Shown piece after piece: positions 1 to 64,000 of a DNA stretch of 64,000 bases. Where the stretch lies: IMG/VR virus record IMGVR_UViG_3300027749_000039, positions 32,001 through 96,000 of that record, one strand, 5' to 3'. The notes below the pieces were generated by a model, which worked only from the letters and a program-made list of their open reading frames with translations, was not told where the DNA came from and made no database searches. This DNA is from a virus. Each line of letters opens with the position of its first letter. Within the stretch, counting starts at the first letter, position 1. Both the position numbers and the translations under genes were made by a program.

Positions 1-135
1 CAAGAAGATTTTAAAATCTCACAAGCAAAATTTCAGATGAAATTTGACTATTGTAAAAAAAATAATATACCGCTTTTCATTATAAAATATAATGAAAATA
101 TAAATTTAAAATTAAATGAAATTTTTAATATATAA
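1..135 (+). CDS. 3' end of a Vsr/DUF559-like (PD-(D/E)xK) endonuclease, truncated by the window edge
   Basis: Frame 1 reads ...KFDYCKKNNIPLFIIKYNE...NI*, resembling the C-terminus of 46842-47873 (KNDYCEDNYINLIRIKYNE). Confidence 0.55.
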   Translation, partial: QEDFKISQAKFQMKFDYCKKNNIPLFIIKYNENINLKLNEIFNI

Positions 136-139
136 TCTT

Positions 140-454
140 ATGAAGTATCTAGTAAAATTTAACGAAGTAAATTCCGAACAAAAAATTCTATCTAATGATA
201 GAATTGAAGAAATAATAAAGGATATAGCAAGTACCTCTTCTGAACTTGATAAGATTTATGAAAAGTACGAAACTATCGCAAATGAATTAGAGGAATATAC
301 TTCTCAAAATAAATCGGCTAATAATCAAATAGATGATTCATTTGTAAATATTAACTCATTTACTGATAAATTACAGGAATGTAAAAACTTAATTTTACTT
401 GTTTCCGGTAAATTAGAAGATTATACCAAAGACGGAGAAAAATATTTATCTTAA
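140..454 (+). CDS. Hypothetical coiled-coil protein with MKYLVKFNE N-terminus
   Basis: ATG at 140 follows TAATATATA (126-134); more plausible than the track start at 116. Confidence 0.7.
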   Translation: MKYLVKFNEVNSEQKILSNDRIEEIIKDIASTSSELDKIYEKYETIANELEEYTSQNKSANNQIDDSFVNINSFTDKLQECKNLILLVSGKLEDYTKDGEKYLS

Positions 455-455
455 T

Positions 456-857
456 ATGAAATGGGTTAAAACTTTTGAATCTTATGTTGACACAGATAAG
501 TTCAAGTTATGGTTTGAAGGTAGTAAAATTATCAATACTGATGGGACACCAAGAATAGTCTATCATGGTACAGACAAAAATTTTATAAATTTCAATTTGA
601 ATTATTCAACTGAGGGTATAATTTGGTTTACTACTGATAAAACTGCTGTTGAAAAGGGTGAAATAGGTGCAGCTGGTAGTGGTTATATAAAAGAACTATA
701 TATTAGTATGAAAAATCCTGCTGGTTGGGATGAGTATGAAAAATATTCACTAGTTCAATTAGAGGATTTGGGATATGATGGTGCTATATTACCTGATAAT
801 GAAGATAAATATGATGGATTCGTATTTAATGTAAATCAAATAAAGATTGTTAGATGA
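456..857 (+). CDS. ADP-ribosyltransferase-like protein (ART-PolyVal type)
   Basis: G-x-P-x-I-V-Y-H-G-T motif, IWFT strand, GYDG motif; N-terminus MKWVKTFE. Confidence 0.6.
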   Translation: MKWVKTFESYVDTDKFKLWFEGSKIINTDGTPRIVYHGTDKNFINFNLNYSTEGIIWFTTDKTAVEKGEIGAAGSGYIKELYISMKNPAGWDEYEKYSLVQLEDLGYDGAILPDNEDKYDGFVFNVNQIKIVR

Positions 858-1450
858 GGTACTTAAAATCTATAAATGAATATAATGAACAAGATATAAC
901 TTCTTTAGACACGTTTAAAAATTGGTTTAAAGATAGTAGAGTCATTGATAAAAGAGGTAATCCATTAGTTGTGTATCATGGTAGCGAAGATATAAGAGGT
1001 ATAAAAACTGATTATATTTTTAAAACTAATCAAGAGAGAATTCTTGGTATCGATGTAAATAAAGCTTATTATTTCACTGATAGCTATTCAAAAGCTAATT
1101 CATATACTAAAAGATGGCCTTGGGATTATCAAGAAGCAATACCAGGTATATTAAATGTATATTTAAGTATTCAAAATCCATTAATAATAGATGCTGGTGG
1201 TAATATGTGGCGAAAATTTGAAACTGAAATAGAAGGTAAAAAATTAAAAGGCACAAAAGATATAGTTGAATTTGCAAGGCTGAAAAATTATGATGGAGTA
1301 ATAATTAAAAATGTATTAGATTATTATAATAATAATGATTTAAAAGTAAAAGTAGGTAATGTATATGTTACATTTAGCCAAGAACAAATAAAATTAGCCG
1401 ATGGAACTAATACTACATTTGATTCAAACAATCCAGATATTCGAAAATAA
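854..1450 (+). CDS. ADP-ribosyltransferase-like protein (ART-PolyVal type), paralog of the preceding gene
   Basis: GNPLVVYHGS, YYFT, NYDGVIIKNV motifs; N-terminus MRYLKSINE. Confidence 0.6.
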   Translation: MRYLKSINEYNEQDITSLDTFKNWFKDSRVIDKRGNPLVVYHGSEDIRGIKTDYIFKTNQERILGIDVNKAYYFTDSYSKANSYTKRWPWDYQEAIPGILNVYLSIQNPLIIDAGGNMWRKFETEIEGKKLKGTKDIVEFARLKNYDGVIIKNVLDYYNNNDLKVKVGNVYVTFSQEQIKLADGTNTTFDSNNPDIRK

Positions 1451-1467
1451 AAATTAATATATAACCT

Positions 1468-1668
1468 ATGAATAAATTTACATTAGTTGTTGAGAGCGAA
1501 GAAAATAAGCCTACTCCTGAACAAGAAGTTACTGCTGCTTGGAACGAATATAAGGAAAAAAATAAAAACAACACAAATATTAATATTAATTATGAATTTT
1601 ACCACGAAATGAGAGTTAAAAAATATGAAGGTACATTAATAATTAGTGTTATGGATAAAAATAAATAA
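1468..1668 (+). CDS. Hypothetical protein
   Basis: 66-aa ORF after TAATATATA (1455-1463). Confidence 0.6.
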   Translation: MNKFTLVVESEENKPTPEQEVTAAWNEYKEKNKNNTNININYEFYHEMRVKKYEGTLIISVMDKNK

Positions 1669-1672
1669 AAAT

Positions 1673-2194
1673 ATGAAAAAATTTAGTGATTTTAAAATAG
1701 AAAGAACAAAGCTAATAAAAGAAGATGTATTTGTTCCAAATCAAGCAGAACTAAAAGGAATTGGTTCAGCTAATATGTCTATATCTGCCGGAGCAGAAAT
1801 GGCAAAAACTGAACAATCTGAGCCAGCTAAATTTGTTTCAAAATTATTTGAATCAAGAGAAATGGCACATGTTTATCATCTACAAATAACAGGCGAAGGT
1901 TCTTATGCAGGGCATAAAGCTTTAGATGAATATTATTCAGGGATATTAGATATAATAGATGAATTTATTGAGACATATTCTGGTCAATATGATATTATTG
2001 AACATTATGATATAATAGACACTTCAACAACATTAACTAAGATTCCAATTGATTATTTTATTGAATTAGCTGAGTTTATTAAATCAACAAGGAAAGTTGC
2101 ATTCTTAGAAGATGATACACATTTACAAAATATTATTGATGAAATGGTAGGTCTTATATATAGAACTCTATATAAATTAAAAAATTTAAAATAA
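1673..2194 (+). CDS. Ferritin/Dps-like four-helix protein (DUF5856-like)
   Basis: HVYHLQ...SYAGHKALDEYY...DEFIETY pattern; start moved to MKKFSDF. Confidence 0.55.
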   Translation: MKKFSDFKIERTKLIKEDVFVPNQAELKGIGSANMSISAGAEMAKTEQSEPAKFVSKLFESREMAHVYHLQITGEGSYAGHKALDEYYSGILDIIDEFIETYSGQYDIIEHYDIIDTSTTLTKIPIDYFIELAEFIKSTRKVAFLEDDTHLQNIIDEMVGLIYRTLYKLKNLK

Positions 2195-2197
2195 TAT

Positions 2198-2851
2198 ATG
2201 AAATACTTAAAAATATTTGAAGATTTTTCAACAAATGAGGCTAAAACACATCCTTATGAACATTATTTGGAATCACTTTCTGTTTGGAAAAATTTTATTC
2301 ATAAATTTCAAAAAATTCGTGATGATATAAGAAGAAAGAAAAATATAAATTTATATAAGCAAGAAGATAGAGTGGCGGAACAACTTCCTTCTGCTAAATT
2401 TTTAGATGAATGGGATTTAGAATCAATTCATTATGATTGGAAATCCGGTTATATGAAACCTATACCTTGGGGAAGTGAGCGTGATAAAGCAGAAACTTTA
2501 AGATTTGATGGATTGAAAAATCCCGAAATTGGTGATATTTTAATTCATTTTAGAGGTGCTTGTTGGTTATTTAAACCAGACGCTAGTTTTAGATATAACT
2601 ATTCTTCTTCGGCTGTATGGGGTCATGATTCTAACCCTAATATGTGGGATGATATTTCATATTTAGATATGATGCTAAAATCATATACTTTTGAATTTAA
2701 AAAGGATGAAATACCAGTAATTTTTAGAGAAAAATTAGCAAGAAAAATTAGACGTACTGTGTATGATAAAGATGTAGAATATAAAAGAAGAAAGCCGATT
2801 GAGCAACCTTACACCATAGGTGGTAGAATGCCAGGATATACATTTAAATAA
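2198..2851 (+). CDS. Hypothetical protein, candidate internal virion protein
   Basis: MKYLKIFED N-terminus. Confidence 0.65.
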   Translation: MKYLKIFEDFSTNEAKTHPYEHYLESLSVWKNFIHKFQKIRDDIRRKKNINLYKQEDRVAEQLPSAKFLDEWDLESIHYDWKSGYMKPIPWGSERDKAETLRFDGLKNPEIGDILIHFRGACWLFKPDASFRYNYSSSAVWGHDSNPNMWDDISYLDMMLKSYTFEFKKDEIPVIFREKLARKIRRTVYDKDVEYKRRKPIEQPYTIGGRMPGYTFK

Positions 2852-2868
2852 AAAGTCAGCTAAACAAA

Positions 2869-3228
2869 ATGTATAAAAAGATTAATGATTTTATAGGAGA
2901 TAAATTTTCATTTGCTTTATCAACTATGGAAATGTTTTGGATAGTACTAATACTAGTTCTATTTCCATTATTATTTCAAAAACCAGACACATTAATTGCG
3001 TGGATTCAGTATCTTAGCACCGCAGTTTTGCAAGCAGTAGCTTTACCCTTATTAGGTTATACTACTAAAAAAAGTGGTGAAACTCAAGAGAAGATAATCA
3101 AAGATACACATGAAATATTGATGAAAGAAATTAAAGAAACTAAACATATACATAAAGAGATTATGATAATGATGGAAGAAATTAAAGAAATTCATGAACA
3201 TTACCACGAAGAATTAAAAAAGAAATAA
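2869..3228 (+). CDS. Small membrane protein (DUF1003-like)
   Basis: Two hydrophobic segments, LQAVALPLL motif, coiled-coil C-terminus. Confidence 0.5.
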   Translation: MYKKINDFIGDKFSFALSTMEMFWIVLILVLFPLLFQKPDTLIAWIQYLSTAVLQAVALPLLGYTTKKSGETQEKIIKDTHEILMKEIKETKHIHKEIMIMMEEIKEIHEHYHEELKKK

Positions 3229-3256
3229 AAAAGCCGCTCAATTGAGCGGCTTTTTT
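3227..3256. terminator. Bidirectional intrinsic terminator
   Basis: A6-GCCGCTC-AATT-GAGCGGC-T6 between convergent genes. Confidence 0.85.
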
Positions 3257-3257
3257 A

Positions 3258-3533
3258 TTATATTACATATTCTTTTGCGTAGTATTCTTCAAATCCTTCA
3301 AGAGCTTTCGTCATACTATCTCTCTTATCAAGACCTATAATTTCATCAACTAAGCCAAATTTAAGAGCTTCATCTGAATTATACCATCTGTCTCTACGTG
3401 AGAACTCTAATACTTCTTCGAATGATTTACCACAATTAGCAGCAATCATTTTGAAAAGAATATAATTATACTTTTCAGCTTCCATTTGATTAATACGTGT
3501 ATCTTGTATATTACCACTTGTGCCATGAGATAC
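3258..3533 (-). pseudogene. clpP: Displaced 3' half of clpP (91 codons, no N-terminal half)
   Basis: Reads VSHGTSGNIQDTRINQMEAEKYNYILFK...; about 73% aa identity by manual alignment to residues 155-244 of 4618-5367. Confidence 0.85.
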
Positions 3534-3579
3534 ATTTTTTAATATTATAAATTAATATATAATAAAAATAAAATTTAAT

Positions 3580-4629
3580 ATGGAATGCAAAGTGAGTTAT
3601 ATTTATGGATTATACCAAATCGGTAAAGAGGAAGAAATACGATATATTGGCAAAAGTGATAATCCAAAGAAAAGATTAAGAGATCATAGAAATAGCAAAG
3701 ATAATAGTTATAAATCTTGTTGGATAAAAAGCGTATTAAAAAGTGGTGGTGATATAGGAATTAAAATTATAAAAGTTGTAGATAAAAACAAATGGAAAGA
3801 ATGTGAAATAGAAACCATTAAAGAATACAATCAAATATATAAATTAACAAATCTAACAAATGGAGGTGATGGTGAAATTACTATTTATAACAAATCTTTT
3901 GAAGAATGTAGAGAATTTATTATAACTAATAAACCAAATTGGGTTAATGATATTAAATCATATAAGATATGGTCTAAGCAAGAGGATTTTCCCATATTTT
4001 TACCAAAAGCACCTAACAGAGTTTTTGTTAACTGGACTAATTGGTATGATTTTTTGGGCAAAGATAAAAAAATATTCTTATCTTTTGATGAGTGTAAGAA
4101 ATATTTAAGAGAAAATTATGATATAAAAAACTCTAACCATTTTAGAAAAATACAAACATTGTTGCCCGAATTTATACCAAAAAAGCCATACATAACATAT
4201 TCTGAATGGCGTGGATGGGAAGATTTTTTACAATATAAATTTAAAAAGCGAGACACATCTAAATTTTTAGCATATGAAGATGCTAAAAATTGGATATCAA
4301 AAAATTTACCAAAAATAACAGCTGCAGAGTATAGGAAAATGTCTAGCACCGATACTTTACCAATTTTTTTACCAAAAAAACCGGAAAAATTCTATAAAGA
4401 ATTTAAATTTGGAGATTTTTTAGCGTTTAATAAAAAAAGTAAATCGAAAGATTTTTATTTAAAATATGAAGAAGCGATTAAGATAGTACATACATTAAAT
4501 ATAAAGACAAACATAGAATGGCGAAAATGGTGCAAAAATAAACCAGAAGAGTTTATTAGAATACCATCTTCGCCAAACAATGTTTATATTAATGAGTGGG
4601 TAAATTGGTTTTTATGGTTAGGTAAGTGA
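3580..4629 (+). CDS. GIY-YIG homing endonuclease with C-terminal integrase-repeat-like units
   Basis: YIYGL...RYIGKS...RLRDH motif, LTNLTNGGDG, repeated IPxxPxxxYxxWxxWxDFL units. Confidence 0.85.
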   Translation: MECKVSYIYGLYQIGKEEEIRYIGKSDNPKKRLRDHRNSKDNSYKSCWIKSVLKSGGDIGIKIIKVVDKNKWKECEIETIKEYNQIYKLTNLTNGGDGEITIYNKSFEECREFIITNKPNWVNDIKSYKIWSKQEDFPIFLPKAPNRVFVNWTNWYDFLGKDKKIFLSFDECKKYLRENYDIKNSNHFRKIQTLLPEFIPKKPYITYSEWRGWEDFLQYKFKKRDTSKFLAYEDAKNWISKNLPKITAAEYRKMSSTDTLPIFLPKKPEKFYKEFKFGDFLAFNKKSKSKDFYLKYEEAIKIVHTLNIKTNIEWRKWCKNKPEEFIRIPSSPNNVYINEWVNWFLWLGK

Positions 4630-5367
4630 TTGTTTGAATACTTCTTTTTTGTAATATTCTTCAAAGCCTTCGAGTTTTTTGTCTATACTTCGATTTTTAT
4701 CAGTACCTATTATTTCATCAATTAGTCCAAATTTAAGTGATTCGTCTGAGTTAAACCATTTGTCTCTTCTGGAAGATTCCAACATCTCATCAAATGTTTT
4801 GCCACAATTTTCAGCAAGTATTTTGAAAAGTATATAATTGTATTTTTCCGCCTCAAGTTGATTGATTCGTGTATCCTGAAGATTACCTTGAGTTGCGTGA
4901 GACACCATGTGAGTCATAACTTTAGCATGTATTAAAGAAGCTCTTTTACCCTTTGTGCCGGAAGAAAGTAATACAGATCCCATAGAAGCAGCCATACCAG
5001 TATTAACTGTTGCTATATCACAAGGTACATAATTCATAACATCTACAATAGTTAAACCACTTTTAACAGAACCACCTGGTGAGTCAACATAAAGTGTAAT
5101 GTCATTTTTATCGGTTGTTGTTAAGAAAAGTAATTGTGCGGTTACTATTGAACTCATACGGTCATCTACACCACCGTTAAGAAAGATTATTCTATCTTTC
5201 ATTAATCTGGAAAATACATCCATTTGTGTAACATTCATTTGTCTTTCTTCTAGAATATAAGGAGTCATAGAAGCGTCTATTTGATGTGCGACAACAGCAT
5301 CAATTGTTGTACCATTGATACCGAGGTGCTTGACACCATAATCACGAAATTCTTTTGATAAATTCAT
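4618..5367 (-). CDS. clpP: ATP-dependent Clp protease proteolytic subunit
   Basis: DVFSRLMKDRIIFL, YVDSPGGSV, AASMG (catalytic Ser), VMTH (His), RD (Asp). Confidence 0.95.
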   Translation of the reverse strand: MNLSKEFRDYGVKHLGINGTTIDAVVAHQIDASMTPYILEERQMNVTQMDVFSRLMKDRIIFLNGGVDDRMSSIVTAQLLFLTTTDKNDITLYVDSPGGSVKSGLTIVDVMNYVPCDIATVNTGMAASMGSVLLSSGTKGKRASLIHAKVMTHMVSHATQGNLQDTRINQLEAEKYNYILFKILAENCGKTFDEMLESSRRDKWFNSDESLKFGLIDEIIGTDKNRSIDKKLEGFEEYYKKEVFKQSLT

Positions 5368-5398
5368 TTGTTAAAGTTTAGTTAATTTTTAATTTATA

Positions 5399-5428
5399 CA
5401 AATATACAACATTTTTTAAGAAAAACAA
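5399..5428 (-). promoter_or_regulatory. Bacteroidota-type sigma-A promoter for clpP
   Basis: TTG-N19-TATATTTG on the minus strand. Confidence 0.75.
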
Positions 5429-5464
5429 AAGATTTTTGTAGTTAATTTTTTAATATATATAGTT

Positions 5465-5830
5465 ATGAAATATGTTAAGACTTTTGAACAATTAGATTAT
5501 AGCACTCCTTTTGGTAAAGCGCAGGCATTAAAGATTACTAAAAAGAATAATATAGCTAATTCTAATTTTAAAAATGAATTTTTTAATGAGTTTCCAAAAG
5601 GAACTAAACTTACTTTTAAAGACAGGGAAGCAACCTATGATTTAGTATTATTTGATATTAAATTTGACGAAACAGGATACAAATTAATATTTAAAGCAGA
5701 AAATGGTAAAAAGATTGTAATATCAAATCCATTTCAAATAAGCGAACAAGATTTAGAAGAAATATCATTATTACCTGTCGAAATAACACCTGAGTCTAAA
5801 GAAATAGTAAATAAAATGTTAAATAAATAA
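5465..5830 (+). CDS. Hypothetical protein, candidate internal virion protein
   Basis: MKYVKTFEQ; TAATATATA at 5451-5459. Confidence 0.65.
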   Translation: MKYVKTFEQLDYSTPFGKAQALKITKKNNIANSNFKNEFFNEFPKGTKLTFKDREATYDLVLFDIKFDETGYKLIFKAENGKKIVISNPFQISEQDLEEISLLPVEITPESKEIVNKMLNK

Positions 5831-5854
5831 AAAAGAGCCAATTGGCTCTTTTTT
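5829..5854. terminator. Bidirectional intrinsic terminator
   Basis: A-tract-GAGCC-AATT-GGCTC-T-tract between convergent genes. Confidence 0.75.
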
Positions 5855-6800
5855 ATTTTACCTTTATATTACAGAATAACCAAAATTGTTTATCTGTTGT
5901 TATTGACATTTCTAATTGTTCCGAACCTTTTATTTTTGATAAATGTTGTCTAAAAGCTTCGGTTATAGTTGCTAAATCTTGTAATTTACCTTCACTCCAT
6001 GTTCCAAGACCTTGATAACCAAATTGTAATACCCCATCAACTATTTTAAATGAGCGATTATCGGTATTTCCTGGATGATAAGATTTCATATGTTTAGATA
6101 TGTTAGAAATAAATTTTAATTTATCCGGATTAATATAAGCTAACTCTCTTTTTAAATGTGCCGCTGATGGAGAATCTAATAATTGTAAATAATTTAAAGC
6201 CGCTTTATTAATTGCAAATGAACCAATTGGTATTAATTTTTCACCAACAAACCCAAAATTAAATGTCATGTCATTTTTTATACCAAAATATAATTTAGGA
6301 TTATCTGGTATTCTATTTGCGAAATAACTTAAAGACGGAAATCTTAATATTCTAGTTGATAAGTCGTTATAATTCGTATTATATTCAAAAAATAAAAGAA
6401 AACTATCCGGTATACTATCCCACTTTGGAGTAATATCTTTTAAACCAAGTGATGTAACTACTTTTAAAAATGTTGTAAATACATTTTTACCAGCTTTTAA
6501 ATCTTCTGTAATTGACTCGTTTGTTAAATTAACAAATGTTCTAACATCGGTTTTTCTACCAGAATCATTTAAATGATCAGTAATTATTTTATAAACAGAA
6601 CTTTTATCTGACTCATCTAACACATTTATAGTATTTGCTATTCTAACCGAAGGATTAGTTTCTTTTATATAAGGATTTATTAAATCTAAAATATCTTTAT
6701 CTGTTTTACATAAATCCTCAACCCATTCACCTAATGAATGATGCTCTGCTTCAATATTTTTGATATTTTCGGTAATAAATTGTAGATATTTCTTTATCAT
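5853..6800 (-). CDS. Hypothetical protein
   Basis: 315-aa ORF, MIKKYLQFITE N-terminus, late-type motif upstream. Confidence 0.7.
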   Translation of the reverse strand: MIKKYLQFITENIKNIEAEHHSLGEWVEDLCKTDKDILDLINPYIKETNPSVRIANTINVLDESDKSSVYKIITDHLNDSGRKTDVRTFVNLTNESITEDLKAGKNVFTTFLKVVTSLGLKDITPKWDSIPDSFLLFFEYNTNYNDLSTRILRFPSLSYFANRIPDNPKLYFGIKNDMTFNFGFVGEKLIPIGSFAINKAALNYLQLLDSPSAAHLKRELAYINPDKLKFISNISKHMKSYHPGNTDNRSFKIVDGVLQFGYQGLGTWSEGKLQDLATITEAFRQHLSKIKGSEQLEMSITTDKQFWLFCNIKVK

Positions 6801-6851
6801 ACTCTATATATTAATTTCCTTATTTTAATATATATTAAAACAATATTAATT

Positions 6852-7592
6852 ATGATAACATATACTATTTTCAACCAATCTACTGTTGTTAACTCAACTA
6901 ATTTAACAAATATGGTTAAAGCAATAAATATGCTATTAACTAGTTTATCCACTGATTGGGGATTAGCTGCTACTCAACTTGTAGTTGGAACTGGTAATCG
7001 TTATCCAAATAATACTATTCTATTACAAGATTTAACTGACGATCCAGGTGCATTAGGATATCACTATGAAGATAATGGAAAAGTAATAGGAAAAGTATTT
7101 GCAAAAACTATAATAAATTATGGTGGCGTAGTTTTATATAGAGATAATTATACTTTTACCGTTGCACAATGTGTAAGTCATGAATTGTTTGAAATGATTG
7201 GTAATCAACAAATTAATAAATGGTATTTAGATAATTATGGTATATTTTGGGCTGGCGAACTATGTGATCCAGTTGAAAGTAATTTAGTTGTTTATACATT
7301 ACCAGGGAATATTAAAGTTGGATTATCTGATTATGTTTTACCATCATGGTTTAGTCCTGATATAATAACAAGACCTTTTAATAAACTGAATACTTTAACT
7401 GCTCCATTTAGATTATCACCAGGTGGTTATGCTATAATAATAGATAATTATACTGTTGAAGCAATATATGGTATGTCAAATACTGCTACTTATAGTATAG
7501 GTACTTATTCATCTTCTTATGCATTACTTAATATAAAAGCAGCGGATAGAGCAAAAGAAGTTGCTGAATTACAATTTAAATTTAAGAAATAA
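6852..7592 (+). CDS. Zincin-like metalloprotease
   Basis: GALGYH, SHELFEM (HExxE) and ELCDPVE motifs. Confidence 0.55.
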   Translation: MITYTIFNQSTVVNSTNLTNMVKAINMLLTSLSTDWGLAATQLVVGTGNRYPNNTILLQDLTDDPGALGYHYEDNGKVIGKVFAKTIINYGGVVLYRDNYTFTVAQCVSHELFEMIGNQQINKWYLDNYGIFWAGELCDPVESNLVVYTLPGNIKVGLSDYVLPSWFSPDIITRPFNKLNTLTAPFRLSPGGYAIIIDNYTVEAIYGMSNTATYSIGTYSSSYALLNIKAADRAKEVAELQFKFKK

Positions 7593-7621
7593 ACTTTTAT
7601 GATATTTATCATATAGTAAAT

Positions 7622-8068
7622 ATGGTAGATAAATCACATTGGTCTAAAATATGGCCACATCCTTACTCACCCTCCGAAGAAGATGTCCAATTATATAAAA
7701 ATTATATGGTCGAAGGGACATCTCTTTTATTAGGATGTACAAGACAACTAGTTAATTTGAGTAATAAACAAATGGATATTGATCCATTTTTAGATGCACC
7801 TACAGTTATTGTAGGTGATTGGACAAAAAATACTACTTACTATGATAATATCATAGGTGATGGTGTTGTTAACTTTACAAAAGAATTAGAAGAAAAATTA
7901 TTAAAAATGTCTTCTAAATATTGTAAAAGATTTATAGTTAGAGCATTTAATTATAAATTAGATAAAATGCGAATAGCTGCTAATTTTCCAAAAGCAGAAG
8001 ATTTTTCAATTAAGCCAACAGAGATAAAAAAATTTAAAGAATATACATTTTTTGTATGGCATTTTTAA
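7622..8068 (+). CDS. Small methyltransferase-like protein
   Basis: LLLGCT, IVGDW, IIGDG resemble degenerate SAM-MTase motifs. Confidence 0.35.
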   Translation: MVDKSHWSKIWPHPYSPSEEDVQLYKNYMVEGTSLLLGCTRQLVNLSNKQMDIDPFLDAPTVIVGDWTKNTTYYDNIIGDGVVNFTKELEEKLLKMSSKYCKRFIVRAFNYKLDKMRIAANFPKAEDFSIKPTEIKKFKEYTFFVWHF

Positions 8069-9288
8069 GTCAAGAAAAATTAGAAACTGATGTAAAAAGG
8101 ATATTAGAATCATTTGATAGAACACAATGGACTCATAGAGTAAATTTTAATTTAATTAAAAATTTACCTATCTTAACTAGAGAAGATTTGCGAAAAATAA
8201 ATATGCGACCTGATTTTTATGCTTCTAAAACATCAGGTTCTACTGGCGAACCTGTTAGTATAGAAAAAACTTATGCTGATTATATTTGGTATTTAGCTAC
8301 TAATATTAGAGAAATGTTATGGCGAAAATGGGATTTTACTAAAAAATTAGCAATTATTAAACCTGGTTCTAAGACAGAAGATAAAAATGATTGGGGTATA
8401 CCAAAAAATATAGTTCAAAATCAAGGTAAATCTTTTAAAATTGGATACGAACCTATTTCTATTTTGCAAAAATGGTTAGAAGAAAAACAACCAGATTATT
8501 TAAATTGTCCTCCAACAATAGTTGAGCAATTAGATTTAACTAAATTAAATATAATTGATATAAAAGGCACTGGTGAAATGGGTGGTAGTATGTATTCTTC
8601 TGAAGAGTGTGGAACAATTGCTATTAATTGCCCTGATAATCCTTCTGTTAAACATGTAATGGAAAATATAATATGTGAAGTTGATACAGATGGTGGTATT
8701 ATAATAACAAGTTTAAGTAATCCTTATATTAAGCGATATAAACATGGCGACCATATTGAACTTGGTCAATGCACTTGTGGTAGAAAATTACAAACCATAA
8801 CAGACATAAAAGGTAGAGTGAGAAATATGTTTATTATGGAAAATGGTGATAAAAAATGGCCTTTATTTGGTAGTAGAGATTTTTATCATAAATATGGAAT
8901 AACAAAATTAAAAGCAATACAAACAGCTATTGGTGAAATTGAGTTACAGATAATATCTAATAAACTAAGTGATTTTCAAGAAGAAGATATAAAAACTACA
9001 ATAAATACTTATATAGGATGTGTTGTAAATGTAACTATAAAATATGTAGAAAGTTTCCCAAATTATAAATTTGAAGAATTTGTATCATCAATAAATCCTA
9101 ATGCAAAATTTATATATCCAGGATTAGAGTTGTCAAAAATATTTGTTATAATTTGTGGATTAGTCTTATTAGGTAAAGATTTTAAATTAAACCATGTATC
9201 AATTGTGAATTTATTTAAATCACCTAAATCTTTTCCAGTAGCATATTGTCCATTTGAACTGTTGAAATATATAGAACCATTTTCATAA
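8056..9288 (+). CDS. Phenylacetate-CoA ligase/CapK-like adenylate-forming enzyme
   Basis: KTSGSTGEP P-loop, YSSEECGTIA, RYKHGD, IKGRVR; family-like sequence ends near KFEEFVS (about 9090). Confidence 0.75.
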   Translation: MAFLSQEKLETDVKRILESFDRTQWTHRVNFNLIKNLPILTREDLRKINMRPDFYASKTSGSTGEPVSIEKTYADYIWYLATNIREMLWRKWDFTKKLAIIKPGSKTEDKNDWGIPKNIVQNQGKSFKIGYEPISILQKWLEEKQPDYLNCPPTIVEQLDLTKLNIIDIKGTGEMGGSMYSSEECGTIAINCPDNPSVKHVMENIICEVDTDGGIIITSLSNPYIKRYKHGDHIELGQCTCGRKLQTITDIKGRVRNMFIMENGDKKWPLFGSRDFYHKYGITKLKAIQTAIGEIELQIISNKLSDFQEEDIKTTINTYIGCVVNVTIKYVESFPNYKFEEFVSSINPNAKFIYPGLELSKIFVIICGLVLLGKDFKLNHVSIVNLFKSPKSFPVAYCPFELLKYIEPFS

Positions 9289-9962
9289 ATTGGTGATTTT
9301 TGTAATTCAAAATTATTGCCATTACCAGATATATCATTCCAATATGTATTAATAGTATCTTTTGCACCAAATTCAATATTAGTTAAACTTGCACCAGAAT
9401 CTAAAAAAGTCATATATAAATATAAAGGATTGGTAGGTAAAGGACTATATATTGAAGTATATACTAAAACATCATCAATATAATACTTAACAGATGTTCC
9501 ATCATAAATAACGCTATAAAAAGAAGATGGTAAATATGGTCCAGGTATTTGATATATTTCCCATATTGCAGGATTGCCTGGAACACCAGATGCTTTATTT
9601 TCGGCTATTGTCACATAGTCCTGTTGGAAATAAAATCCATAATTTATATTAGTATAAGTTCCACCATCACTCATATCTGAAAATCCACACATTGAACGGT
9701 TTGTCTTTTTAAATTTTAATTTAATTTTACCACTATATGATTCAACAGATCTAATATATGTAACCCATCCGCCACTTCCTATAGAAGTTGCTGAATTAGA
9801 GCTATATGTCACCCCATAACTATTTAAATCATCAAATGTAAATGTTGTAGAATAAATATAAGGATCATAAAAATATGAATCTAATGATAGCAATAATTTA
9901 GTCGGAGTGCCATGACTAAATGCTGAAAATGGACCAGAAAAATTTGAAAATTTACTAAACAT
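9063..9962 (-). CDS. Beta-rich virion-type protein ending in a truncated LamG-like domain
   Basis: WNDISGNGN...IYFN...FTIDTWFN pattern; stops early inside the antisense ligase gene. Confidence 0.5.
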   Translation of the reverse strand: MFSKFSNFSGPFSAFSHGTPTKLLLSLDSYFYDPYIYSTTFTFDDLNSYGVTYSSNSATSIGSGGWVTYIRSVESYSGKIKLKFKKTNRSMCGFSDMSDGGTYTNINYGFYFQQDYVTIAENKASGVPGNPAIWEIYQIPGPYLPSSFYSVIYDGTSVKYYIDDVLVYTSIYSPLPTNPLYLYMTFLDSGASLTNIEFGAKDTINTYWNDISGNGNNFELQKSPIYENGSIYFNSSNGQYATGKDLGDLNKFTIDTWFNLKSLPNKTNPQIITNIFDNSNPGYINFALGFIDDTNSSNL

Positions 9963-9965
9963 AAA

Positions 9966-10469
9966 TTATATATTAAATAGGCCAATAACTAAATCAATTT
10001 TATCTCTTAATTTACCAGCATTATTTATCCAATATCCATCTATTTGAATATGTCTATTTGAACCAATATAATCTCCTATCACTAAATCATCAATAGCAAT
10101 CCAATTTTGTATTTTGTTTCCATCTACATATAATAATATTTCTTGACTTCTTAATTTAGTTCTATGCTCTACTGTTACGTTACCTAATAGACCAAATTTT
10201 AATGTAGTAAAATCTATTAAATACTCTGGATTTATACCATAATTTTCAAATATTTTCCTCATTTGTAAAAATGAATATTTGAATCTCCAATCAGATGATA
10301 ATACCAATTTACTATTTGTTTTTTCAACAATTGTATTTAAAGCTTTGCAATCCTCTATATCCCATGAGTATGGAATATTAAATTGATTTGGACCTTTATC
10401 TATTAATACTTCATTTCTTGGTTTAATAGAAGATAAAGGTCCATCAATATCTATAAAAATTATATTCAT
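9966..10469 (-). CDS. HAD-superfamily phosphatase (Swiss-army-knife RNA-repair-like HAD)
   Basis: IFIDIDGPL, LVLSSDWR, WIAIDD. Confidence 0.8.
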   Translation of the reverse strand: MNIIFIDIDGPLSSIKPRNEVLIDKGPNQFNIPYSWDIEDCKALNTIVEKTNSKLVLSSDWRFKYSFLQMRKIFENYGINPEYLIDFTTLKFGLLGNVTVEHRTKLRSQEILLYVDGNKIQNWIAIDDLVIGDYIGSNRHIQIDGYWINNAGKLRDKIDLVIGLFNI

Positions 10470-13171
10470 TTATAATAAGTTTTCATATGTTGGATTAATT
10501 CTTCCAATGTAGGTGTAGTATTTGTTACAACAAAATTTTCGGATACTTCAACCAATGGTTGTTCACCTAATCTAAATCCATCATAGTATTCTTTTGTTAA
10601 ACCTTCAAATTTGTCAAAAGGAATTATTTGTCTATCATCTTTAACAAACTTCATATCTTTAATTGGATAAATATTATTCAATCTAACCGAAGTTAATAGA
10701 GTATTAGTAAACATATTTAAGTGTCCAAATGTTACTATATTATAGATTTCAACTAATCCTTCATTTTCTTCTCTACTAATTAATGTAACAATCTCACCTT
10801 TATCATTAAATGTATGTGTTCCAATTGGAGTATCTTCTTCGGATATTAAATAAGTAAACTCACCTTTTTCTAAATTGAATATACGATGGCTTGTATTTTT
10901 AACACCTATTTTACGTGCTATTAATTCTGTTCCATCACTAAATTTAGATATAAAAGTATTAGATGTAGTAATTGGTTTCATCATCCAAATTGGTTTTGCT
11001 GAATCAAATTTAGATTCGTCAAAATTCCAAACTAATAATAAGTCATCATAAGTTATATCCTCTATTTTCTTTTTAGAACCATCACTTAATGTAACTAATG
11101 TTCCTTTAGCAAAACAATAAAGACCATGGAATGTAATTGGATCACCATATGCTATACCAGTACTATTTTTCGCATATGCTCTACCATAATGATTATTTGC
11201 ACCAATATTGTAGATATTGACTGAAAATGCTCCTGCTCCAGAAGAAGTAGCTGACACAACAGTATCCAATATTGTTGGTGATGAATTAGTATCGCTATAT
11301 ACAAATCCTCTTTCTGTAACAGAAGAACTACCTTCATCTGTTACATTACCATCTGCAACACAAGTTGAGTTACCTGAACTTATATTGTCAGATGTAACGG
11401 TTGGTAATGTACCATTAGATAAAAATGTACTCAATTGACCTAATACTTTAAAACTATTTCCAAAATTTATGAAACTAAGTCCTATTACATCAGTTTGATT
11501 TATATTACCAGTTGGTATATCACCATTAGACCAATATATATCATATATATAATCATTTATACGCAGTACTCCCGGTGTATAAGCAGTAGCACCTTGATTT
11601 ATTATTATTGTAGTAGTAATTACTCTATTATCTGTTGTTGGTATATTTATAAAATTTGCATAATAATTATCTATTAAGTCATCATGTATCCAAATACTAC
11701 CTAATGTATAATCATATGTTATAGTTGATGGCGAAGTTCCTAAATTAATACTAGTAGTATTTAATATCTCAATTGTTTGTTGAAATTGAGTTGTCCCTTC
11801 TAATAAAGTATCTCCAATAACAGAAAATGTATTACCTGTAAATGTTAAATTAGTTTCGATATTTACACCATTTGAATTACCATTAGATGTTAATAACCCA
11901 TATTGATATGCACTACTAAAAGATAAACCAATACCATCAACACCTGGAATACCTGATATATTTATATACCACTCACTACTTGTAGCTCCTATTGTATTAG
12001 ATTTTTGGCATACTGTAATCAATTCCCCTGTTACAGAATCATAACTATCAATAACAGCATAAAAATTAATACCAGCAACATCATCTACATCATAATCACC
12101 AACAGTATAATAAGAATCTTTACTATTTGATATAAATAACCATTGACCAGAAGTGTAGGCTAATTCAGGTTGTGTTTCAAAAACTACAACACCATCAACA
12201 ATTGGTATTGTATTATATGTATATGATACACTATAATATCTATCACCAGATATACCTCTTTTACCAGTTGGGTAGTAAAGTACATCAGTAAATGTTATAT
12301 CATTTGCTAAAGTTATTATAGGATAGCTATAAAAATAATAAGTATCTGCTGAATATGTAGTTGAAATTATTGTATTTCCATCTATTTCATAATAAACTTC
12401 TCTACCATCTGAATATAATGAAAATCTAAATGCATCACTATATGTGCCTGAATAAAGAGTGTTATTATTATTATAATATAATTCATATGCACCTATATCA
12501 CTTATATCATTGCTGATTTTTATACCATAAGAATTATCTAATCCATCTAATTTTAAATTAACATAGTAACTATTTGCTGGATATTCTGGTATACCAACTT
12601 GCATAAAAAACCCTTGTGAGTTGTCATAAGATTCTAAAGAATGCACATTTGTAGTATCACTTGCACCACTAAAAAATGTAAAAGAAGAAGGTGAACTTAT
12701 CGTTGCTGATAGAGTAGGAATTAAAGTTACTAATGATGAACCATTTATACCATTTATTCCGCTTGACCCCGTAGCACCTCTTGGGCCAGTTGACCCCGTA
12801 GCACCTCTTGGGCCAGTTGACCCCGTAGCACCTTGAGAACCAGTAGCACCTCTTGTAGCTTCTGTTATTTTACTATCTATGTAAAGCATGATGTCTTTAT
12901 CAATTTCAAAAGGCGTTACATCATTTAGTGTAGTAATTGCATCTTTTAATTTTGATAAAGCTATTTTAGATTCATAAACATTATTAAAATCTATTAAAAT
13001 AAAATCACCATTGGTGAAATTAATTTTAATATTATTATTTTGTATAATATAGGATTTTATTTTAAATGGTGAAATAGACCATACAACCTCATTATTTATA
13101 TTTTTAATAAATAATTTTGTATCATTAGCCGCCGGTGTTTTAAAGAAATCTAAATAATTAAAGTTAGCCAT
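10466..13171 (-). CDS. Virion/tail-fibre-like protein with collagen-like repeat and C-terminal Hint domain
   Basis: GATGSTGPR repeats; CFAKGTLVTLSDGSKKKIEDI Hint block A at Cys686. Confidence 0.75.
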   Translation of the reverse strand: MANFNYLDFFKTPAANDTKLFIKNINNEVVWSISPFKIKSYIIQNNNIKINFTNGDFILIDFNNVYESKIALSKLKDAITTLNDVTPFEIDKDIMLYIDSKITEATRGATGSQGATGSTGPRGATGSTGPRGATGSSGINGINGSSLVTLIPTLSATISSPSSFTFFSGASDTTNVHSLESYDNSQGFFMQVGIPEYPANSYYVNLKLDGLDNSYGIKISNDISDIGAYELYYNNNNTLYSGTYSDAFRFSLYSDGREVYYEIDGNTIISTTYSADTYYFYSYPIITLANDITFTDVLYYPTGKRGISGDRYYSVSYTYNTIPIVDGVVVFETQPELAYTSGQWLFISNSKDSYYTVGDYDVDDVAGINFYAVIDSYDSVTGELITVCQKSNTIGATSSEWYINISGIPGVDGIGLSFSSAYQYGLLTSNGNSNGVNIETNLTFTGNTFSVIGDTLLEGTTQFQQTIEILNTTSINLGTSPSTITYDYTLGSIWIHDDLIDNYYANFINIPTTDNRVITTTIIINQGATAYTPGVLRINDYIYDIYWSNGDIPTGNINQTDVIGLSFINFGNSFKVLGQLSTFLSNGTLPTVTSDNISSGNSTCVADGNVTDEGSSSVTERGFVYSDTNSSPTILDTVVSATSSGAGAFSVNIYNIGANNHYGRAYAKNSTGIAYGDPITFHGLYCFAKGTLVTLSDGSKKKIEDITYDDLLLVWNFDESKFDSAKPIWMMKPITTSNTFISKFSDGTELIARKIGVKNTSHRIFNLEKGEFTYLISEEDTPIGTHTFNDKGEIVTLISREENEGLVEIYNIVTFGHLNMFTNTLLTSVRLNNIYPIKDMKFVKDDRQIIPFDKFEGLTKEYYDGFRLGEQPLVEVSENFVVTNTTPTLEELIQHMKTYYK
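10688..11116 (-). other. Hint (autoprocessing) domain without endonuclease
   Basis: Begins CFAKGT, has SHRIF (block B His) and EIYNIVTFGHLNMFTNTLLTS (block F/G-like, no terminal Asn). Confidence 0.7.
12763..12851. repeat. 27-bp tandem repeat encoding collagen-like Gly-X-Y
   Basis: ttgaccccgtagcacctcttgggccag at 12763 and 12790, partial at 12817, then degenerate. Confidence 0.9.
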
Positions 13172-13186
13172 TTATTTTAATATTTT

Positions 13187-14368
13187 TTATGTTGTTACAC
13201 TCATTAATACATAAGTGTCTTTGTTAATAACATTACCAGCTAAATCACTTACATTAAAGTATAAGCTATAAGTACCAGTAGCCGCAATAGAAGCTATATT
13301 ATTAGAATCATAATCTTTTAATAGCATATCGGCGTCATCTAATGTAATAGCACCATCTCTATTATCAGCCGCACCACTTATCATTATATCATATAATCTA
13401 GATTTAGTTATTGTATATGAAGAGTAATATATATCACCATATTCCGATAATGAGAATGTAGTTGAGAATGTAATACCTGATGTTGTTAATCCAGTATTAT
13501 ACGGAACACCTGATGTTGCTCCACCCATAGTAATATAACTGCCAGAAGAGGTATTTCCAATATTAGGATAGAAATAAACTATTGGTGCTATAGTATCAAC
13601 ATTTGGACCATTTACAACTACATCATGTGTTTGTAAAATCCAATTTATTAAAGAATATGCTTGTTTAGCATCCGCAACTGATATAAATTGTAAGAATATT
13701 TTACCTAATGTTTGAGAATCAATTATAACCAAATCATTATTCCTATTAACAGAAGAAATATCCACATTTGTTATGTATGCTAATGCATTTCTTGATGTAT
13801 TTGTATCGTAAATAACAATTGATTCATTTGTTACAAAGGTATTTATACAATTAACCGTAGCATTACATTGTAAATCGAAGAAAGATAAGCCAGTTTGATT
13901 TGTGTTGTCGTTAAAGTATGTGTAAGTATCATCGATAACAGCAACCATTATATCTAATTGAACGTTATATGTGGTATTTGGATTGTTGAAATATAATTGT
14001 GGTATTCTATGAGTTGAATTGCCAGTTAATATCATAACTTGATCCATTGCTCTAATTATACCTGGATCATCATAATAATAGTATTCTACATAATTATCTT
14101 CCTCATTAACTGATTTAGGATCATATCTAGCAATTATAGCGACAAATGTGGCATTATCGCCTAAACCAAGGTGATTCATTAAATAATTAGTTTGACCAGC
14201 TTTTAATTGTAATCTACCTTTTAATACTTGTTTATAAGGTATTTTTAAATCACCAGCTATTAATCTCTCCAATGTATTAGGACCTTCAATGGCAACAATA
14301 TCACTATTAAGAAACTTAATGTAATTATTCGCACCAAAGATTGAATTAATTCCTATTTGACAACTCAT
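13187..14368 (-). CDS. Putative virion structural protein
   Basis: 393-aa Thr/Asn/Tyr-rich ORF in the structural block. Confidence 0.55.
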   Translation of the reverse strand: MSCQIGINSIFGANNYIKFLNSDIVAIEGPNTLERLIAGDLKIPYKQVLKGRLQLKAGQTNYLMNHLGLGDNATFVAIIARYDPKSVNEEDNYVEYYYYDDPGIIRAMDQVMILTGNSTHRIPQLYFNNPNTTYNVQLDIMVAVIDDTYTYFNDNTNQTGLSFFDLQCNATVNCINTFVTNESIVIYDTNTSRNALAYITNVDISSVNRNNDLVIIDSQTLGKIFLQFISVADAKQAYSLINWILQTHDVVVNGPNVDTIAPIVYFYPNIGNTSSGSYITMGGATSGVPYNTGLTTSGITFSTTFSLSEYGDIYYSSYTITKSRLYDIMISGAADNRDGAITLDDADMLLKDYDSNNIASIAATGTYSLYFNVSDLAGNVINKDTYVLMSVTT

Positions 14369-14407
14369 AATATGTTTTATTTTTATATATTAAAAATAAG
14401 GAACATA

Positions 14408-17122
14408 TTAATACACTTCTTTCAAAATTAAATACCTATCACTAAATGCTGAAGTATTTGTAGAATCTACTCTTGTTATACTAAACTTATAACCTCTATT
14501 AAAACTAAAATATGGTAAGTTATTTAATAAATAATTTGCATTATCATTAAATATTAACGGTAATGAACTTGATGCACCATAACTTATTAATGTAGTATTT
14601 TGACTTACATCTAAATAAATATAAGAATTAGTAGCGCCAATTGATTTAATAGTATATTGTCCTGAGAAATCTATTGTGCTAGCAGTTCCAATGCTAAAAT
14701 CATTTAATTTTAACACATCACCAGCTTTAAATGAATTAGATACTAAATATGGATTTGAATCAATTGGTATTTCCAAAATAGAACCTAAATTAAGTCTTAA
14801 TGGACTATTCATATCTATATTATATTTAAAATCACTCCAATTATAAGCGGAATTTGTATTTTTAGTGAGTTTATTATAATAAACAGGTAAATCTAAATTA
14901 TCAATCATTTTTGTTAAAACCGGAGTTCCGCCATTTTGACTATAATTTATAAATACATTTAACTTTTTATTTTCCGAACTTATTGTATTAGCTTCTATAA
15001 CCAAATCCATTGTTTGATTAGCATCTAAATCTCTATTTAAACTTAATGTTAAAACACCATTATTTGATAAAGTTAAAACAGTTTGATCGTTATTAATTAA
15101 TGTAATAAGAAAATCTTTATTAGTAGGTACTGTATAATTAACTGGAACAGCTCCACTAACATTATACATATTTGTAGCTAACAAATTAGTAGTAGATGAA
15201 TATTTAGCATCTATACTATTTAACTGAATCATTGGCATACCACCAATAGTTAAATTATTAACCGCTATTGTATCCGAACTTATTAATTGATTAGATTTAT
15301 ATAATGTTAATAAATTATTTAAATTACTAATTTGTTGATTAATAGCATTAATACTTGGTTGATTATATACTTGTTGTGTTAAATTACTTAATGCTGTCTT
15401 AATTTGTGCATTTTCGGCTATTATATCGGAAAATGAATCATTTAATGTAGCCAAATTTTGCATAGCTTGGTTAAATAAATTAAATGAATATAAAGAATTT
15501 ATAGCTTCTGGATTAAATGTGTCTTGTGGATTTTCATTTACTATATTGAAATTTAAATCTAAAGAAAAATCATATGCGGTACCATCTTGTGTATCCGTAG
15601 CTACTAATTTTTGAGCTAATGGAAACTCATATCCAGTTTTAACTTCGCTGTTAATTGGATTATCTAAAAATGATATACCATATAAATCTTTACTTGTGTT
15701 ACCATTTACATCTTCATAAGTATAATACCATAAAATAGCATTAAATTGGAAATTAGACGGTGGTAGATTATTAATCATTAACGCATTAAATTGTTCAAAG
15801 TTAGTTACTTCTCTACCATAGATGTTCATCTTAGAGTAATGCGAAGGATTGAAATCAATAGAAAGTCCATCTATATCATTTGAATTAACAACTGGTGTAT
15901 CTGTTGTGCCACTTATACCAAAATAGTCACCACTTCTTCTTAAAGAATCACCATTTGATGTTAAATAAGTAAAATCAGTTGTATCAAATTGTCCATAATA
16001 ACTACCTGGATAATCTTGTGGATTAACTACAATTGGACTTGTATATATTTCAGCACCAACTATTTCTGGTTGATATTGAGAAGGTAAAATTGGAAAAACT
16101 AAATTAGGTTTGTAATTAGTATCAGTCATAGTTCTAAAAAGAACGTCTGGTGTAGCACCATTTTGACCAGAAACTTGTGCATAAACCTCTGTATAAGACA
16201 TGTTAGCTTCTTGAACATTATTTATACCATTAACTTCTCCAATATATTGAACTAATTTATTATAAACTATTGTCACATCACCTGTTAAATAATTAGCATA
16301 TGTGCCAGCTGATGTTGGTAATCCAGATATAGCTGGTATACTTGTGCTATTTAAATTTAAAATAATTTTTTGTCCAAGTAAAGCAGTTGGTGCTATTATA
16401 TTTAATACTTTTCCTTTTACTCCATTTAAAAATGATATAGAAGTATTTGTTTCATTATTTATTTGAACAATATCACCTATTTTAAAATTAGTAGTTGTTT
16501 GAAAAATAATTTGAATATAACCATTATATGTACCACCAGAAACTTTAAATATATCAAACATAGGATATGAATCCATACTTCTTTCAGTCCACAAAACTTC
16601 ATTAAAATAAGAATTATCTAGTGGACTATTTGATGCAAACTCAGATAAACTACCGATATATTGATCTCCATTATTAGCTGGCTCTAAATCTATTAAGTTT
16701 AAATGTTTAGCCCATTTGAAAAATATTTTTTCAGCGGGAGTATCTATTGAATTATTATTATAATAATAATCAGTGGTATTTAATTTAGAAGACATCATGG
16801 TTTCTTCATAATTAGCTACATAATTTCTTAAAGATTCTATAACCTGATCGCCAAATGAAGCTGGTGGTGTAGCTCCTGGAGCTTGTTGAAATCCATAACC
16901 TTGTCCAGCAGCGTTAGTAAAGTCCCAATAAATAGGAGTATTACTATTAGTTCCAGAACCAGCATAAAGATTTTGTGCTGGGAAATTTAATAAAACATAG
17001 TTAGAAAAAAACATTTTATTATTTTGATTCTGGTATGCAGCTGACATCTTTTCAGCAGCAGAAGGAAACGCATAGAAGGAAGTTCCATTTTTTTTTAATT
17101 GGCGAAATAAGGGCGTAGACAT
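14408..17122 (-). CDS. Large putative virion structural protein
   Basis: 904-aa Asn/Ser/Thr-rich ORF with internal coiled coil; late-type motif upstream. Confidence 0.6.
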   Translation of the reverse strand: MSTPLFRQLKKNGTSFYAFPSAAEKMSAAYQNQNNKMFFSNYVLLNFPAQNLYAGSGTNSNTPIYWDFTNAAGQGYGFQQAPGATPPASFGDQVIESLRNYVANYEETMMSSKLNTTDYYYNNNSIDTPAEKIFFKWAKHLNLIDLEPANNGDQYIGSLSEFASNSPLDNSYFNEVLWTERSMDSYPMFDIFKVSGGTYNGYIQIIFQTTTNFKIGDIVQINNETNTSISFLNGVKGKVLNIIAPTALLGQKIILNLNSTSIPAISGLPTSAGTYANYLTGDVTIVYNKLVQYIGEVNGINNVQEANMSYTEVYAQVSGQNGATPDVLFRTMTDTNYKPNLVFPILPSQYQPEIVGAEIYTSPIVVNPQDYPGSYYGQFDTTDFTYLTSNGDSLRRSGDYFGISGTTDTPVVNSNDIDGLSIDFNPSHYSKMNIYGREVTNFEQFNALMINNLPPSNFQFNAILWYYTYEDVNGNTSKDLYGISFLDNPINSEVKTGYEFPLAQKLVATDTQDGTAYDFSLDLNFNIVNENPQDTFNPEAINSLYSFNLFNQAMQNLATLNDSFSDIIAENAQIKTALSNLTQQVYNQPSINAINQQISNLNNLLTLYKSNQLISSDTIAVNNLTIGGMPMIQLNSIDAKYSSTTNLLATNMYNVSGAVPVNYTVPTNKDFLITLINNDQTVLTLSNNGVLTLSLNRDLDANQTMDLVIEANTISSENKKLNVFINYSQNGGTPVLTKMIDNLDLPVYYNKLTKNTNSAYNWSDFKYNIDMNSPLRLNLGSILEIPIDSNPYLVSNSFKAGDVLKLNDFSIGTASTIDFSGQYTIKSIGATNSYIYLDVSQNTTLISYGASSSLPLIFNDNANYLLNNLPYFSFNRGYKFSITRVDSTNTSAFSDRYLILKEVY

Positions 17123-17201
17123 AATTTAATATAAGATTTAGAATATATATTAACTATTTACATTTACATATTTTTAACTTTTCTCTTTCAATTTTTATTT
17201 G

Positions 17202-17209
17202 TATCTTTG
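17202..17209 (+). promoter_or_regulatory. Bacteroidota -7 promoter element
   Basis: TATCTTTG 15 nt upstream of the ATG at 17225. Confidence 0.6.
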
Positions 17210-17224
17210 TAAAAATTATAAGAT

Positions 17225-17866
17225 ATGCGTTATAACAATTTTTCTTACATCTACCCACCACGTCCAAAAAATGCGGCACCAATTATTGATATACAAAAAT
17301 ATGATAATGGTATGATGCTTGGACAGCCAAAGTTTAATGGCTCTAATTGCACTATTTATACAAATGGGCATGAATTTAAAATATTTAACCGCCATAAAGA
17401 TAAATTAACTAATTTTAATCTTACCACCGAAGAAATGTCCGCTAATCTTTTCAAATGCGAAAAGGGTAAATGGATGGCTATAAATGGTGAATATCTTAAT
17501 AAGAATAAAAATGATGAAACTGGTGTTCCATTTAATCATAAGCTAATTATATTTGATATATTAGTTTTTGATTCAGATTATCTTTTAAGCAAATCTTTTG
17601 AAAATAGAGTTAATCTTTTAGATGATATTTACGGCACTAATGAGACGAAAAAAAATTATTTATATCAAATATCGGATAATATCTATAGAACAAAAACTTA
17701 CAATACAGGATTTGTTAATCTATATACAGATTTATCTAAAATTGATTTAGTTGAAGGATTAGTTTTAAAACGTGCAAATGCAAAATTAGAACTCGGTCTT
17801 ACAGAGGACAACAACTCTAAGAGTCAAATAAAATTTAGGAAACCCACAAAAAATTACCAATTTTAA
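17225..17866 (+). CDS. ATP-dependent ligase catalytic core (DNA or RNA ligase), no OB domain
   Basis: Motif I QPKFNGSN, NGE, IFDIL, EGLVLK, QIKFRK. Confidence 0.75.
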   Translation: MRYNNFSYIYPPRPKNAAPIIDIQKYDNGMMLGQPKFNGSNCTIYTNGHEFKIFNRHKDKLTNFNLTTEEMSANLFKCEKGKWMAINGEYLNKNKNDETGVPFNHKLIIFDILVFDSDYLLSKSFENRVNLLDDIYGTNETKKNYLYQISDNIYRTKTYNTGFVNLYTDLSKIDLVEGLVLKRANAKLELGLTEDNNSKSQIKFRKPTKNYQF

Positions 17867-17867
17867 T

Positions 17868-18155
17868 ATGAAAGAATTACTTAGAATATATACCGATTCA
17901 ATTACAAAGATATTTGAAAATTTCGGTTTAAAAAATGGATATGGTGAAATCAGCATACACACCAATGTTAAATGGTGCCTAAACACTGATGAAGAAGTTA
18001 GATGGATAGAAGGTGGTTGTTTATATGCAAATGAAATTATAGGTAAGCCACATTATTATCAAAATTATATGATGGCTTATGTAAATGATGGTTGTGGTAA
18101 TAGTTATTACCAAATATTTGATATTAATTTAATGGATAACGAAATAGAAGAATGA
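17868..18155 (+). CDS. Hypothetical protein
   Basis: 95-aa ORF in operon. Confidence 0.6.
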   Translation: MKELLRIYTDSITKIFENFGLKNGYGEISIHTNVKWCLNTDEEVRWIEGGCLYANEIIGKPHYYQNYMMAYVNDGCGNSYYQIFDINLMDNEIEE

Positions 18156-18706
18156 AAGTTGAGTTTGTAAAATTACAGGGAAAAACTATAACTAATATAG
18201 AGATATCTAATTATAGATATTCTATGAAAATCACATGTGATGACGGATATGTATATGATATCCGTCATGATCAAAATTGTTGTGAAGATGTTCATTTGGA
18301 AGATATATGCGGTGATTTAGAAGATTTAATCGGAACGCCAATCTTATTAGCTCAGGAATCTACTTCGGATAAAGATCCTTTGCCTGACGCTGATTATTTT
18401 AAATGGACATTCTATACTTTAAGGACAATTAAAGGAACAGTCTCTTTAAGATGGTGGGGTAATTCAAATGGTTATTATTCTGTTGATGTCGAGGTGCATG
18501 AAATTGTCTCTCAAGAATTGAGAGGACATACCTTTGGTGATGCACTTGTTAAAATACAAGAGACGATAGATAAAGGCGAAGGAATTGTATTTTTTGATTA
18601 TAAAGACTATCTTTTAGAAGACTTTATGAGAAATCATTATGATAATATCTATAAAATAGATTACTCTATTGAAGATAATTGGATTTCTATAACTTTTAAT
18701 AAATAA
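18152..18706 (+). CDS. Conserved phage protein (DUF7448-like)
   Basis: HDQNCCEDVHLEDICGDLEDLIG and WTFY...RWWGNSNGYYS pattern. Confidence 0.55.
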   Translation: MKVEFVKLQGKTITNIEISNYRYSMKITCDDGYVYDIRHDQNCCEDVHLEDICGDLEDLIGTPILLAQESTSDKDPLPDADYFKWTFYTLRTIKGTVSLRWWGNSNGYYSVDVEVHEIVSQELRGHTFGDALVKIQETIDKGEGIVFFDYKDYLLEDFMRNHYDNIYKIDYSIEDNWISITFNK

Positions 18707-18709
18707 ATT

Positions 18710-19099
18710 ATGTTTAGCGATTTTACTTCATTTATATATACGCTTAATCCAGAGCAAAGATTAAGATTTGCTAATTTCCTACAAACTCTCATAGACGATG
18801 GTATAGAAGTTGCCTATAAACATAGGCATAGAGATATTAAGATATCTTCTGTAATTGAAGAGATGCATGAAATCACCGAGTGGGAAAAGATTAAAGAAGC
18901 CCAGGAATTAGCTGCTTCAAAAGGTGAAACAACTATACCAGAAGATGATTGGGGTGTTCATAGAACACACTGTTGTAATAAACATGGTTGTAAATATGGT
19001 GATCCAGATTGTCCTGTTGCGATAAATCTATTAAAACAGGATTATCCATGTGAAACATGTCACTATGATAATGATTATTTTCTAAATTTACCCGGATAA
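18710..19099 (+). CDS. Hypothetical protein with Cys/His-rich C-terminus
   Basis: HRTHCCNKHGCKYGDPDCPV...CETC. Confidence 0.6.
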   Translation: MFSDFTSFIYTLNPEQRLRFANFLQTLIDDGIEVAYKHRHRDIKISSVIEEMHEITEWEKIKEAQELAASKGETTIPEDDWGVHRTHCCNKHGCKYGDPDCPVAINLLKQDYPCETCHYDNDYFLNLPG

Positions 19100-19396
19100 A
19101 TAGAACGTAAAGGATGCCCTTGTGGTATATCTTTGGCTCTCATTCCAAATATTTTTGGCTCTGGACACATATCTTTACCATCCATTAGATAGTTATTATT
19201 ACAACACCAAGTTTCTATTCCTCTATTATACGGTTGTCCTTCTTCGTATGTGAATCTGATACCATCAGGTTTTACTATATTTTGTATTCTACCACCAATT
19301 ACATCAAATGTAATTATTAGTGTATTATTGCGTTTGTTTTTAAGTTCAACGCTTCTTTTATAGGCTTCGTTAATAAAGTCATCTAAATTTTTCCAT
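19075..19396 (-). CDS. Hypothetical protein whose natural ATG (19396) is one base out of frame
   Basis: ATG-G-AAA-AAT-TTA-GAT-GAC; removing one base gives M(K/E)NLDDFINE. Confidence 0.5.
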
Positions 19397-19400
19397 ATAG

Positions 19401-19416
19401 TATATATTAATATATA
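19401..19416. promoter_or_regulatory. Palindromic back-to-back late-type promoter
   Basis: TATATATTAATATATA is a perfect palindrome, 4 nt from a divergent ATG on each side. Confidence 0.6.
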
Positions 19417-19420
19417 GTTT

Positions 19421-19981
19421 ATGAAAAAATTTAGTAGATTAAAACCTGAGGATAAAAAAGTTGACAATTCAAATAAAGTAGCTTATAAGGATAAAAACTT
19501 AACAATTACAAAGTATGAAGATTGGAGTATTGTGACTGATAGAGATGTAGTTGTTTGTATTCCATATTTAATTGAATTAAATAAATTTATAATACGCCAA
19601 GAATATATTCCTTCATATAAATATTCTGACGGACAAGAATTACACATTTGTTTAGTTGGCGGTGGTATTGAAAAAGGTGAAACACCAGAAGCAGCATTAT
19701 TAAGAGAACTTCAAGAAGAAGCTGGTATAGTAGTAAGACCTAATTTTAAAGTTGAGATAGATAAACCTTTATTTATGTTTAAAGGTGGTTCAAATAAATA
19801 TTATATGTCTATTTTAACTTTAACTGAAAATGACTACCATGAAATTGCGGTTGATAAAACACAAGAACATAGATTAGATATGGCTGCTAAGGTTGATATA
19901 AAGTATATAAATTCTTTAAATGTAAGTGATGTTATCACGGAATTAATGTTGGAAAGATTTAAAAAATATGCTAATCTATGA
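19421..19981 (+). CDS. Nudix hydrolase
   Basis: GGGIEKGETPEAALLRELQEEAG Nudix box. Confidence 0.9.
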   Translation: MKKFSRLKPEDKKVDNSNKVAYKDKNLTITKYEDWSIVTDRDVVVCIPYLIELNKFIIRQEYIPSYKYSDGQELHICLVGGGIEKGETPEAALLRELQEEAGIVVRPNFKVEIDKPLFMFKGGSNKYYMSILTLTENDYHEIAVDKTQEHRLDMAAKVDIKYINSLNVSDVITELMLERFKKYANL

Positions 19982-20441
19982 TATATTTAAAATATTTTGA
20001 AGATACTTCCAATTTCGAATTCAAAAAAACTCAAAAAGATGAAAATACCGAAATAGTTGCCTATTTTAAAGGCAGAGAAAAGGTAAAATCTGGTTCAATA
20101 ATATATCAAACCTTGTTTGATGATAGTGGTTGGTATTGGTTTGATGGATTAATATCCGAAGAGCAATATGTAGATTTATTTGAGGATAAAAATTTTGTTA
20201 TAATTGAGAATATAAAAGTTGATCCAAATTTCCAAAAATCCAAAAATCTGGATTAGGCACTTTTTTAATGAATAAAGCATTGGAATTAATCCAAAAAAAT
20301 GGAATTAAATTAATTGTATTAAATGCTAGTCCATTAGGACAAGATATATCTTTAGATAATTTAGTAGTATTTTACAAAAAATTTGGATTTAAAATATTTA
20401 AAAATCAAGGTAATAATGTTATAATGATTAAAAGATTTTAA
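19978..20441 (+). pseudogene. GNAT acetyltransferase frameshifted by an 8-bp tandem duplication
   Basis: CAAAAATC at 20233-20240 and 20241-20248; removing one copy restores VDPNFQKSGLGTFLM...LNASP...FYKKFGF, 151 aa. Confidence 0.8.
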
Positions 20442-20998
20442 TCTATAGGATCACTAAATCTATCGAGATTTCTTATATTTTGTTTTATATTTGGTGATGT
20501 ATATTCAATTGGTGCAAATTTATAATTAACACGCTTTTCTTTTTGAATTATATCCATAATTTGTTCTCTACATTTTTCTGGAATTGTATCAAATTTATCA
20601 ATAAATTCTTGTATTTTATATGCTTTACTTCCATTATTGAAAATTTCCCTTTCGATTTCTTCTTTTGTTATAAAAAACGGATCATCTGATATTTTTTCAA
20701 AAAAATGCACACTTGACTTATCAGACCAATCCATATTTTTAGATACCAAATCATAACTTAATCTCATTTTATAACCATCTTTAAATAAAAATCTAAATAA
20801 AACTTTATCACCATCTTCGGCTATTTCATCAAAAGTATTTATTTTAGTTGAGCACCACCAAGTTTTATGACCATAAATATGTGAAGCTCTTTGAGTTTTT
20901 GGTATTAGACAAATTAAATTAGAATCTCGGTAGATTATATCTACTTCTTCTTTAATATCGCATTTATTTAGTTCCTCAAATAGTTTTAAATATTTCAT
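20438..20998 (-). CDS. Hypothetical protein, candidate internal virion protein
   Basis: MKYLKLFEE; ASHIYGHKTWWCST motif. Confidence 0.65.
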   Translation of the reverse strand: MKYLKLFEELNKCDIKEEVDIIYRDSNLICLIPKTQRASHIYGHKTWWCSTKINTFDEIAEDGDKVLFRFLFKDGYKMRLSYDLVSKNMDWSDKSSVHFFEKISDDPFFITKEEIEREIFNNGSKAYKIQEFIDKFDTIPEKCREQIMDIIQKEKRVNYKFAPIEYTSPNIKQNIRNLDRFSDPID

Positions 20999-21009
20999 AT
21001 ACTATATAT

Positions 21010-21039
21010 AAAAAAAGCCACCAAATTTGGTGGCTTTTT
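21010..21039. terminator. Intrinsic terminator (palindromic)
   Basis: A-tract-GCCACCA-AATT-TGGTGGC-T5. Confidence 0.8.
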
Positions 21040-21058
21040 GGCTGTTCGCTGTTAAATT

Positions 21059-21946
21059 TTAGATTCTTGTTCCACAAGAAGGACAGAATTTTTCTGTTCC
21101 CTTTAATTTGTTTCCACAATCAGAACAAAAGTTCTTCTTTAATTCCGATGTTTCTACTGGTTTCTTGCTATTTGGAAGTAATTGATAAGAAACTTTACTG
21201 ACACAGTATGCTTCAAAATCCATTTCAATTGCTTCAAATTTTTGTTGTGATTTATCACCTTTTTCTATTCTACCAGTCTCAGTTGTATCAGAAAGTGTTT
21301 TATTCTTAGATTTAGACCTAAGAATATCTGAACTTTTTGATTGCTCCGAAGTATTAGAATAAGATCTAATAGTGTTTGATGTATTTGATATGTTTGATGT
21401 ATAAAAACAATTACTACTTCCTAATGACATATTATTAATACTTACTTGAGAAGTAGTAATTAATGGATTTGTCCCAAATGTTATATTTCCACCATTCGTA
21501 GGTATAATAGTGTTATCAACTGTCCAAGTAATATTTGGATTACTATTTAGATTAACATAAGTATAACTGTTGGCGATAAATTTTGGTGTAGTTCTTTCTT
21601 TAAAGAAAGAAACTTCTACAAATCCATTATTAGCAACGGCATTTAATGCTTCTGTTGAGTTTTCTACGTCATAGGTTTTAAATAAAAATTTCTTTTTATC
21701 ATCTAAAAAGCAATCTAAATAAAATCTTTGTCCTGGTCTTAAAATTAAACCATTTTCTGAAACTTTTTTACCATTGATTTTAATTTCAGCTAATACTGAA
21801 TCTTGAAGTGGATTAAAGAGTTCGATTATAAACTCTTGGTTATTGTCTAAATAGACTTTATTATTAAGATATATTTTTTTACGTCCTCTATCTTTTGAGT
21901 TGACGATCCATGCGGAAGGATTTCCGTTGTTTGATGTGTAATACAT
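21059..21946 (-). CDS. Conserved phage protein with C-terminal zinc ribbon
   Basis: C-terminal FCSDCG...KFCPSCG. Confidence 0.7.
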   Translation of the reverse strand: MYYTSNNGNPSAWIVNSKDRGRKKIYLNNKVYLDNNQEFIIELFNPLQDSVLAEIKINGKKVSENGLILRPGQRFYLDCFLDDKKKFLFKTYDVENSTEALNAVANNGFVEVSFFKERTTPKFIANSYTYVNLNSNPNITWTVDNTIIPTNGGNITFGTNPLITTSQVSINNMSLGSSNCFYTSNISNTSNTIRSYSNTSEQSKSSDILRSKSKNKTLSDTTETGRIEKGDKSQQKFEAIEMDFEAYCVSKVSYQLLPNSKKPVETSELKKNFCSDCGNKLKGTEKFCPSCGTRI

Positions 21947-22076
21947 ACTATTCTTTTTGTTTTATATCCTGTATCTTTATCCTCCTTGTAAAGGACTCAA
22001 AGCAACCTAAAATTACTCGACACAAGTTAAGCGAACAGCTCAATCATATATATCGAAAATATATTCTTCTCTTTTC

Positions 22077-22106
22077 TTGTTTTTTGAAATTTTTTTCGTA
22101 TCTTTG
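22077..22106 (+). promoter_or_regulatory. Bacteroidota-type sigma-A promoter driving the tRNA-containing operon
   Basis: TTG (22077-22079)-N19-TATCTTTG (22099-22106). Confidence 0.75.
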
Positions 22107-22113
22107 TAAAGAA

Positions 22114-22230
22114 ATGAAAAGAAACAAGATTAATAAATATCAATTAGAAAATCTAATGTTCTATATATTAGGATGTTTAATGATTGCAGCATTATTAGCT
22201 TGTATATATACAATAACTTATCAACCATGA
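22114..22230 (+). CDS. Small membrane peptide (38 aa)
   Basis: ATG 7 nt after the -7 element; single hydrophobic helix. Confidence 0.5.
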   Translation: MKRNKINKYQLENLMFYILGCLMIAALLACIYTITYQP

Positions 22231-22406
22231 AAATATCAATTTCAGCAACAACATTAACAATAATACTAGCAATCCTTAAACTAACTGGTGTATTTGCATT
22301 ATCTTGGTTATGGGTGTTTTGTCCAATTTGGATACCAATAGCCTTATTTGCTGTATATTTATTATTAATGGTATTATTTGTTTTTATTGCAATTTTGTTT
22401 TCATAA
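22227..22406 (+). CDS. Small two-TM membrane protein
   Basis: LAILKLTGVFALSWLWVFCPIWIP; ATGA overlap with the previous ORF. Confidence 0.65.
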   Translation: MKISISATTLTIILAILKLTGVFALSWLWVFCPIWIPIALFAVYLLLMVLFVFIAILFS

Positions 22407-22411
22407 ATATT

Positions 22412-22484
22412 GAGGGTATAGCTCAGTTGGAAGAGCATCTGACTCTAAATCAGAGAGTCGTGGGTTCGAGCCCCACTATCCTCT
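22412..22484 (+). tRNA. Amber suppressor tRNA, anticodon CUA (no encoded CCA)
   Basis: Cloverleaf: GAGGGTA/TATCCTC, GCTC/GAGC, TCTGA-CTCTAAA-TCAGA, GTGGG-TTCGAGC-CCCAC; anticodon at 22445-22447. Confidence 0.92.
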
Positions 22485-22491
22485 CTTAAAT

Positions 22492-22573
22492 GCGGTCTGA
22501 GTTTTAAATCTATCCTGGCGGAAGAGCATGGCACTAAACTATGTAACATTGGGTTCGAATCCTACAGATCGCG
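22492..22573 (+). tRNA. Non-canonical tRNA-like gene with CUA anticodon
   Basis: Acceptor GCGGTCT/AGATCGC, CATGG-CACTAAA-CTATG, T-loop TTCGAAT; D region about 10 nt too long, A at position 33, one T-stem mismatch. Confidence 0.7.
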
Positions 22574-22587
22574 CTAAAAATTAAAAT

Positions 22588-22812
22588 ATGATATCAATAA
22601 TATTATTAGCACTTACTATATGGTGTGGTTATAAGCTTGTTACAAGCGAGAATAAATTACTTTATTCAACATTAGTATTACTTATTGATGGCGCTTGGAT
22701 TGCATATAACTTATATACACATAGTTATATATATGCTGCATTTTGGGTAGTATTACTATTGTTTGATACAAGAACATACCAAAGATATAAAAATGAGCAA
22801 GAAGAAGATTAG
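22588..22812 (+). CDS. Small membrane protein
   Basis: Three hydrophobic segments; ends in TAG. Confidence 0.6.
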   Translation: MISIILLALTIWCGYKLVTSENKLLYSTLVLLIDGAWIAYNLYTHSYIYAAFWVVLLLFDTRTYQRYKNEQEED

Positions 22813-23104
22813 AGAAATTTTTAGAAATGATGTCTTAAAAAGAGATAAGAATAAATGCCGCATATGTGGTGATTCTAAATCTAATCTAGATGCTCACCAT
22901 ATTACTGATAGGCATGAAATGCCTAGTGGTGGCTATGTTAAAGAAAATGGTATAACCCTCTGTGATAAAGAGGGTGGATGTCATATGAAAGCAGAACAAT
23001 ATCATATAGGTAATAAAGTTGAAGAAGGATTTATGCCAGATGATTTATATAAATTAATTAATTCAAGCTACGAAATAGCTTATTACGAATCTTTAAATCT
23101 TTAA
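22793..23104 (+). CDS. HNH endonuclease-like protein
   Basis: CRICG...LDAHHI...NGITLC...CH. Confidence 0.75.
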   Translation: MSKKKIREIFRNDVLKRDKNKCRICGDSKSNLDAHHITDRHEMPSGGYVKENGITLCDKEGGCHMKAEQYHIGNKVEEGFMPDDLYKLINSSYEIAYYESLNL

Positions 23105-23105
23105 T

Positions 23106-23273
23106 ATGGAGTATTTAGAAAAAACTAGACAAGAATTTTATAAATTAATACAAAGGCAAAACTTTAAATGGGAATTAATTGATAATATGCTTCTTGAAGA
23201 AGACGAACCAGCTAAACCTCTTAAAATAAGAGAAAAGAAAATTAAGGCAAAAATTGAATTAACAACAAATTAA
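23106..23273 (+). CDS. Hypothetical protein (55 aa)
   Basis: ORF MEYLEKTRQEFYKLIQRQNFKW..., below the track length cutoff. Confidence 0.5.
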   Translation: MEYLEKTRQEFYKLIQRQNFKWELIDNMLLEEDEPAKPLKIREKKIKAKIELTTN

Positions 23274-23306
23274 AAAATAAATATATAAAAATAAAAACAA
23301 TTACTT

Positions 23307-23672
23307 ATGTTGTAGAACAAATTTAACGAAACAAAATTAGTGATAATATCTAGACAAGATATGTCATCAGGCTACCAAGTGGTCCAATCAGCACATGCTA
23401 TTGCGGATTTCGCAAGCGAACATCCCGAAACTTTTGAACAATGGAAAAAAGAATCTAATTCCATTATTTGCCTCTCAATCAAAGATGAGGAAACTTTATT
23501 AAAACTTCACGAAAAATTATCAAAGAAAACAGCAAGTTCATCATTTTATGAACCTGATGTTAATGCTTTTACGGCAATTTGTGTCTATGGCACACCTGAA
23601 ATCCGTAAAAGTCTTTCGCATTTGCCATTAGTTTTAAATAAAAAATCAAAAGATGGCGAAACGTGGTCGTGA
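23307..23672 (+). CDS. PTH2-fold (peptidyl-tRNA hydrolase 2/PTRHD1-like) protein with in-frame TAG at codon 3
   Basis: ATG TTG TAG AAC...AAA TTA GTG in frame; KLVIISRQD...VQSAHA...IICLS...FYEPD...TAI pattern. Confidence 0.75.
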
Positions 23673-23690
23673 TAAGTTAATATATACTTT

Positions 23691-24485
23691 ATGTATATAC
23701 GAAATTGTCCATCTTGTGGAAAAGAATTGACCTACACTACTAATTATAGTAAAAATAGGCAAGAAAAACTAAATAAATCTTGTAGAAGCTGTACTACCAA
23801 AAAGGAATATGTTATAAATCCGGATAAAAATAAAGGAGAAGAAAATGGTAGATTTGGAAAATCATTATTAGAAGTAATGAACAACAAATATGGTGAAAAA
23901 AAAGCAGAAATTAATTATAATAATTGGAAAAATAACAAAAATTCTTTTGGGATTAAAGAAAAAAATCCACAATATGGTATTTCCCCATTTAAGAATAATG
24001 GAATGTCATATAAGGGATGGTATAAAGGAATGTTTTTTAGAAGTAGTTTTGAATTGATGTTTATATTTGAAAATTATGATAAAAAAATAATTTCCGCAGA
24101 AACAAAAGAATATAGAGTTAGTTATAATTATTTAGGTAATGAAACACATTATTATCCGGATTTTTATAGCGAAACAAATAATACCATTTACGAAATAAAA
24201 TCTAAAAAATGGTTATTAGATAGTAAAAATCTTCTAAAAATAGAAGCAGGTAAGGAAGAATTTAAAAAAAGAGGAATTAAATATGAGGTATTATGTGAAT
24301 ATGATATGGATATATTTAAAAAATATAATTCTGATTGGCAGAAAATTATTTATGATTTTCTTTATGAATTAGTCATTTATAATGAAGTTAATTTAACAGA
24401 CTTGTCTTTTAAAAAATTAAAATTAAAATTGTTAAAAACAAAAAGGATTACAAAACTAAAAACAATAGAAAATACTATGAAGTAG
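23691..24485 (+). CDS. Free-standing homing endonuclease (TnsA-like PD-(D/E)xK, NUMOD3-like N-terminus)
   Basis: FRSSFE, YYPDF, YEIK motifs; own TAATATATA promoter; its stop is the TAG at codon 3 of the next gene. Confidence 0.7.
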   Translation: MYIRNCPSCGKELTYTTNYSKNRQEKLNKSCRSCTTKKEYVINPDKNKGEENGRFGKSLLEVMNNKYGEKKAEINYNNWKNNKNSFGIKEKNPQYGISPFKNNGMSYKGWYKGMFFRSSFELMFIFENYDKKIISAETKEYRVSYNYLGNETHYYPDFYSETNNTIYEIKSKKWLLDSKNLLKIEAGKEEFKKRGIKYEVLCEYDMDIFKKYNSDWQKIIYDFLYELVIYNEVNLTDLSFKKLKLKLLKTKRITKLKTIENTMK

Positions 24486-25055
24486 ATAACATTATCAGCA
24501 TTAAGAGAAGCGATGGAAAGTTGCGAACAAACAAAGGGGGTCTCTACCTTACAACATGGTCTATCCGTTAAAAATTATTTATTTGATTTACTAACTCATT
24601 TAAGAAATGAAACGCCATTAAAATATGAATGGTCATTACCAAAATGGGTAATTGAGAACAAAGAATTTTTATTAGATAATTTATCTGATGATAAAACGCT
24701 ATCATTATATACCGAGTATCATGATTGTGGAAAATGGTCATGTCTTGAAGTTGATGATGACGGCAAAAGACACTTTCCAAATCATGCTGAGAAATCCTAT
24801 GATATTTTTAAACAAACATTTAAAAACCAAATAGCAGCTATATTAGTTAAACATGATATGGATATACATACTTTAAAAGCAGATGGTGTTGAAAACTTCT
24901 GTAAAAATCCATTAGCAATAACATTGTTATTAACTGGACTTGCAGAGATACACTCAAATGCTAGTATATTTGGTGGTATTGATAGCACAAGTTTTAAGAT
25001 TAAATTAAAAAGTATAACACAAAGAGGAAAACAAATTTTAAATATTCTAAAATGA
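24477..25055 (+). CDS. HD-domain phosphohydrolase with in-frame TAG at codon 3
   Basis: ATG AAG TAG ATA ACA TTA... in frame with MESCEQT; LQHG, YHDCGK, HAEKS, HDMD motifs. Confidence 0.75.
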
Positions 25056-25354
25056 TAGAAGTAATACAAGATACTACATCAAAATATGGACCATGGTTAG
25101 CCGAATTTGGAACTTATGAATTAGTAGACGACGGTATACTAACCGCAGATGAATCACAAATACTAGATGATTCTTCTGGTGAATATGAAGTATTGAAATG
25201 TAAATTGAAAAACATTGATTTCACAAAACTTCAATATGGTAGCAAATTTTTGAAAGTCAAAAGAAGTAATGGTAATATTGAAACTTGGTCATATGGTGGT
25301 CAAAGTAGAATTATTCCAGAAGAAAATTTTAGTTTTTTTACAAGACCGATATGA
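25052..25354 (+). CDS. Hypothetical protein
   Basis: 100-aa ORF, ATGA overlap. Confidence 0.6.
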   Translation: MIEVIQDTTSKYGPWLAEFGTYELVDDGILTADESQILDDSSGEYEVLKCKLKNIDFTKLQYGSKFLKVKRSNGNIETWSYGGQSRIIPEENFSFFTRPI

Positions 25355-26391
25355 ATATAAAAGAAACATTTTTAAAACTAACTAGTAGAACTTATCCATA
25401 TGGTAATGAGCATCGTTTACGATCCTCATTGCCTAAAGATACTAAACGTGATAAACACGGTAATTTCTACTATAAAATAGGTTCATCAAGAACTATTTTT
25501 GCCTGTCATCTAGACACTGTTTCAAAAAAATATGAAGAAGTTGCTCATGTTTTTGACGGCAACATCATTAGAACAGACGGTAAAACAATACTAGGTGCTG
25601 ATGATAAAGCTGGTATGTGTGTGTTATTATATATGATTGACCAAAAAGTTCCTGGAACATATTTCTTCTTTGTGGGAGAAGAAGTTGGTTGTATTGGCAG
25701 TAAAGCAGCAGCATCAAAAGATAAGGATTTCTTTTTTGAATATGATAAGATAATATCTTTTGATAGGAAAGATACTTGTTCTATTATAACCCACCAAAGT
25801 TGGGAAAGATGCTGTTCAAATGATTTTGCAAAAGCTTTATCAAAAGAATATACCGATTTAGGTTTAGAACTAATACCTGATGATACAGGTGTTGGAACTG
25901 ATTCCGCCCAATTTACCGATATAATTCCTGAATGTACAAATATATCAGTAGGATATTATAAGGAGCATACACATGAAGAGCATCAAGATATAGATTTCTT
26001 GGAAAGACTTTGTATGGCTTCCGCTATTATTGACTGGGAAAGTTTACCGACTGCAAGAGATCCAAAAATAAAAGAATACAAAGAATATGATTATGATAAT
26101 CATTATTCAAAATGGATTAATAAGGAGCGTGAACGTGAAAAAGTATGTAAATGGAATTATGCCGATAATAGAAGAAAAGATAGAGTTGATTTAAGAAAAA
26201 CATACGGCTATAATGAAGATTTACCTATTGATGAAGAACTAAGAAGTAGATTGAATGATGCATCTTTATATGGAACTACGGATAGAAAAGATATATTTTT
26301 CGTATTCAGAGAATCTATGTTAGATAGAGGATTTTCAGCAGCAGAATATGGTATAATCGAGGAACAATATATTGATAACTATTTAGTTTAA
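25351..26391 (+). CDS. M20/M28-family zinc peptidase
   Basis: CHLDTV, LGADDKAG, EEVGCIGS, SFDR, EH motifs. Confidence 0.85.
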   Translation: MNIKETFLKLTSRTYPYGNEHRLRSSLPKDTKRDKHGNFYYKIGSSRTIFACHLDTVSKKYEEVAHVFDGNIIRTDGKTILGADDKAGMCVLLYMIDQKVPGTYFFFVGEEVGCIGSKAAASKDKDFFFEYDKIISFDRKDTCSIITHQSWERCCSNDFAKALSKEYTDLGLELIPDDTGVGTDSAQFTDIIPECTNISVGYYKEHTHEEHQDIDFLERLCMASAIIDWESLPTARDPKIKEYKEYDYDNHYSKWINKEREREKVCKWNYADNRRKDRVDLRKTYGYNEDLPIDEELRSRLNDASLYGTTDRKDIFFVFRESMLDRGFSAAEYGIIEEQYIDNYLV

Positions 26392-26621
26392 ATCTTACTA
26401 ATAATTTGTGATGGTTTGATTAATTCATCAGGTGCATTTTGAATTTTCGACTTTTCATTATTATGAGAAACGAGGAATTTTTTCCCTTGTTTCTCTTTTA
26501 TTTTTACGGGAGTTATCATTTTTTTATACCAATATTCGATATAAACAATATCTCCTTCATCATAAGCAGATTTCTTTTCTAAAAGTGTCTCAAAATTTGA
26601 ATATTTAACTAAATAGTTCAT
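26388..26621 (-). CDS. Hypothetical small SH3-like protein
   Basis: 77-aa ORF, MNYLVKYSNFE N-terminus. Confidence 0.6.
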   Translation of the reverse strand: MNYLVKYSNFETLLEKKSAYDEGDIVYIEYWYKKMITPVKIKEKQGKKFLVSHNNEKSKIQNAPDELIKPSQIISKI

Positions 26622-26632
26622 ACACTATATAT

Positions 26633-26668
26633 AAAAAAAGAACCGATAATTATCGGTTCTTTTTTTTT
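26633..26668. terminator. Intrinsic terminator after phoH
   Basis: A-tract-GAACCGAT-AATT-ATCGGTTC-T-tract. Confidence 0.8.
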
Positions 26669-27467
26669 AATATTTCTTTTTCCAAGGTTGTTCTTGTTGA
26701 ACAACTTTATCGTTTTCTGTTTTCCATTTCTCGTATTTATTTACGATATTAATTAAGAACTTATTTCTTACTATATCTTCCGCCGCAAATGCAAAATTAA
26801 AAATGTCTTCATCTTGATTATAAAGATTTATAAAATCCAAAAATCTTGAATCTGATTTCCTAATATCATATTGAGATATATCACCCATCATAATAGCTTT
26901 TGAATTATTACCAAGCCTTGTTACCCATAACATCAATTGTGTCATTGTTGAGTTTTGCGCTTCATCCATTAACATAATACAATTATCATAAGTAGTCCCT
27001 CTCATATACGCAAGTGGTTCAACTACTATTTCTCCGGTTGCTCTCATCCACTCTAAAGAACCTCTTCCGATTATTTTTTCAAAATTAGAAAAATAAGATT
27101 TCATATAAGGATCAGTTTTTTCCTGAATTGTTCCAGGTAAAAATCCTAAATTTTCACCTGATTCTTGAATTGGTTTAGTTAAAACAATTCTTTCTATTTT
27201 TTGGTCAGCTAAAAGTGCTAATGCTGTGTAGCAGGCTGTGAAGGTTTTTGAGGTACCTGCTGGACCTTGGCATATAGTTAAGGTATTATTTCTAATTCCC
27301 TTATATAATTCTAATTGTCTTGGATTGAGAACTATACCTGATCTTTCTAAATCAGCTCTACTGAATCTACTTTTTTTAGAAGAATTGGCTTCTCTTTGTG
27401 TGAGAAGTTCTTCGGCTTCAATGTAGGCTTCTTTTTTAGATCTTTGTTTAATTTTGGGATTTGCCAT
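26667..27467 (-). CDS. phoH: PhoH family ATPase
   Basis: GPAGTSKT, LGFLPG, PLAYMRG, MDEAQN, GDISQYD. Confidence 0.95.
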   Translation of the reverse strand: MANPKIKQRSKKEAYIEAEELLTQREANSSKKSRFSRADLERSGIVLNPRQLELYKGIRNNTLTICQGPAGTSKTFTACYTALALLADQKIERIVLTKPIQESGENLGFLPGTIQEKTDPYMKSYFSNFEKIIGRGSLEWMRATGEIVVEPLAYMRGTTYDNCIMLMDEAQNSTMTQLMLWVTRLGNNSKAIMMGDISQYDIRKSDSRFLDFINLYNQDEDIFNFAFAAEDIVRNKFLINIVNKYEKWKTENDKVVQQEQPWKKKY

Positions 27468-27542
27468 TAGTTTTTTTTATTTTTATATATTATTTTAACA
27501 TTTGTTTAAGCGTATAACAGATATAAAATAATATATAAAATA

Positions 27543-27758
27543 ATGAAACAAACTGATGATTTAATATACGAGTTAATATTTTCGGAAGGCAAAGAATTTA
27601 ACATTATCGTCTCTGATTATATTACTGATATATATGCTTATGATAAATTTATCAGGCAAATAAAAGCAATTTTGAAAAAATCAAAAGTTTTAATTATAAA
27701 AGAATCTGTTGAAGTCTCAATGGATTATGTTAAATGGAATTTAAAAGTAAAGAAATAA
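27543..27758 (+). CDS. Hypothetical protein
   Basis: 71-aa ORF preceding the large structural gene. Confidence 0.55.
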   Translation: MKQTDDLIYELIFSEGKEFNIIVSDYITDIYAYDKFIRQIKAILKKSKVLIIKESVEVSMDYVKWNLKVKK

Positions 27759-27759
27759 T

Positions 27760-30700
27760 ATGTATATATACAACACTGATACCAGAATGTGGGTTAAACA
27801 AACCGATACTTTAAGTAAGGATAATTATGATAATCTTAAACAAGATTTATCTAAAATGCAACTTTATTCAAGAGCTTTAAGCGGCGCTACTTATTTACAC
27901 ATAAGTAATACTGATGACGTTTATGACTCTTTAAAATATAAAGATAATACTACATGGTTTTATAGTCCGGCTTCTTCTGTTTATAACACTATGACTGGTC
28001 TTCCGACTAGTGGTAATTCTATTGATCCTTCAACTTTAAATACTTTTGAAGATTATTCTTATGAATATGGATTTACTTTAAATAATTTCTTTACTCCTAC
28101 CAAAGCAATTGATAACACAAATTCTATTATTGTAAATGTCGCAACTACAACAGCTATTGATTTAAATTCAACAACATTTAGTGTAATTGATGGAATCAAA
28201 TTATTAGAAGGTAATTTAGTTTTAGTTAAAGATCAAATATCAACTGTTGATTTAGGTTTCTCTGTTGACCCGGATACATATTTTTCTGGTAATTATTATC
28301 TAATTAATAATAACATAGCTGATATGACATATCAGTATTATAATAAAGATAATGGTGTTTATATATTTACTGACAGAACATTAGTAAAAATGACAATGGC
28401 TACATATAGCTTAACTAGTGATTTAAATGTTTATGTAAATATAGGTAATGTAAATCAAGATAAACAATTTTCTTTATCAAGATTATTAAATAATTATTAT
28501 CCAGTAGAAGGACAACCATTTGAGTTTAAAGAAAGTCATAATTATTTATTAAGAAATCAAGTTGATTATCATAATTTATATGAAAATAATTATTTAGATG
28601 TATTAAAACACGGTATTCAATACTTAACTATTGAAGGATATACATATACTATTCCAGAAAGATTGTTATATATAGGTGATTTTGGTGTCATTTTAAATCT
28701 ACAATCTTTAACATATTCACAATATGTATTTAACCAATACAAAGAAAATTTAAAATCTATAACACAAACATCTGCTTATTATTGGTTATGTGGTAATAAT
28801 GGAACAATTCTAAAAATGTCAAAATTAGATTTCACTATTACTAAAATAGATTTAGGTGAAGAATACCATAATTTAACATCTATTTCATTTTTAGATGATA
28901 TTAATGGTATAGTAGTTGGTAAATATAATACAATCTATCATACTTTTGATGGTGGTTATACATGGAAAAAAGTATCAATTGGTGAACAAAATTACTCTTA
29001 TAATAAAGTTATATTTTATAATTATAATTTAATTTATATTGGAGGCGAAAATGGTATATTCTGTGAATTAACTTATTCATATTTAACTGGATATTCGCCT
29101 AATTTTATTAATTTGGTTAAAAATTTAACCTTAACAGATACATATGATTTAATTGAGGATATTAATGATATGTATTATACACATTTTGATACTTACGAAA
29201 CAGGATGGGGTTTAACATACTCTACTCAAGTGGATTTAATGGCTGGAAATGGTATAACATATTCTATGGATTGTCTATTTATAGTAACAAATAATAGTAA
29301 CATACTATGTTATGAGATTAATCATTTTGTAACTGAGCATGGTGTTTTGTATTTATCATTTAGTCAATCAATAGGTGATTTAACTTGTATAACTAGACAA
29401 CGTGGTACTAATAATATGATTGTGTCTGGTGATAACATAATTGAGTTTGATATAAATACGTTTAAATATTTATCAACAACTTCTAATTTAATATCAGGTA
29501 CTTCTTATTCAATAATATCATCTGATTATAGTAATCGTTTATTTGATTATAATGGACAAGATTTATATAATGTTGGTAACTTTGCTTTAATAAATGATTA
29601 TAATTATGCTTCAGCTAGTTATACACCTATTATAACTGAAACAATAGTTCCAAAAATGTTATTTATGGAATATGATATAGCTGATAAGTTAAACTTTTTT
29701 GATTCTAATTATGATTATAGGTTACCAAATTCTGTAACATTTAGTTCAGGTTTATCTAATTTAAATATCAATAGCATTAGCTCAACATGGTTAGATTACT
29801 TAATAGATTCATATAAAACATATGGTGTAAATAGTGATACTTCTACTGGTAATCCAATTTTATTAAATACTAATTTTATAAACGGAACATCATCACTCAC
29901 ATTTAGTAGTTCTCAAATTACTACTACTCTAAGTAGTATTACTGGATTATATCCAAATGTTGCTAGTTCAACAGCTTCGAGATATAAGAATTTTACACCA
30001 GTAGTGACTTCTAGTTCTTATAGTATATTCATGTATGGGTATATTAGTATATTTAAGTTACCATCTACTTTTTGTAATGTAGGTGATATATTACAAATTT
30101 CTTGTCAGAGTGTTAAAGCAAATGTTATGATTAACTACGTCTTTTCGGGTTATTATTATGCGTTTAATGACTTCAATCAGTCGATTCTAAACGCTATAAA
30201 GAGCAGTAGCACACTTACTATTACTAACTTAAATAAGTTCGAAAATTCGTCTGTATTGCTGTCTAATTTTGAAGCACATCCTATATCTAATGGCTATAAT
30301 TTAACTTATGATAGCAATATTTACACTATTGCGCCAAGATTTAATAATTATACTGCTTATAAGTCATTAGAAACCGATATAAATAGCGTATATGGTTCTA
30401 TTGCTTATACATCAAGTATGATATATGCTAATACATATAATCTATTTGGATATACTCCAAAGTATAGTTTATTAAATTATTTATCATCTATAAATAGTGG
30501 ATTTACTGCAAGTAAAAAATTCTTTACTATGCCAGAATATAGCAATCTTCCTTGTAATCATGCGGGTAGTTTTACTTCAAGTAATATCTACTACGATTCA
30601 AATCAACCTATGGTTGGAACTGCAAGTTATCCTAAAAATAAATTATTATTTGGTAATGATTTAAAATTTGAATATGAATCATTATGGATTAATACATTTG

Positions 30701-32754
30701 TTGATTTAACTTTACATACTGATATGGGTATTTTCACTAAAACAAGAGCTTTAATAACTGATAAGTATTATGATTCTAGTTTTAATGGATGGGCATTAAT
30801 TTTTAGCGATAATATAATTAAAACTGATGATGGTATAACACATTATGGTATTTCATTAAATACCATAGATATAATTTCAAGAAATACATTAGATAAAATT
30901 TCCGAAGATTTAGAAATATTTAATAATTTAAATAAACCATTAGTATCTAAAAAATACAATTCGGGTTTATATTATATGAATATTTATGATAATCCAATTA
31001 AAACTAAATTAAACACAGATTCTTATACTAAAATATTATTATCCGATGGTGATATTAAGAAATATATAAGTTCAATTATTTATACTAATTCAGGTAATAT
31101 ACTTACATTAAATGTATTAAACATTGCTAAAACCGAAGTTTTAAATATAAATAATACATTTAATGTAAGTAGTAAATTAGCATTAAATACAGTCGGATTG
31201 GACTCAATAAATGGAACACTATTAGGATATATTAATTTTACTGGTGGAACTGGTTCATCACAACAATTAAATCCAAGTTATAATGGTATAAATTCTATTA
31301 CTAAATTAGATAATTATGATGTATTAGTTAATACATCTTATTTGAATATACCTTCTGCATTAGATACTGGAACATTAACAGTTAATATATTTGATCCATT
31401 TTTTAACTATCAGCCAGTTAATCTTTTAGATGTGGGAGATGACGCAATGTATAAAATACCTACTATATTAAATAATTCTAATTTATATTCGTTAGGATTA
31501 ACAAATAGTTTAGTTAATTTGAATACAGATAAACCCGCTTTTAGATTAGTTGATGGTTTAGATATAGATACATTAGCAGCTAATTATCACTGGATTTTAG
31601 AAGCTGAAATATCAGATGCGATAATTGGATTAGATACAAATGGAATAGTTTGGTATAAAGGTATATGGCATTATGGTCGTTGGTTTGGCGGAACTTGGTA
31701 TTCAGGAACTTGGATTACCGGAGATTGGTATAAAGGTAATTGGCATTCAATGGAAATAACTGATAATGTTACTAGTGTTAGCGTAGGCAATTCATCTTAC
31801 GATAATTACAATTCCATATGGTATAATGGACGTTGGTATGATGGTAAATGGGAATCTGGTACATGGCTTAACGGTCGTTGGTATGGTGGAACTTGGACTA
31901 CTGGTTTATGGTATAATGGCGTTTGGAATGACGGAACATGGATGTCTGGTTTATTCTCTGGTGGTGTCTGGGTAAGAGGTAATTGGAAATCAGGAACTTT
32001 TAATTCATTTAACAAACCTGCTTATTGGTTAAATGGTTCATTTTATAATGGAGATTTTCAAAATGGTATGTGGTATAATGGTATTTTTGGTTTAGACTAT
32101 AATATTGTAAATAAATTTGGCTCATTGGCTTCAAATAGTCGTAATGCTATATGGCAAGGAGGTGTTTGGGCTTCGGGTAATTTCTATTCTTATGAAAATA
32201 TAATTGGAGGAACGGTAAGTCCTTCAACAATTCATAAATATTCAACTTGGAAAACAGGCAATTGGAATACAGGTAATTTCTATGGTGGTATAGTATATAA
32301 TACTAATTTTAATAGCGGAAATTGGTATTCAGGCATAAATAAAGACATAGAAGTAATTGGTGTAGATTTATCTACAAATCAATTAACATTAAACGGTATA
32401 TTTAGATTTAATATAGGGGATTATGTTAATGTATTAAGTGATGGAACAACAACTCCTTATTACAATATAGGAAATTATAATAATCCAGGTAGATATAGTG
32501 TTGCTTTAACTGAATATGATTATACAAAAAAATGGACTTATTTAACTTTGAATTATAACTTAGGTAGTCTTAGTATAACTGGAACATATTCAGCAACTGC
32601 AAGCACAAATATAGATACTGGTTTAAGATTAGTAAGTAAATTTACAGCTATACCTTGGTATGGTGGTATATGGGAAAATGGTATTTATGAAAGTGGAACT
32701 TTTTATGGTGGTATGTGGTATAGGGGAGTTTTTGATGGTGTATGGGGAGTTTAA
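27760..32754 (+). CDS. Large virion structural protein with BNR/Ycf48-like propeller segment and C-terminal Trp-Gly repeats
   Basis: IDGIKLLEGNLVLVKDQ tail-type motif, HTFDGGYTW, many W-x-x-G-x-W repeats. Confidence 0.65.
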   Translation: MYIYNTDTRMWVKQTDTLSKDNYDNLKQDLSKMQLYSRALSGATYLHISNTDDVYDSLKYKDNTTWFYSPASSVYNTMTGLPTSGNSIDPSTLNTFEDYSYEYGFTLNNFFTPTKAIDNTNSIIVNVATTTAIDLNSTTFSVIDGIKLLEGNLVLVKDQISTVDLGFSVDPDTYFSGNYYLINNNIADMTYQYYNKDNGVYIFTDRTLVKMTMATYSLTSDLNVYVNIGNVNQDKQFSLSRLLNNYYPVEGQPFEFKESHNYLLRNQVDYHNLYENNYLDVLKHGIQYLTIEGYTYTIPERLLYIGDFGVILNLQSLTYSQYVFNQYKENLKSITQTSAYYWLCGNNGTILKMSKLDFTITKIDLGEEYHNLTSISFLDDINGIVVGKYNTIYHTFDGGYTWKKVSIGEQNYSYNKVIFYNYNLIYIGGENGIFCELTYSYLTGYSPNFINLVKNLTLTDTYDLIEDINDMYYTHFDTYETGWGLTYSTQVDLMAGNGITYSMDCLFIVTNNSNILCYEINHFVTEHGVLYLSFSQSIGDLTCITRQRGTNNMIVSGDNIIEFDINTFKYLSTTSNLISGTSYSIISSDYSNRLFDYNGQDLYNVGNFALINDYNYASASYTPIITETIVPKMLFMEYDIADKLNFFDSNYDYRLPNSVTFSSGLSNLNINSISSTWLDYLIDSYKTYGVNSDTSTGNPILLNTNFINGTSSLTFSSSQITTTLSSITGLYPNVASSTASRYKNFTPVVTSSSYSIFMYGYISIFKLPSTFCNVGDILQISCQSVKANVMINYVFSGYYYAFNDFNQSILNAIKSSSTLTITNLNKFENSSVLLSNFEAHPISNGYNLTYDSNIYTIAPRFNNYTAYKSLETDINSVYGSIAYTSSMIYANTYNLFGYTPKYSLLNYLSSINSGFTASKKFFTMPEYSNLPCNHAGSFTSSNIYYDSNQPMVGTASYPKNKLLFGNDLKFEYESLWINTFVDLTLHTDMGIFTKTRALITDKYYDSSFNGWALIFSDNIIKTDDGITHYGISLNTIDIISRNTLDKISEDLEIFNNLNKPLVSKKYNSGLYYMNIYDNPIKTKLNTDSYTKILLSDGDIKKYISSIIYTNSGNILTLNVLNIAKTEVLNINNTFNVSSKLALNTVGLDSINGTLLGYINFTGGTGSSQQLNPSYNGINSITKLDNYDVLVNTSYLNIPSALDTGTLTVNIFDPFFNYQPVNLLDVGDDAMYKIPTILNNSNLYSLGLTNSLVNLNTDKPAFRLVDGLDIDTLAANYHWILEAEISDAIIGLDTNGIVWYKGIWHYGRWFGGTWYSGTWITGDWYKGNWHSMEITDNVTSVSVGNSSYDNYNSIWYNGRWYDGKWESGTWLNGRWYGGTWTTGLWYNGVWNDGTWMSGLFSGGVWVRGNWKSGTFNSFNKPAYWLNGSFYNGDFQNGMWYNGIFGLDYNIVNKFGSLASNSRNAIWQGGVWASGNFYSYENIIGGTVSPSTIHKYSTWKTGNWNTGNFYGGIVYNTNFNSGNWYSGINKDIEVIGVDLSTNQLTLNGIFRFNIGDYVNVLSDGTTTPYYNIGNYNNPGRYSVALTEYDYTKKWTYLTLNYNLGSLSITGTYSATASTNIDTGLRLVSKFTAIPWYGGIWENGIYESGTFYGGMWYRGVFDGVWGV

Positions 32755-32777
32755 TTTTAAATAATAATATATAGTAT

Positions 32778-33143
32778 ATGAGAAAGTTTACAATCTATTT
32801 AAAAGAGGCTGAAGAAGCAAAAATTGATTCAAATCTTAAAGATGAATTAACAGAAATGATTAAAAAGTCATTAAATACTTCCGATAACAAAACCATTGAA
32901 GATTTTATTTCTGCTTACAAAAAAGATTCAGAAAGAAACCAAATAGAAGGATTGATAAATGATGCTGATGTATATGATTTTTACCTTAAATATATGGACG
33001 AAATAGATAATATCTTATCTGATAATAATTATTATGATGAATCACCAAGAGAATTAAATGTATTTAGTTTATACAAATATGTGGTTATAGGCACAAAAAA
33101 AGCTGTTGATTATATAATCAACAGCTTTGGAGGTGCAGAATAA
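32778..33143 (+). CDS. Hypothetical protein
   Basis: MRKFTIYLKE N-terminus, late motif upstream. Confidence 0.6.
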   Translation: MRKFTIYLKEAEEAKIDSNLKDELTEMIKKSLNTSDNKTIEDFISAYKKDSERNQIEGLINDADVYDFYLKYMDEIDNILSDNNYYDESPRELNVFSLYKYVVIGTKKAVDYIINSFGGAE

Positions 33144-33146
33144 TTT

Positions 33147-34235
33147 CTAACAGATTTTAAAACCTATTGTTGATCTTTTATTTATAACCTCTGCATTTTT
33201 GATAATATCAGCATTATAAATATCACCCAAAGTAGTTTCACCTTTCTTATACTCTTTACCAAGTTTCTCAGCTAATTTAGTTGCTTTTTCTTCTTCTAAA
33301 GCTTTAAACTCATAAGAAGATAGTAATCTACCTTTTCTTAGTAAGGCAACATCAACATTGTCTAATTTTGTATTAAACGTGCATACTATTTGGCATTTTG
33401 CTGATTGACCTATTAATCCATCACTTAAATTAAGTAAAGACGCAATTGGTGAGTTGGTATTTAATTCACGACTAGTGATAATTTTTTCAGCATCTTCTAT
33501 AATAAATATAGAATTAGTATTATCAAGAATTAATTTTAAGAATTGTGGAGAATCCATCATTGGTGCTATTGAATTAGGCACATATATTATATTTTTACTT
33601 ACTAAGTTTGTTAGTGTAGAAATATAAGAAGTTTTACCTGTTCCTGGTATACCATAAAATAGATGTATACCAGATTTTTTAGCATTTAATTCTTTAACAA
33701 TTTTTTCATGATTTTCAGCCAGATCGTCATTGTAATTTTCTTCAGAAAATTCGTATCTTTCTAATGGAATATAAGTGATACCTAACCCGTTTTGTGTTTG
33801 AACAATAACACCAATGCATTTAGCATTCGGCTCTTTTTTGAGTTTAAACGTTTTAATTTTTTCCAATAATTCCGCTGGATATACATTACCATAATTTAGC
33901 GAAAGTCCAGTAGAATCAGCATAACCATTTTCTATCCAAGTTCTTATCATTAAGTCTTCAAAAAAGAAATATTTAGATAATACATTACCCTCATGCGTAA
34001 ATACTTTAGCATCTGGGTATGTATCTATCAAATATTGGTTTATTGATTTTAAATCAAAATAGTCGGTAAATATATGTTTACCTTCTTCGTTTTTTAGTTT
34101 AATTACTTCGACATTACACATATTGCCATAATAATGATAATACATCTCATAGAGATTTTGTGTTGAGTTTTGTGAGCCCTCTAAAGTTATTGAGCCATTT
34201 ATGTTTGCGTTTGCAGGGTTTCTTCTATCTATCAT
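33147..34235 (-). CDS. AAA+ ATPase
   Basis: GIPGTGKT, FIIEDAE, LLNLSDG, ALLRKGRL. Confidence 0.9.
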   Translation of the reverse strand: MIDRRNPANANINGSITLEGSQNSTQNLYEMYYHYYGNMCNVEVIKLKNEEGKHIFTDYFDLKSINQYLIDTYPDAKVFTHEGNVLSKYFFFEDLMIRTWIENGYADSTGLSLNYGNVYPAELLEKIKTFKLKKEPNAKCIGVIVQTQNGLGITYIPLERYEFSEENYNDDLAENHEKIVKELNAKKSGIHLFYGIPGTGKTSYISTLTNLVSKNIIYVPNSIAPMMDSPQFLKLILDNTNSIFIIEDAEKIITSRELNTNSPIASLLNLSDGLIGQSAKCQIVCTFNTKLDNVDVALLRKGRLLSSYEFKALEEEKATKLAEKLGKEYKKGETTLGDIYNADIIKNAEVINKRSTIGFKIC

Positions 34236-34240
34236 AATTA

Positions 34241-34516
34241 TTATTTAAATGTTATTTTTGTACTTCCAAATCCATATAATGGATTATATTCGTTAATGCA
34301 ACTGCCAACGTGTGGATGTTGTTTTGCTATTTTATGAATAGCAGCTTTTAATACACCCGAACCTATTCCGTGTATTACGGTTATTTCAATTTCTCCTAAT
34401 GCAAGCGCCTTATCTAGTTCATATTCAAACATATCTAATTGTATTTGAAGTGAAAAGCGTGGATCATATCCGGGAGAATTAGTAATCTCAGGAGATAAAT
34501 GCAAATCTACTACCAT
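34241..34516 (-). CDS. Stand-alone Smr domain protein
   Basis: VDLH...ITVIHGIGSGVLK...GFGST. Confidence 0.85.
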   Translation of the reverse strand: MVVDLHLSPEITNSPGYDPRFSLQIQLDMFEYELDKALALGEIEITVIHGIGSGVLKAAIHKIAKQHPHVGSCINEYNPLYGFGSTKITFK

Positions 34517-35196
34517 TTCTTTTTTACGCTGTAGCCAGCTTTATTAAGCTTAGTTCGCATTTCTTCTTTTTCTTCTGGTGTAAAATTAACTTTTACCGGA
34601 AATTCCTTACTATTAGAATCAAAGAAAGTTATTTCATAATCTTCAAATGAACACTCTATACCATAGTCATCTGGTTGATATGGATGCTCCGCACCAATAC
34701 CTTTGCCTTTTTGTACATAAAAATTGGCATCTTCATCGTCTTCTTTTGAATCGTCGGTATTCATAACTTCGTATTCATCTTCGTCCTCATCCTCATCTTC
34801 TTCGTAATCTTCGTTGTCCTCATCGTCTTTTGAATCATCGTCCTCATCTTCTTCGTCATAGTTATCATCGTCCTCATCTTCTTCGTCATAGTTATCATCG
34901 TCCTCATCTTCTTCGTCCTCATCTTCTTCGTCATCGTCCCAACTATCTCCGAAAAAATCTTTATAACCGGGAACATTTTTAAATGTATCCATACCACCCA
35001 TTCCACCAACATCAAATGCTCTACAACACATCTCTAAACATTTAATGAAGTCCTCAAATGACTCATTATTTTTATCAATATATACGATATCTTCGTCATC
35101 ACCGTCAGCATCACCAATCATATAGTTTATATGAACTTTATAGCAGTTCTTATATACTGGTTGTTCTATTTCTTTTTTACCAATTTTTATTTCCAT
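34510..35196 (-). CDS. Hypothetical protein with a long Asp/Glu tract
   Basis: About 70 residues almost entirely D/E. Confidence 0.7.
   Translation of the reverse strand: MEIKIGKKEIEQPVYKNCYKVHINYMIGDADGDDEDIVYIDKNNESFEDFIKCLEMCCRAFDVGGMGGMDTFKNVPGYKDFFGDSWDDDEEDEDEEDEDDDNYDEEDEDDDNYDEEDEDDDSKDDEDNEDYEEDEDEDEDEYEVMNTDDSKEDDEDANFYVQKGKGIGAEHPYQPDDYGIECSFEDYEITFFDSNSKEFPVKVNFTPEEKEEMRTKLNKAGYSVKKKW
34835..34918. repeat. 30-bp tandem repeat encoding acidic decapeptide DDDNYDEEDE
   Basis: tcatcgtcctcatcttcttcgtcatagtta at 34835 and 34865, partial at 34895. Confidence 0.85.
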
Positions 35197-35200
35197 AATT

Positions 35201-36754
35201 TTAGTTATTTACTTCTTCGTTATTTACTTTATATTGTTTAATTAAATCGCTATACGTTTTTACAATACCATCATTTGTTCTTACACAAATCATAGAAGCA
35301 CCTATTTTCTTTACATCATCTACACCCATAGCACCCATTAATTCTCTTACCTCATGAACTATGTTTTCATGGAAATTAAATACTCTTACACGTTTTTCTT
35401 CTGGGTCAAGTCCTCTTACTAACTTTTTATCTTGTGTAGCTATACCTACTGGGCAAGTATTGTTATTACATTCTCTCGCTTGAATACAACCAAGTGACAT
35501 CATAAATGCTCTTGCGGCATTTACGCCATCTGCACCAAGTGCTAATAGCTTTATTATATCAAAGGAAGTTGTTGCTTTACCAGAAGCGATTACTCTTATA
35601 TCCTTTCTTAGGTTGTATTTAATTAAAACCCGATTAACTTGAATAAGTGCGTCTATAAGTGGAGTTCCAACATAGTTGGTAAATACTAACGGTGCAGCAC
35701 CAGTTCCACCTTCACCACCATCTAATGTTATAAAATCAGGGTAGCAGTCTATCTCTTTCATTTTAGAAACTAATTCATCAAATTGTTCTATATCACCCAA
35801 GCATAATTTTATACCAATAGGTTTACCGCCTGACATGCATCTTAATTTATAGATGAATTGTATCATTTCAACATTATTGCTAAAAGCTGTATGATAAGGT
35901 GGACTCATTACATCGGTTCCAGGAGTTGTATTTCTTATTTTAGATATTTCAGCCGTATTTTTAGCTGCTGGTAATATACCACCGTGTCCAGGTTTGGCAC
36001 CTTGTGATAGCTTTATTTCTATCATCTTAACTTGTGGACGAATAGCATTCTTTTCAAAAATAGCATCATTAAAATAACGCTTACCGTCTTTATCAATTCC
36101 AGAGCCAAAGTATCCTGTTCCTATTTGGAAGCATATATCACCACCATATTCTAAATGGTAGGGAGATAAGCCACCTTCACCGGTATTATGATAGAAATTA
36201 CCCAATTTAGCACCACCATTTAGAGCTTTTACAGCAGCTTCGGATAGTGCACCAAATGACATTGCTGATATATTGTATATTGAGGCGCAATAAGGTTTAG
36301 AGCAGAATTTTGAACCAATTAGAAATCTTGGTTCTTTAATTGAATTGTAATCAATTGGATAGAGATTATGTTTGAGAAACTCATAACCTTTTTCATAGAC
36401 GTTTAATTGTGTACCAAATGGTACGGTGTTTGGATCTTTTTTAGATTTTTGATAAATATCGGAACGTCTTTCCCTATTAATTGGTGTTCCATTTATATTA
36501 TCTTCAATAGCGTATTGTTGTATTTTTGACCTTTCATTTTCAAAAACCCATCTGAGCCTACCAATAATTGGATAATTTCTTAAAATAGAGTGATGAGTTT
36601 GAAATACATCATGTATATAAACTATTAATCCTATACTTAGTATAGCAGTTGTTATATAAGACAGCTCTGTATGTTTAAAATAAAGGTATGTAATTGAAGA
36701 AGCTAATAATACTAATAAATAGATGAGTATTCTTTGTCTCGTTAAGTGGCTCAT
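35201..36754 (-). CDS. FMN-binding glutamate synthase family protein
   Basis: ISAMSFGAL, NTGEGG, EIKLSQGAKPGHGG, DGGEGGTGA, GCIQARECNNNTCPVGIATQD. Confidence 0.93.
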   Translation of the reverse strand: MSHLTRQRILIYLLVLLASSITYLYFKHTELSYITTAILSIGLIVYIHDVFQTHHSILRNYPIIGRLRWVFENERSKIQQYAIEDNINGTPINRERRSDIYQKSKKDPNTVPFGTQLNVYEKGYEFLKHNLYPIDYNSIKEPRFLIGSKFCSKPYCASIYNISAMSFGALSEAAVKALNGGAKLGNFYHNTGEGGLSPYHLEYGGDICFQIGTGYFGSGIDKDGKRYFNDAIFEKNAIRPQVKMIEIKLSQGAKPGHGGILPAAKNTAEISKIRNTTPGTDVMSPPYHTAFSNNVEMIQFIYKLRCMSGGKPIGIKLCLGDIEQFDELVSKMKEIDCYPDFITLDGGEGGTGAAPLVFTNYVGTPLIDALIQVNRVLIKYNLRKDIRVIASGKATTSFDIIKLLALGADGVNAARAFMMSLGCIQARECNNNTCPVGIATQDKKLVRGLDPEEKRVRVFNFHENIVHEVRELMGAMGVDDVKKIGASMICVRTNDGIVKTYSDLIKQYKVNNEEVNN

Positions 36755-36957
36755 GATTTTCTTTTTAAAAGGTAAAAAAGATGAATTGTAATAATAGCAA
36801 CATTTGTAAATACAATAGGCATGTCATTTTTTAATGCAGCGTATGTAATCCATAATGCACATGCTATACAACTTGTTATCCTTAACTTAAAGATACTCTT
36901 AAAAGTAAAGGATAACAAGGTTATTATAGTGGCGACATATCCTAATATATCAATCAT
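36751..36957 (-). CDS. Small membrane protein (YgjV-like)
   Basis: Three TM segments, GYVAT...LLSF...LR pattern. Confidence 0.55.
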   Translation of the reverse strand: MIDILGYVATIITLLSFTFKSIFKLRITSCIACALWITYAALKNDMPIVFTNVAIITIHLFYLLKRKS

Positions 36958-37283
36958 TTAAATAATTTCATTTTGTAAAAACTATCAATATAGGCTTCTT
37001 CGGTTTCTATATTTAGAAGATTTGGATTTATGACTGAGTCACGTTTGTTATAAAAATCATAATAACCAGATTTTGTTCTTTTAGTCATTTTATTAACAGT
37101 ATTTTCATCCACTTCTTCATCTAAGATAGATAAGTAGTTGTCATAATCCAAAAGTTCATAAAACTTAGTTATTCCCAACTTTAACTTTTCGATGAACTTT
37201 TCATTTCCTTCCTTTACAAGGAAAGTTGTCCAAGTTTCACCTTCATTACCGCAGTATTCTTCTATCTCGATATATGTTTTCAT
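36954..37283 (-). CDS. Hypothetical protein
   Basis: 109-aa ORF in operon. Confidence 0.6.
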   Translation of the reverse strand: MKTYIEIEEYCGNEGETWTTFLVKEGNEKFIEKLKLGITKFYELLDYDNYLSILDEEVDENTVNKMTKRTKSGYYDFYNKRDSVINPNLLNIETEEAYIDSFYKMKLFK

Positions 37284-37744
37284 TATGCCAACATTTTTTT
37301 AGCGATATCTGAAATTGTTTTACCATCTGCTTTACCGATAAGCTTCTTTGAAACTAAGCCTATTACTTTACCCATTTCACGGATAGAAGTTGCACCAGTT
37401 TCGTTAATAGCTGATTTAACTTCAGCTTCGATTTCGGCTTCAGACATTTGTTTAGGTAAAAACTTTTCGATAACAGAAATCTCGAATATTTCTTTATCAG
37501 CCAATTCTTTTCTATTATTTTCATTAAAGATAGTTGCAGATTCTTGACGTTGTTTAACCATCCTCTGCAATTCTTTCATTCTAACATCTTCGGTAATTTC
37601 TTTACCAGAAGTATTTAATGTTAAAAATGCTGCTTTAATACCTCTTAAAGCACCTAATGTTTCTGCGTCTTTTGACTTCATGGCTTCCTTCATGGATTCC
37701 ATTACTTGTGTTTCTAAACTCATATAATTTGTTTTATTTACCAA
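37283..37744 (-). CDS. yqeY: GatB/YqeY domain protein
   Basis: MKEAMKSKD, KQRQESA, EKFLPKQMS, MGKVIG, ADGK. Confidence 0.9.
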   Translation of the reverse strand: MVNKTNYMSLETQVMESMKEAMKSKDAETLGALRGIKAAFLTLNTSGKEITEDVRMKELQRMVKQRQESATIFNENNRKELADKEIFEISVIEKFLPKQMSEAEIEAEVKSAINETGATSIREMGKVIGLVSKKLIGKADGKTISDIAKKMLA

Positions 37745-38289
37745 TTAATAATTGCTACTCTAGTAGAGGTGCCAGTTCTTGAACCTTCACGAAGTTCAGT
37801 TTTAACTGATAATCCTTTGTTTTTTAACTCTTGAACTAATTCTTTACTTACATTATGTTCCGACCGAGAAGTAAATCCATCTTCTTTATCAATTTCAATT
37901 ACTTCTAATATCCTTTCTACTTCAGAATCAATTCTAGCTTTTTCTTTTACAAGACCCTCTTCCGATAGAGAAAGTGTTATATATTCATCCATTCTTATTC
38001 TACCTAGTCTATCACCTTTTTCTCCGTCATTAATTACTTCTTGACGACCTTTTACTTCTAAAATGTTTTCATCATCATTTACATGAAGCTTGTAGGTAAT
38101 TACATACTCTGGATGCCAACCATCACTTAAGTTCCTAGTAGCGCCGCCATTTGCAGCAATAGCCGCTATAATAGATTCGAATGGAACTTCGGCTCCTCTT
38201 GTGCAGCCTTCATACCAACCAACATACTCTTCTTTAAATAAATCGAATAAACCAGCTTTTTTAAGCTCTGTTATATTTTGAATTTTCAT
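37738..38289 (-). CDS. Hypothetical protein
   Basis: 183-aa ORF. Confidence 0.6.
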   Translation of the reverse strand: MKIQNITELKKAGLFDLFKEEYVGWYEGCTRGAEVPFESIIAAIAANGGATRNLSDGWHPEYVITYKLHVNDDENILEVKGRQEVINDGEKGDRLGRIRMDEYITLSLSEEGLVKEKARIDSEVERILEVIEIDKEDGFTSRSEHNVSKELVQELKNKGLSVKTELREGSRTGTSTRVAIINW

Positions 38290-38322
38290 TGATTTAATTT
38301 TAGTAAAGATACAAAATTATTT

Positions 38323-38766
38323 TTAGATAGCAAAATTTGTTTCTAAAAGTTGTGTTAAAGTTAAAAATCTATGAAATGATTTTTCTTTTATTTGTTCTAT
38401 GTTTAGAAAACCAGCCCAATCTACTTCTTCTATTTGAAGTTGTTCTATTGGAACAATTTCGGATGCTAAGCCAATTTCAGATAAATCATTTATTTTAACT
38501 AAATAAAGATAAACTATTTTATGTATATCTTTTTTCTTATTATAATAAATAACCTCGATTGGAGTTTCTGTATTTAAAATCATTTTTTCGGTGATAGTAA
38601 TACCTACTTCTTCTTTGGTTTCACGAATAGCAGCTTCTATAAGCTTTTCACCTTCATCAACCCCGCCTTTTGCTGGACTATATGTTCCAACCCAAGAGCC
38701 GTTAGTTGGGTGGCAGAAAAGTATTTTATTTTTATAAATTATACAAGTTCCAGCGGATATTTTCAT
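38323..38766 (-). CDS. Nudix hydrolase
   Basis: KGGVDEGEKLIEAAIRETKEEVG; start moved to MKISAG. Confidence 0.9.
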   Translation of the reverse strand: MKISAGTCIIYKNKILFCHPTNGSWVGTYSPAKGGVDEGEKLIEAAIRETKEEVGITITEKMILNTETPIEVIYYNKKKDIHKIVYLYLVKINDLSEIGLASEIVPIEQLQIEEVDWAGFLNIEQIKEKSFHRFLTLTQLLETNFAI

Positions 38767-38787
38767 TTTCTTTTTCTTTTTATATGA

Positions 38788-38818
38788 CAAAGATACTAAT
38801 TTTATATTGATTTTCAAA
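38788..38818 (-). promoter_or_regulatory. Bacteroidota-type promoter
   Basis: TTG-N20-TATCTTTG. Confidence 0.65.
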
Positions 38819-38841
38819 ATAAATAATTATTTTTAATTTTA

Positions 38842-39744
38842 TTATATATCTTTATTTTTCCTCTTTTCTAGTATTTTTTCTCTAGAAATTACGAATTTTA
38901 ACTTTTCATTTGGATTAGTATTGCCGTAAGCTACGGTGTTATTAATTCTTTGCTCTGATAATTTTACATATTCTTCATTAATATCTATACCAATGAAGTT
39001 TCTGTTATTCATTTTAGCCATTTTTAATGTTGTTCCAGAACCACACATTGGATCAAAAACTATATCACCTTCATTACTCCAACTTAAAATATGATCCTCA
39101 GCTAATGATTCTGGAAAGGAAGCTGGATGATTATATGATAATTTATCACCACCAAATCCTTTGCCATTATTTACATACCAAACATTATATCTAGTTCCAT
39201 ATTCTCCAACAGTAAATCCTTCTTTCATTTGTTTAATTGAACCATCTTTTTGCCTACTAGATGGTGTGCCAAATGTTTTTGTACCAGCCCATTTATTCGG
39301 TTTATCTTTAATAAGATTAACTGTATTTGGGCGTTTCCCTTTTAAAAAAACAAACATATACTCAAATACTTGATCATATCTACCTGTTTCATGATATGCG
39401 GCTCCATTTTTATGGTAAATCATAGTATCATATAATTTAAATCCAATTTCGATAAACTTCAATGCTTGGCGAAATGAATCACCAGATTCCCCACCATCGA
39501 CAACTTGGTCGTTAATAACCCAAACAACTATGCCACCATCTTTAGTAATTCTAAATAATTGTTTAACTATATCAATAAAGGGGAAAGAAAAATGTTCATC
39601 ATATTTAGTTTCGTCAATGACTCCTTTATATGAGCGAAGTGTGCCGTATGGTGGTGAGGTGACTGTTAAGTCAATTGAGTTGTCGGGTAGTGTTTTCATT
39701 ACATCGACATTATTTCCGTGTATTATATTATTTAATTCATTCAT
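38842..39744 (-). CDS. Beta-class amino DNA methyltransferase (probably N4-cytosine)
   Basis: DLTVTSPPY precedes DPMCGSGTT; HPASFPE. Confidence 0.9.
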   Translation of the reverse strand: MNELNNIIHGNNVDVMKTLPDNSIDLTVTSPPYGTLRSYKGVIDETKYDEHFSFPFIDIVKQLFRITKDGGIVVWVINDQVVDGGESGDSFRQALKFIEIGFKLYDTMIYHKNGAAYHETGRYDQVFEYMFVFLKGKRPNTVNLIKDKPNKWAGTKTFGTPSSRQKDGSIKQMKEGFTVGEYGTRYNVWYVNNGKGFGGDKLSYNHPASFPESLAEDHILSWSNEGDIVFDPMCGSGTTLKMAKMNNRNFIGIDINEEYVKLSEQRINNTVAYGNTNPNEKLKFVISREKILEKRKNKDI

Positions 39745-39766
39745 TAAAATTATATTAATGAATATA

Positions 39767-40261
39767 TTAAAGTTTTTTATACCAGAAATGAATATGTCTT
39801 ACAAAAGGGAAAGAACCTTTAACTAATTTTGTTTTAATCCCAAAAGGTCTTTCAAATAAAATCAAATCAAAATCTCCATTTCTTTTTTCAAAAAAATCAA
39901 CGAATAAATCATCAATATATCGAATAACTTCTTTTTGGTTTGTTCCTTCTTTAATCCAAATTATATTTTGTGCTACATCGGTTGGTAGCATATATGGAAA
40001 TTGATTTTCTAAAAATAAAAAATTAGAATTACCAAATTGAATTGTATTCATTAAAGTATCTTTATCTATTGAATGATACTTTTTCTGCATCTCATCTGTT
40101 TTAATAGGAACTAATTTTAAATCACGAATATCCATCTTTGCTTTAAGCAAGTCATCAAATGACTTAAAATCTTCTAGGAAAATAATAAATGGTTGTTCGT
40201 GTGTTTCTTTTTCTAAGATATATTGTGGTGTGAGTAAGTGTAATGCTATTGAATTTAACAT
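39767..40261 (-). CDS. Hypothetical protein, possibly DUF3605/HIT-like
   Basis: LENQFPY...IIW...RHIHFW. Confidence 0.4.
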   Translation of the reverse strand: MLNSIALHLLTPQYILEKETHEQPFIIFLEDFKSFDDLLKAKMDIRDLKLVPIKTDEMQKKYHSIDKDTLMNTIQFGNSNFLFLENQFPYMLPTDVAQNIIWIKEGTNQKEVIRYIDDLFVDFFEKRNGDFDLILFERPFGIKTKLVKGSFPFVRHIHFWYKKL

Positions 40262-40262
40262 T

Positions 40263-40592
40263 TTAATTTAATTTAATGACAATAAAGTGAAAATTTTTCC
40301 AATCTCCTTTTGTTTTTCTAACATGGTAAAAAGGATCTTTGTAAGTATTATAGTAAGTATTAGCTCTTTCCATTAAGTAATCTAAAAATGATTGTGCTTC
40401 TTCTTTTGTATTCCATATTTTAACATAATCAAGATTGTCATACCAATTAATAAACTTAATTTTTTCAGTAAATCCAATAAAATTGGACTTACTATTTATT
40501 TTTAAATCGTATTCTTCATCTAGAATTTCCGATATTCTAAAATCTCTTATTTCAGCTAATCTCTCGGCTACATAAATTGCATATTTATCCAT
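40263..40592 (-). CDS. Hypothetical protein
   Basis: 109-aa ORF with IRDFRISEILDEE motif. Confidence 0.6.
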   Translation of the reverse strand: MDKYAIYVAERLAEIRDFRISEILDEEYDLKINSKSNFIGFTEKIKFINWYDNLDYVKIWNTKEEAQSFLDYLMERANTYYNTYKDPFYHVRKTKGDWKNFHFIVIKLN

Positions 40593-40597
40593 AAAAT

Positions 40598-40643
40598 AAA
40601 AACTCTATTTTTATCTTATATTCATAAGTAAAAATAGAGTTTT
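40598..40643. terminator. Long AT-rich inverted repeat, probable terminator
   Basis: AAAACTCTATTTTTA...TAAAAATAGAGTTTT. Confidence 0.55.
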
Positions 40644-40648
40644 GTATA

Positions 40649-40963
40649 TTAATCATTTAATATGTCGTCTATGCGTTGTTCCCGCTGTTTAGATAGTAAA
40701 TGCTTTCTAAAAATAGTATCCTTAGTTATTACTATTTCATATATTTTTTGAAACAATTCATCATATGTTTCAAAATATTCAGGCCATAAATCATCAGGTG
40801 AATTGCCAGTTTTGTCATAGATGTTAATTTCATCATACCAAATAAGACAAAATTTTTCATAATGGAAAGTTTTACCAAACCCTTTATCAGCTATAGTGAT
40901 ATAATTACCAGGGTAATTCTCTTTTAAATGCTGATAAACTATTTCTACATCAAATTTTTCCAT
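40649..40963 (-). CDS. Hypothetical protein
   Basis: Start MEKFDVE; ends REQRIDDILND. Confidence 0.6.
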   Translation of the reverse strand: MEKFDVEIVYQHLKENYPGNYITIADKGFGKTFHYEKFCLIWYDEINIYDKTGNSPDDLWPEYFETYDELFQKIYEIVITKDTIFRKHLLSKQREQRIDDILND

Positions 40964-41102
40964 TATTTTTAAAAAGTATTTGTGACATAACAATTGTTAT
41001 TATAATTAAACCTAGCATCCATGCTGGGACTATGTATATTACTATTGCGAGTTGCATTAGTAATAAAATATAAAATACACTAATTAAAATATATTTTCGC
41101 AT
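40950..41102 (-). CDS. Small two-TM membrane protein (50 aa)
   Basis: MRKYILISVFYILLLMQLAIVIYIVPAW..., fills the gap after aspS. Confidence 0.5.
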   Translation of the reverse strand: MRKYILISVFYILLLMQLAIVIYIVPAWMLGLIIITIVMSQILFKNNGKI

Positions 41103-41103
41103 T

Positions 41104-42600
41104 TTAATGTATAAACTTTTCTCTTGTTCTCGGTATTAAAGAAGCTTCATCAGCAACCTGTAAGTTAAGCATTTGTTTTAAAAGTCTTTCGACTCCTAAT
41201 CCCATACCACCATGAGGTGGCATACCAAACTTAAATGGCATCAAATAACTTTCAAAGCTTTCTGGATTTAAACCTTTGCTTTTAATACTTTCGACTAATT
41301 GTTCGTAATTGTGAATACGTTGTCCACCTGAGGTTATTTCCATACCTTTATAAAGTAATTCAAATGTTTCTGAGTCAACACCATTTTCAGATGGCATAGC
41401 GTAAAAAGGTCTTTCGGATAATGGATATTTAGTTATAAATACAAAATCTGATTCATGTTTTGCTTTAACATATTCACAAATTAACTTTTCAGCTTCGGTA
41501 TTTAACCCGATACCTGGTAATTCGTACCCAAATTCAGTTTTAATTATTTCAACTGCTTCATTATAGGTAATTCTTGGAAAAGGTTTAAAGAATTTTAAAT
41601 TTAACCAAGGTTTAAAGTCTATGTTTAAGTATGTTAATTCTTTAGCACATGTTTCATGCACTTTTCTAAAGATGAAGTTTAAAACTCCTTCTTCTATATC
41701 CATAACTTCTTCAACTGAATTAATAAATCCCATTTCAAAGTCAACCCCAATAAATTCGGTAAGATGTTTATTAGTATTTGAACCTTCCGCACGATAAACT
41801 TTACCTACTTCAAAAACTCGTTCAAATACACCAACCATCATTTGTTTATAAAACTGAGGACTCTGTGTTAAAAACATTGGTTGTCCAAAGTAATCAATTT
41901 CAAACATATCAGAGCCACCTTCTAATCCGGCTGCTGAAAGTTTTGTAGAATTAATTTCAGTGAACCCATTTCCTTTTAAATACATTCTATAAGCATTAAT
42001 AACTTCAGATTGTATTTTAAATATACACCTTTCTTTTTCTTTACGCAAAGTTAAAGGTCTAAAAATATTTAGAGTATTAAAAGGTGGTAAACCTTCTTCC
42101 CTAGATATAGGGAAAGGCAAAACTTCGGCATTTGAAATTACATTAAGCGATTCCGCCATAATTTCTACTGTAAAGTCTTTAGATTGATTCGCTTCTTTAA
42201 CTATACCAACAAGTTCAACAACAGATTCTGATAACAAAGACCCAGAAACTTCTTTTGGAACAACAACTTGGCAATATCCAGTTCTATCTCTTAGTATAAG
42301 AAATGACATCTTCTTTAATTCTCTCCAATTAGAGACCCATCCTTTAATAAGGACTTTTTTGCCTATTTTATTAGGTAATTCGCTAACTAAAGTTCTTTCT
42401 AAGATTGGTTCTTCCCAAGCTTTGATTTCAACATGATCAGGCATAATATTATCTGAGCCATCAATAGCCCAAATCAAAGTAATTTTCTCATTATTTACTT
42501 TATATACTTCTCCTGTTATATGTAGTGTATCGAATAATTCGATAGGTTTTAAGTTTCTTGTTAGTTCATACCAATAATGTATGTCAATTACCATGCTCAT
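41104..42600 (-). CDS. aspS: Aspartyl-tRNA synthetase (non-discriminating/archaeal type) with N-terminal extension
   Basis: IKGWV...LRDRTG OB fold, LTQSPQFYKQ, YRAEGS, EITSGGQR, GMPPHGGMGLGVER. Confidence 0.92.
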   Translation of the reverse strand: MSMVIDIHYWYELTRNLKPIELFDTLHITGEVYKVNNEKITLIWAIDGSDNIMPDHVEIKAWEEPILERTLVSELPNKIGKKVLIKGWVSNWRELKKMSFLILRDRTGYCQVVVPKEVSGSLLSESVVELVGIVKEANQSKDFTVEIMAESLNVISNAEVLPFPISREEGLPPFNTLNIFRPLTLRKEKERCIFKIQSEVINAYRMYLKGNGFTEINSTKLSAAGLEGGSDMFEIDYFGQPMFLTQSPQFYKQMMVGVFERVFEVGKVYRAEGSNTNKHLTEFIGVDFEMGFINSVEEVMDIEEGVLNFIFRKVHETCAKELTYLNIDFKPWLNLKFFKPFPRITYNEAVEIIKTEFGYELPGIGLNTEAEKLICEYVKAKHESDFVFITKYPLSERPFYAMPSENGVDSETFELLYKGMEITSGGQRIHNYEQLVESIKSKGLNPESFESYLMPFKFGMPPHGGMGLGVERLLKQMLNLQVADEASLIPRTREKFIH

Positions 42601-42616
42601 ATTTTTATCAATTTAA

Positions 42617-43087
42617 TTATAATGATATATTAAGTATTTCTAATTCTAGTTCGCCATTGGGTGTTGTTACTTTAACAACATCGCCAATTTCTTTACCGAT
42701 TAAAGCTTGTGCTACTGGGCTATTAACTGAAATTCTACCTTCTTTTATATTTGTTTCTAGGTGTGGAACTATTGTGTAGTTCAATTCTTTGTTTAGTTTC
42801 TTATTTTTTAAAGCAACTGTAGTGAGAATTTGCACACTATCGGTATTAACTAATTCTTGATTAATAACAACCGAATTAGTCAATATTTCTGTTAATTTTT
42901 GAATTCTATTATTTACTGTTTCGTATTTTTCTTTAGCTGCATCATATTCAGCATTTTCGGATAAATCACCTTTATCACGAGCTTCAGCAATAGCTTCAAT
43001 ACATTCCTTAACTTCAACATATTTAAGGTGATGTATTTCAGCTTGTAGTTTTTCTATTCCGTCCTTTGTTAAGAGTGTTTTAGACAT
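42617..43087 (-). CDS. greA: Transcription elongation factor GreA
   Basis: ARDKGDLSENAEYDAAK, ISVNSPVAQALIGK. Confidence 0.95.
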   Translation of the reverse strand: MSKTLLTKDGIEKLQAEIHHLKYVEVKECIEAIAEARDKGDLSENAEYDAAKEKYETVNNRIQKLTEILTNSVVINQELVNTDSVQILTTVALKNKKLNKELNYTIVPHLETNIKEGRISVNSPVAQALIGKEIGDVVKVTTPNGELELEILNISL

Positions 43088-43322
43088 AATTTATGGTTAT
43101 AGTTTTATTATTAGCGTGTTCTTGGCACCAAGATTGTGCTAATTCAATTGTTTGAAAAAACATTGGTGTTGTTCTTATTTTATTACTTAGATGCAAGGCA
43201 TATTTTTCATCTCCTTTCATTTTGGTAATAAAATATTTATCAGTTTGTGATATTTCGCCTATCATTTGGAAGAATGCTGCATATTCAGTGGCATTACTTC
43301 TCCAGTTAATTTTATTTTTCAT
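43080..43322 (-). CDS. Hypothetical protein
   Basis: 80-aa ORF overlapping the greA start. Confidence 0.55.
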   Translation of the reverse strand: MKNKINWRSNATEYAAFFQMIGEISQTDKYFITKMKGDEKYALHLSNKIRTTPMFFQTIELAQSWCQEHANNKTITINYV

Positions 43323-43337
43323 AGCATGTATATAAGA

Positions 43338-43380
43338 ATAAAATTAAAAGTTGAGTAATTAACTCAACTTTTAATTTTAT
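43338..43380. terminator. Inverted repeat, probable terminator
   Basis: ATAAAATTAAAAGTTGAGT-AATTA-ACTCAACTTTTAATTTTAT. Confidence 0.6.
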
Positions 43381-43441
43381 TCTTTAGTGATACTCATCTT
43401 CTAAAAGATCGTCAACATCATGATATATATAATACTACTTA

Positions 43442-43846
43442 TTACTCATATACTATAACTGTCTTTGGGACAGCATGAACTTCGCATAAGTTGCCTTGTA
43501 TTTCTAACCCGTCGTAGGACGAGTAATAACCAGCTAGTTTAATATAAACATTATGATCAACAAAATGTCTAACGATATGCCATTCCATGCCATAGGCACC
43601 ATCTTGTAGTTCGGCATAACCACCTTCTTGTTCTACAATTACAATTTTACCAAGACCTTCAATTGTAATTTCCTTATTATCTTCTGATAATTTTTTAATA
43701 AGGGTTTCGTCAATTTGCTCGGCACTTTCACCATCTGCATCATCATCGTCATGATCACCTTCATATTCATCAAATTCTACGCCGGAAAACATTTGTTTGC
43801 TAATGCCGAGACGTTTCATTTCGTCTAAAATTTCTTTAAAATTCAT
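43442..43846 (-). CDS. Hypothetical phage protein (paralog of 43872-44180)
   Basis: EQEGG...HNVYIKLAGYYSSYDG...V.Y shared with neighbour. Confidence 0.65.
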   Translation of the reverse strand: MNFKEILDEMKRLGISKQMFSGVEFDEYEGDHDDDDADGESAEQIDETLIKKLSEDNKEITIEGLGKIVIVEQEGGYAELQDGAYGMEWHIVRHFVDHNVYIKLAGYYSSYDGLEIQGNLCEVHAVPKTVIVYE

Positions 43847-43871
43847 ACGTTTTTTTATTATAGATTAAAAA

Positions 43872-44180
43872 TTACTTTTTTGGTAAATATTCAGTTTTAG
43901 TCACCTGAGTTGGGAAAACTTCTTCATATTCGGAATTATAAAAATCCGGTCCTCCGTATGAAGAATAATATGCATCAACACGTATATATACATCATGTTC
44001 TTTGAAATATCTTACACTATACCATGTAGAGCCTTGATCTTCACCACCATAACTATCAATTTCTTCTGATTCGCCTAAGCCAAGTTCTTCGGTAGTGATG
44101 TCATCACAAGCGAATTCACTAATTTCTACGTTTGCTTCGTTGAGTTTATCAACAATTTCTTTAAATGTTAATTTTGCCAT
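43872..44180 (-). CDS. Hypothetical phage protein (paralog of 43442-43846)
   Basis: GGEDQG...HDVYIRVDAYYSSYGG. Confidence 0.65.
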   Translation of the reverse strand: MAKLTFKEIVDKLNEANVEISEFACDDITTEELGLGESEEIDSYGGEDQGSTWYSVRYFKEHDVYIRVDAYYSSYGGPDFYNSEYEEVFPTQVTKTEYLPKK

Positions 44181-44961
44181 TTTTTTTGTTTTTATTTTTT
44201 GTTTTCAAATAACCTTTTTCGTCTATTTTTGACTCGATAAGTTCAACATAATTAATTTTACACCTTTGCATTATCCGATAATTTTGAATTATAAATAATG
44301 CTTCCCACATTGGAGCATGATTGATTATAAATTTTCTTAGCATCCAATTATAAGCTACACGATAATCACGATTGTATAGTCTTTCAAAAGCCATTACATA
44401 TATTTCTTCTCTAGCTAAGTCTAATTTTTCATCAAACGTGAGTTTGTTAAACTTTTCCTCGCTTACATCAACATCAGCTCCGTCTTTCAATACTTTAAGA
44501 TAAAGTGGTGTTGTATTTATATATGTGTGTAAAACGTCATGATCATATGTTGTTAAGGCATTATTGAAAAAATCTTTTGATGCCATATCTAAAACAGACC
44601 TTTTATTTTCGCCATGAAAATCATTCCAGTAAGCGTATAATTCGTCAAATAAAGGACGAATTAGTTTTGCGCCATGTTCTTGTAAAAACACGATGTCATA
44701 CATATGTTTTGACCAGAAAATATCCCAGAAAATATGACTTACTTTTAAGGTATATAAAACATCAGCACTTACGCCTTGTTTAATGTTTTCTGTTATATAC
44801 TTGAATAATACAGGATTTTCGTGATATTCATAAATTGTATTATCTATGTGTTCTGTTGGTAGTTTTTTCTCAACAAGAAAATCAAAATCTTTTGGTTCTC
44901 TTGTGAAGTCTGGAAATATACTTTTTATAGCACGACTACCAATTAGAAATTTTGCGCTCAT
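44161..44961 (-). CDS. Conserved phage protein, nucleotidyltransferase-like N-terminus
   Basis: LIGSRA...PKDFD (GS, DxD); YDHDVLH. Confidence 0.5.
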   Translation of the reverse strand: MSAKFLIGSRAIKSIFPDFTREPKDFDFLVEKKLPTEHIDNTIYEYHENPVLFKYITENIKQGVSADVLYTLKVSHIFWDIFWSKHMYDIVFLQEHGAKLIRPLFDELYAYWNDFHGENKRSVLDMASKDFFNNALTTYDHDVLHTYINTTPLYLKVLKDGADVDVSEEKFNKLTFDEKLDLAREEIYVMAFERLYNRDYRVAYNWMLRKFIINHAPMWEALFIIQNYRIMQRCKINYVELIESKIDEKGYLKTKNKNKKNGKINI

Positions 44962-44979
44962 TACTTATGATTTAGATTA

Positions 44980-45009
44980 CAAAGATACAATAATTTTTGA
45001 TAAACACAA
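44980..45009 (-). promoter_or_regulatory. Bacteroidota-type promoter
   Basis: TTG-N19-TATCTTTG. Confidence 0.75.
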
Positions 45010-45016
45010 AACTTTT

Positions 45017-45658
45017 TTAGATATTATTTTTAACAACTTGTGTGTCTAAAATATCATTAAATGTTTTAATAAATACATCTTCAATAGCTTTTTCACCGGC
45101 TGGATTTATTTCCCTTGTGCCTATTCCAGCAAAATTTGCGGCTTGAATTTTTGGTGTATCTTTTAATTTGATAAAATCATCAATTATATAAGACCATTTA
45201 AACCAAACTTCTTTCTTTTGGTCAAAAACATAGACAGTTTTACCAGCCTGTATTCCCATTTGAACAGCATAACCTGTGCCACCATCAACAGATGGTGATT
45301 TACAACTAACAACATAACCACTTTTAGAAGTATCGCCTTCTTTAACAATTCTACCGATAGCAAAAATTTCCTCGGAGTATTTTACTTGAGCCCAGTTCCT
45401 AGCTAATAAACTCATATGTTTATCTATACTTTTTCTACCGAGAACTTTATTAGCTTTTTTTATTTTTTCAATACCTTCTTTATAGTCTTCTTCGGATATT
45501 TCTATTTTAGAAATAGTTTTATGACTTTTAGTTTTGTGAGACCAAGCCTTAACTTGTATTCCATACAAGATACAAAATGATTCCCATAGTGTATCTGAAC
45601 CACTAGCACCGCCGCTATGGCATATTATTTCTTCTGGTTTAAAGTTAAAAATGTCCAT
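45017..45658 (-). CDS. SLOG-superfamily (DprA/YspA-like) protein
   Basis: CHSGGASGSD, DGGTGYAV, FAGIGTR. Confidence 0.6.
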   Translation of the reverse strand: MDIFNFKPEEIICHSGGASGSDTLWESFCILYGIQVKAWSHKTKSHKTISKIEISEEDYKEGIEKIKKANKVLGRKSIDKHMSLLARNWAQVKYSEEIFAIGRIVKEGDTSKSGYVVSCKSPSVDGGTGYAVQMGIQAGKTVYVFDQKKEVWFKWSYIIDDFIKLKDTPKIQAANFAGIGTREINPAGEKAIEDVFIKTFNDILDTQVVKNNI

Positions 45659-46245
45659 TATTGTGGATTTTTAACTACATGATGGTCTAACTCAGAAATT
45701 TCTTTCTTAGCCATTATATCATTAATTTCTGTTATTGAAAATGGACGATATTTCTTATACAATCTATAGGCAGTATCTATACCGACATCCATAGATTTTC
45801 CAAAATCAGGAATAGAATCATGGCTATGTCCATAAAGATGGATTGTTCCGTGATGTGACGCAGGCCAAACTCTATGAGAGTAGTGTGATATAAAATAATT
45901 TTGACCGTTTATAGTAAAAAAATCAACATCTTTACAACTACTAAATAAATTTTGGTATTCTTCGTTTAATCTTATTTCATCATCATGGTTGCCGTATAAA
46001 AAATTTATATTTTGGCAATTAATTCGCCATCTCAATTCTGGTATTTTCTTTGGATCCCCAAAGGCAAAATCACCTAAAAAATAGAGTGTATCATCAAATT
46101 TTACATATTCATTAATCGTATTAATGATAGTATCATTCATTTCAGGTATAGAGTTAAAATCTCTATAACCTGATTTCCAACGGGATATTTTTGGACCGGC
46201 AATATTCTTATGATTGAAATGCGTGTCTGATGTAAAGTATATCAT
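45658..46245 (-). CDS. Calcineurin-like metallophosphoesterase
   Basis: FTSDTHFNH, FLGDF, GNHD, HLYGHSH. Confidence 0.9.
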   Translation of the reverse strand: MIYFTSDTHFNHKNIAGPKISRWKSGYRDFNSIPEMNDTIINTINEYVKFDDTLYFLGDFAFGDPKKIPELRWRINCQNINFLYGNHDDEIRLNEEYQNLFSSCKDVDFFTINGQNYFISHYSHRVWPASHHGTIHLYGHSHDSIPDFGKSMDVGIDTAYRLYKKYRPFSITEINDIMAKKEISELDHHVVKNPQ

Positions 46246-46276
46246 TTTCTTTTTTCTTTATTTATAATGTTCTTAA

Positions 46277-46307
46277 CAAAAATACAAAGTTTTTCACAGA
46301 CAGACAA
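46277..46307 (-). promoter_or_regulatory. Bacteroidota-type promoter
   Basis: TTG-N20-TATTTTTG. Confidence 0.6.
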
Positions 46308-46467
46308 ATATATTTTTAATATATAAAATAAAAATAAATATTATGAAATGGACTGAACAAGAAATATGTATTTGTTTTCTAAACATAATTTTATTATTTG
46401 TGTAAAAATACACTAAATTTATTAGTTGACAAAATTATTTCGAAGATTATTATTTAATATATAACTT

Positions 46468-46845
46468 ATGAAATATTTAATAAATTTTAAGACTTTTGAA
46501 ACAGTTGGTTTTGGTGATTCGGTGACTGGTATTGGTGCTGATGAAGGCACATTTGATCATACTAATAGTCCTGTCACAAGGCAACATGCTGAGGCTTTTG
46601 TTGATGATTTAATCAAATCACAAGAAAAGTTCCTGTTCAAAGAACTTGGAATTAAAAAACCAAAATTAGATGGTGCCGAATTAGATAGTTTTTATGATCA
46701 AATTAGAGATAAGGCAATTAAATATTTTACAAAACATCCTCATAGAATGATTAATACTAATGAAATGGATGTAAAGGGTATACCTGTCACTAATGGTGCT
46801 ATAAATGATGTAAATGTTATTCCGAAAGTCACACACGGACATTAA
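46468..46845 (+). CDS. Hypothetical protein, candidate internal virion protein
   Basis: MKYLINFKTFE; TAATATATA 4 nt upstream. Confidence 0.65.
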   Translation: MKYLINFKTFETVGFGDSVTGIGADEGTFDHTNSPVTRQHAEAFVDDLIKSQEKFLFKELGIKKPKLDGAELDSFYDQIRDKAIKYFTKHPHRMINTNEMDVKGIPVTNGAINDVNVIPKVTHGH

Positions 46846-47873
46846 TTTAAAAAAGGAGTGAGAATTTTATCAATATCATTAATTTCATTGTATTTTATTC
46901 TAATTAAATTAATATAATTATCCTCGCAATAATCATTTTTTATTTCATCATTTGTTTTTAACTTCTCGAAAGCTTCTTGTCCACCGAAAAAATCTAATGG
47001 TTCATGATGTTGAATTCCATCAAATTCTATACACATTCTTTTACTAGGTATATAGAAATCAAAAGGTAACTCATATACATTTTTACACCCGCTAAATTTT
47101 TTTTGTCTATCAAAATTAATTTTTAATTTATTTAATAATTTAGCGATAGCTTTTTCACCCTTTGATTCTTTGCAGTAGGGACAACCTCTTCCTCTTAGAT
47201 GGCTATTAGGTAGTTGCTCAAATTCTCCATGTATTTGACATTCTATAATGACTTTTTCTCTATCCGTTTTATATATGGTTTTTGCATAATCAAATATAAA
47301 ATCATGTATTTGATTGGATTCAATTATGAATTGATCTGTGTTCTTCTTTTTATTTAATCTTTCTGGGGCATATTTTAAATGATTATGTGCAGTTTGTTCA
47401 TAAATAATTTCATTTAAAATAATTTTTATTTTAGTATTGGCTGTTTTAAAATTAACTAATGAATAATCATATTTATTGCCCCATCTTTTATGTGCTTTTT
47501 GTAAAAAAACATCTTGATCTAAATATCCTTCAACTGGATATTTTAAGTGGCTACCAGGTAATTGTTCATAAATAATTCCGTCGTGTATTATTTTTATTTT
47601 AGTTCTAGCATCAATATATTTTGTTAGCGAATAGTTATATTTATCGCCCCATATTTCCTTACTATCTTCTATGAATGAATTATTTTCTTTAATACTTGTT
47701 TTCTTTTCTGGACAATTTCCTTTAAGATGTTTAACAACTCTCTGTCTATATATTTGGGTTTTATATTCAAGTTCTATATAATCCATTTGCATAATTATAT
47801 TGGGTAGATTAGTATAATTATATTTATAACCATGTTTTTTTCTTGCCTTTTCTAAAAATACTGTTTTTGTCAT
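46842..47873 (-). CDS. Homing endonuclease-like protein (DUF723-like repeats plus Vsr/DUF559 nuclease)
   Basis: Repeated KYDYSLV-Y...KIKII units, CPYCKESKGE, LPFDFY, IEFDGIQH. Confidence 0.75.
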   Translation of the reverse strand: MTKTVFLEKARKKHGYKYNYTNLPNIIMQMDYIELEYKTQIYRQRVVKHLKGNCPEKKTSIKENNSFIEDSKEIWGDKYNYSLTKYIDARTKIKIIHDGIIYEQLPGSHLKYPVEGYLDQDVFLQKAHKRWGNKYDYSLVNFKTANTKIKIILNEIIYEQTAHNHLKYAPERLNKKKNTDQFIIESNQIHDFIFDYAKTIYKTDREKVIIECQIHGEFEQLPNSHLRGRGCPYCKESKGEKAIAKLLNKLKINFDRQKKFSGCKNVYELPFDFYIPSKRMCIEFDGIQHHEPLDFFGGQEAFEKLKTNDEIKNDYCEDNYINLIRIKYNEINDIDKILTPFLN

Positions 47874-47998
47874 AAGGTATATATAAAAAAACAAATCTCT
47901 TGTTGGATATATATGATATGATTTTTTAATTTGATGTAAATATTTTAAACCACGGAACTTTTTTATAATATATATAATATAAAAAATGATTAATTAAG

Positions 47999-49219
47999 AT
48001 GGCAAAAGCAGTAAAAGAAGTTAAGAAATTTGAATTTTCAAAAGTTGGAACTATATTGGATAATATAGCAAAATCGTTACCTATTGTGATAGAAAAAGAA
48101 GTTAAAGAAAAAAAGTTTATATCAACTGGATGTTATATATTGGATGCGGCACTATCAGCAAGGTTACTAGGCGGAGGAATCGCTACAAATAGAATTACAG
48201 CGTTTGCTGGTGAATCAGGTGCCGGTAAATCTTTCTTAGCGTATTCCGTTTCTAAATCCGCTCAAAAAGAAGGATATTGTGTTATATATATTGATACAGA
48301 ACAAGCAATTGATTTGGAAGATTTACCTAAATTTGGCATTGATAATTCTTTGGATAAGTTTAGACTTATCCGTTCTAATAAGGTTGAAGATGTTAATATG
48401 TTATTAACACAACTATTGGATGAATTAAAAATCCAAAAATTGGAAGGAATTGAGTTGCCTAAAATACTTATAGTGTTAGATTCATTGGGTCAGATGGCTT
48501 CTAATAAAGAAAAAAATGACTTATTGAAAGGCGATCTTAAACAAGATATGACTAAAGCAAAAGCATTAGGTTCTATGTTTAGGTCTATAAATACAGACTT
48601 AGGCTTTTTAGACATACCGATGATAGTGGCAAATCATACATACTTAACATTAGATTTATTTCCCGCTGAAAAGTTAAAGGGCGGTAATGGTTTATTATAT
48701 TCTGCGTCTGTAATTGGATTTATGAGTAAGTCTAAATTAAAAACAGGAGAAGAAGATGATATGGACTTGGGTGCTTCTGGTATTAATGTTCTATTTAAGA
48801 CTTCTAAAAATCGTATGGCTAAACCAAAGAAGATTCGTTTTGATATATCTTTTGCAAATGGTTTAAATCCTTATACTGGATTAGATGCATTTTGTAGAGC
48901 AGAATATTTTGATAAAATTGGTATAGCTCAAGGTAAAATGGAAGTAGATAAGAAGACAGGTGAAATGAGATTTATACCAGGTGCCGGTAAATGGTATGTT
49001 AGACATTTGGATAAGTCTTTCTTTACAAAGAATTTGTTTAATTCTAGTATATTTACTCCAGAGGTTTTAAAAGCTATGGAGCCAATTGTAAATGATTACT
49101 TTAAGTTTAAATCATTAGAAGAAATGGAACAAGTTGCAAAAGAATTTGAAGAAGTAGTAGGTGAAGATGAATTTACTGATTCGGATAATATGGATGCGGG
49201 TGATTTCTTTGAAAATTAA
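47999..49219 (+). CDS. recA: RecA/UvsX-like recombinase
   Basis: AGESGAGKS Walker A, YIDTE, VLDSLG, VANHTY, GGNGLLY. Confidence 0.9.
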   Translation: MAKAVKEVKKFEFSKVGTILDNIAKSLPIVIEKEVKEKKFISTGCYILDAALSARLLGGGIATNRITAFAGESGAGKSFLAYSVSKSAQKEGYCVIYIDTEQAIDLEDLPKFGIDNSLDKFRLIRSNKVEDVNMLLTQLLDELKIQKLEGIELPKILIVLDSLGQMASNKEKNDLLKGDLKQDMTKAKALGSMFRSINTDLGFLDIPMIVANHTYLTLDLFPAEKLKGGNGLLYSASVIGFMSKSKLKTGEEDDMDLGASGINVLFKTSKNRMAKPKKIRFDISFANGLNPYTGLDAFCRAEYFDKIGIAQGKMEVDKKTGEMRFIPGAGKWYVRHLDKSFFTKNLFNSSIFTPEVLKAMEPIVNDYFKFKSLEEMEQVAKEFEEVVGEDEFTDSDNMDAGDFFEN

Positions 49220-49227
49220 TATAAAAT

Positions 49228-49389
49228 ATGAAACAGCCTATATTAAAAACAAAAAAATTAGAAGTAATAAATAGCAAAACAGATATACCAGCATTATCTA
49301 TACAAACAAATGTAGTATGGTATAGAAGAATATGGTATTCAATTACAAATCCTTTTACTTATATCTTTTTTGGATATAGAAGATATTAA
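49228..49389 (+). CDS. Hypothetical protein (53 aa)
   Basis: ORF MKQPILKTKK...WYRRIWYSITNPF between recA and the terminator. Confidence 0.5.
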   Translation: MKQPILKTKKLEVINSKTDIPALSIQTNVVWYRRIWYSITNPFTYIFFGYRRY

Positions 49390-49418
49390 AAAAAGCGGCT
49401 CAATTGAGCCGCTTTTTT
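49388..49418. terminator. Bidirectional intrinsic terminator
   Basis: A-tract-GCGGCTC-AATT-GAGCCGC-T6. Confidence 0.85.
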
Positions 49419-49421
49419 ATA

Positions 49422-49907
49422 TTAATTACCTTTGATAATGCTTGCAATAACTTTAGCTCTTTCGATACCAGTTAAAGTGACATCGTCTAATTTCTTTAGG
49501 ACTTCATGCACTTTGAATAAATCTTCATCATATTCATTAATGTTATTTTCCTTCATAAATGCGATTTGGCTATCAATTATAGCCTTTTCTTTTTGAAGTT
49601 CTGTTATCTTCTCGTCTATTGAGTTTTTTGAACTTAACATTTCATCAATGGTTAGTTCTAACATTTCAATATCAGTTAAAAGGAAATTATATGGAAAATC
49701 TGATTTTAGTCTATAGTAGCTACCTAGATGATCAGTGCCACCAGCTTGTGCCATATCTATTTTAAATATAGTTCCTATTGCCATATTATGACCTGCTCTA
49801 TCTCTATTGCTAATTACTTTAGCTTTTTTACCCATTAATGCTTTAGCAACTTCAGCTTGTGAATTTGGTTCAATGCCTCTTTTCTTTAAAAATTCTTGTA
49901 AATTCAT
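49422..49907 (-). CDS. Hypothetical protein
   Basis: Start MNLQEF after TACTTTTG (49942-49949). Confidence 0.6.
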   Translation of the reverse strand: MNLQEFLKKRGIEPNSQAEVAKALMGKKAKVISNRDRAGHNMAIGTIFKIDMAQAGGTDHLGSYYRLKSDFPYNFLLTDIEMLELTIDEMLSSKNSIDEKITELQKEKAIIDSQIAFMKENNINEYDEDLFKVHEVLKKLDDVTLTGIERAKVIASIIKGN

Positions 49908-49991
49908 TTTTGTTTGTTTTTTATTGTTTAATAATGAATTACAAAAGTAAGTTAATTTTTTGAAAAAACGAAATAATAACATATATTTTTT

Positions 49992-50399
49992 TTATAGTAA
50001 TTTTAGATTAGCTGTAATAGCATCAATTTTTTCAGAATAATGTGGTCCAATAGCAAGACAAGTTTTAGTTGGCACATTATTAAATTCAGTTCTGCCTGAA
50101 TCAACTATCATATGAACGGTCAAATCCGCTTCTTTTGCTTTATTATAGATTTCGTCTAATTCTTCTTCTGAATTGACACCAACACAGATTTTGGTAAAAG
50201 AATTTTGCATCCATTCTTTTGCTTCTTTAAGATTGCTCATACTTGTGTTAATAAATGCTTCGTTATATAGGCAATCTAACGAATCAAAAGTTCCCTTTTT
50301 TGTTAAGAATGCCATAGATGCGTGACTCGCCTGAGCCATTTCTTTTCCCCGCCTCATTTTGAGGTCTTTCCTCATTACTATTACTTGTTTAGTTGCCAT
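49992..50399 (-). CDS. pth2: Peptidyl-tRNA hydrolase, Pth2 type
   Basis: KQVIVMRKDLKMRRGKEMAQASHA, KICV, DSGRTEF...TCLAIGP. Confidence 0.92.
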   Translation of the reverse strand: MATKQVIVMRKDLKMRRGKEMAQASHASMAFLTKKGTFDSLDCLYNEAFINTSMSNLKEAKEWMQNSFTKICVGVNSEEELDEIYNKAKEADLTVHMIVDSGRTEFNNVPTKTCLAIGPHYSEKIDAITANLKLL

Positions 50400-50400
50400 A

Positions 50401-51138
50401 TTAAATTGTATATAAAATTGTTGGTGAATCTTTTTTTATCTCAACATCATTGAAGATAGGTACTTTTTTTATTATCTGCCTTTCTTTTTTATTACCATAT
50501 TTATCATGTTCTATTATAGTTTCAGTAATAGTTTTGGTTAATAAATCTGGATTAAAACCAGTTGTTATAAAATGAAAACCATTTTTAGTGGGTAAAGTTA
50601 GTAATATAGTTGTAATACTTGCTAAATGATTTTTTACATCATTAAAGATAGTTTTATCATCTACATCAATAACCCACTTTTTCACAGGATCAGAAGCAAA
50701 TTGACCACATGCTGATAGATGTGAATAACGACATAAACTATAATCATTATTAGATATGGCATCAGTTATTACTTTAATTGCTTCTAATGATTTTGCTGGT
50801 TCATCAGTTGCTTGTATTTCAAACTTAGGACGATAGCTACCAGATAAAATCTCTTCGATAGCAATACGAATAGTTTGTAAAGCTATTTTAGTTTCATTCC
50901 TTTTATTGATTCTAATGTAGGCTCTGGCGTTATTTTCGTGGCAAAGTGTAATTATTTCTGCTTTGAATGTATCAAAGTCGTTTATAGAATAAAAAAAGAA
51001 GTTTTTTATTACAGAAACATCTTTTTTTAAGTCGGGATTTTCCTTGCGTCTGCGAAGAATTTGTATGAAATAAAAATCACCTTTATTTAAGGTGTTTTTA
51101 CTAACAAAATCTTTGATTATATCAAAATTATCAGTCAT
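50401..51138 (-). CDS. Putative AEP-fold (primase/polymerase-like) protein
   Basis: VIDVDD and PTKNGFH motifs. Confidence 0.5.
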   Translation of the reverse strand: MTDNFDIIKDFVSKNTLNKGDFYFIQILRRRKENPDLKKDVSVIKNFFFYSINDFDTFKAEIITLCHENNARAYIRINKRNETKIALQTIRIAIEEILSGSYRPKFEIQATDEPAKSLEAIKVITDAISNNDYSLCRYSHLSACGQFASDPVKKWVIDVDDKTIFNDVKNHLASITTILLTLPTKNGFHFITTGFNPDLLTKTITETIIEHDKYGNKKERQIIKKVPIFNDVEIKKDSPTILYTI

Positions 51139-51184
51139 ATTTCTTAGTTTAAGCAAAGATAAGAAATTATTTTGAAATTACAAA
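51099..51184. repeat. 86-bp direct repeat, copy 1 (promoter plus first codons of the downstream gene)
   Basis: Matches 53192-53277 except one base; contains TTG-N19-TATCTTTG. Confidence 0.9.
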
Positions 51185-51191
51185 TTTTTAC

Positions 51192-53057
51192 TTAATAGTC
51201 ATAACCCTTACTTATTGCTAATTCAATTACCTCTGGATATGGTCTACTAATACTATCAATCGCTTCTGGATTTTGATTCACCGCAGCTAATTGTATTTTT
51301 TTACTAGGTTCATAAATATAACTAATTAACTCACCGTCTTTACTAACAGCCGCTAATTCAACTTCTTCATCCGGCGTTACATCAAGTTTACTATTATAAT
51401 CAGAACTGTAAAATAATTCAATTACTGATGGATCTTTATTAACAGCCGCTAATTGAACTTCTTTATCCGGACTTTTAATAAATTTAATAGAATTAGGAGT
51501 TTTATTAACCGCAGCTAATTGTAATCTCTTATCCGGATCTTCACCTCCTTTAAGAAAAAAACGAATATATCTACCATCTTGCTGAACAAAATTTAATTGT
51601 AAATAAAATGGCAAACTTAAATAATCCTTACTCTTTTTTAACTTATCATAAATATCCGCTATTTCTAATGCCTTCTCACAAGGATTTTTAATAAATTCTA
51701 TCGGATTAAGAACATATTGAACAAGTTCATAAAAACTTACATTCTTCATAGCCATTATTTGCATATCTTCAGTAGGATTTTCAATATATTTTATGACATT
51801 ACCATTTTGTTTTATAGCCGCTAATTGAATATCTTCTGTAGGATTATTAATATATTGAATAAGTTTCCCATCAGTATTAACAACAGATAAAAGTATATCC
51901 TTAGGTATATTATTCGTATCGCCAAAATAAGCCTGTATATAATACGGATCTCTTTTAATAGACATTAAAATTTTCCTTAAATAAGTAGTTTTCTCACTAT
52001 CTAATAACTTATTAAAGTTATACTTAGTAATAGGAAGACCCGTATCCACATAATTCGTTATCACATCATTATTCAATTTACGATTTTCTAATAACCAATC
52101 AAATTGCTCATTTGTTAATCCATGTCCTCTACCTACATATCTAATCTTATAATCAATAGATAACTCCTTAAACCACTCTAAACTATCATTCTTCTTAGCT
52201 AATATTTTTTCATCCTCAATCTCCTGCTCCGTTTTTGGCTTATGCACTAATAAAGTATCAACAGGAACACCCTTAGACTTTAAATACTTTTTATATCCTT
52301 CTACATTCGTTCCATATTCCGCAACATATCCTGTATTATTCGTAACATCAGTTAATTCAACACCATTCTCAGTATTATCATACACAACCATATGCAAAGG
52401 ATCTTCAAACGGACGATTCTTATCTACTATAAAATAAAATGTAGAAGTTTTTGTATCACGATATAATTGCCATCTATTTTTAGGTAAATAAAGTCCTATA
52501 CAAAACGGATAAGATTTACCAGTTAATGTACCCGGTTGAATATCTGCACCAGTATAACGAATACACTTATCAATTGAATTACCATCATATATGGATATAT
52601 TATTTCCTTCCCATATAGGCGATTCTTTTGTATTAAAATCAATAGTTCCTTTTTCACCTAACATTACTCTAGGCTTTTTTGAATCTAAATACTCATCCAT
52701 TTTTAAATAATCACCATACTTAAATACCTTATCATCTATCTTAACAGAATCCTTAGAATATGATAAAGGTTTAATATATCCCTTCTTAACACACTCAATA
52801 TATTTATTAAATAATTTGGCAATAGATATTTTAGGATTCTGTATTTTATCATTCCATAAAATAGCTATCGGTGCCATATTTTTTTCATTATTATCTAATA
52901 TATTAATAACCTTTTCATCGTCATTAATCCATTTAGATAATGATTTAATCTCATCTAATATAGAAGCATCTAACTGACGAGCCGCTAATATAGCCTTAGC
53001 TTCTGTTTCTGTTTTAATAGATTCAAATATATTCCAATACGTTTTTATATACTGCAT
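51192..53057 (-). CDS. DUF4116-like repeat protein, candidate internal virion protein
   Basis: QLAAV/IxxxxxxIxYIxNP repeats; MQYIKTYWNIFE N-terminus. Confidence 0.65.
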   Translation of the reverse strand: MQYIKTYWNIFESIKTETEAKAILAARQLDASILDEIKSLSKWINDDEKVINILDNNEKNMAPIAILWNDKIQNPKISIAKLFNKYIECVKKGYIKPLSYSKDSVKIDDKVFKYGDYLKMDEYLDSKKPRVMLGEKGTIDFNTKESPIWEGNNISIYDGNSIDKCIRYTGADIQPGTLTGKSYPFCIGLYLPKNRWQLYRDTKTSTFYFIVDKNRPFEDPLHMVVYDNTENGVELTDVTNNTGYVAEYGTNVEGYKKYLKSKGVPVDTLLVHKPKTEQEIEDEKILAKKNDSLEWFKELSIDYKIRYVGRGHGLTNEQFDWLLENRKLNNDVITNYVDTGLPITKYNFNKLLDSEKTTYLRKILMSIKRDPYYIQAYFGDTNNIPKDILLSVVNTDGKLIQYINNPTEDIQLAAIKQNGNVIKYIENPTEDMQIMAMKNVSFYELVQYVLNPIEFIKNPCEKALEIADIYDKLKKSKDYLSLPFYLQLNFVQQDGRYIRFFLKGGEDPDKRLQLAAVNKTPNSIKFIKSPDKEVQLAAVNKDPSVIELFYSSDYNSKLDVTPDEEVELAAVSKDGELISYIYEPSKKIQLAAVNQNPEAIDSISRPYPEVIELAISKGYDY

Positions 53058-53191
53058 AATGTATATATAAATTATTTGTTTAATTTTTGAAATTCATCGG
53101 GATAATTTATTTGCATCCATTCATACAAGTCTTTACCATAAAGCAATTTTTCTACAGATTGTTCTTCAAACGAAAACCAATCACCGGTTTC

Positions 53192-53277
53192 TACTAACAA
53201 AATCTTTGATTATATCAAAATTATCAGTCATATTTCTTAGTTTAAGCAAAGATAAGAAATTATTTTGAATTTACAAA
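53192..53277. repeat. 86-bp direct repeat, copy 2
   Basis: See copy 1; followed on the minus strand by an out-of-frame gene remnant. Confidence 0.9.
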
Positions 53278-53279
53278 AA

Positions 53280-53984
53280 TTATTTAACATTAACAACCCA
53301 AATCATAGGATTAATTTTAGAAACAATATAATAAGCCATTCTTCTATTTCCACCTAAAATTATATATTTACCATTAATTACTAAAATACTACTGGCTTGT
53401 ATAGATTCTCCTTTTTCAATCTTTTCATCAAATTTATTCCAAGAATTTTTGTAGTAAAGATATAATTGTGCTTTTTGTAAAATATCTTTTAATTCAGGAT
53501 ATTTAGATATTAAACCTGTTTGGTAAATATTTGTTTCATTATTTTTCTTTAAAATTTGCATTACTTCGTCATACGCATTCTTTCTAGACTCTAAAAAATC
53601 TTTTTCTTTAAGAAATTCGTAAAAATCACCTCTTTCAACAGAATTAGAATCTGTTGCTATTTTTTGTATTTTTGATATATCAAATTTTTCTAACTTTCCA
53701 CTATTAAGTAATTCTTGGCATTTTTCAATAAATGGAATATATTTTTTATCAACTTTTTTCATTAATTCTTTAGTTGATAATTTGTCATCAAAAACAGGAT
53801 CTTCGTGTCTTTCAAATAATTCAGGTTCTTCTTTGAATAATTCTGAATCAAAACCTAATTGTTTTGCTACTTCTGGGAATTCTTTAAATATGCGCCAAAA
53901 TTCTTTTATTTCAAAAGCAGGTTTTACAAAATTAACTTTTGTATCTGTTGGTACAAATTCTTCATATATTTTTAGGTATTTCAT
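53280..53984 (-). CDS. Hypothetical protein with ParB-like C-terminal motif, candidate internal virion protein
   Basis: MKYLKIYEE; ILGGNRRMAY resembles the ParB GxxR motif. Confidence 0.55.
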   Translation of the reverse strand: MKYLKIYEEFVPTDTKVNFVKPAFEIKEFWRIFKEFPEVAKQLGFDSELFKEEPELFERHEDPVFDDKLSTKELMKKVDKKYIPFIEKCQELLNSGKLEKFDISKIQKIATDSNSVERGDFYEFLKEKDFLESRKNAYDEVMQILKKNNETNIYQTGLISKYPELKDILQKAQLYLYYKNSWNKFDEKIEKGESIQASSILVINGKYIILGGNRRMAYYIVSKINPMIWVVNVK

Positions 53985-54015
53985 AAACTATATATTATTA
54001 TGACATATAAATAAT

Positions 54016-56190
54016 ATGGAATTAAACTCAAAAATATATGTAGCTGGACATAATGGGCTTGTAGGCTCAGCAATTGTTAGAAAGCTTAAACAGTTAGGTT
54101 ATACTAATTTGATTTTTAAATCTTCAAAAGAATGTGATTTGAGAAATCAAAATGATGTATTGGAATTGTTTGAATTTGAAAAACCTGAATATATCTTTTT
54201 AGCAGCCGCTAAAGTTGGTGGTATTAAATCAAACTCTTTATATAAAGCTGATTTTATTTATGATAATTTGTTAATACAGACTAATATAATTTCAGCTTCT
54301 AATGGTGTTGGTGTTAAAAAACTTTTATTTTTGGGTAGTAGCTGTTTCCCATCTGGGAATATAGTAGCGATGAATAATTGTGAATTTAAGGATATATCAG
54401 ATGTAAATATAAATGATATTGTAATTGATAGTAGCGGTAATAAACAGTTAGTATCAGCAGTAAATAAGAAAAACATAGAAGAGGATATTCTTCTAATAAA
54501 ACCATTAGGAATGACAGTAATATCTGTTACAAAAGAACATCCATTTTTATTAAAAAATGGTGAATTTATTAATGCTGAAAAACTTATTATAGGTAATAAG
54601 TTAGTTATACCTATTTCTAAATATAAAATAGAAAATTATGTTTCAATAATAAATGATGAATTAGAGATATCAAAAAGAGAAGCATTTAATTACATAAAAA
54701 ATGGTGGAAAATTAACAGAAACTGTAAAAAAATTTAATTTATCCTATTCCACAATAAGTGGATACATTTATAATGATACAAAGCCTAAATCTATGCAAAT
54801 ACCAATTGGTTGTAATATACATGATGTAGCATGGCTTACAGGTGTGTTTTTAGCCGAGGGGTGGCTATCTGGTGTTAAAACAAATAAAAGGGGTGGGAAA
54901 CACATTGTTGCCTTCTCACCTGGGTGTAGTGAAAATTTCAAAAATAAAATAGTTCATAAAATAATTAGTGTTTTCAATATCAAACCTATCGTAACAAAAG
55001 AGAGAACTTCTTATAAAATTACTATAAATAATAAATTTATTTATTCATTTTTCGAAAAATGTTATATTAATTCTGTACACATGTCCTATACAAAGAAAAT
55101 ACCAGATTTTATTTTTAATTCAAATAAAGATTCTGTTATAGAAGTTATAAAGGGGTATTTTGAAGGTGATGGATGTAAACATATCAGAAAAAATAGAAAC
55201 AATCAATATACATGTGTTTCATCCAGTACCTCATATAATTTGACATATGGATTATTTCAGTTAATATCAAGATTAGGTATTTTTGCCAGTATTAACTTTG
55301 TGAAAAAGAAAAATGTAACAATTATTGAAGATAGAAAAGTAAATCAGAGAAATCAATATAGTTTAAGAATAAATGGTAATTGGGCTATAAAATTTTTAAA
55401 TATTGTTTTTGGTGAAAATTTATCCTTAAATAAGGAGATAAATAATGGTGTAGAGTTTGTAGAAGATTGTTTTTATGTTCCCATTACTAAAATAAGCACT
55501 ATAAATTATTCTGGTTATGTATATAATTTTACTGTCGAAGAAACAAATACATATTGTGTAAATAATATTGCAGTGCATAATTGTATTTACCCAAAAATGT
55601 GCCCTCAACCTATTAAAGAAGAATATTTACTTTCGGGATATTTAGAGGAGTCAAATGATGCCTACGCTATTGCAAAAATAGCTGGTATTAAAATGTGTCA
55701 AGCATTTAATCAACAATATAACACTAATTTTATTTCAGTTATGCCTACAAATATGTTTGGTATTGGTGACAATTACCATCCAGAGAATAGCCACGTAATT
55801 CCAGGTCTTATTAGAAGATTTCATGATGCAAAAGTTGCTAATCAAAAAGATGTTATTTGTTGGGGAGACGGAACACCAATGCGAGAGTTTTTATTTAATG
55901 AGGATTTAGCGGATGCATGTATATTTTTAATGAATAATTATAAATCATCTGATATAATAAATATAGGAACAGGTAAAGATATGACTATAAAAGAATTAAC
56001 TGAAATAATAAAGTCAGTAGTTTATCCAGGAGCTAATATAGTATTTAATAATGATGTTAATTTAAATGGAACTCCTAGAAAAGTATTAGATACTACAAAA
56101 ATAAACACCCTCGGATGGAGTCCGAAGGTGTCGTTTGAAGAAGGTGTGAAAATCGCTTATGAAGATTTTTTAAAATCCTTTATTTCTTAA
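54016..56190 (+). CDS. fcl: GDP-L-fucose synthase interrupted by an intein
   Basis: VAGHNGLVGSA, LAAAKVGGI, LGSS|CIYPK, YAIAK, SHVIP; spliced product 311 aa. Confidence 0.95.
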   Translation: MELNSKIYVAGHNGLVGSAIVRKLKQLGYTNLIFKSSKECDLRNQNDVLELFEFEKPEYIFLAAAKVGGIKSNSLYKADFIYDNLLIQTNIISASNGVGVKKLLFLGSSCFPSGNIVAMNNCEFKDISDVNINDIVIDSSGNKQLVSAVNKKNIEEDILLIKPLGMTVISVTKEHPFLLKNGEFINAEKLIIGNKLVIPISKYKIENYVSIINDELEISKREAFNYIKNGGKLTETVKKFNLSYSTISGYIYNDTKPKSMQIPIGCNIHDVAWLTGVFLAEGWLSGVKTNKRGGKHIVAFSPGCSENFKNKIVHKIISVFNIKPIVTKERTSYKITINNKFIYSFFEKCYINSVHMSYTKKIPDFIFNSNKDSVIEVIKGYFEGDGCKHIRKNRNNQYTCVSSSTSYNLTYGLFQLISRLGIFASINFVKKKNVTIIEDRKVNQRNQYSLRINGNWAIKFLNIVFGENLSLNKEINNGVEFVEDCFYVPITKISTINYSGYVYNFTVEETNTYCVNNIAVHNCIYPKMCPQPIKEEYLLSGYLEESNDAYAIAKIAGIKMCQAFNQQYNTNFISVMPTNMFGIGDNYHPENSHVIPGLIRRFHDAKVANQKDVICWGDGTPMREFLFNEDLADACIFLMNNYKSSDIINIGTGKDMTIKELTEIIKSVVYPGANIVFNNDVNLNGTPRKVLDTTKINTLGWSPKVSFEEGVKIAYEDFLKSFIS
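54343..55581 (+). mobile_element. 413-aa intein with LAGLIDADG homing endonuclease
   Basis: Starts CFPSG, TKEHPF block B, LTGVFLAEG and IKGYFEGDG, ends VYNFTV...AVHN, +1 Cys. Confidence 0.95.
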
Positions 56191-56394
56191 ATAAACTTGA
56201 TACATATAATAGGGCCATAATACGGTAAGTAATACTACTACTATATTTATCAATTCTTTATCAGTGAAATCATCTAATTCTTCACCACTTATTACTCGCA
56301 TTGAGTCTATCATCCGTGATATATCATTTGCCATTGATAAAGTGAACATAGAGCCTAATACCAGGTAGTAAAGTATAATTTGTATTAAAATCAT
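56170..56394 (-). CDS. Small membrane protein
   Basis: Two hydrophobic segments, LWPY. Confidence 0.55.
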   Translation of the reverse strand: MILIQIILYYLVLGSMFTLSMANDISRMIDSMRVISGEELDDFTDKELINIVVVLLTVLWPYYMYQVYLRNKGF

Positions 56395-57497
56395 ATTAAG
56401 CTTTTGTTAAAATGGTCTGTCCTTATTTTAGTTATGAAATCGGTAATCATTTCTTGATGTTCAAATTTATTTGGTAAATCTGAATTAATGAATATATCAT
56501 ACATTACTTTTAAATCATCTTCAGATTTATCCATTAAAGTTTGTAAGTCATATTTACCACGCCTGATATCTATCAGGTATTCTCTATTTGATCTAAATAT
56601 ATTGATAGTCTTGTCAGTAGGTATTTCCATAGCAGTTTCAATAATTCTTATATTATGAAGAATATTTTTACCATCTATTTGCTGACCATGTCCTTCTATA
56701 TCAACATATCTATCAGTATTTCTTTTTTCCAACCATTCCTGGTATTCTTTATAATACTTACAATGTTGAGAATAAGCATCTTTATGAAAGAATAATATGC
56801 CAATTGGTTTAGCATCTTTTTCTATTTCCGATAAACAAACATCATTAGCATCTTCACCAGAAGTTATACCACGATACATATAAGTAGTAGAATTAAACAA
56901 TAAATAACAATCTCTGAAATGATCTATTTTAGATAGACCACAATTCTCTAATACTAGATTATTTTGTATTAGAAATTGATTTAACTTGATTGCATTAGTT
57001 TCAAACATTTTTTCATCCTGTGAAGGAAAAGAATAAACAGAACACATATCTTCAACAGACTTTCTTTCTGTCCTATCTTTCTCCCAATTCATTTTCTTTT
57101 CTAAACCAGATGCCTTTCTTATTTGGTCTTTAGCATAATTCGCAAAACTATGACGTAGGTTTTTAGTTAAAAACAAATGTTTAAATTTTAGAATTTGCTT
57201 AAAAGTATCGGTTATGTGAACTATGCAATGTTCTGGTGCGTAAAGTAATTCTAATAAAGTTGGATTACCAGTAGAACAAGATAGTAAAAACTTTTCTAAT
57301 TCAAAGTATTTTTCATCTTTGTTTATTTCTAATTCATCTCTATAGCCATTCATATACTTATCATAAGGGTCTTGTATAAAGACACCTTTATAATCGACAT
57401 CCGAACCAGCCTGGGACTCTGTTTTTTCAATGTTAGTGCCATATGATTGGCTACCAACAATAGTTTTAAATAATATTGTATGTCCGTTAATTTTCAT
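56391..57497 (-). CDS. DNA polymerase beta-superfamily nucleotidyltransferase (RlaP/Nuc-transf-like)
   Basis: VGSQSYGTN...SDVDYKGVF, GNPTLLELL, GKNILH. Confidence 0.85.
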   Translation of the reverse strand: MKINGHTILFKTIVGSQSYGTNIEKTESQAGSDVDYKGVFIQDPYDKYMNGYRDELEINKDEKYFELEKFLLSCSTGNPTLLELLYAPEHCIVHITDTFKQILKFKHLFLTKNLRHSFANYAKDQIRKASGLEKKMNWEKDRTERKSVEDMCSVYSFPSQDEKMFETNAIKLNQFLIQNNLVLENCGLSKIDHFRDCYLLFNSTTYMYRGITSGEDANDVCLSEIEKDAKPIGILFFHKDAYSQHCKYYKEYQEWLEKRNTDRYVDIEGHGQQIDGKNILHNIRIIETAMEIPTDKTINIFRSNREYLIDIRRGKYDLQTLMDKSEDDLKVMYDIFINSDLPNKFEHQEMITDFITKIRTDHFNKSLI

Positions 57498-57502
57498 TTC
57501 TT

Positions 57503-57706
57503 TTATATTGTTAGATTAACAAAATTTCTTGCGTTTGTAAACCGCTCATTCCAATTATATCCGGTAGCTGAATTAGTTTTCTTAACAGAAAAATCACCTA
57601 TTTTTTGGCAAGCTTGTTCAAATGAATTAGCATTAACTAATAATGTGCCAATTCCATTATATCCCAAATGTCGTGAATCGTGTTCGAATTCAATTAAAAA
57701 TTGCAT
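57503..57706 (-). CDS. Hypothetical protein
   Basis: Start MQFLIEF downstream of the promoter. Confidence 0.55.
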   Translation of the reverse strand: MQFLIEFEHDSRHLGYNGIGTLLVNANSFEQACQKIGDFSVKKTNSATGYNWNERFTNARNFVNLTI

Positions 57707-57720
57707 AATAAAATTTTTTA

Positions 57721-57750
57721 CAAAAATACGCATTTTTTATCAAAAAACAA
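57721..57750 (-). promoter_or_regulatory. Bacteroidota-type promoter
   Basis: TTG-N19-TATTTTTG. Confidence 0.75.
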
Positions 57751-57785
57751 AGAAAAGAAGCATAAATGTTTTTGATATATAAGTT

Positions 57786-58487
57786 ATGAAATATAATATA
57801 ATAGGTTTAGATCCTAGTTTAATCTCTACTGGTCTTGTAGTAAATGGAAAATTATTTAATTATTGTAGAGAAAAAGACGCTACAAATAAGAGTGGATTAA
57901 GTAAATGGTTTAAGTATGCAGAATCAGAATTAATATTAAGATATATTGATTATAGAGAATATGAAAATTACTCTGATGGTGAATTAATTAAATTAAAAGA
58001 TTATGATGCAATTACTACTTTAATAATTAAAGATATAGAAGAAAATATAGATAAAACTTTACCAACTAAAATTGGTATTGAAGGATATAGTTTTGGTTCA
58101 AACGTTGGTCCATTGATAGATTTAGTGACTTTTTCTACATTATTGAGGAAAAAGTTATTTGATTACATTAGTCAAGATATAACCGTATTTTCCCCTTCAT
58201 CATTAAAGGTAGAAGCTTGTAAATTAACTTATCCACCTATTAATGAGGGTAAGAAAAAAGAAAAGTGGGTTTATAAAAATAATGAGGGTGTATCTGCTGG
58301 TTCTTTTACAAAGCATGGTATGTTTTTAGCAATAGTGGAAAATAATGACTTAAATGATAATTGGAGTAAATTGTGTAAAAGTTTAAAAACTGATATAATG
58401 AGTGCTACTAAGGTTCCAAAGCCATTTGAAGACGTGGATGATGCCTGGCTTCTGTTTAATATCCTCAAAGGGAGTAGGGGATACTAA
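57786..58487 (+). CDS. RuvC-like Holliday junction resolvase
   Basis: IIGLDPSL..TG, IEGYSF, DVDDA catalytic motifs. Confidence 0.8.
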   Translation: MKYNIIGLDPSLISTGLVVNGKLFNYCREKDATNKSGLSKWFKYAESELILRYIDYREYENYSDGELIKLKDYDAITTLIIKDIEENIDKTLPTKIGIEGYSFGSNVGPLIDLVTFSTLLRKKLFDYISQDITVFSPSSLKVEACKLTYPPINEGKKKEKWVYKNNEGVSAGSFTKHGMFLAIVENNDLNDNWSKLCKSLKTDIMSATKVPKPFEDVDDAWLLFNILKGSRGY

Positions 58488-58521
58488 ACTTTTAATATAT
58501 AATTATATACAACAATAGTTT

Positions 58522-59583
58522 ATGATTAAAAATGAATTTATAAAAATAAAAGTATCGTCTGGGCTAAAACAGAATTATTCTGGATTAGGATATGATTTTA
58601 AACAAAAAGAAGTTGATTTTAAGATAAGTGATTTAAAAGAAGTTTCAAATCAAAGAGTAGATGTTATATGCGATTTATGTTCGGAAGAATATAATATTCA
58701 ATATTGTAAATATGTTAAAAATATTAAAAGAAATGGATTTTATTCATGTCAAGGATGTGCCTTAAAAAAGAGGACAGAAATGATGATTAATAATAATTTG
58801 TCTTTAAATCCTGATAGTCAAAAAAAGAAAAAGGAAACTTTCATCAAAAATTACGGTGTTGATAATCCGTCTAAAGCAGAAAAGATAAAAATTAAAAAGA
58901 AAGAAACTTGTTTAAAAAATTACGGTGCTGAGTCGGGATTGCAATTAAGACATAAAGTAAAACAGGGAATGTTGGATAAATATGGTGTAGAATATCCTCT
59001 TCAATCAGAAGTTATAAAGAGTAAAATGTATGAAGATTTGATTGTTAAGTATGGTGTTAGTAATGTTTCTAAACTTATAGATATAAAGAAGAAAAAAGAA
59101 GAAACATGTTTTAAAAATTATGGTGTGAATAGTCCAAGTCAAAATAAAGAAATATCGAAAAAACAAATTATTACATATAAAGAAAATTATTTAGAAAAAT
59201 ATGGCGTTGAACACCCAATGCAAAGAAAAGATATTTTTGAAAAAATGTTATTATCTGCTTATAAAATAGTTTATTATAATGAAGAATTATTTAGTCAAGG
59301 AACATATGAATTAGATTTTTTGAATTATTGTAAAGAAAAAAATATTATAGATTTAGTTTCAAATGGTCCTTCATTAGAATATGAATTAAATAGCAAAAAA
59401 CATGTATACCATGCAGATTTTTATATAGAAAAATATAATTTAATCATAGAGGTCAAATCTAATTATACATATAATGTTGATTTAGAGAAAAATTTAGCAA
59501 AAGAAAAATATTCAAAATTAAATGGTTATAACTTTTTATTCATAATAGATAAAAATTATGATACATTAAAAAATTATAACTAA
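58522..59583 (+). CDS. Homing endonuclease-like protein with KYGV repeats and PD-(D/E)xK domain
   Basis: Multiple KxYGVxxP repeats; YHADFY...IEVKS. Confidence 0.75.
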   Translation: MIKNEFIKIKVSSGLKQNYSGLGYDFKQKEVDFKISDLKEVSNQRVDVICDLCSEEYNIQYCKYVKNIKRNGFYSCQGCALKKRTEMMINNNLSLNPDSQKKKKETFIKNYGVDNPSKAEKIKIKKKETCLKNYGAESGLQLRHKVKQGMLDKYGVEYPLQSEVIKSKMYEDLIVKYGVSNVSKLIDIKKKKEETCFKNYGVNSPSQNKEISKKQIITYKENYLEKYGVEHPMQRKDIFEKMLLSAYKIVYYNEELFSQGTYELDFLNYCKEKNIIDLVSNGPSLEYELNSKKHVYHADFYIEKYNLIIEVKSNYTYNVDLEKNLAKEKYSKLNGYNFLFIIDKNYDTLKNYN

Positions 59584-59585
59584 TA

Positions 59586-59792
59586 ATGAAAAAAGGTGAT
59601 AAAGTAATTTGTATAAAAGATTATATTCGTATAACGAAAACGGGAATTATTTTAGACAATTTTAAGAAAAATTCTATATATGAAATAGCAGATATTCATG
59701 GTGATAGAATCTTTGTTTTTAAGGAAAATAATATAGATTTTAGGAGTTTTAAAAAAAGACCTAATTTTTCTAATTATTTTTCTAAAATATAA
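59586..59792 (+). CDS. Hypothetical protein
   Basis: MKKGDKVICIKD; similar start to 62302. Confidence 0.55.
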   Translation: MKKGDKVICIKDYIRITKTGIILDNFKKNSIYEIADIHGDRIFVFKENNIDFRSFKKRPNFSNYFSKI

Positions 59793-59815
59793 TATATAAT
59801 AAAAATAATAAAATT

Positions 59816-60022
59816 ATGAAAGTAAAAAAATTTAATGAAAGTGTTTTTAATACTTTAGTTGACCAACGACTTGATGAGTGTATCTCTATGATAGGTAGTT
59901 CTTTTAATTTAGAAGTTAAAGATAAAGAAGCTGCTAAAAAAGATTTAGTAGAATTGCTTGAAAAGCATTATATTACAATAAACCAAGATGATAGTATGAA
60001 TAGTGGTGAATTTAAATTCTAA
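59816..60022 (+). CDS. Hypothetical protein
   Basis: MKVKKFNE N-terminus. Confidence 0.55.
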   Translation: MKVKKFNESVFNTLVDQRLDECISMIGSSFNLEVKDKEAAKKDLVELLEKHYITINQDDSMNSGEFKF

Positions 60023-60055
60023 AAACAATCCGTAAAACTTACGGATTGTTTTTTT
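60021..60055 (+). terminator. Intrinsic terminator
   Basis: AAAAACAATCCGTAA-AAC-TTACGGATTGTTTTT. Confidence 0.75.
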
Positions 60056-60066
60056 ATATAACACCT

Positions 60067-60582
60067 ATGAAGAAAAAGAGAGACAACTTAAAAAAGTATA
60101 TATCTAGAATAATACAGGAATCTCATAATAATAATATGATAAGACAAACTAAATATGTAGATAATTTCTACTATTGCGAATATAATGAGGAAATATCTAA
60201 AAAATTCTATAAGTTTTTAGAATTGGCTTTAAATTTAAAAGTTGATACTACTATCGGTGTGGATAATATATGTTTAAATATAAATTTGTCCGAGTATGAT
60301 AAATCAAATCAAACAGCAAACATAGGTAAAACGGTTAATAGTATATATGATGATAGTTTTATTACTTTTTATATAACAAAAACAAATTTTAAAATTAACC
60401 GGAACCACATGGAAATATGTGGGTATAAAGATAATTTCATATATAACTTATTTAAAGACAAGATTATCCAATCACATGAGCAAAAATCATCTGATATATT
60501 TCATACAACTATTAATGATATTTTAGATAAGGTGCCGCATATTGGTAGAGAATATAAAATAGACGAAATCTTGAACGATTAA
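60067..60582 (+). CDS. Hypothetical protein
   Basis: Ends REYKIDEILND. Confidence 0.6.
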   Translation: MKKKRDNLKKYISRIIQESHNNNMIRQTKYVDNFYYCEYNEEISKKFYKFLELALNLKVDTTIGVDNICLNINLSEYDKSNQTANIGKTVNSIYDDSFITFYITKTNFKINRNHMEICGYKDNFIYNLFKDKIIQSHEQKSSDIFHTTINDILDKVPHIGREYKIDEILND

Positions 60583-60614
60583 AACTTTTCGCTTAATTTT
60601 ATATATCATCTTAT

Positions 60615-62309
60615 ATGATTATAAGCGAAATCACACTTAAAAACTTTAAATCTTTCGGCAATAACGAGCAAACATTAAAACTAAACACACAAAGCGGTGA
60701 ACTAATACTTTTAGCAGGTTCAAATGGTAATGGTAAATCATCTTTGATTGAATCATTTGAATATGTGCTTTATAACTGCGTTAAAAGTGGTAAAAGTAAA
60801 AAATGGGCTACTTTGTCTTCTCTTCCGAATAGAATTAATGGAGAGTTATTAACTAAAATAAAGTTTAATTCTGGTGGAGTAGAAGTAGATGTTGAAAGAG
60901 GATATGCACCAGCCGTCCTTAAATTGACTGAAAATGGAATTACAAATGAAAGAGCTGGTAAATCTAATCTAAATGATACAATAGAAAAGTATATAGGTTT
61001 CGATGTAGAAACATTTAAGTCATTTATTTCTATGTCAGTTAATAATTTTAAAAACTTTATATCACTTTCTAATGAGGAGAAGCAAATACTTTTAGATAAA
61101 TTATTTAATTTAGAGGTAATAAATATTTTAAATAGTATATTAAAAGATTTAAATAAATCAAATAAAGCTTTAATTTTAAAACATGAAACTGAAATTAATA
61201 CCTTAGAAGGTTCAATTAATTCTATTCGTGTATCTATACAAAAATCTTTGGAAAAAGAACAAGAAGATATACAAGGTGAGATACAAAGTCTTAAAGATTT
61301 AATGGAAGCACAAAAAGGTAAATATGCTGAATTAAAGGAAAAAGTTGAAAAAATTAAATTAAAAGACCAAGAGTTAAAGCAACAAGTAGATAAAGAAAGA
61401 GAGCAGTATATGCTGGTGCAAAATGAGGTTAGAAACACTCAAAAAAGCATTGATTTATATAATTGTGGTAAATGTCCTACATGTGAAACGTCTTTTGATG
61501 GAGAACATTTTGTTAGTTTATTAGAAACTTTAATTGAAAAAAAGAAATCATCTGACGCAATTAAAGGCGAAATGGAAGCAAATATTGTTTCTCTTAAAGA
61601 GAAACAAAAGAAATTGCAAAGTATTTCGGATGAAACTACAAAAGCGTTTAATGATATAACTTATTTGTTGAAGAATTATAAGGCTCAAATTGATAAATTA
61701 CAATTAAAAGCTAATAATGAAACAAAATCTTCTACTTCGGTTCAAGAATTTGAAAATACTATTTTAGAATTAGTTTCAAAAAAAGAACAAAGTCAAGGAA
61801 ATTGTGATTTATTTAAAGAAAAAGAAACATATTATAAAGAATTAACGAAAGTATTTTCAGATGAAGGTGTTAAAAAATCTATTATAGCTGGTATAATTAA
61901 ACCTATTAATCTGTTTATAACAGAGAATATAAAACATATGGGTTTACCTTTTACGGTTCAATTAGACGAAACATTTACTGCTGAAATTAAACAATTTGGA
62001 GTAGTAGTTGAGCATGATTCTCTTTCTACTGGTGAAACAAGAAGGTTAAATCTTGCAATTTTAATTGCTTATTTAAAATTGATTAGGACAAAGAGACATA
62101 TTAATATATTATTTTTGGATGAAGTATTTTCTTCAATAGATTTAGAAGGTATAGAAAGCATTTTATTTTTATTAAAGCAATTTGCTACATCATATAATAT
62201 AAATATATTTGTGGTGCATCATGCAATTATGAATAGAGAGTATTTTGATAGGATAATACAAATAGATAAAAATGTATTTTCGGAAATAAAAGAATTAGTA
62301 AATGAATAA
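60615..62309 (+). CDS. SbcC/Rad50-like ATPase (T4 gp46-like recombination nuclease subunit)
   Basis: GSNGNGKSS, coiled coil with CPTC zinc hook, LSTGE, FLDEVF. Confidence 0.92.
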   Translation: MIISEITLKNFKSFGNNEQTLKLNTQSGELILLAGSNGNGKSSLIESFEYVLYNCVKSGKSKKWATLSSLPNRINGELLTKIKFNSGGVEVDVERGYAPAVLKLTENGITNERAGKSNLNDTIEKYIGFDVETFKSFISMSVNNFKNFISLSNEEKQILLDKLFNLEVINILNSILKDLNKSNKALILKHETEINTLEGSINSIRVSIQKSLEKEQEDIQGEIQSLKDLMEAQKGKYAELKEKVEKIKLKDQELKQQVDKEREQYMLVQNEVRNTQKSIDLYNCGKCPTCETSFDGEHFVSLLETLIEKKKSSDAIKGEMEANIVSLKEKQKKLQSISDETTKAFNDITYLLKNYKAQIDKLQLKANNETKSSTSVQEFENTILELVSKKEQSQGNCDLFKEKETYYKELTKVFSDEGVKKSIIAGIIKPINLFITENIKHMGLPFTVQLDETFTAEIKQFGVVVEHDSLSTGETRRLNLAILIAYLKLIRTKRHINILFLDEVFSSIDLEGIESILFLLKQFATSYNINIFVVHHAIMNREYFDRIIQIDKNVFSEIKELVNE

Positions 62310-62562
62310 ATTAAAAGAAGGTGATACACTAATTTGTCGCAAAGATGTAGTTGATACCATAAGTGGTGATATACTATTTAATATAGGACTTAATTATGTG
62401 ATAGACTATGTAGGTAGGTTAAATATTGAGGTTAAAGATAATAAAAATGATACTTGGGACTTTTTGACAGATGAAACTTATCCTTCTTATATTTATAAGA
62501 CATTTATAACTCTTGCAGACTGGCGGGAAGTTCAAATTGATAATATATTAAATGATGAATAA
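62302..62562 (+). CDS. Hypothetical protein
   Basis: Ends WREVQIDNILNDE. Confidence 0.6.
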   Translation: MNKLKEGDTLICRKDVVDTISGDILFNIGLNYVIDYVGRLNIEVKDNKNDTWDFLTDETYPSYIYKTFITLADWREVQIDNILNDE

Positions 62563-62827
62563 GTTTTATAAAATAAAAAGAAGGTGGAAATCTATAAAAA
62601 AGTTTATTATAGTGTTTTTATTATCATTCCTATTAATGGAAATAATAGAGCATAGTATAACTTACTTTTTTAAGATAGATTTACATCAATTGAAATGGGG
62701 TTGGATTGGATTTATATTAATATATGGATTTAAATATCATATATTATGTTGTATAATTCCTGGTATATGGACTACTTATAAGTGTAGGCATAAAAATAAA
62801 TGTGAGCATACTCACTGCGATATATAA
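62552..62827 (+). CDS. Small membrane protein with Cys/His tail
   Basis: Hydrophobic segments; CRHKNKCEHTHC. Confidence 0.55.
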   Translation: MMNKFYKIKRRWKSIKKFIIVFLLSFLLMEIIEHSITYFFKIDLHQLKWGWIGFILIYGFKYHILCCIIPGIWTTYKCRHKNKCEHTHCDI

Positions 62828-62829
62828 AA

Positions 62830-63567
62830 ATGGATAAATATAAAAATTATTACGGAATACTTGGTGTTAATAAGACAGCTACACCAAAAGAAATTAAAAC
62901 ATCTTATTATGCTATATCTATGGATTCACATCCGGATAAAGGTGGTGATGAAAATATATTTAAAGAAATAACAGAAGCTTATAAAGTGTTATCAAATAAA
63001 ACTACAAAGGATGATTATGATTCTAAATCAAAATTTGGTGCAAATTATGATGAGTTATTAGAGATTTATGATTTTGAGTTTAGTAATGAAACTAAAAATT
63101 ATGAAAGAGATAATGATATGTATCGTGAGTGGAAAGATAAAGAAGAATTAACTATAATTCTTCATATTGATGAAACTTTTAATGGTTCGATTGAATATGA
63201 AAGATATGTTTTGTGTAAGAAATGTGGTGGTTGTGGAAAAGATAATGACTCTAAAATTGCAATTAAAGACGAAACAGGTAAAATTATTAAATATTTTGAT
63301 GCATCTGAAGGTTGTGATTTTTGTGAAGGAACTGGTAAATGGGGTGAATTAGATTGTTTATATTGTTTTGGTGCTGGTAAAGTAAATGGTAAAGATTGTG
63401 ATACTTGTAAAGGCGAAAAAAGAATAAAGGGTAAGCAGAAAATAAATGGTATAAAAATAAAAGCAGATAATAAAGATCATAAAATAGAATTTATGGGTCA
63501 TGTATCAAAAGATATACCAGGAAAAGTAGGACATTTATGGTTAATAATAAAAAAAGCGACTGAATAA
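62830..63567 (+). CDS. dnaJ: DnaJ-like chaperone (J domain plus zinc finger)
   Basis: YYGILGV, HPD, CxxCxGxG repeats. Confidence 0.9.
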   Translation: MDKYKNYYGILGVNKTATPKEIKTSYYAISMDSHPDKGGDENIFKEITEAYKVLSNKTTKDDYDSKSKFGANYDELLEIYDFEFSNETKNYERDNDMYREWKDKEELTIILHIDETFNGSIEYERYVLCKKCGGCGKDNDSKIAIKDETGKIIKYFDASEGCDFCEGTGKWGELDCLYCFGAGKVNGKDCDTCKGEKRIKGKQKINGIKIKADNKDHKIEFMGHVSKDIPGKVGHLWLIIKKATE

Positions 63568-63579
63568 GTCGCTTTTTTT
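63549..63579. terminator. Bidirectional terminator
   Basis: A-tract-GCGACT-GAATA-AGTCGC-T-tract. Confidence 0.75.
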
Positions 63580-63583
63580 ATTA

Positions 63584-64000
63584 TTAAAAAGTTCTAGTTA
63601 TAGTAGCTGCGGTGTTAGATGCTGGGTTAGTAAACATATTACCACTATTTGCTGGTGTATAAACACTGCTCGAACTACCAATAGTATCTACATCTATTGT
63701 TAATACTATATTACCAACATAGTTGTAATTAGCATTAGTGTAATCAATATAAGGAGCGATAGCTACATATGGATAATATATTGTTTGATCTATATTTGAT
63801 TCTGTTGCATACTGTAAGAACGGAATCATATCTACTTCATAAAAAGACATATTTGTTATAGATGCACTTAAACTACTATACATATATAAATCGAATGATT
63901 TCTTGTTATAAAAGTATTCAGTTTTAGTTAATACGCTAGTTAATGCGTGATTGAATGAACCAGGTGAAGCAGCCCAACCTACGCTCTCATTATAAGAAGT
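63584..64000 (-). CDS. 3' end of a larger, probably structural gene (continues beyond the window)
   Basis: Frame is open from 64000 to the stop; the track's ATG at 63883 is internal. Confidence 0.7.
   Translation of the reverse strand, partial: TSYNESVGWAASPGSFNHALTSVLTKTEYFYNKKSFDLYMYSSLSASITNMSFYEVDMIPFLQYATESNIDQTIYYPYVAIAPYIDYTNANYNYVGNIVLTIDVDTIGSSSSVYTPANSGNMFTNPASNTAATITRTF

What the first reader, a model, noticed from the sequence alone, without database searches (positions are those of the whole stretch)
22412..25055. Candidate amber-gated module: two CUA tRNAs plus two genes that each begin ATG-NNN-TAG
Seen: both tRNA genes in the window have CUA anticodons. About 0.7 kb downstream, a PTH2-fold gene (ATG TTG TAG, 23307) and an HD-domain gene (ATG AAG TAG, 24477) each have an in-frame amber at exactly codon 3. 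The window otherwise uses the standard code; by manual reading only four credible genes end in TAG (22812, 24485, 33147, 34510). Known: some phages encode suppressor tRNAs and use stop recoding to time gene expression, and RF2 autoregulates through an early in-frame stop. Inference: a dedicated circuit rather than genome-wide recoding. The two proteins are made only when the suppressor is charged and outcompetes host RF1, and both folds act on tRNA or nucleotides, so they may feed back on the suppressor (deacylation, end repair, or charging with an unusual residue). The tRNAs follow a host-type promoter and the gated genes a late-type one. I know of no description of this arrangement.
Basis: partly seen in the sequence, partly recalled or inferred. 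Interest (0 to 1): 0.92.

Follow-up and report, generated by a model that had tools for sequence, protein, structure and literature searches.

The report
Stop-codon lock on phage tRNA-enzyme genes
A 190-kb phage that otherwise uses the normal genetic code has a UAG stop as the third codon of two tRNA-enzyme genes and encodes its own UAG-reading tRNA beside them; about a hundred other large phages share this layout, so the enzymes are probably made only when that tRNA overrides the stop.

Summary
One canonical tRNA(CUA) lies at 22412-22485. The second "CUA tRNA" (22491-22575) is not called by ARAGORN at default settings or by Rfam, and its fold is ambiguous.

The PTH2-like gene starts ATG TTG TAG (23307). 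The HD gene starts ATG AAG TAG (24477). The HD gene's TAG is also the stop of an inserted TnsA-like endonuclease ORF.

The genome is not TAG-recoded: 9 of 185 long ORFs end in TAG, and no other gene needs read-through.

An early in-frame stop is conserved in both gene families:
- It occurs in 89 of 109 dereplicated IMG/VR genes, against 9 of 733 other ORFs in the same loci.
- It occurs in cultured phages (pT24, XacN1, RsoM2USA, ME3, Arash, RAS14).
- There is usually no start codon between the stop and the conserved domain.
- All 12 phage records I examined with an amber gate carry a tRNA(CUA), three of them only a non-canonical one; it often lies within 0.5-3 kb.
- Two lineages gated by TGA carry tRNA(UCA) instead.
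- Ungated homologues in bacterial isolates have no nearby suppressor.

The two proteins are fused in either order in some phages.

Best reading: a suppressor-dependent translational gate on a pair of enzymes that act on tRNA 3' ends. I found no paper describing it. Earlier follow-ups in this scan reached the same reading on at least eight other genomes.

The parts
22412..22485 (+). Canonical amber-suppressor tRNA, anticodon CUA, loop CUCUAAA, discriminator U73. It is the only CUA tRNA in the 190.6-kb genome.
   Evidence: ARAGORN; Rfam RF00005 69.1 bits, E 3.8e-14.
The acceptor stem and T loop are intact. The anticodon is ambiguous: CUA with A33, or GGC if the CUA hairpin is read as a variable arm.
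   Evidence: Not called by ARAGORN at default or ps95, nor by Rfam at E<=10. Fold z = -1.6. Called at ps80 as an 83-nt 'tRNA-Ala(ggc)'.
22763..23104 (+). HNH-endonuclease-like ORF. Together with the tRNA block it is an insertion relative to the close relative L208.
   Evidence: Pfam HNH 20.4 bits, just under the 21.4 cut-off. Absent from the syntenic L208.
23307..23315 (+). Gate of the PTH2-like gene: ATG TTG TAG, followed by AAC.
   Evidence: Sequence. The equivalent ATG-(N)0-4-TAG is present in 46 of 54 dereplicated IMG/VR homologues and in every GenBank relative inspected among non-Lak phages.
23307..23672 (+). PTH2-like (archaeal-type peptidyl-tRNA hydrolase fold) gene. It has 121 codons with UAG at codon 3. 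There is no ATG, GTG or TTG between the TAG and GTG 23340, which lies inside the conserved first strand (NETKLVIISRQD).
   Evidence: Pfam PF01981 33.4 bits. Family profile A3 against Pth2 structure 2zv3: E 7e-10. N-terminal conservation.
23691..24485 (+). TnsA-like/PD-(D/E)xK endonuclease ORF (264 aa) inserted between the PTH2-like and HD genes. Its last three codons are the HD gate, and it stops on the gate's TAG.
   Evidence: Pfam PF08722 24.4 bits (below the 26.5 cut-off); PHROG 15427 'endonuclease' E 1.5e-10. Absent in L208, where the same leader sequence is intergenic.
24477..24485 (+). Gate of the HD gene: ATG AAG TAG, followed by ATA.
   Evidence: Sequence. The relative L208, which lacks the endonuclease, has the identical leader ATG AAG TAG ATA ACA TTA. 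43 of 55 dereplicated IMG/VR homologues have an early TAG.
24477..25055 (+). HD-superfamily gene with 192 codons and UAG at codon 3. The fold is closest to the C-terminal half of a class II tRNA nucleotidyltransferase.
   Evidence: Invariant H24, H79-D80, H100, D124, H128 (A2). AlphaFold2 pLDDT 97.3, with the post-TAG residues 3-12 forming helix 1. Foldseek best hits 3wfr/3wfo, TM 0.62. PHROG 14850 E 3e-60.

Best explanation
This is a suppressor-tRNA-dependent translational gate on a two-enzyme unit.

Ribosomes start at ATG 23307 (PTH2-like gene) and ATG 24477 (HD gene) and meet UAG at codon 3. With host RF1 alone they release a dipeptide and no enzyme is made. When the phage's own tRNA(CUA) at 22412-22485 is transcribed, matured and charged, it competes with RF1, inserts a residue and the full proteins are made. 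Output of both enzymes therefore follows the ratio of charged suppressor to RF1. This acts as a timer or sensor tied to the phage's own tRNA system.

The two gated proteins work together; they are fused in either order in other phages. Both most likely act on tRNA 3' ends. One has the peptidyl/aminoacyl-tRNA ester hydrolase fold. The other is an HD phosphohydrolase resembling the tRNA-binding half of CCA-adding enzymes.

Shown by computation: the gate, its conservation, its specificity to these two families, the tRNA linkage, and the covariation between gate codon and anticodon.

Inferred: that read-through really occurs, which residue is inserted, what the enzymes' substrates are, and why gating is useful.
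For: 1. Conservation of the gate.
- PTH2-like genes of LR745206, pT24, LR756500/01/02/04, two IMG/VR relatives, ME3 and Arash all start ATG-(N)0-2-TAG.
- HD genes, or HD-first fusions, of LR745206, RsoM2USA, XacN1, RAS14 and Xoo-sp13 do the same.
- In 80 IMG/VR loci, dereplicated, 43 of 55 HD genes and 46 of 54 PTH2-like genes have an early TAG. Of these 89, 75 have an ATG 1-5 codons before the TAG. Only 3 of the 89 have a canonical start between the TAG and the domain.
- Background: 9 of 733 other ORFs in the same loci show the pattern.

2. The post-stop stretch is protein.
- NETKL and (I)TFxxLxxxM are conserved. They align with residues that are unambiguously translated in pT24 and fHe-Yen9-03.
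- In the AlphaFold2 model, residues 3-12 form helix 1 at pLDDT about 96.

3. Ribosome-binding sites point at the upstream ATG: AAGGAG-N5-7-ATG-NNN-TAG in six MAG contigs.

4. Linkage to a suppressor tRNA.
- tRNA(CUA) is found in every amber-gated phage record I examined. Canonical: RsoM2USA, XacN1 (two), pT24, fHe-Yen9-03, ME3, RAS14, Xoo-sp13, Arash, CBB, LR756501 (two). Non-canonical: LR745206, LR756502, LR756504.
- 33 of 80 IMG/VR loci have one within 4 kb on the same strand. In 6 of them it is the only tRNA.

5. Covariation.
- Two loci gated by ATG-N-TGA lie on contigs with tRNA(UCA) and no detected tRNA(CUA).
- Lak-B7 has ATG AAT ATC TAA beside tRNA(UUA).
- Among 18 full-length homologues in genome assemblies, 10 of 11 gated loci have tRNA(CUA) within 4 kb, against 0 of 7 ungated ones.

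6. Specificity in this genome: standard code, and only these two genes need read-through.

7. Context of the gate codon: the base after the TAG is A in 73%, G in 20%, C in 7% and T in 0% of 89 cases. From my own knowledge of E. coli work, a purine there favours suppression and U favours RF1.

8. Functional coupling: PTH2-HD fusion in pT24 and HD-PTH2 fusion in XacN1, RAS14 and Xoo-sp13. 70 of 80 loci have both genes within 4 kb.
Against: - There is no experimental evidence of read-through, of protein N-termini or of expression.
- 57% of gates are followed by an Ile codon (ATT, ATC or ATA), which is a near-cognate start. Re-initiation right after a mini-ORF is therefore not excluded for those cases.
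- In mycobacteriophages IkeLoa and Myrna the TAG is followed directly by GTG with better Shine-Dalgarno spacing, so there the gene may simply start at the GTG.
- In this window both genes have a canonical start 8-11 codons after the TAG (GTG 23340, ATG 24513) that could give a truncated protein.
- The closest relatives (L082, L208) have no tRNA within 5-6 kb, and I could not search their whole genomes.
- The counts are not phylogenetically independent.
- The PTH2-like family lacks the Gly-Lys lysine of Pth2 and has Glu where Pth2 has the catalytic Asp, so its chemistry may differ.
Confidence: 0.78

Rival explanations
1. Mini-ORF (or 'start-stop') with termination-reinitiation. ATG-N-TAG is a 1-5 codon leader ORF. 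Ribosomes terminate at the UAG and restart on the next codon or a nearby one (AUU, AUA, AUC, GUG). The suppressor tRNA plays no part. The leader could also act as a drop-off-prone minigene that senses Pth activity.
For: 57% of gates are followed by ATT, ATC or ATA, and a few by ATG or GTG. Five cases are bare ATG-TAG. In IkeLoa and Myrna, GTG follows the TAG with good Shine-Dalgarno spacing. The product has a peptidyl-tRNA-hydrolase fold, which fits minigene biology.
Against: About 30% of gates are followed by codons that cannot initiate (GTT, GTA, AAC, CTT and others). This includes the window's own PTH2 gate (TAG AAC), where the next possible start would delete conserved residues. This model does not explain the linkage to tRNA(CUA), the switch to TGA where the tRNA is UCA, or the lack of the leader stop where no suppressor is nearby. 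Rak2-like phages keep the TAG in the middle of the HD gene, where re-initiation would give half a protein.
Confidence: 0.1
2. The UAG encodes a particular, functionally required residue near the N-terminus, either a specific standard amino acid or an unusual one. The tRNA would then be a dedicated decoder rather than a regulator.
For: The position is very constant (codons 2-6), and the next residue is mostly Ile, Val or Leu. The window's tRNA has no obvious identity set: it has U73, and its body is nearest to phage tRNA-Gly or tRNA-Asn genes.
Against: The suppressor tRNA bodies are very diverse and resemble different tRNA classes. The gate can be TGA or TAA with the matching tRNA. Ungated homologues have different residues there: Gln in the Sphingomonas homologue, Asn in the Bosea one. 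In the model the residue lies before helix 1, away from the HD motif. I did not look for Pyl-type or other special synthetases.
Confidence: 0.05
3. Incidental TAGs: early stages of, or remnants of, general TAG-to-sense recoding (code 15). These two genes would merely be tolerant of it, or the pattern would be chance, pseudogenes or assembly error.
For: Some relatives (LR756501, several IMG/VR loci, Lak phages) have further in-frame TAGs. Some gene callers applied code 15 to related contigs.
Against: In this genome no other gene needs read-through. The XacN1 authors found nothing by reading through all 18 amber stops of annotated genes (PMC5852040). Enrichment is 82% against 1.2% background. 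The same position recurs in two unrelated protein families and in phages of Bacteroidota, Proteobacteria and other hosts.
Confidence: 0.03

Closest known systems
Stop-codon-recoded phages with phage-encoded suppressor tRNAs (TAG read as Gln, 'code 15'; crAss-like, Lak and others). Proposed to delay late and lysis genes (Borges et al., bioRxiv 10.1101/2021.08.26.457843, read).
   Same: A phage-encoded suppressor tRNA overrides a host stop codon. In-frame stops keep chosen genes silent until the suppressor works. The genomes are low in GC, and TAG is rare as a true stop.
   Different: Here the genome keeps the standard code and only two genes are affected. The stop sits at codons 2-6 rather than being scattered through the genes. 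The targets are tRNA-acting enzymes, not structural or lysis genes. The same two families are gated in distant phage lineages, with suppressors of apparently independent origin.
RF2 (prfB) autoregulation through an early in-frame UGA (my own knowledge, not tested here).
   Same: An early in-frame stop makes the yield of a translation factor depend on competition at that stop codon. The gated product belongs to the translation apparatus.
   Different: prfB needs a +1 frameshift and senses its own product, RF2. Here the frame is unchanged, the competitor is a tRNA, and feedback of the products on the signal is unproven.
'Orphan' suppressor tRNAs of tRNA-rich jumbo phages, for example XacN1 (PMC5852040).
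   Same: The same genomes and the same tRNA(CUA) genes.
   Different: That paper read through the amber stops at the ends of annotated genes and found no targets. The targets proposed here are at the starts of ORF364-type genes, upstream of the annotated start codons.
Archaeal/eukaryotic peptidyl-tRNA hydrolase Pth2 (PF01981; structure 2zv3).
   Same: Same fold over the full length (E 7e-10). The Q..HA motif and the T of the C-terminal motif are conserved.
   Different: The Gly-Lys lysine is not conserved, and Glu replaces the catalytic Asp. It forms a phage-specific subfamily (PHROG 1866/14850) that is always paired or fused with the HD protein.
C-terminal body/HD region of class II tRNA nucleotidyltransferases (structures 3wfo-3wfs).
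   Same: Best structural match (TM 0.62, probability 1.0) and best sequence-profile match (E 0.002). HD-type metal-binding residues are present.
   Different: There is no nucleotidyltransferase head domain. It is a stand-alone protein of about 190 aa. The similarity is modest (18-20% identity, E about 5e-3).

Membership tests
tRNA (Rfam RF00005), amber suppressor | Cloverleaf scoring above the gathering threshold, with CUA at positions 34-36, U33 and a purine at 37 | tested here: met
   22412-22485: 69.1 bits against 29; loop CUCUAAA.
tRNA (second element, 22491-22575) | Cloverleaf recognised by ARAGORN or Infernal; U33; a normal D arm | tested here: not met
   No call at default or ps95, and no Rfam hit at E<=10. 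A33 in the CUA fold. An alternative GGC fold appears at ps80.
Pth2 peptidyl-tRNA hydrolase (PF01981) | Pfam score above the gathering cut-off and full-length similarity to solved Pth2 structures | tested here: met
   33.4 bits against 23. Profile A3 against 2zv3: E 7e-10, residues 2-114 of 115.
Pth2 peptidyl-tRNA hydrolase (PF01981) | Catalytic residues (Lys of the GK motif, Asp of the DAG motif; from my own knowledge of Pth2) | tested here: inconclusive
   Q24, H27 and T86 are invariant. Invariant E79 aligns with the Asp. The Lys position is Tyr or variable.
HD phosphohydrolase superfamily (PF01966) | The H...HD...D metal-binding motif and a Pfam match | tested here: inconclusive
   The window protein has no Pfam hit at E<=0.1. 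Three of 6 relatives hit HD at a best E of 4.7e-4. H24, H79-D80, H100, D124 and H128 are invariant in 43 sequences. Structural matches to HD enzymes are weak (TM 0.26-0.48).
Code-15 (TAG-recoded) phage | In-frame TAG in many genes, especially late genes; loss of coding density under code 11 | tested here: not met
   The genome is densely coding under code 11. Only the PTH2-like and HD genes need read-through. TAG ends 9 of 185 long ORFs.
Autoregulatory recoding of the prfB type | The gated product acts on its own recoding signal | not testable with these tools
   Whether the PTH2-like and HD proteins act on the suppressor tRNA needs biochemistry.
TnsA-like endonuclease (PF08722), the inserted ORF 23691-24485 | Pfam score above the gathering cut-off | tested here: not met
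   24.4 bits against 26.5. PHROG 15427 'endonuclease' E 1.5e-10. I call it endonuclease-like only.
Pyrrolysine-type dedicated decoding | pylS/pylBCD genes and tRNA-Pyl architecture | not tested
   ARAGORN's 'tRNA-Pyl' label only reflects the CUA anticodon. The tRNA has an ordinary cloverleaf. I did not search for pyl genes.

The most novel reading that the evidence does not exclude
The suppressor tRNA has no decoding job other than this gate. The three parts (tRNA, PTH2-like enzyme, HD enzyme) would form a closed translational homeostat or checkpoint. The enzymes act on tRNA 3' ends, including the suppressor's, by deacylation or end repair or removal. Their synthesis would then report, and feed back on, the charged state of the phage's tRNA pool relative to host RF1. 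This would be a natural 'orthogonal tRNA switch' that evolved repeatedly from different tRNAs and with different stop codons.
Probability: 0.3. Interest if true: 0.9.

Novelty: new variant of a known kind. Interest (0 to 1): 0.8.

Why it matters
Many tRNA-rich jumbo phages that use the standard code carry suppressor tRNAs with no known purpose. The XacN1 authors looked for targets and found none (PMC5852040). This result gives those tRNAs a conserved, specific target pair.

The question becomes directly testable in cultured phages of laboratory hosts, for example by deleting the tRNA, mutating TAG to a sense codon, or fusing the leader to a reporter.

It also matters for annotation. These genes are routinely mis-started, split into two CDSs or truncated. 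Examples are pT24 BPT24_235, Arash gp84c, and CBB_407/408. Some pipelines switch whole contigs to code 15 because of them.

If the gate works as proposed, it is a natural gene-specific stop-codon switch. It has arisen with amber and opal stops, and possibly with ochre.

Tried and rejected
- Genome-wide recoding: rejected. The only other TAG-joined long ORF pair (G000 185257-190602, minus strand) is two adjacent genes with an ATG two codons after the TAG.
- Within-genome enrichment of ATG-N-TAG before long ORFs: weak (5 of 166 against 4 of 393). The three extra cases look like chance frames.
- Second CUA tRNA: no tool support. An alignment with the odd CUA tRNA-like genes of LR745206 and LR756502/04 showed no convincing homology.
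- Identity of the suppressor: global alignment to the phage's own tRNAs was uninformative (<75%, confounded by length). The nearest matches elsewhere are phage tRNA-Gly genes (about 78-81%) and a tRNA-Asn of LR745206 (86% over 58 nt). Left open.
- Single-protein searches of IMG/VR found only 2 and 0 loci. Alignment-based searches were needed.
- Complex prediction of HD with PTH2-like: no verdict (score 0.00). This is not evidence either way.
- Pfam and PDB sequence searches for the HD protein gave only weak hits.
- Four literature searches found no description of the gate.
Full report
**What is in the window**

The window is bases 32001-96000 of a single 190,602-bp virus record with 27.9% G+C. 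It is densely coding under the standard code.

ARAGORN finds one tRNA in the window, at 22412-22485 (+), with anticodon CUA. Rfam's tRNA model scores it 69.1 bits against a gathering score of 29. The genome has 45 or more further tRNAs, all far outside the window. This is its only CUA tRNA.

- It is not called by ARAGORN at default or ps95, nor by Rfam at E<=10.
- In the fold that puts CUA in the anticodon position it has A33, an overlong D region and a mismatched T-stem pair. Its folding energy is unremarkable (z = -1.6).
- At a relaxed threshold ARAGORN folds it differently, as an 83-nt 8/4 'tRNA-Ala(ggc)' with the CUA hairpin as the variable arm.
- I treat it as a tRNA-like element of unknown status.

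**The two genes**

The PTH2-like gene reads ATG TTG TAG AAC AAA TTT AAC GAA ACA AAA TTA GTG from 23307. It passes Pfam PTH2 (33.4 bits, cut-off 23).

The HD gene reads ATG AAG TAG ATA ACA TTA TCA GCA TTA AGA GAA GCG ATG from 24477. Its TAG is also the stop of the 264-aa endonuclease-like ORF 23691-24485, which lies in the same frame. On its own, that would make the HD case trivial.

TAG is a rare stop. It ends 9 of 185 long ORFs in the genome and 3 of 70 in the window, plus the 74-aa ORF that ends at 22812.

Only two places in the genome join long open pieces through a TAG. One is the endonuclease/HD junction. The other is a pair of ordinary neighbouring genes with an ATG two codons after the TAG. 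The genome is therefore not recoded.

Within this genome the pattern ATG-N-TAG followed by a long ORF is only weakly enriched.

**Comparative evidence decides the matter**

Homologues of the PTH2-like gene all have ATG, then 0-2 codons, then TAG immediately before the conserved N-terminus. This holds for the huge uncultured phages LR745206 and LR756500/01/02/04, for Tenacibaculum phage pT24, and for two IMG/VR relatives. In LR745206 there is no ATG, GTG or TTG for another 36 codons. Acinetobacter phage ME3 and Salmonella phage Arash do the same.

HD genes of LR745206 and Ralstonia phage RsoM2USA start ATG-(N)1-2-TAG. So do the HD-first fusions of Xanthomonas phages XacN1 and Xoo-sp13 and Stenotrophomonas phage RAS14. 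In LR745206 the leader is free-standing, not the tail of another ORF.

Where the HD gene directly follows a gated PTH2-like gene with overlapping stop and start (ME3, Arash), or is fused behind it (pT24), it has no TAG of its own. Where the two are separated by an inserted gene (this window, LR745206), each has its own gate.

Rak2-like phages (CBB, fHe-Yen9-03) keep an in-frame TAG in the middle of the HD gene. They are annotated there as two CDSs.

**A wider survey**

An alignment-based scan of IMG/VR gave 80 loci.
- 70 of them have both genes within 4 kb on one strand, either adjacent, split by a 0.7-1.6 kb insert, or fused in either order.
- After dereplication, 43 of 55 HD genes and 46 of 54 PTH2-like genes have an early in-frame TAG.
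- The distance from ATG to TAG is 0-4 codons (5, 34, 21, 11 and 4 cases respectively).
- Only 3 of the 89 gated genes have a canonical start between the TAG and the domain.
- In the same loci, 9 of 733 other ORFs show such a leader, and TAG is not preferred over TAA or TGA there.
- The base after the TAG is A in 73%, G in 20%, C in 7% and never T. The next codon is Ile in 57% and Val, Leu or Asn in most of the rest.

**Is the stretch after the stop translated?**

The peptides NETKL (PTH2-like) and (I)TFxxLxxxM (HD) are conserved. The HD stretch aligns with residues that are unambiguously translated in pT24 and fHe-Yen9-03.

An AlphaFold2 model of the HD protein, starting right after the TAG, has pLDDT 97.3. 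Residues 3-12, which lie upstream of ATG 24513, form the first helix.

In six MAG contigs a strong AAGGAG sits 5-7 nt before the ATG that precedes the TAG.

Initiation upstream of the stop, followed by read-through, is therefore the simplest reading.

**Link to the suppressor tRNA**

Canonical tRNA(CUA) genes are present in RsoM2USA, XacN1 (two in tandem), pT24 (2.5 kb upstream, unannotated), fHe-Yen9-03, ME3 (0.45 kb upstream), RAS14, Xoo-sp13, Arash (0.46 kb downstream, annotated as tRNA-Phe), CBB and LR756501 (two in tandem).

LR745206, LR756502 and LR756504 have non-canonical tRNA-like genes with CUA in the loop.

In IMG/VR, 33 of 80 loci have a tRNA(CUA) within 4 kb on the same strand. 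In six of them it is the only tRNA.

The suppressor bodies are very diverse, which suggests several independent origins.

**Covariation**

Two IMG/VR loci have HD genes starting ATG TCA TGA and ATG TTG TGA. Their contigs carry tRNA(UCA), in one and two copies, and no detectable tRNA(CUA).

Lak-B7 has ATG AAT ATC TAA next to a tRNA(UUA).

Among 18 full-length HD homologues in genome assemblies, 11 are gated and 10 of those have tRNA(CUA) within 4 kb. Seven are ungated, and none of them does. The ungated set includes Sphingomonas, Pseudomonas (one on a chromosomal contig, two on megaplasmids), Bosea and Psychromonas isolates.

These counts are not phylogenetically independent. They come from phages of very different hosts, however, and from two unrelated protein families.

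**What the proteins are**

The PTH2-like family profile matches the archaeal Pth2 structure 2zv3 over its full length (E 7e-10). Q24, H27, E79 and T86 are invariant. E79 aligns with Pth2's catalytic Asp, and the Gly-Lys lysine is not kept.

The HD protein keeps H24, H79-D80, H100, D124 and H128 in 43 sequences. Its best sequence-profile and structural matches are both to the C-terminal half of a class II tRNA nucleotidyltransferase (3wfo-3wfs; E 0.002; TM 0.62).

PHROGs lists the fused family (14850) as of unknown function.

Fusion in both orders shows that the two act together. Both resemblances point to the tRNA 3' end as the substrate, but that is inference.

**Local history**

A close relative (L208, HD protein 81% identical) has the same gene order. 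It lacks the tRNA+HNH block and the endonuclease-like ORF. Its HD leader, ATG AAG TAG ATA ACA TTA, is intergenic there.

So the gate predates the insertion. The inserted ORF simply runs into the gate and stops on it. With suppression, an endonuclease-HD fusion would be a by-product. The proximity of the tRNA to the gated genes in this window is a derived state.

**Rivals**

- A mini-ORF with re-initiation is not excluded where an Ile codon or GTG follows the stop. This applies to IkeLoa and Myrna, where Shine-Dalgarno spacing favours the GTG. It does not explain the non-initiator codons after about 30% of gates, the mid-gene TAG of Rak2-like phages, or any of the tRNA linkage and covariation.
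- A special residue at the UAG is unlikely, given the diverse suppressors, the interchangeable stop codons, and the different residues in ungated homologues.
- General recoding is excluded for this genome.

**Prior knowledge**

The XacN1 paper states that no targets of its two suppressor tRNAs could be found by reading through annotated amber stops (PMC5852040). The survey of recoded phages by Borges et al. does not mention hydrolases or such gates. Four full-text searches found no description.

Within this scan, follow-up agents reported the same module on at least eight other genomes. I saw those notes only after my own analysis, and they are not independent evidence.

**Verdict**

The mechanism has three steps: initiation at the upstream ATG, competition between tRNA(CUA) and RF1 at codon 3, and production of a PTH2-like/HD enzyme pair only when the suppressor works. 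I give it about 0.78. The purpose (timer, sensor or feedback on tRNA 3' ends) remains open.

Noticed in passing
G000:C1:129434-172865 (outside the window): The phage has 45-48 further tRNA genes, often as duplicate pairs. Several non-type-II tRNAs have long variable arms: Asp at 171262-171351 (90 nt), Gln at 172625-172711 (87 nt) and Met at 162373-162458 (86 nt). One tRNA has an 8-nt anticodon loop 'ctga' (133744-133833).
   Followed up: no
L070 (LR745206 507250-507530), L071 reverse complement (LR756502), L072 reverse complement (LR756504): Non-canonical tRNA-like genes with CUA in a (T/A)TTCTAAC loop. The LR745206 and LR756502 elements also have an 8-bp acceptor stem and a 5-6 bp D hairpin. 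ARAGORN calls them only at a relaxed threshold, or as a 4-base anticodon 'tcta'. They may be the suppressors of these huge phages.
   Followed up: partly
window 23691-24485 and 22412-23104; L208 4440-5060: The endonuclease-like ORF and the tRNA+HNH block are insertions relative to a close relative. The last ~35 nt of the endonuclease-like ORF are the native HD leader. Suppression would therefore also yield an endonuclease-HD fusion.
   Followed up: partly
L007 1462-2028 (Yersinia phage fHe-Yen9-03), L088 1462-2028 (Pectobacterium phage CBB): The HD gene has a normal ATG start but a conserved in-frame GGA TAG GGC in mid-gene. It is annotated as two CDSs (g411/g412; CBB_407/408). A tRNA(CUA) lies 2.5-3.1 kb downstream.
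   Followed up: partly
L087 2464-2535 (Salmonella phage Arash), L105 1654-1725 (Mycobacterium phage Myrna): tRNAs annotated as tRNA-Phe and tRNA-Ser are called with anticodon CUA by ARAGORN. Both lie next to the PTH2-like gene.
   Followed up: no
L001 1413-2777 (LR745206): A 454-aa ORF lies directly upstream of the gated PTH2-like gene. By eye its sequence looks like a class II aminoacyl-tRNA synthetase (Asp/Asn/Lys type), but I ran no family search on it. It could be the enzyme that charges the suppressor.
   Followed up: no
L013 1494-3068 (XacN1 terminal repeat): Two tandem tRNA(CUA) genes are followed within 1 kb by a phage tmRNA gene (tag ANANTFDYALAA). Ribosome rescue encoded next to suppressors may be relevant to read-through of natural stops.
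   Followed up: no
L217-L220, L227, L230 (Sphingomonas, Pseudomonas chromosome and ~1-Mb megaplasmids, Bosea, Psychromonas): Full-length HD homologues occur in bacterial isolates and megaplasmids, without an early stop and without a nearby suppressor tRNA. The Sphingomonas gene has CAG where phages have TAG.
   Followed up: partly
L107 (Lak-B7), L109 (LR745208): PTH2-like genes lie next to tRNA(UUA) ochre-type suppressors. Lak-B7 has ATG AAT ATC TAA ATA before the gene. LR745208 has a plain GTG start.
   Followed up: partly
window 25351-26391: An M28/M20-like metallopeptidase gene (346 aa) lies directly downstream of the module. It is conserved in the same position in the relative L208.
   Followed up: no

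What the first reader, a model, noticed from the sequence alone, without database searches (positions are those of the whole stretch)
23307..23672. PTH2-fold gene with amber at codon 3 and a divergent active site
Seen: ATG at 23307 has the typical AT-rich context (acttATG) and a late-type motif upstream. Readthrough gives 121 aa and restores the K-L-V-I-I first strand that the GTG start would cut. The GK Lys of true Pth2 (present in 49992-50399) is replaced (SGYQ), and FYEPD...TAI resembles the PTRHD1 subfamily. Known: human PTRHD1 is reported to bind RNA but lack Pth activity. Inference: a tRNA-binding or editing factor distinct from the phage's canonical Pth2.
Basis: partly seen in the sequence, partly recalled or inferred. 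Interest (0 to 1): 0.75.

Follow-up and report, generated by a model that had tools for sequence, protein, structure and literature searches.

The report
Amber-gated PTH2-like gene of megaphages
A giant phage that otherwise reads the normal genetic code has a small tRNA-hydrolase-like gene that can only be made by reading through a UAG stop at its third codon, a feature kept in every relative examined and paired with the phage's own UAG-reading tRNAs, which points to a tRNA-operated on-switch for this gene.

Summary
ATG 23307, TAG 23313-23315 and GTG 23340 are as described. The product is a confident PTH2 fold (Pfam PF01981; AlphaFold pLDDT 92; Foldseek top hits are all Pth2). The catalytic Lys is replaced (G-Y for G-K) and an invariant E-P-D replaces D-x-G-x-T-E-F.

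The main result is comparative. In 35 of 35 distinct orthologs (29-96% identity) the gene starts ATG, 0-7 sense codons (mostly 1-2), then TAG. This includes the cultured Tenacibaculum phage pT24. Internal Gln codons are CAA/CAG and, in all but one ortholog, never TAG. Most orthologs have no other start codon, so GTG 23340 is refuted.

These phages are not TAG-recoded. TAG ends genes in this genome and in a complete 430 kb relative. The adjacent HD-domain gene, fused to the PTH2-like gene in some phages, carries the same gate. Its nearest solved relative is the HD region of a bacterial CCA-adding enzyme.

tRNA(CUA) genes, canonical or oddly built, lie within 3 kb in 19 of 35 lineages. They are present in all five larger genomes checked.

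Best reading: a suppressor-tRNA-dependent translational gate on a tRNA 3'-end-acting enzyme pair. Activity, the inserted amino acid and PTRHD1 membership remain untested. Other notes of this scan on the same genome already proposed the module. I found it on other DNA through my own searches.

The parts
22412..22485 (+). Canonical cloverleaf tRNA with anticodon CUA (amber suppressor)
   Evidence: ARAGORN. It is the only tRNA near the gene; the other 45 tRNAs of the 190 kb record lie at 129-173 kb.
22492..22573 (+). Second, oddly built tRNA(CUA): 8-bp acceptor stem, unusual D region, anticodon loop CA-CUA-AA
Evidence: Missed by ARAGORN. It belongs to a family of 11 high-scoring members upstream of orthologous genes. 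In the consensus fold, 17 of 22 pairs show compensatory changes.
23282..23289 (+). TATATAAA promoter-like element 18 nt upstream of the ATG
   Evidence: A TATATAA lies within 60 nt upstream in 14 of 35 distinct orthologs, against 0.9 expected. It is not enriched window-wide.
23307..23315 (+). Gate: ATG TTG TAG (start codon, one sense codon, in-frame amber)
   Evidence: ATG followed by 0-7 sense codons and then TAG is conserved in 35 of 35 distinct orthologs.
23307..23672 (+). PTH2-fold protein of the E-P-D subfamily, 121 aa with the TAG read through
   Evidence: Pfam PF01981; AlphaFold pLDDT 92; Foldseek top hits 2zv3, 1wn2, 3erj, 1q7s, 1xty; hhalign 98.6% to canonical Pth2.
23691..24485 (+). 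Endonuclease-like ORF (264 aa) inserted between the two partner genes; it ends on the HD gene's gate TAG
   Evidence: phrog_15427 endonuclease, E 1.5e-10; weak TnsA-like N-terminal match. Its stop codon TAG at 24483-24485 is codon 3 of the HD gene.
24477..25055 (+). HD-domain partner gene, starting ATG AAG TAG ATA (amber at codon 3)
   Evidence: It matches the C-terminal part of phrog_14850, the fused PTH2-like+HD family, at E 1.9e-59. The same gate is present in 13 of 14 distinct split loci, and none at the junction in fused forms. AlphaFold pLDDT 97 with the N-terminal extension helical. Nearest solved structures are 3wfo-3wfs.
49992..50399 (-). Canonical Pth2 paralog (G-K lysine and D-S-G-R-T-E-F present), for contrast
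   Evidence: PF01981, 113.6 bits; alignment A6.

Best explanation
The gene is translated from ATG 23307. The ribosome must decode the UAG at codon 3 to make the protein. The decoders are the phage's own two tRNA(CUA) genes, 0.7-0.9 kb upstream on the same strand. The UAG is not an ordinary reassigned sense codon. It is a conserved, gene-specific gate that makes synthesis of this protein, and of its HD-domain partner, conditional on and roughly proportional to amber-suppressor activity. The phage otherwise uses the standard code and uses TAG as a terminator.

Shown: the gate, its conservation, the PTH2 fold, the remodelled active site, the fusion and synteny with the HD gene, and the co-occurrence with tRNA(CUA).

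Inferred: the start-proximal position and the purine after UAG favour the suppressor over release factor 1. That would let a weak suppressor open these two genes without much readthrough of the phage's normal TAG terminators.

Inferred with less confidence: the PTH2-like and HD pair is an enzyme that acts on the tRNA 3' end. One part would hydrolyse an ester and the other a phosphoester at the CCA end. The pair would either clear by-products of suppression or of host attack on tRNA ends, or set the charging state of the suppressor itself as a feedback.
For: Gate conservation: TAG is the gate codon in 35 of 35 distinct orthologs with 29-96% pairwise identity (median 57%). Invariant Q27 is CAA 27 / CAG 8 and Q24 is CAA 23 / CAG 9. 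Apart from the gate codon, no ortholog has a TAG inside the gene except one (LR756501, one internal TAG).
No other start: the next ATG/GTG/TTG is at codon 25-125, or absent, in most orthologs. L009 and L028 have GTA after the TAG and no start for 60-125 codons. The residues between the TAG and strand 1 (x-K-F-x-E-T-K-L) are conserved, with synonymous variation.
Not a recoded genome: in this genome only 31 in-frame TAG occur against 1445 CAA/CAG. Most are real stops or 5' over-extensions. This is the only gene among 179 long ORFs with a TAG in its first 10 codons. In the complete 430 kb relative G003, dozens of ORFs end in TAG. Sheath-like ORFs of 1270-1328 aa in relatives have no stops.
Same gate on the partner: 13 of 14 distinct split HD genes carry it, and fused forms have none at the junction.
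Suppressor linkage: a tRNA(CUA) lies within 3 kb in 19 of 35 lineages and is present in all five larger genomes.
Fold and site.
HD partner: the only solved relatives by sequence are 3wfo-3wfs (E 0.008). Foldseek gives probability 1.0 and TM about 0.6, and VIA gives Z 12.9 as top hit. 3wfr is a bacterial class II CCA-adding enzyme (bioRxiv 10.1101/2021.08.20.456953).
Open question this would answer: the XacN1 paper could not find targets for the CUA suppressor tRNAs of a standard-code jumbo phage (PMC5852040).
Against: There are no expression or proteomic data, and suppression at this site is inferred only. In 16 of 35 lineages no tRNA(CUA) was found within 3 kb. In 27 of 35 the codon after TAG is ATT, a near-cognate start, so restart after a mini-ORF is conceivable there. 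The catalytic Lys of Pth2 is missing, so hydrolase activity is uncertain. The amino acid inserted is unknown, and Q was only a placeholder in my translations. More distant family members (Lak phages, LR745208, L083-L086) lack the gate. The arguments about RF1 competition and the 3' purine rest on my recollection of E. coli work, not on any test here.
Confidence: 0.62

Rival explanations
1. Leader mini-ORF without suppression. ATG-NNN-TAG is a separate two-to-four-codon ORF (a 'minigene' or start-stop element). The protein is started downstream, at the ATT/ATA next to the TAG or at GTG 23340, by reinitiation. The mini-ORF regulates through ribosome stalling or peptidyl-tRNA drop-off.
For: ATT follows the TAG in 27 of 35 orthologs. 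In cluster C mycobacteriophages the TAG lies in the 7-nt spacer between a GGAGG/GAAGG Shine-Dalgarno and the annotated GTG. No tRNA(CUA) was found within 3 kb in 16 lineages. Minigene-driven drop-off and its link to Pth are known from lambda bar (my recollection). Earlier notes e1-5771828 and e1-5771852 raise the same idea.
Against: Eight orthologs have GTA, AAC or ATA after the TAG. Several of them have no start codon for 10-125 codons. The window itself has AAC, yet the eight codons before GTG 23340 are conserved as protein. The tight synteny and genome-level co-occurrence with tRNA(CUA) would be left unexplained.
Confidence: 0.15
2. Ordinary genome-wide TAG reassignment (code 15, as in Lak and crAss-like phages). 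The TAG is just one more Gln codon, and the gene belongs to the late, alternatively coded class.
For: The phage is a huge Bacteroidota-type phage with suppressor tRNAs. Gene callers in public databases translate the site as Q. TAG recoding is documented for Lak phages (bioRxiv 10.1101/2021.08.26.457843).
Against: TAG makes up about 2% of would-be Gln codons and mostly marks real gene ends, including a tandem TAG TAG. The complete relative G003 uses TAG as a common terminator. Structural ORFs of relatives have no in-frame stops. The gate codon is never CAA or CAG in 35 lineages although synonymous sites are saturated.
Confidence: 0.08
3. Function rival (the gate is accepted): the protein is a catalytically inactive tRNA- or RNA-binding factor, PTRHD1-like.
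For: Y23 replaces the invariant catalytic Lys, and this position varies across the wider family. The canonical G-x-T-E-F loop is deleted. NCBIfam Pth2 equivalog scores are far below cut-off (32 against 126 bits).
Against: Q27, H30, W46, E82, P83, D84 and T89 are invariant across 73 sequences down to 31% identity, and R16 and D18 are nearly so. E82 aligns with the catalytic Asp, and Q27, H30 and T89 are shared with canonical Pth2. Fusion to a metal-dependent HD hydrolase with intact H...HD...H...D motifs suggests a two-step enzyme.
Confidence: 0.3

Closest known systems
Archaeal/eukaryotic peptidyl-tRNA hydrolase Pth2 (PF01981; PDB 2zv3, 1wn2, 3erj, 1q7s, 1xty)
   Same: Same fold (TM about 0.7). 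Shared R-x-D, G, Q and H-A motifs at the start of helix 1, and the conserved Thr in the last strand. hhalign gives 98.6%.
   Different: Catalytic Lys replaced by Tyr or a variable residue. Catalytic Asp replaced by Glu within an invariant E-P-D. Six-residue deletion of the G-x-T-E-F loop. New invariant W46, with N51 nearly invariant. Below the NCBIfam equivalog cut-offs. Often fused to an HD domain.
Stop-codon recoding as a timing switch in Lak, crAss-like and other phages (Borges et al., bioRxiv 10.1101/2021.08.26.457843)
   Same: A phage-encoded suppressor tRNA is needed to translate genes containing in-frame TAG. The proposed role is to delay expression until the tRNA is active.
   Different: There, recoding is genome-wide in late modules and TAG is no longer a terminator. 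Here the code is standard, TAG still ends genes, and one TAG at codon 2-5 (9 in a few) gates just two partner genes next to the tRNA.
bldA tRNA-Leu(UAA) and TTA-codon regulation in Streptomyces (my recollection)
   Same: A dedicated tRNA controls translation of a handful of genes that carry a codon otherwise almost absent from coding sequence.
   Different: bldA reads a rare sense codon of the cell's own genes. Here the codon is a stop, the system is viral, and its position at the very start is conserved.
HD region of bacterial class II CCA-adding enzyme (PDB 3wfo-3wfs), for the partner gene
   Same: Best and only clear solved relative of the HD partner by sequence and by two structure aligners. 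The H-D-x-G-K-P ... F-x-x-H motif is shared.
   Different: No nucleotidyltransferase head. It is a 192-aa stand-alone protein or is fused to the PTH2-like domain. Similarity is weak (19% identity).
Human PTRHD1
   Same: By my recollection it is also a PTH2-domain protein without the G-K lysine and with an E-x-P-E-like segment. PMC13023423 names H53 as a ligand site, which would match H30.
   Different: Not tested: no PTRHD1 sequence or model was available from the tools. The phage family is about 75-100% viral in the Atlas clusters.

Membership tests
PTH2 superfamily (Pfam PF01981) | Score above Pfam gathering threshold | tested here: met
   33.4-36.3 bits against a 23-bit cut-off; genome search 35.8 bits.
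PTH2 superfamily (Pfam PF01981) | Alpha/beta PTH2 fold | tested here: met
   AlphaFold pLDDT 92. The first 12 Foldseek hits are Pth2 chains, TM 0.62-0.75.
Canonical Pth2 enzyme (NCBIfam NF003314 / TIGR00283 equivalogs) | Equivalog score cut-off | tested here: not met
   32.1 against 126 bits and 27.5 against 82 bits.
Canonical Pth2 enzyme (NCBIfam NF003314 / TIGR00283 equivalogs) | Invariant Lys of the G-K motif (K18 in S. solfataricus numbering, by my recollection) | tested here: not met
   Y23 aligns with the invariant K in HMMER and hhalign alignments.
Canonical Pth2 enzyme (NCBIfam NF003314 / TIGR00283 equivalogs) | Invariant Asp of D-x-G-x-T (D86 in S. solfataricus, by my recollection) | tested here: inconclusive
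   hhalign and MAFFT place invariant E82 on it. One HMMER alignment shifts it by one residue. The G-x-T-E-F loop is deleted.
PTRHD1 subfamily | Closer to PTRHD1 than to Pth2 in sequence or profile | not testable with these tools
   No PTRHD1 sequence, model or profile could be retrieved. Paper searches gave clinical papers only.
TAG-recoded (code 15) phage | In-frame TAG common in conserved genes and TAG not used as a terminator | tested here: not met
tRNA-dependent translational gate (suppressor- or rare-codon-controlled gene) | The codon is confined to a few genes and conserved there against synonymous change | tested here: met
   35 of 35 orthologs have TAG at the gate and never CAA/CAG. 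Only this gene and its HD partner have it in the genome.
tRNA-dependent translational gate (suppressor- or rare-codon-controlled gene) | The cognate tRNA is encoded by the same genome | tested here: met
   Five of five larger genomes; within 3 kb in 19 of 35 lineages.
tRNA-dependent translational gate (suppressor- or rare-codon-controlled gene) | Expression depends on the tRNA | not testable with these tools
   Needs reporter assays or proteomics.

The most novel reading that the evidence does not exclude
Standard-code jumbo and mega phages carry a self-contained amber circuit. One or two dedicated tRNA(CUA) genes, some with a rewired architecture, act as translational activators of exactly two enzymes. 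Each enzyme gene is gated by a UAG at codon 2-5. The enzymes act back on tRNA 3' ends, closing a feedback loop that sets how much amber suppression the infected cell experiences. This would explain the long-noted orphan suppressor tRNAs of phages that do not use an alternative code.
Probability: 0.3. Interest if true: 0.9.

Novelty: new variant of a known kind. Interest (0 to 1): 0.76.

Why it matters
Suppressor tRNAs are common in large phages that use the standard code, and their targets are unknown. The XacN1 authors looked only past terminal stop codons and found nothing (PMC5852040). A UAG conserved at the very start of one enzyme pair next to the tRNA gives a concrete target, and one that can be tested.

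It also shows stop-codon readthrough used as a gene-specific switch rather than a genome-wide code change. This may be an intermediate on the way to full recoding.

In practice, gene callers truncate or mistranslate these genes. pT24 BPT24_235 loses about 45 residues, and database clusters mix 104-aa and 117-aa forms.

The PTH2-like+HD pair is an uncharacterised, mostly viral enzyme family linked to tRNA ends.

Tried and rejected
I could not check whether database proteins reading 'MLQID...' carry CAA or TAG. I used viral-contig loci instead, and every one had TAG.
P0182 found nothing. P0173 gave four distant, ungated relatives.
The 110-aa form returned only viral 'peptidyl-tRNA hydrolase family' clusters.
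- Terminase PF17289 found nothing in five genomes.
- PMC2253226 (Pth2 family paper) is not held, so the catalytic residue numbers rest on my recollection.
- The listing of cluster members gave no taxonomy.
- TATATAAA is not enriched in the window.
- Rejected: pseudogene or sequencing error, because of the conservation; GTG 23340 as the start; genome-wide code 15.

Full report
**What is there**

The window is bases 32001-96000 of a 190.6 kb viral contig that CheckV rates 31% complete. It has 27% G+C. Its nearest records are the 630-735 kb 'uncultured phage' genomes LR745206 and LR756501-4.

At 23307 the sequence reads ATG TTG TAG AAC AAA TTT AAC GAA ACA AAA TTA GTG. The frame runs on to TGA at 23670.

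**Fold and active site**

- Pfam PTH2 matches above threshold. The match starts ten profile positions earlier when the extension is included.
- An AlphaFold model built on 73 homologs has pLDDT 92.2. Strand 1 lies at residues 10-16.
- The top Foldseek hits are all solved Pth2 proteins, with TM about 0.7.
- About 1,060 proteins share the family signature K-L-x-x-(V/I)-T-R-x-D-L-x-P-G-Y-Q-x-x-Q-x-x-H-A ... W ... S-N ... F-x-E-P-D ... T ... L-P-L-A-L. The nearest Atlas clusters are mostly viral.
- Profile-profile alignment with the phage's own canonical Pth2 family gives 98.6% probability. It places Y23 on the invariant Lys, E82 on the invariant Asp and T89 on the invariant Thr. The G-x-T-E-F loop is deleted.

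The 'divergent active site' is therefore real. The family keeps seven invariant residues, five of them polar. I read that as a changed enzyme rather than a dead one, but this is inference.

**The start**

I fetched 36 viral-contig loci, six huge-phage GenBank records and the cultured Tenacibaculum phage pT24.

- Every ortholog begins ATG, then 0-7 sense codons (mostly 1-2), then TAG. The next codon is ATT (27), GTA, ATA or AAC.
- All but one of these genes contain exactly one TAG; LR756501 has a second, internal one.
- In most, the next ATG/GTG/TTG is 25-125 codons in, or absent. The upstream ATG is then the only possible start.
- The residues between the TAG and strand 1 are conserved as protein.
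- Across 35 distinct sequences (29-96% identity) synonymous sites are saturated. Q27 is CAA 27 / CAG 8. The gate codon is TAG 35 times and never CAA or CAG.

GTG 23340 is therefore not the start. The TAG itself is under selection.

**Not a recoded phage**

- In this genome, 179 long ORFs hold 31 in-frame TAG against 1,445 CAA/CAG.
- Most of those TAGs sit at ORF ends (including a tandem TAG TAG) or in 5' over-extensions.
- This gene is the only one with a TAG in its first ten codons.
- In the complete 430 kb relative G003, dozens of ORFs end in TAG.
- Sheath-like ORFs of about 1,300 aa in relatives have no stops.

**The partner gene**

In seven viral loci and in pT24 the PTH2-like ORF is fused in frame to a homolog of window ORF 24513-25055. 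PHROG 14850 is that fused form.

In the window an endonuclease-like ORF separates the two genes. Following a lead from earlier notes, I confirmed that the HD gene really starts ATG 24477 AAG TAG ATA. I also confirmed that 13 of 14 distinct split loci have the same gate, and that fused forms have none at the junction.

The HD model has pLDDT 97, and its N-terminal extension is helical. Its only clear solved relatives are 3wfo-3wfs:

- by sequence, E 0.008;
- by Foldseek, probability 1.0;
- by VIA-align, Z 12.9, the top hit.

3wfr is a bacterial class II CCA-adding enzyme.

**The tRNAs**

ARAGORN finds one tRNA(CUA) at 22412-22485. It stands apart from the 45 other tRNAs of the contig. A second, oddly built CUA tRNA lies at 22492-22573.

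A covariance model of ten such elements has 17 of 22 pairs with compensatory changes. It finds high-scoring members upstream of the gene in L006, L008, L011-14, L024, L027, L030 and L034. Canonical CUA tRNAs lie near the gene in L010, L017, L025, L028, L029, L045, L046 and pT24.

In total, 19 of 35 lineages have one within 3 kb. All five larger genomes have at least one.

Ungated relatives also sit next to suppressor tRNAs. Lak-A1, Lak-B7 and LR745208 have a tRNA(UUA) nearby, and L084 has a tRNA(CUA).

**Interpretation**

The simplest account is a suppressor-dependent gate on a two-enzyme, tRNA-end-directed module. The rivals and their weights are given in the Rival explanations section.

Published work describes PTH2 in jumbo phages (PMC7824862) and genome-wide recoding as a timing switch. 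I found no description of a start-proximal, gene-specific amber gate. The XacN1 paper states that targets of such tRNAs are unknown.

Other notes of this scan on the same genome proposed the module. The cross-genome tests reported here are my own.

Noticed in passing
window 23691-24485; L024:1924-2997; L038:2011-2985: Mobile-endonuclease-like ORFs sit directly upstream of gated genes and end exactly on the gate's TAG. The window case ends on codon 3 of the HD gene. L024 and L038 end on the PTH2-like gate.
   Followed up: partly
L008:2074-2144 and 2386-2469; L018:1990-2119, 2265-2351, 2473-2538; L027:1994-2097: tRNA-like elements with acceptor AGUCAGG and T arm ACAGGUUCGAAUCCUGU, but with disrupted or inserted anticodon regions. 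Rfam tRNA scores are 27-43 bits and ARAGORN is silent. Their function is unknown.
   Followed up: partly
L042:2462-2470 (IkeLoa), L050 (Grungle), L041:2459-2470 (Myrna gp84): Cluster C mycobacteriophage homologs read ATG/GTG TAG GTG, with a tRNA(cta) 250-300 nt downstream. The TAG lies in the 7-nt spacer between a Shine-Dalgarno and the annotated GTG, so it is ambiguous whether this is the same gate.
   Followed up: partly
L048, L049 (Lak-B7, Lak-A1), L047 (LR745208), L084: Ungated E-P-D-type PTH2 genes also lie within 0.6 kb of a suppressor tRNA: UUA in Lak and LR745208, and CUA 25 nt downstream in L084. The protein-tRNA linkage is therefore wider than the gate.
   Followed up: partly
L040:2938-3891 (pT24 BPT24_235): The GenBank CDS starts at an internal ATG (locus 3073) and omits about 45 residues of the PTH2-like domain. 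The full ORF starts ATG AAA TAG ATA at 2938.
   Followed up: yes
own genome 148367-148678 (+), 134768 (+), 185257-190467 (-); all lie outside the window: Further ATG-NNN-TAG starts: ATG ATG AAG TAG AAG, in an ORF with TAGs at codons 12, 16, 19 and 43, and ATG AGA TAG ATA. A 1,736-codon ORF has a single TAG at codon 789. None was examined.
   Followed up: no
L046 (LR756501, 735 kb phage): This ortholog has a second in-frame TAG inside the domain (E-F-P-#-I-Y-E-Q-W) and two tandem tRNA(CUA) genes 2 kb downstream. It may show more extensive TAG use in that lineage.
   Followed up: no
window 25351-26391: An M20/M28-type peptidase gene (phrog_4191, E 4.7e-69) lies just downstream of the HD gene.
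   Followed up: no
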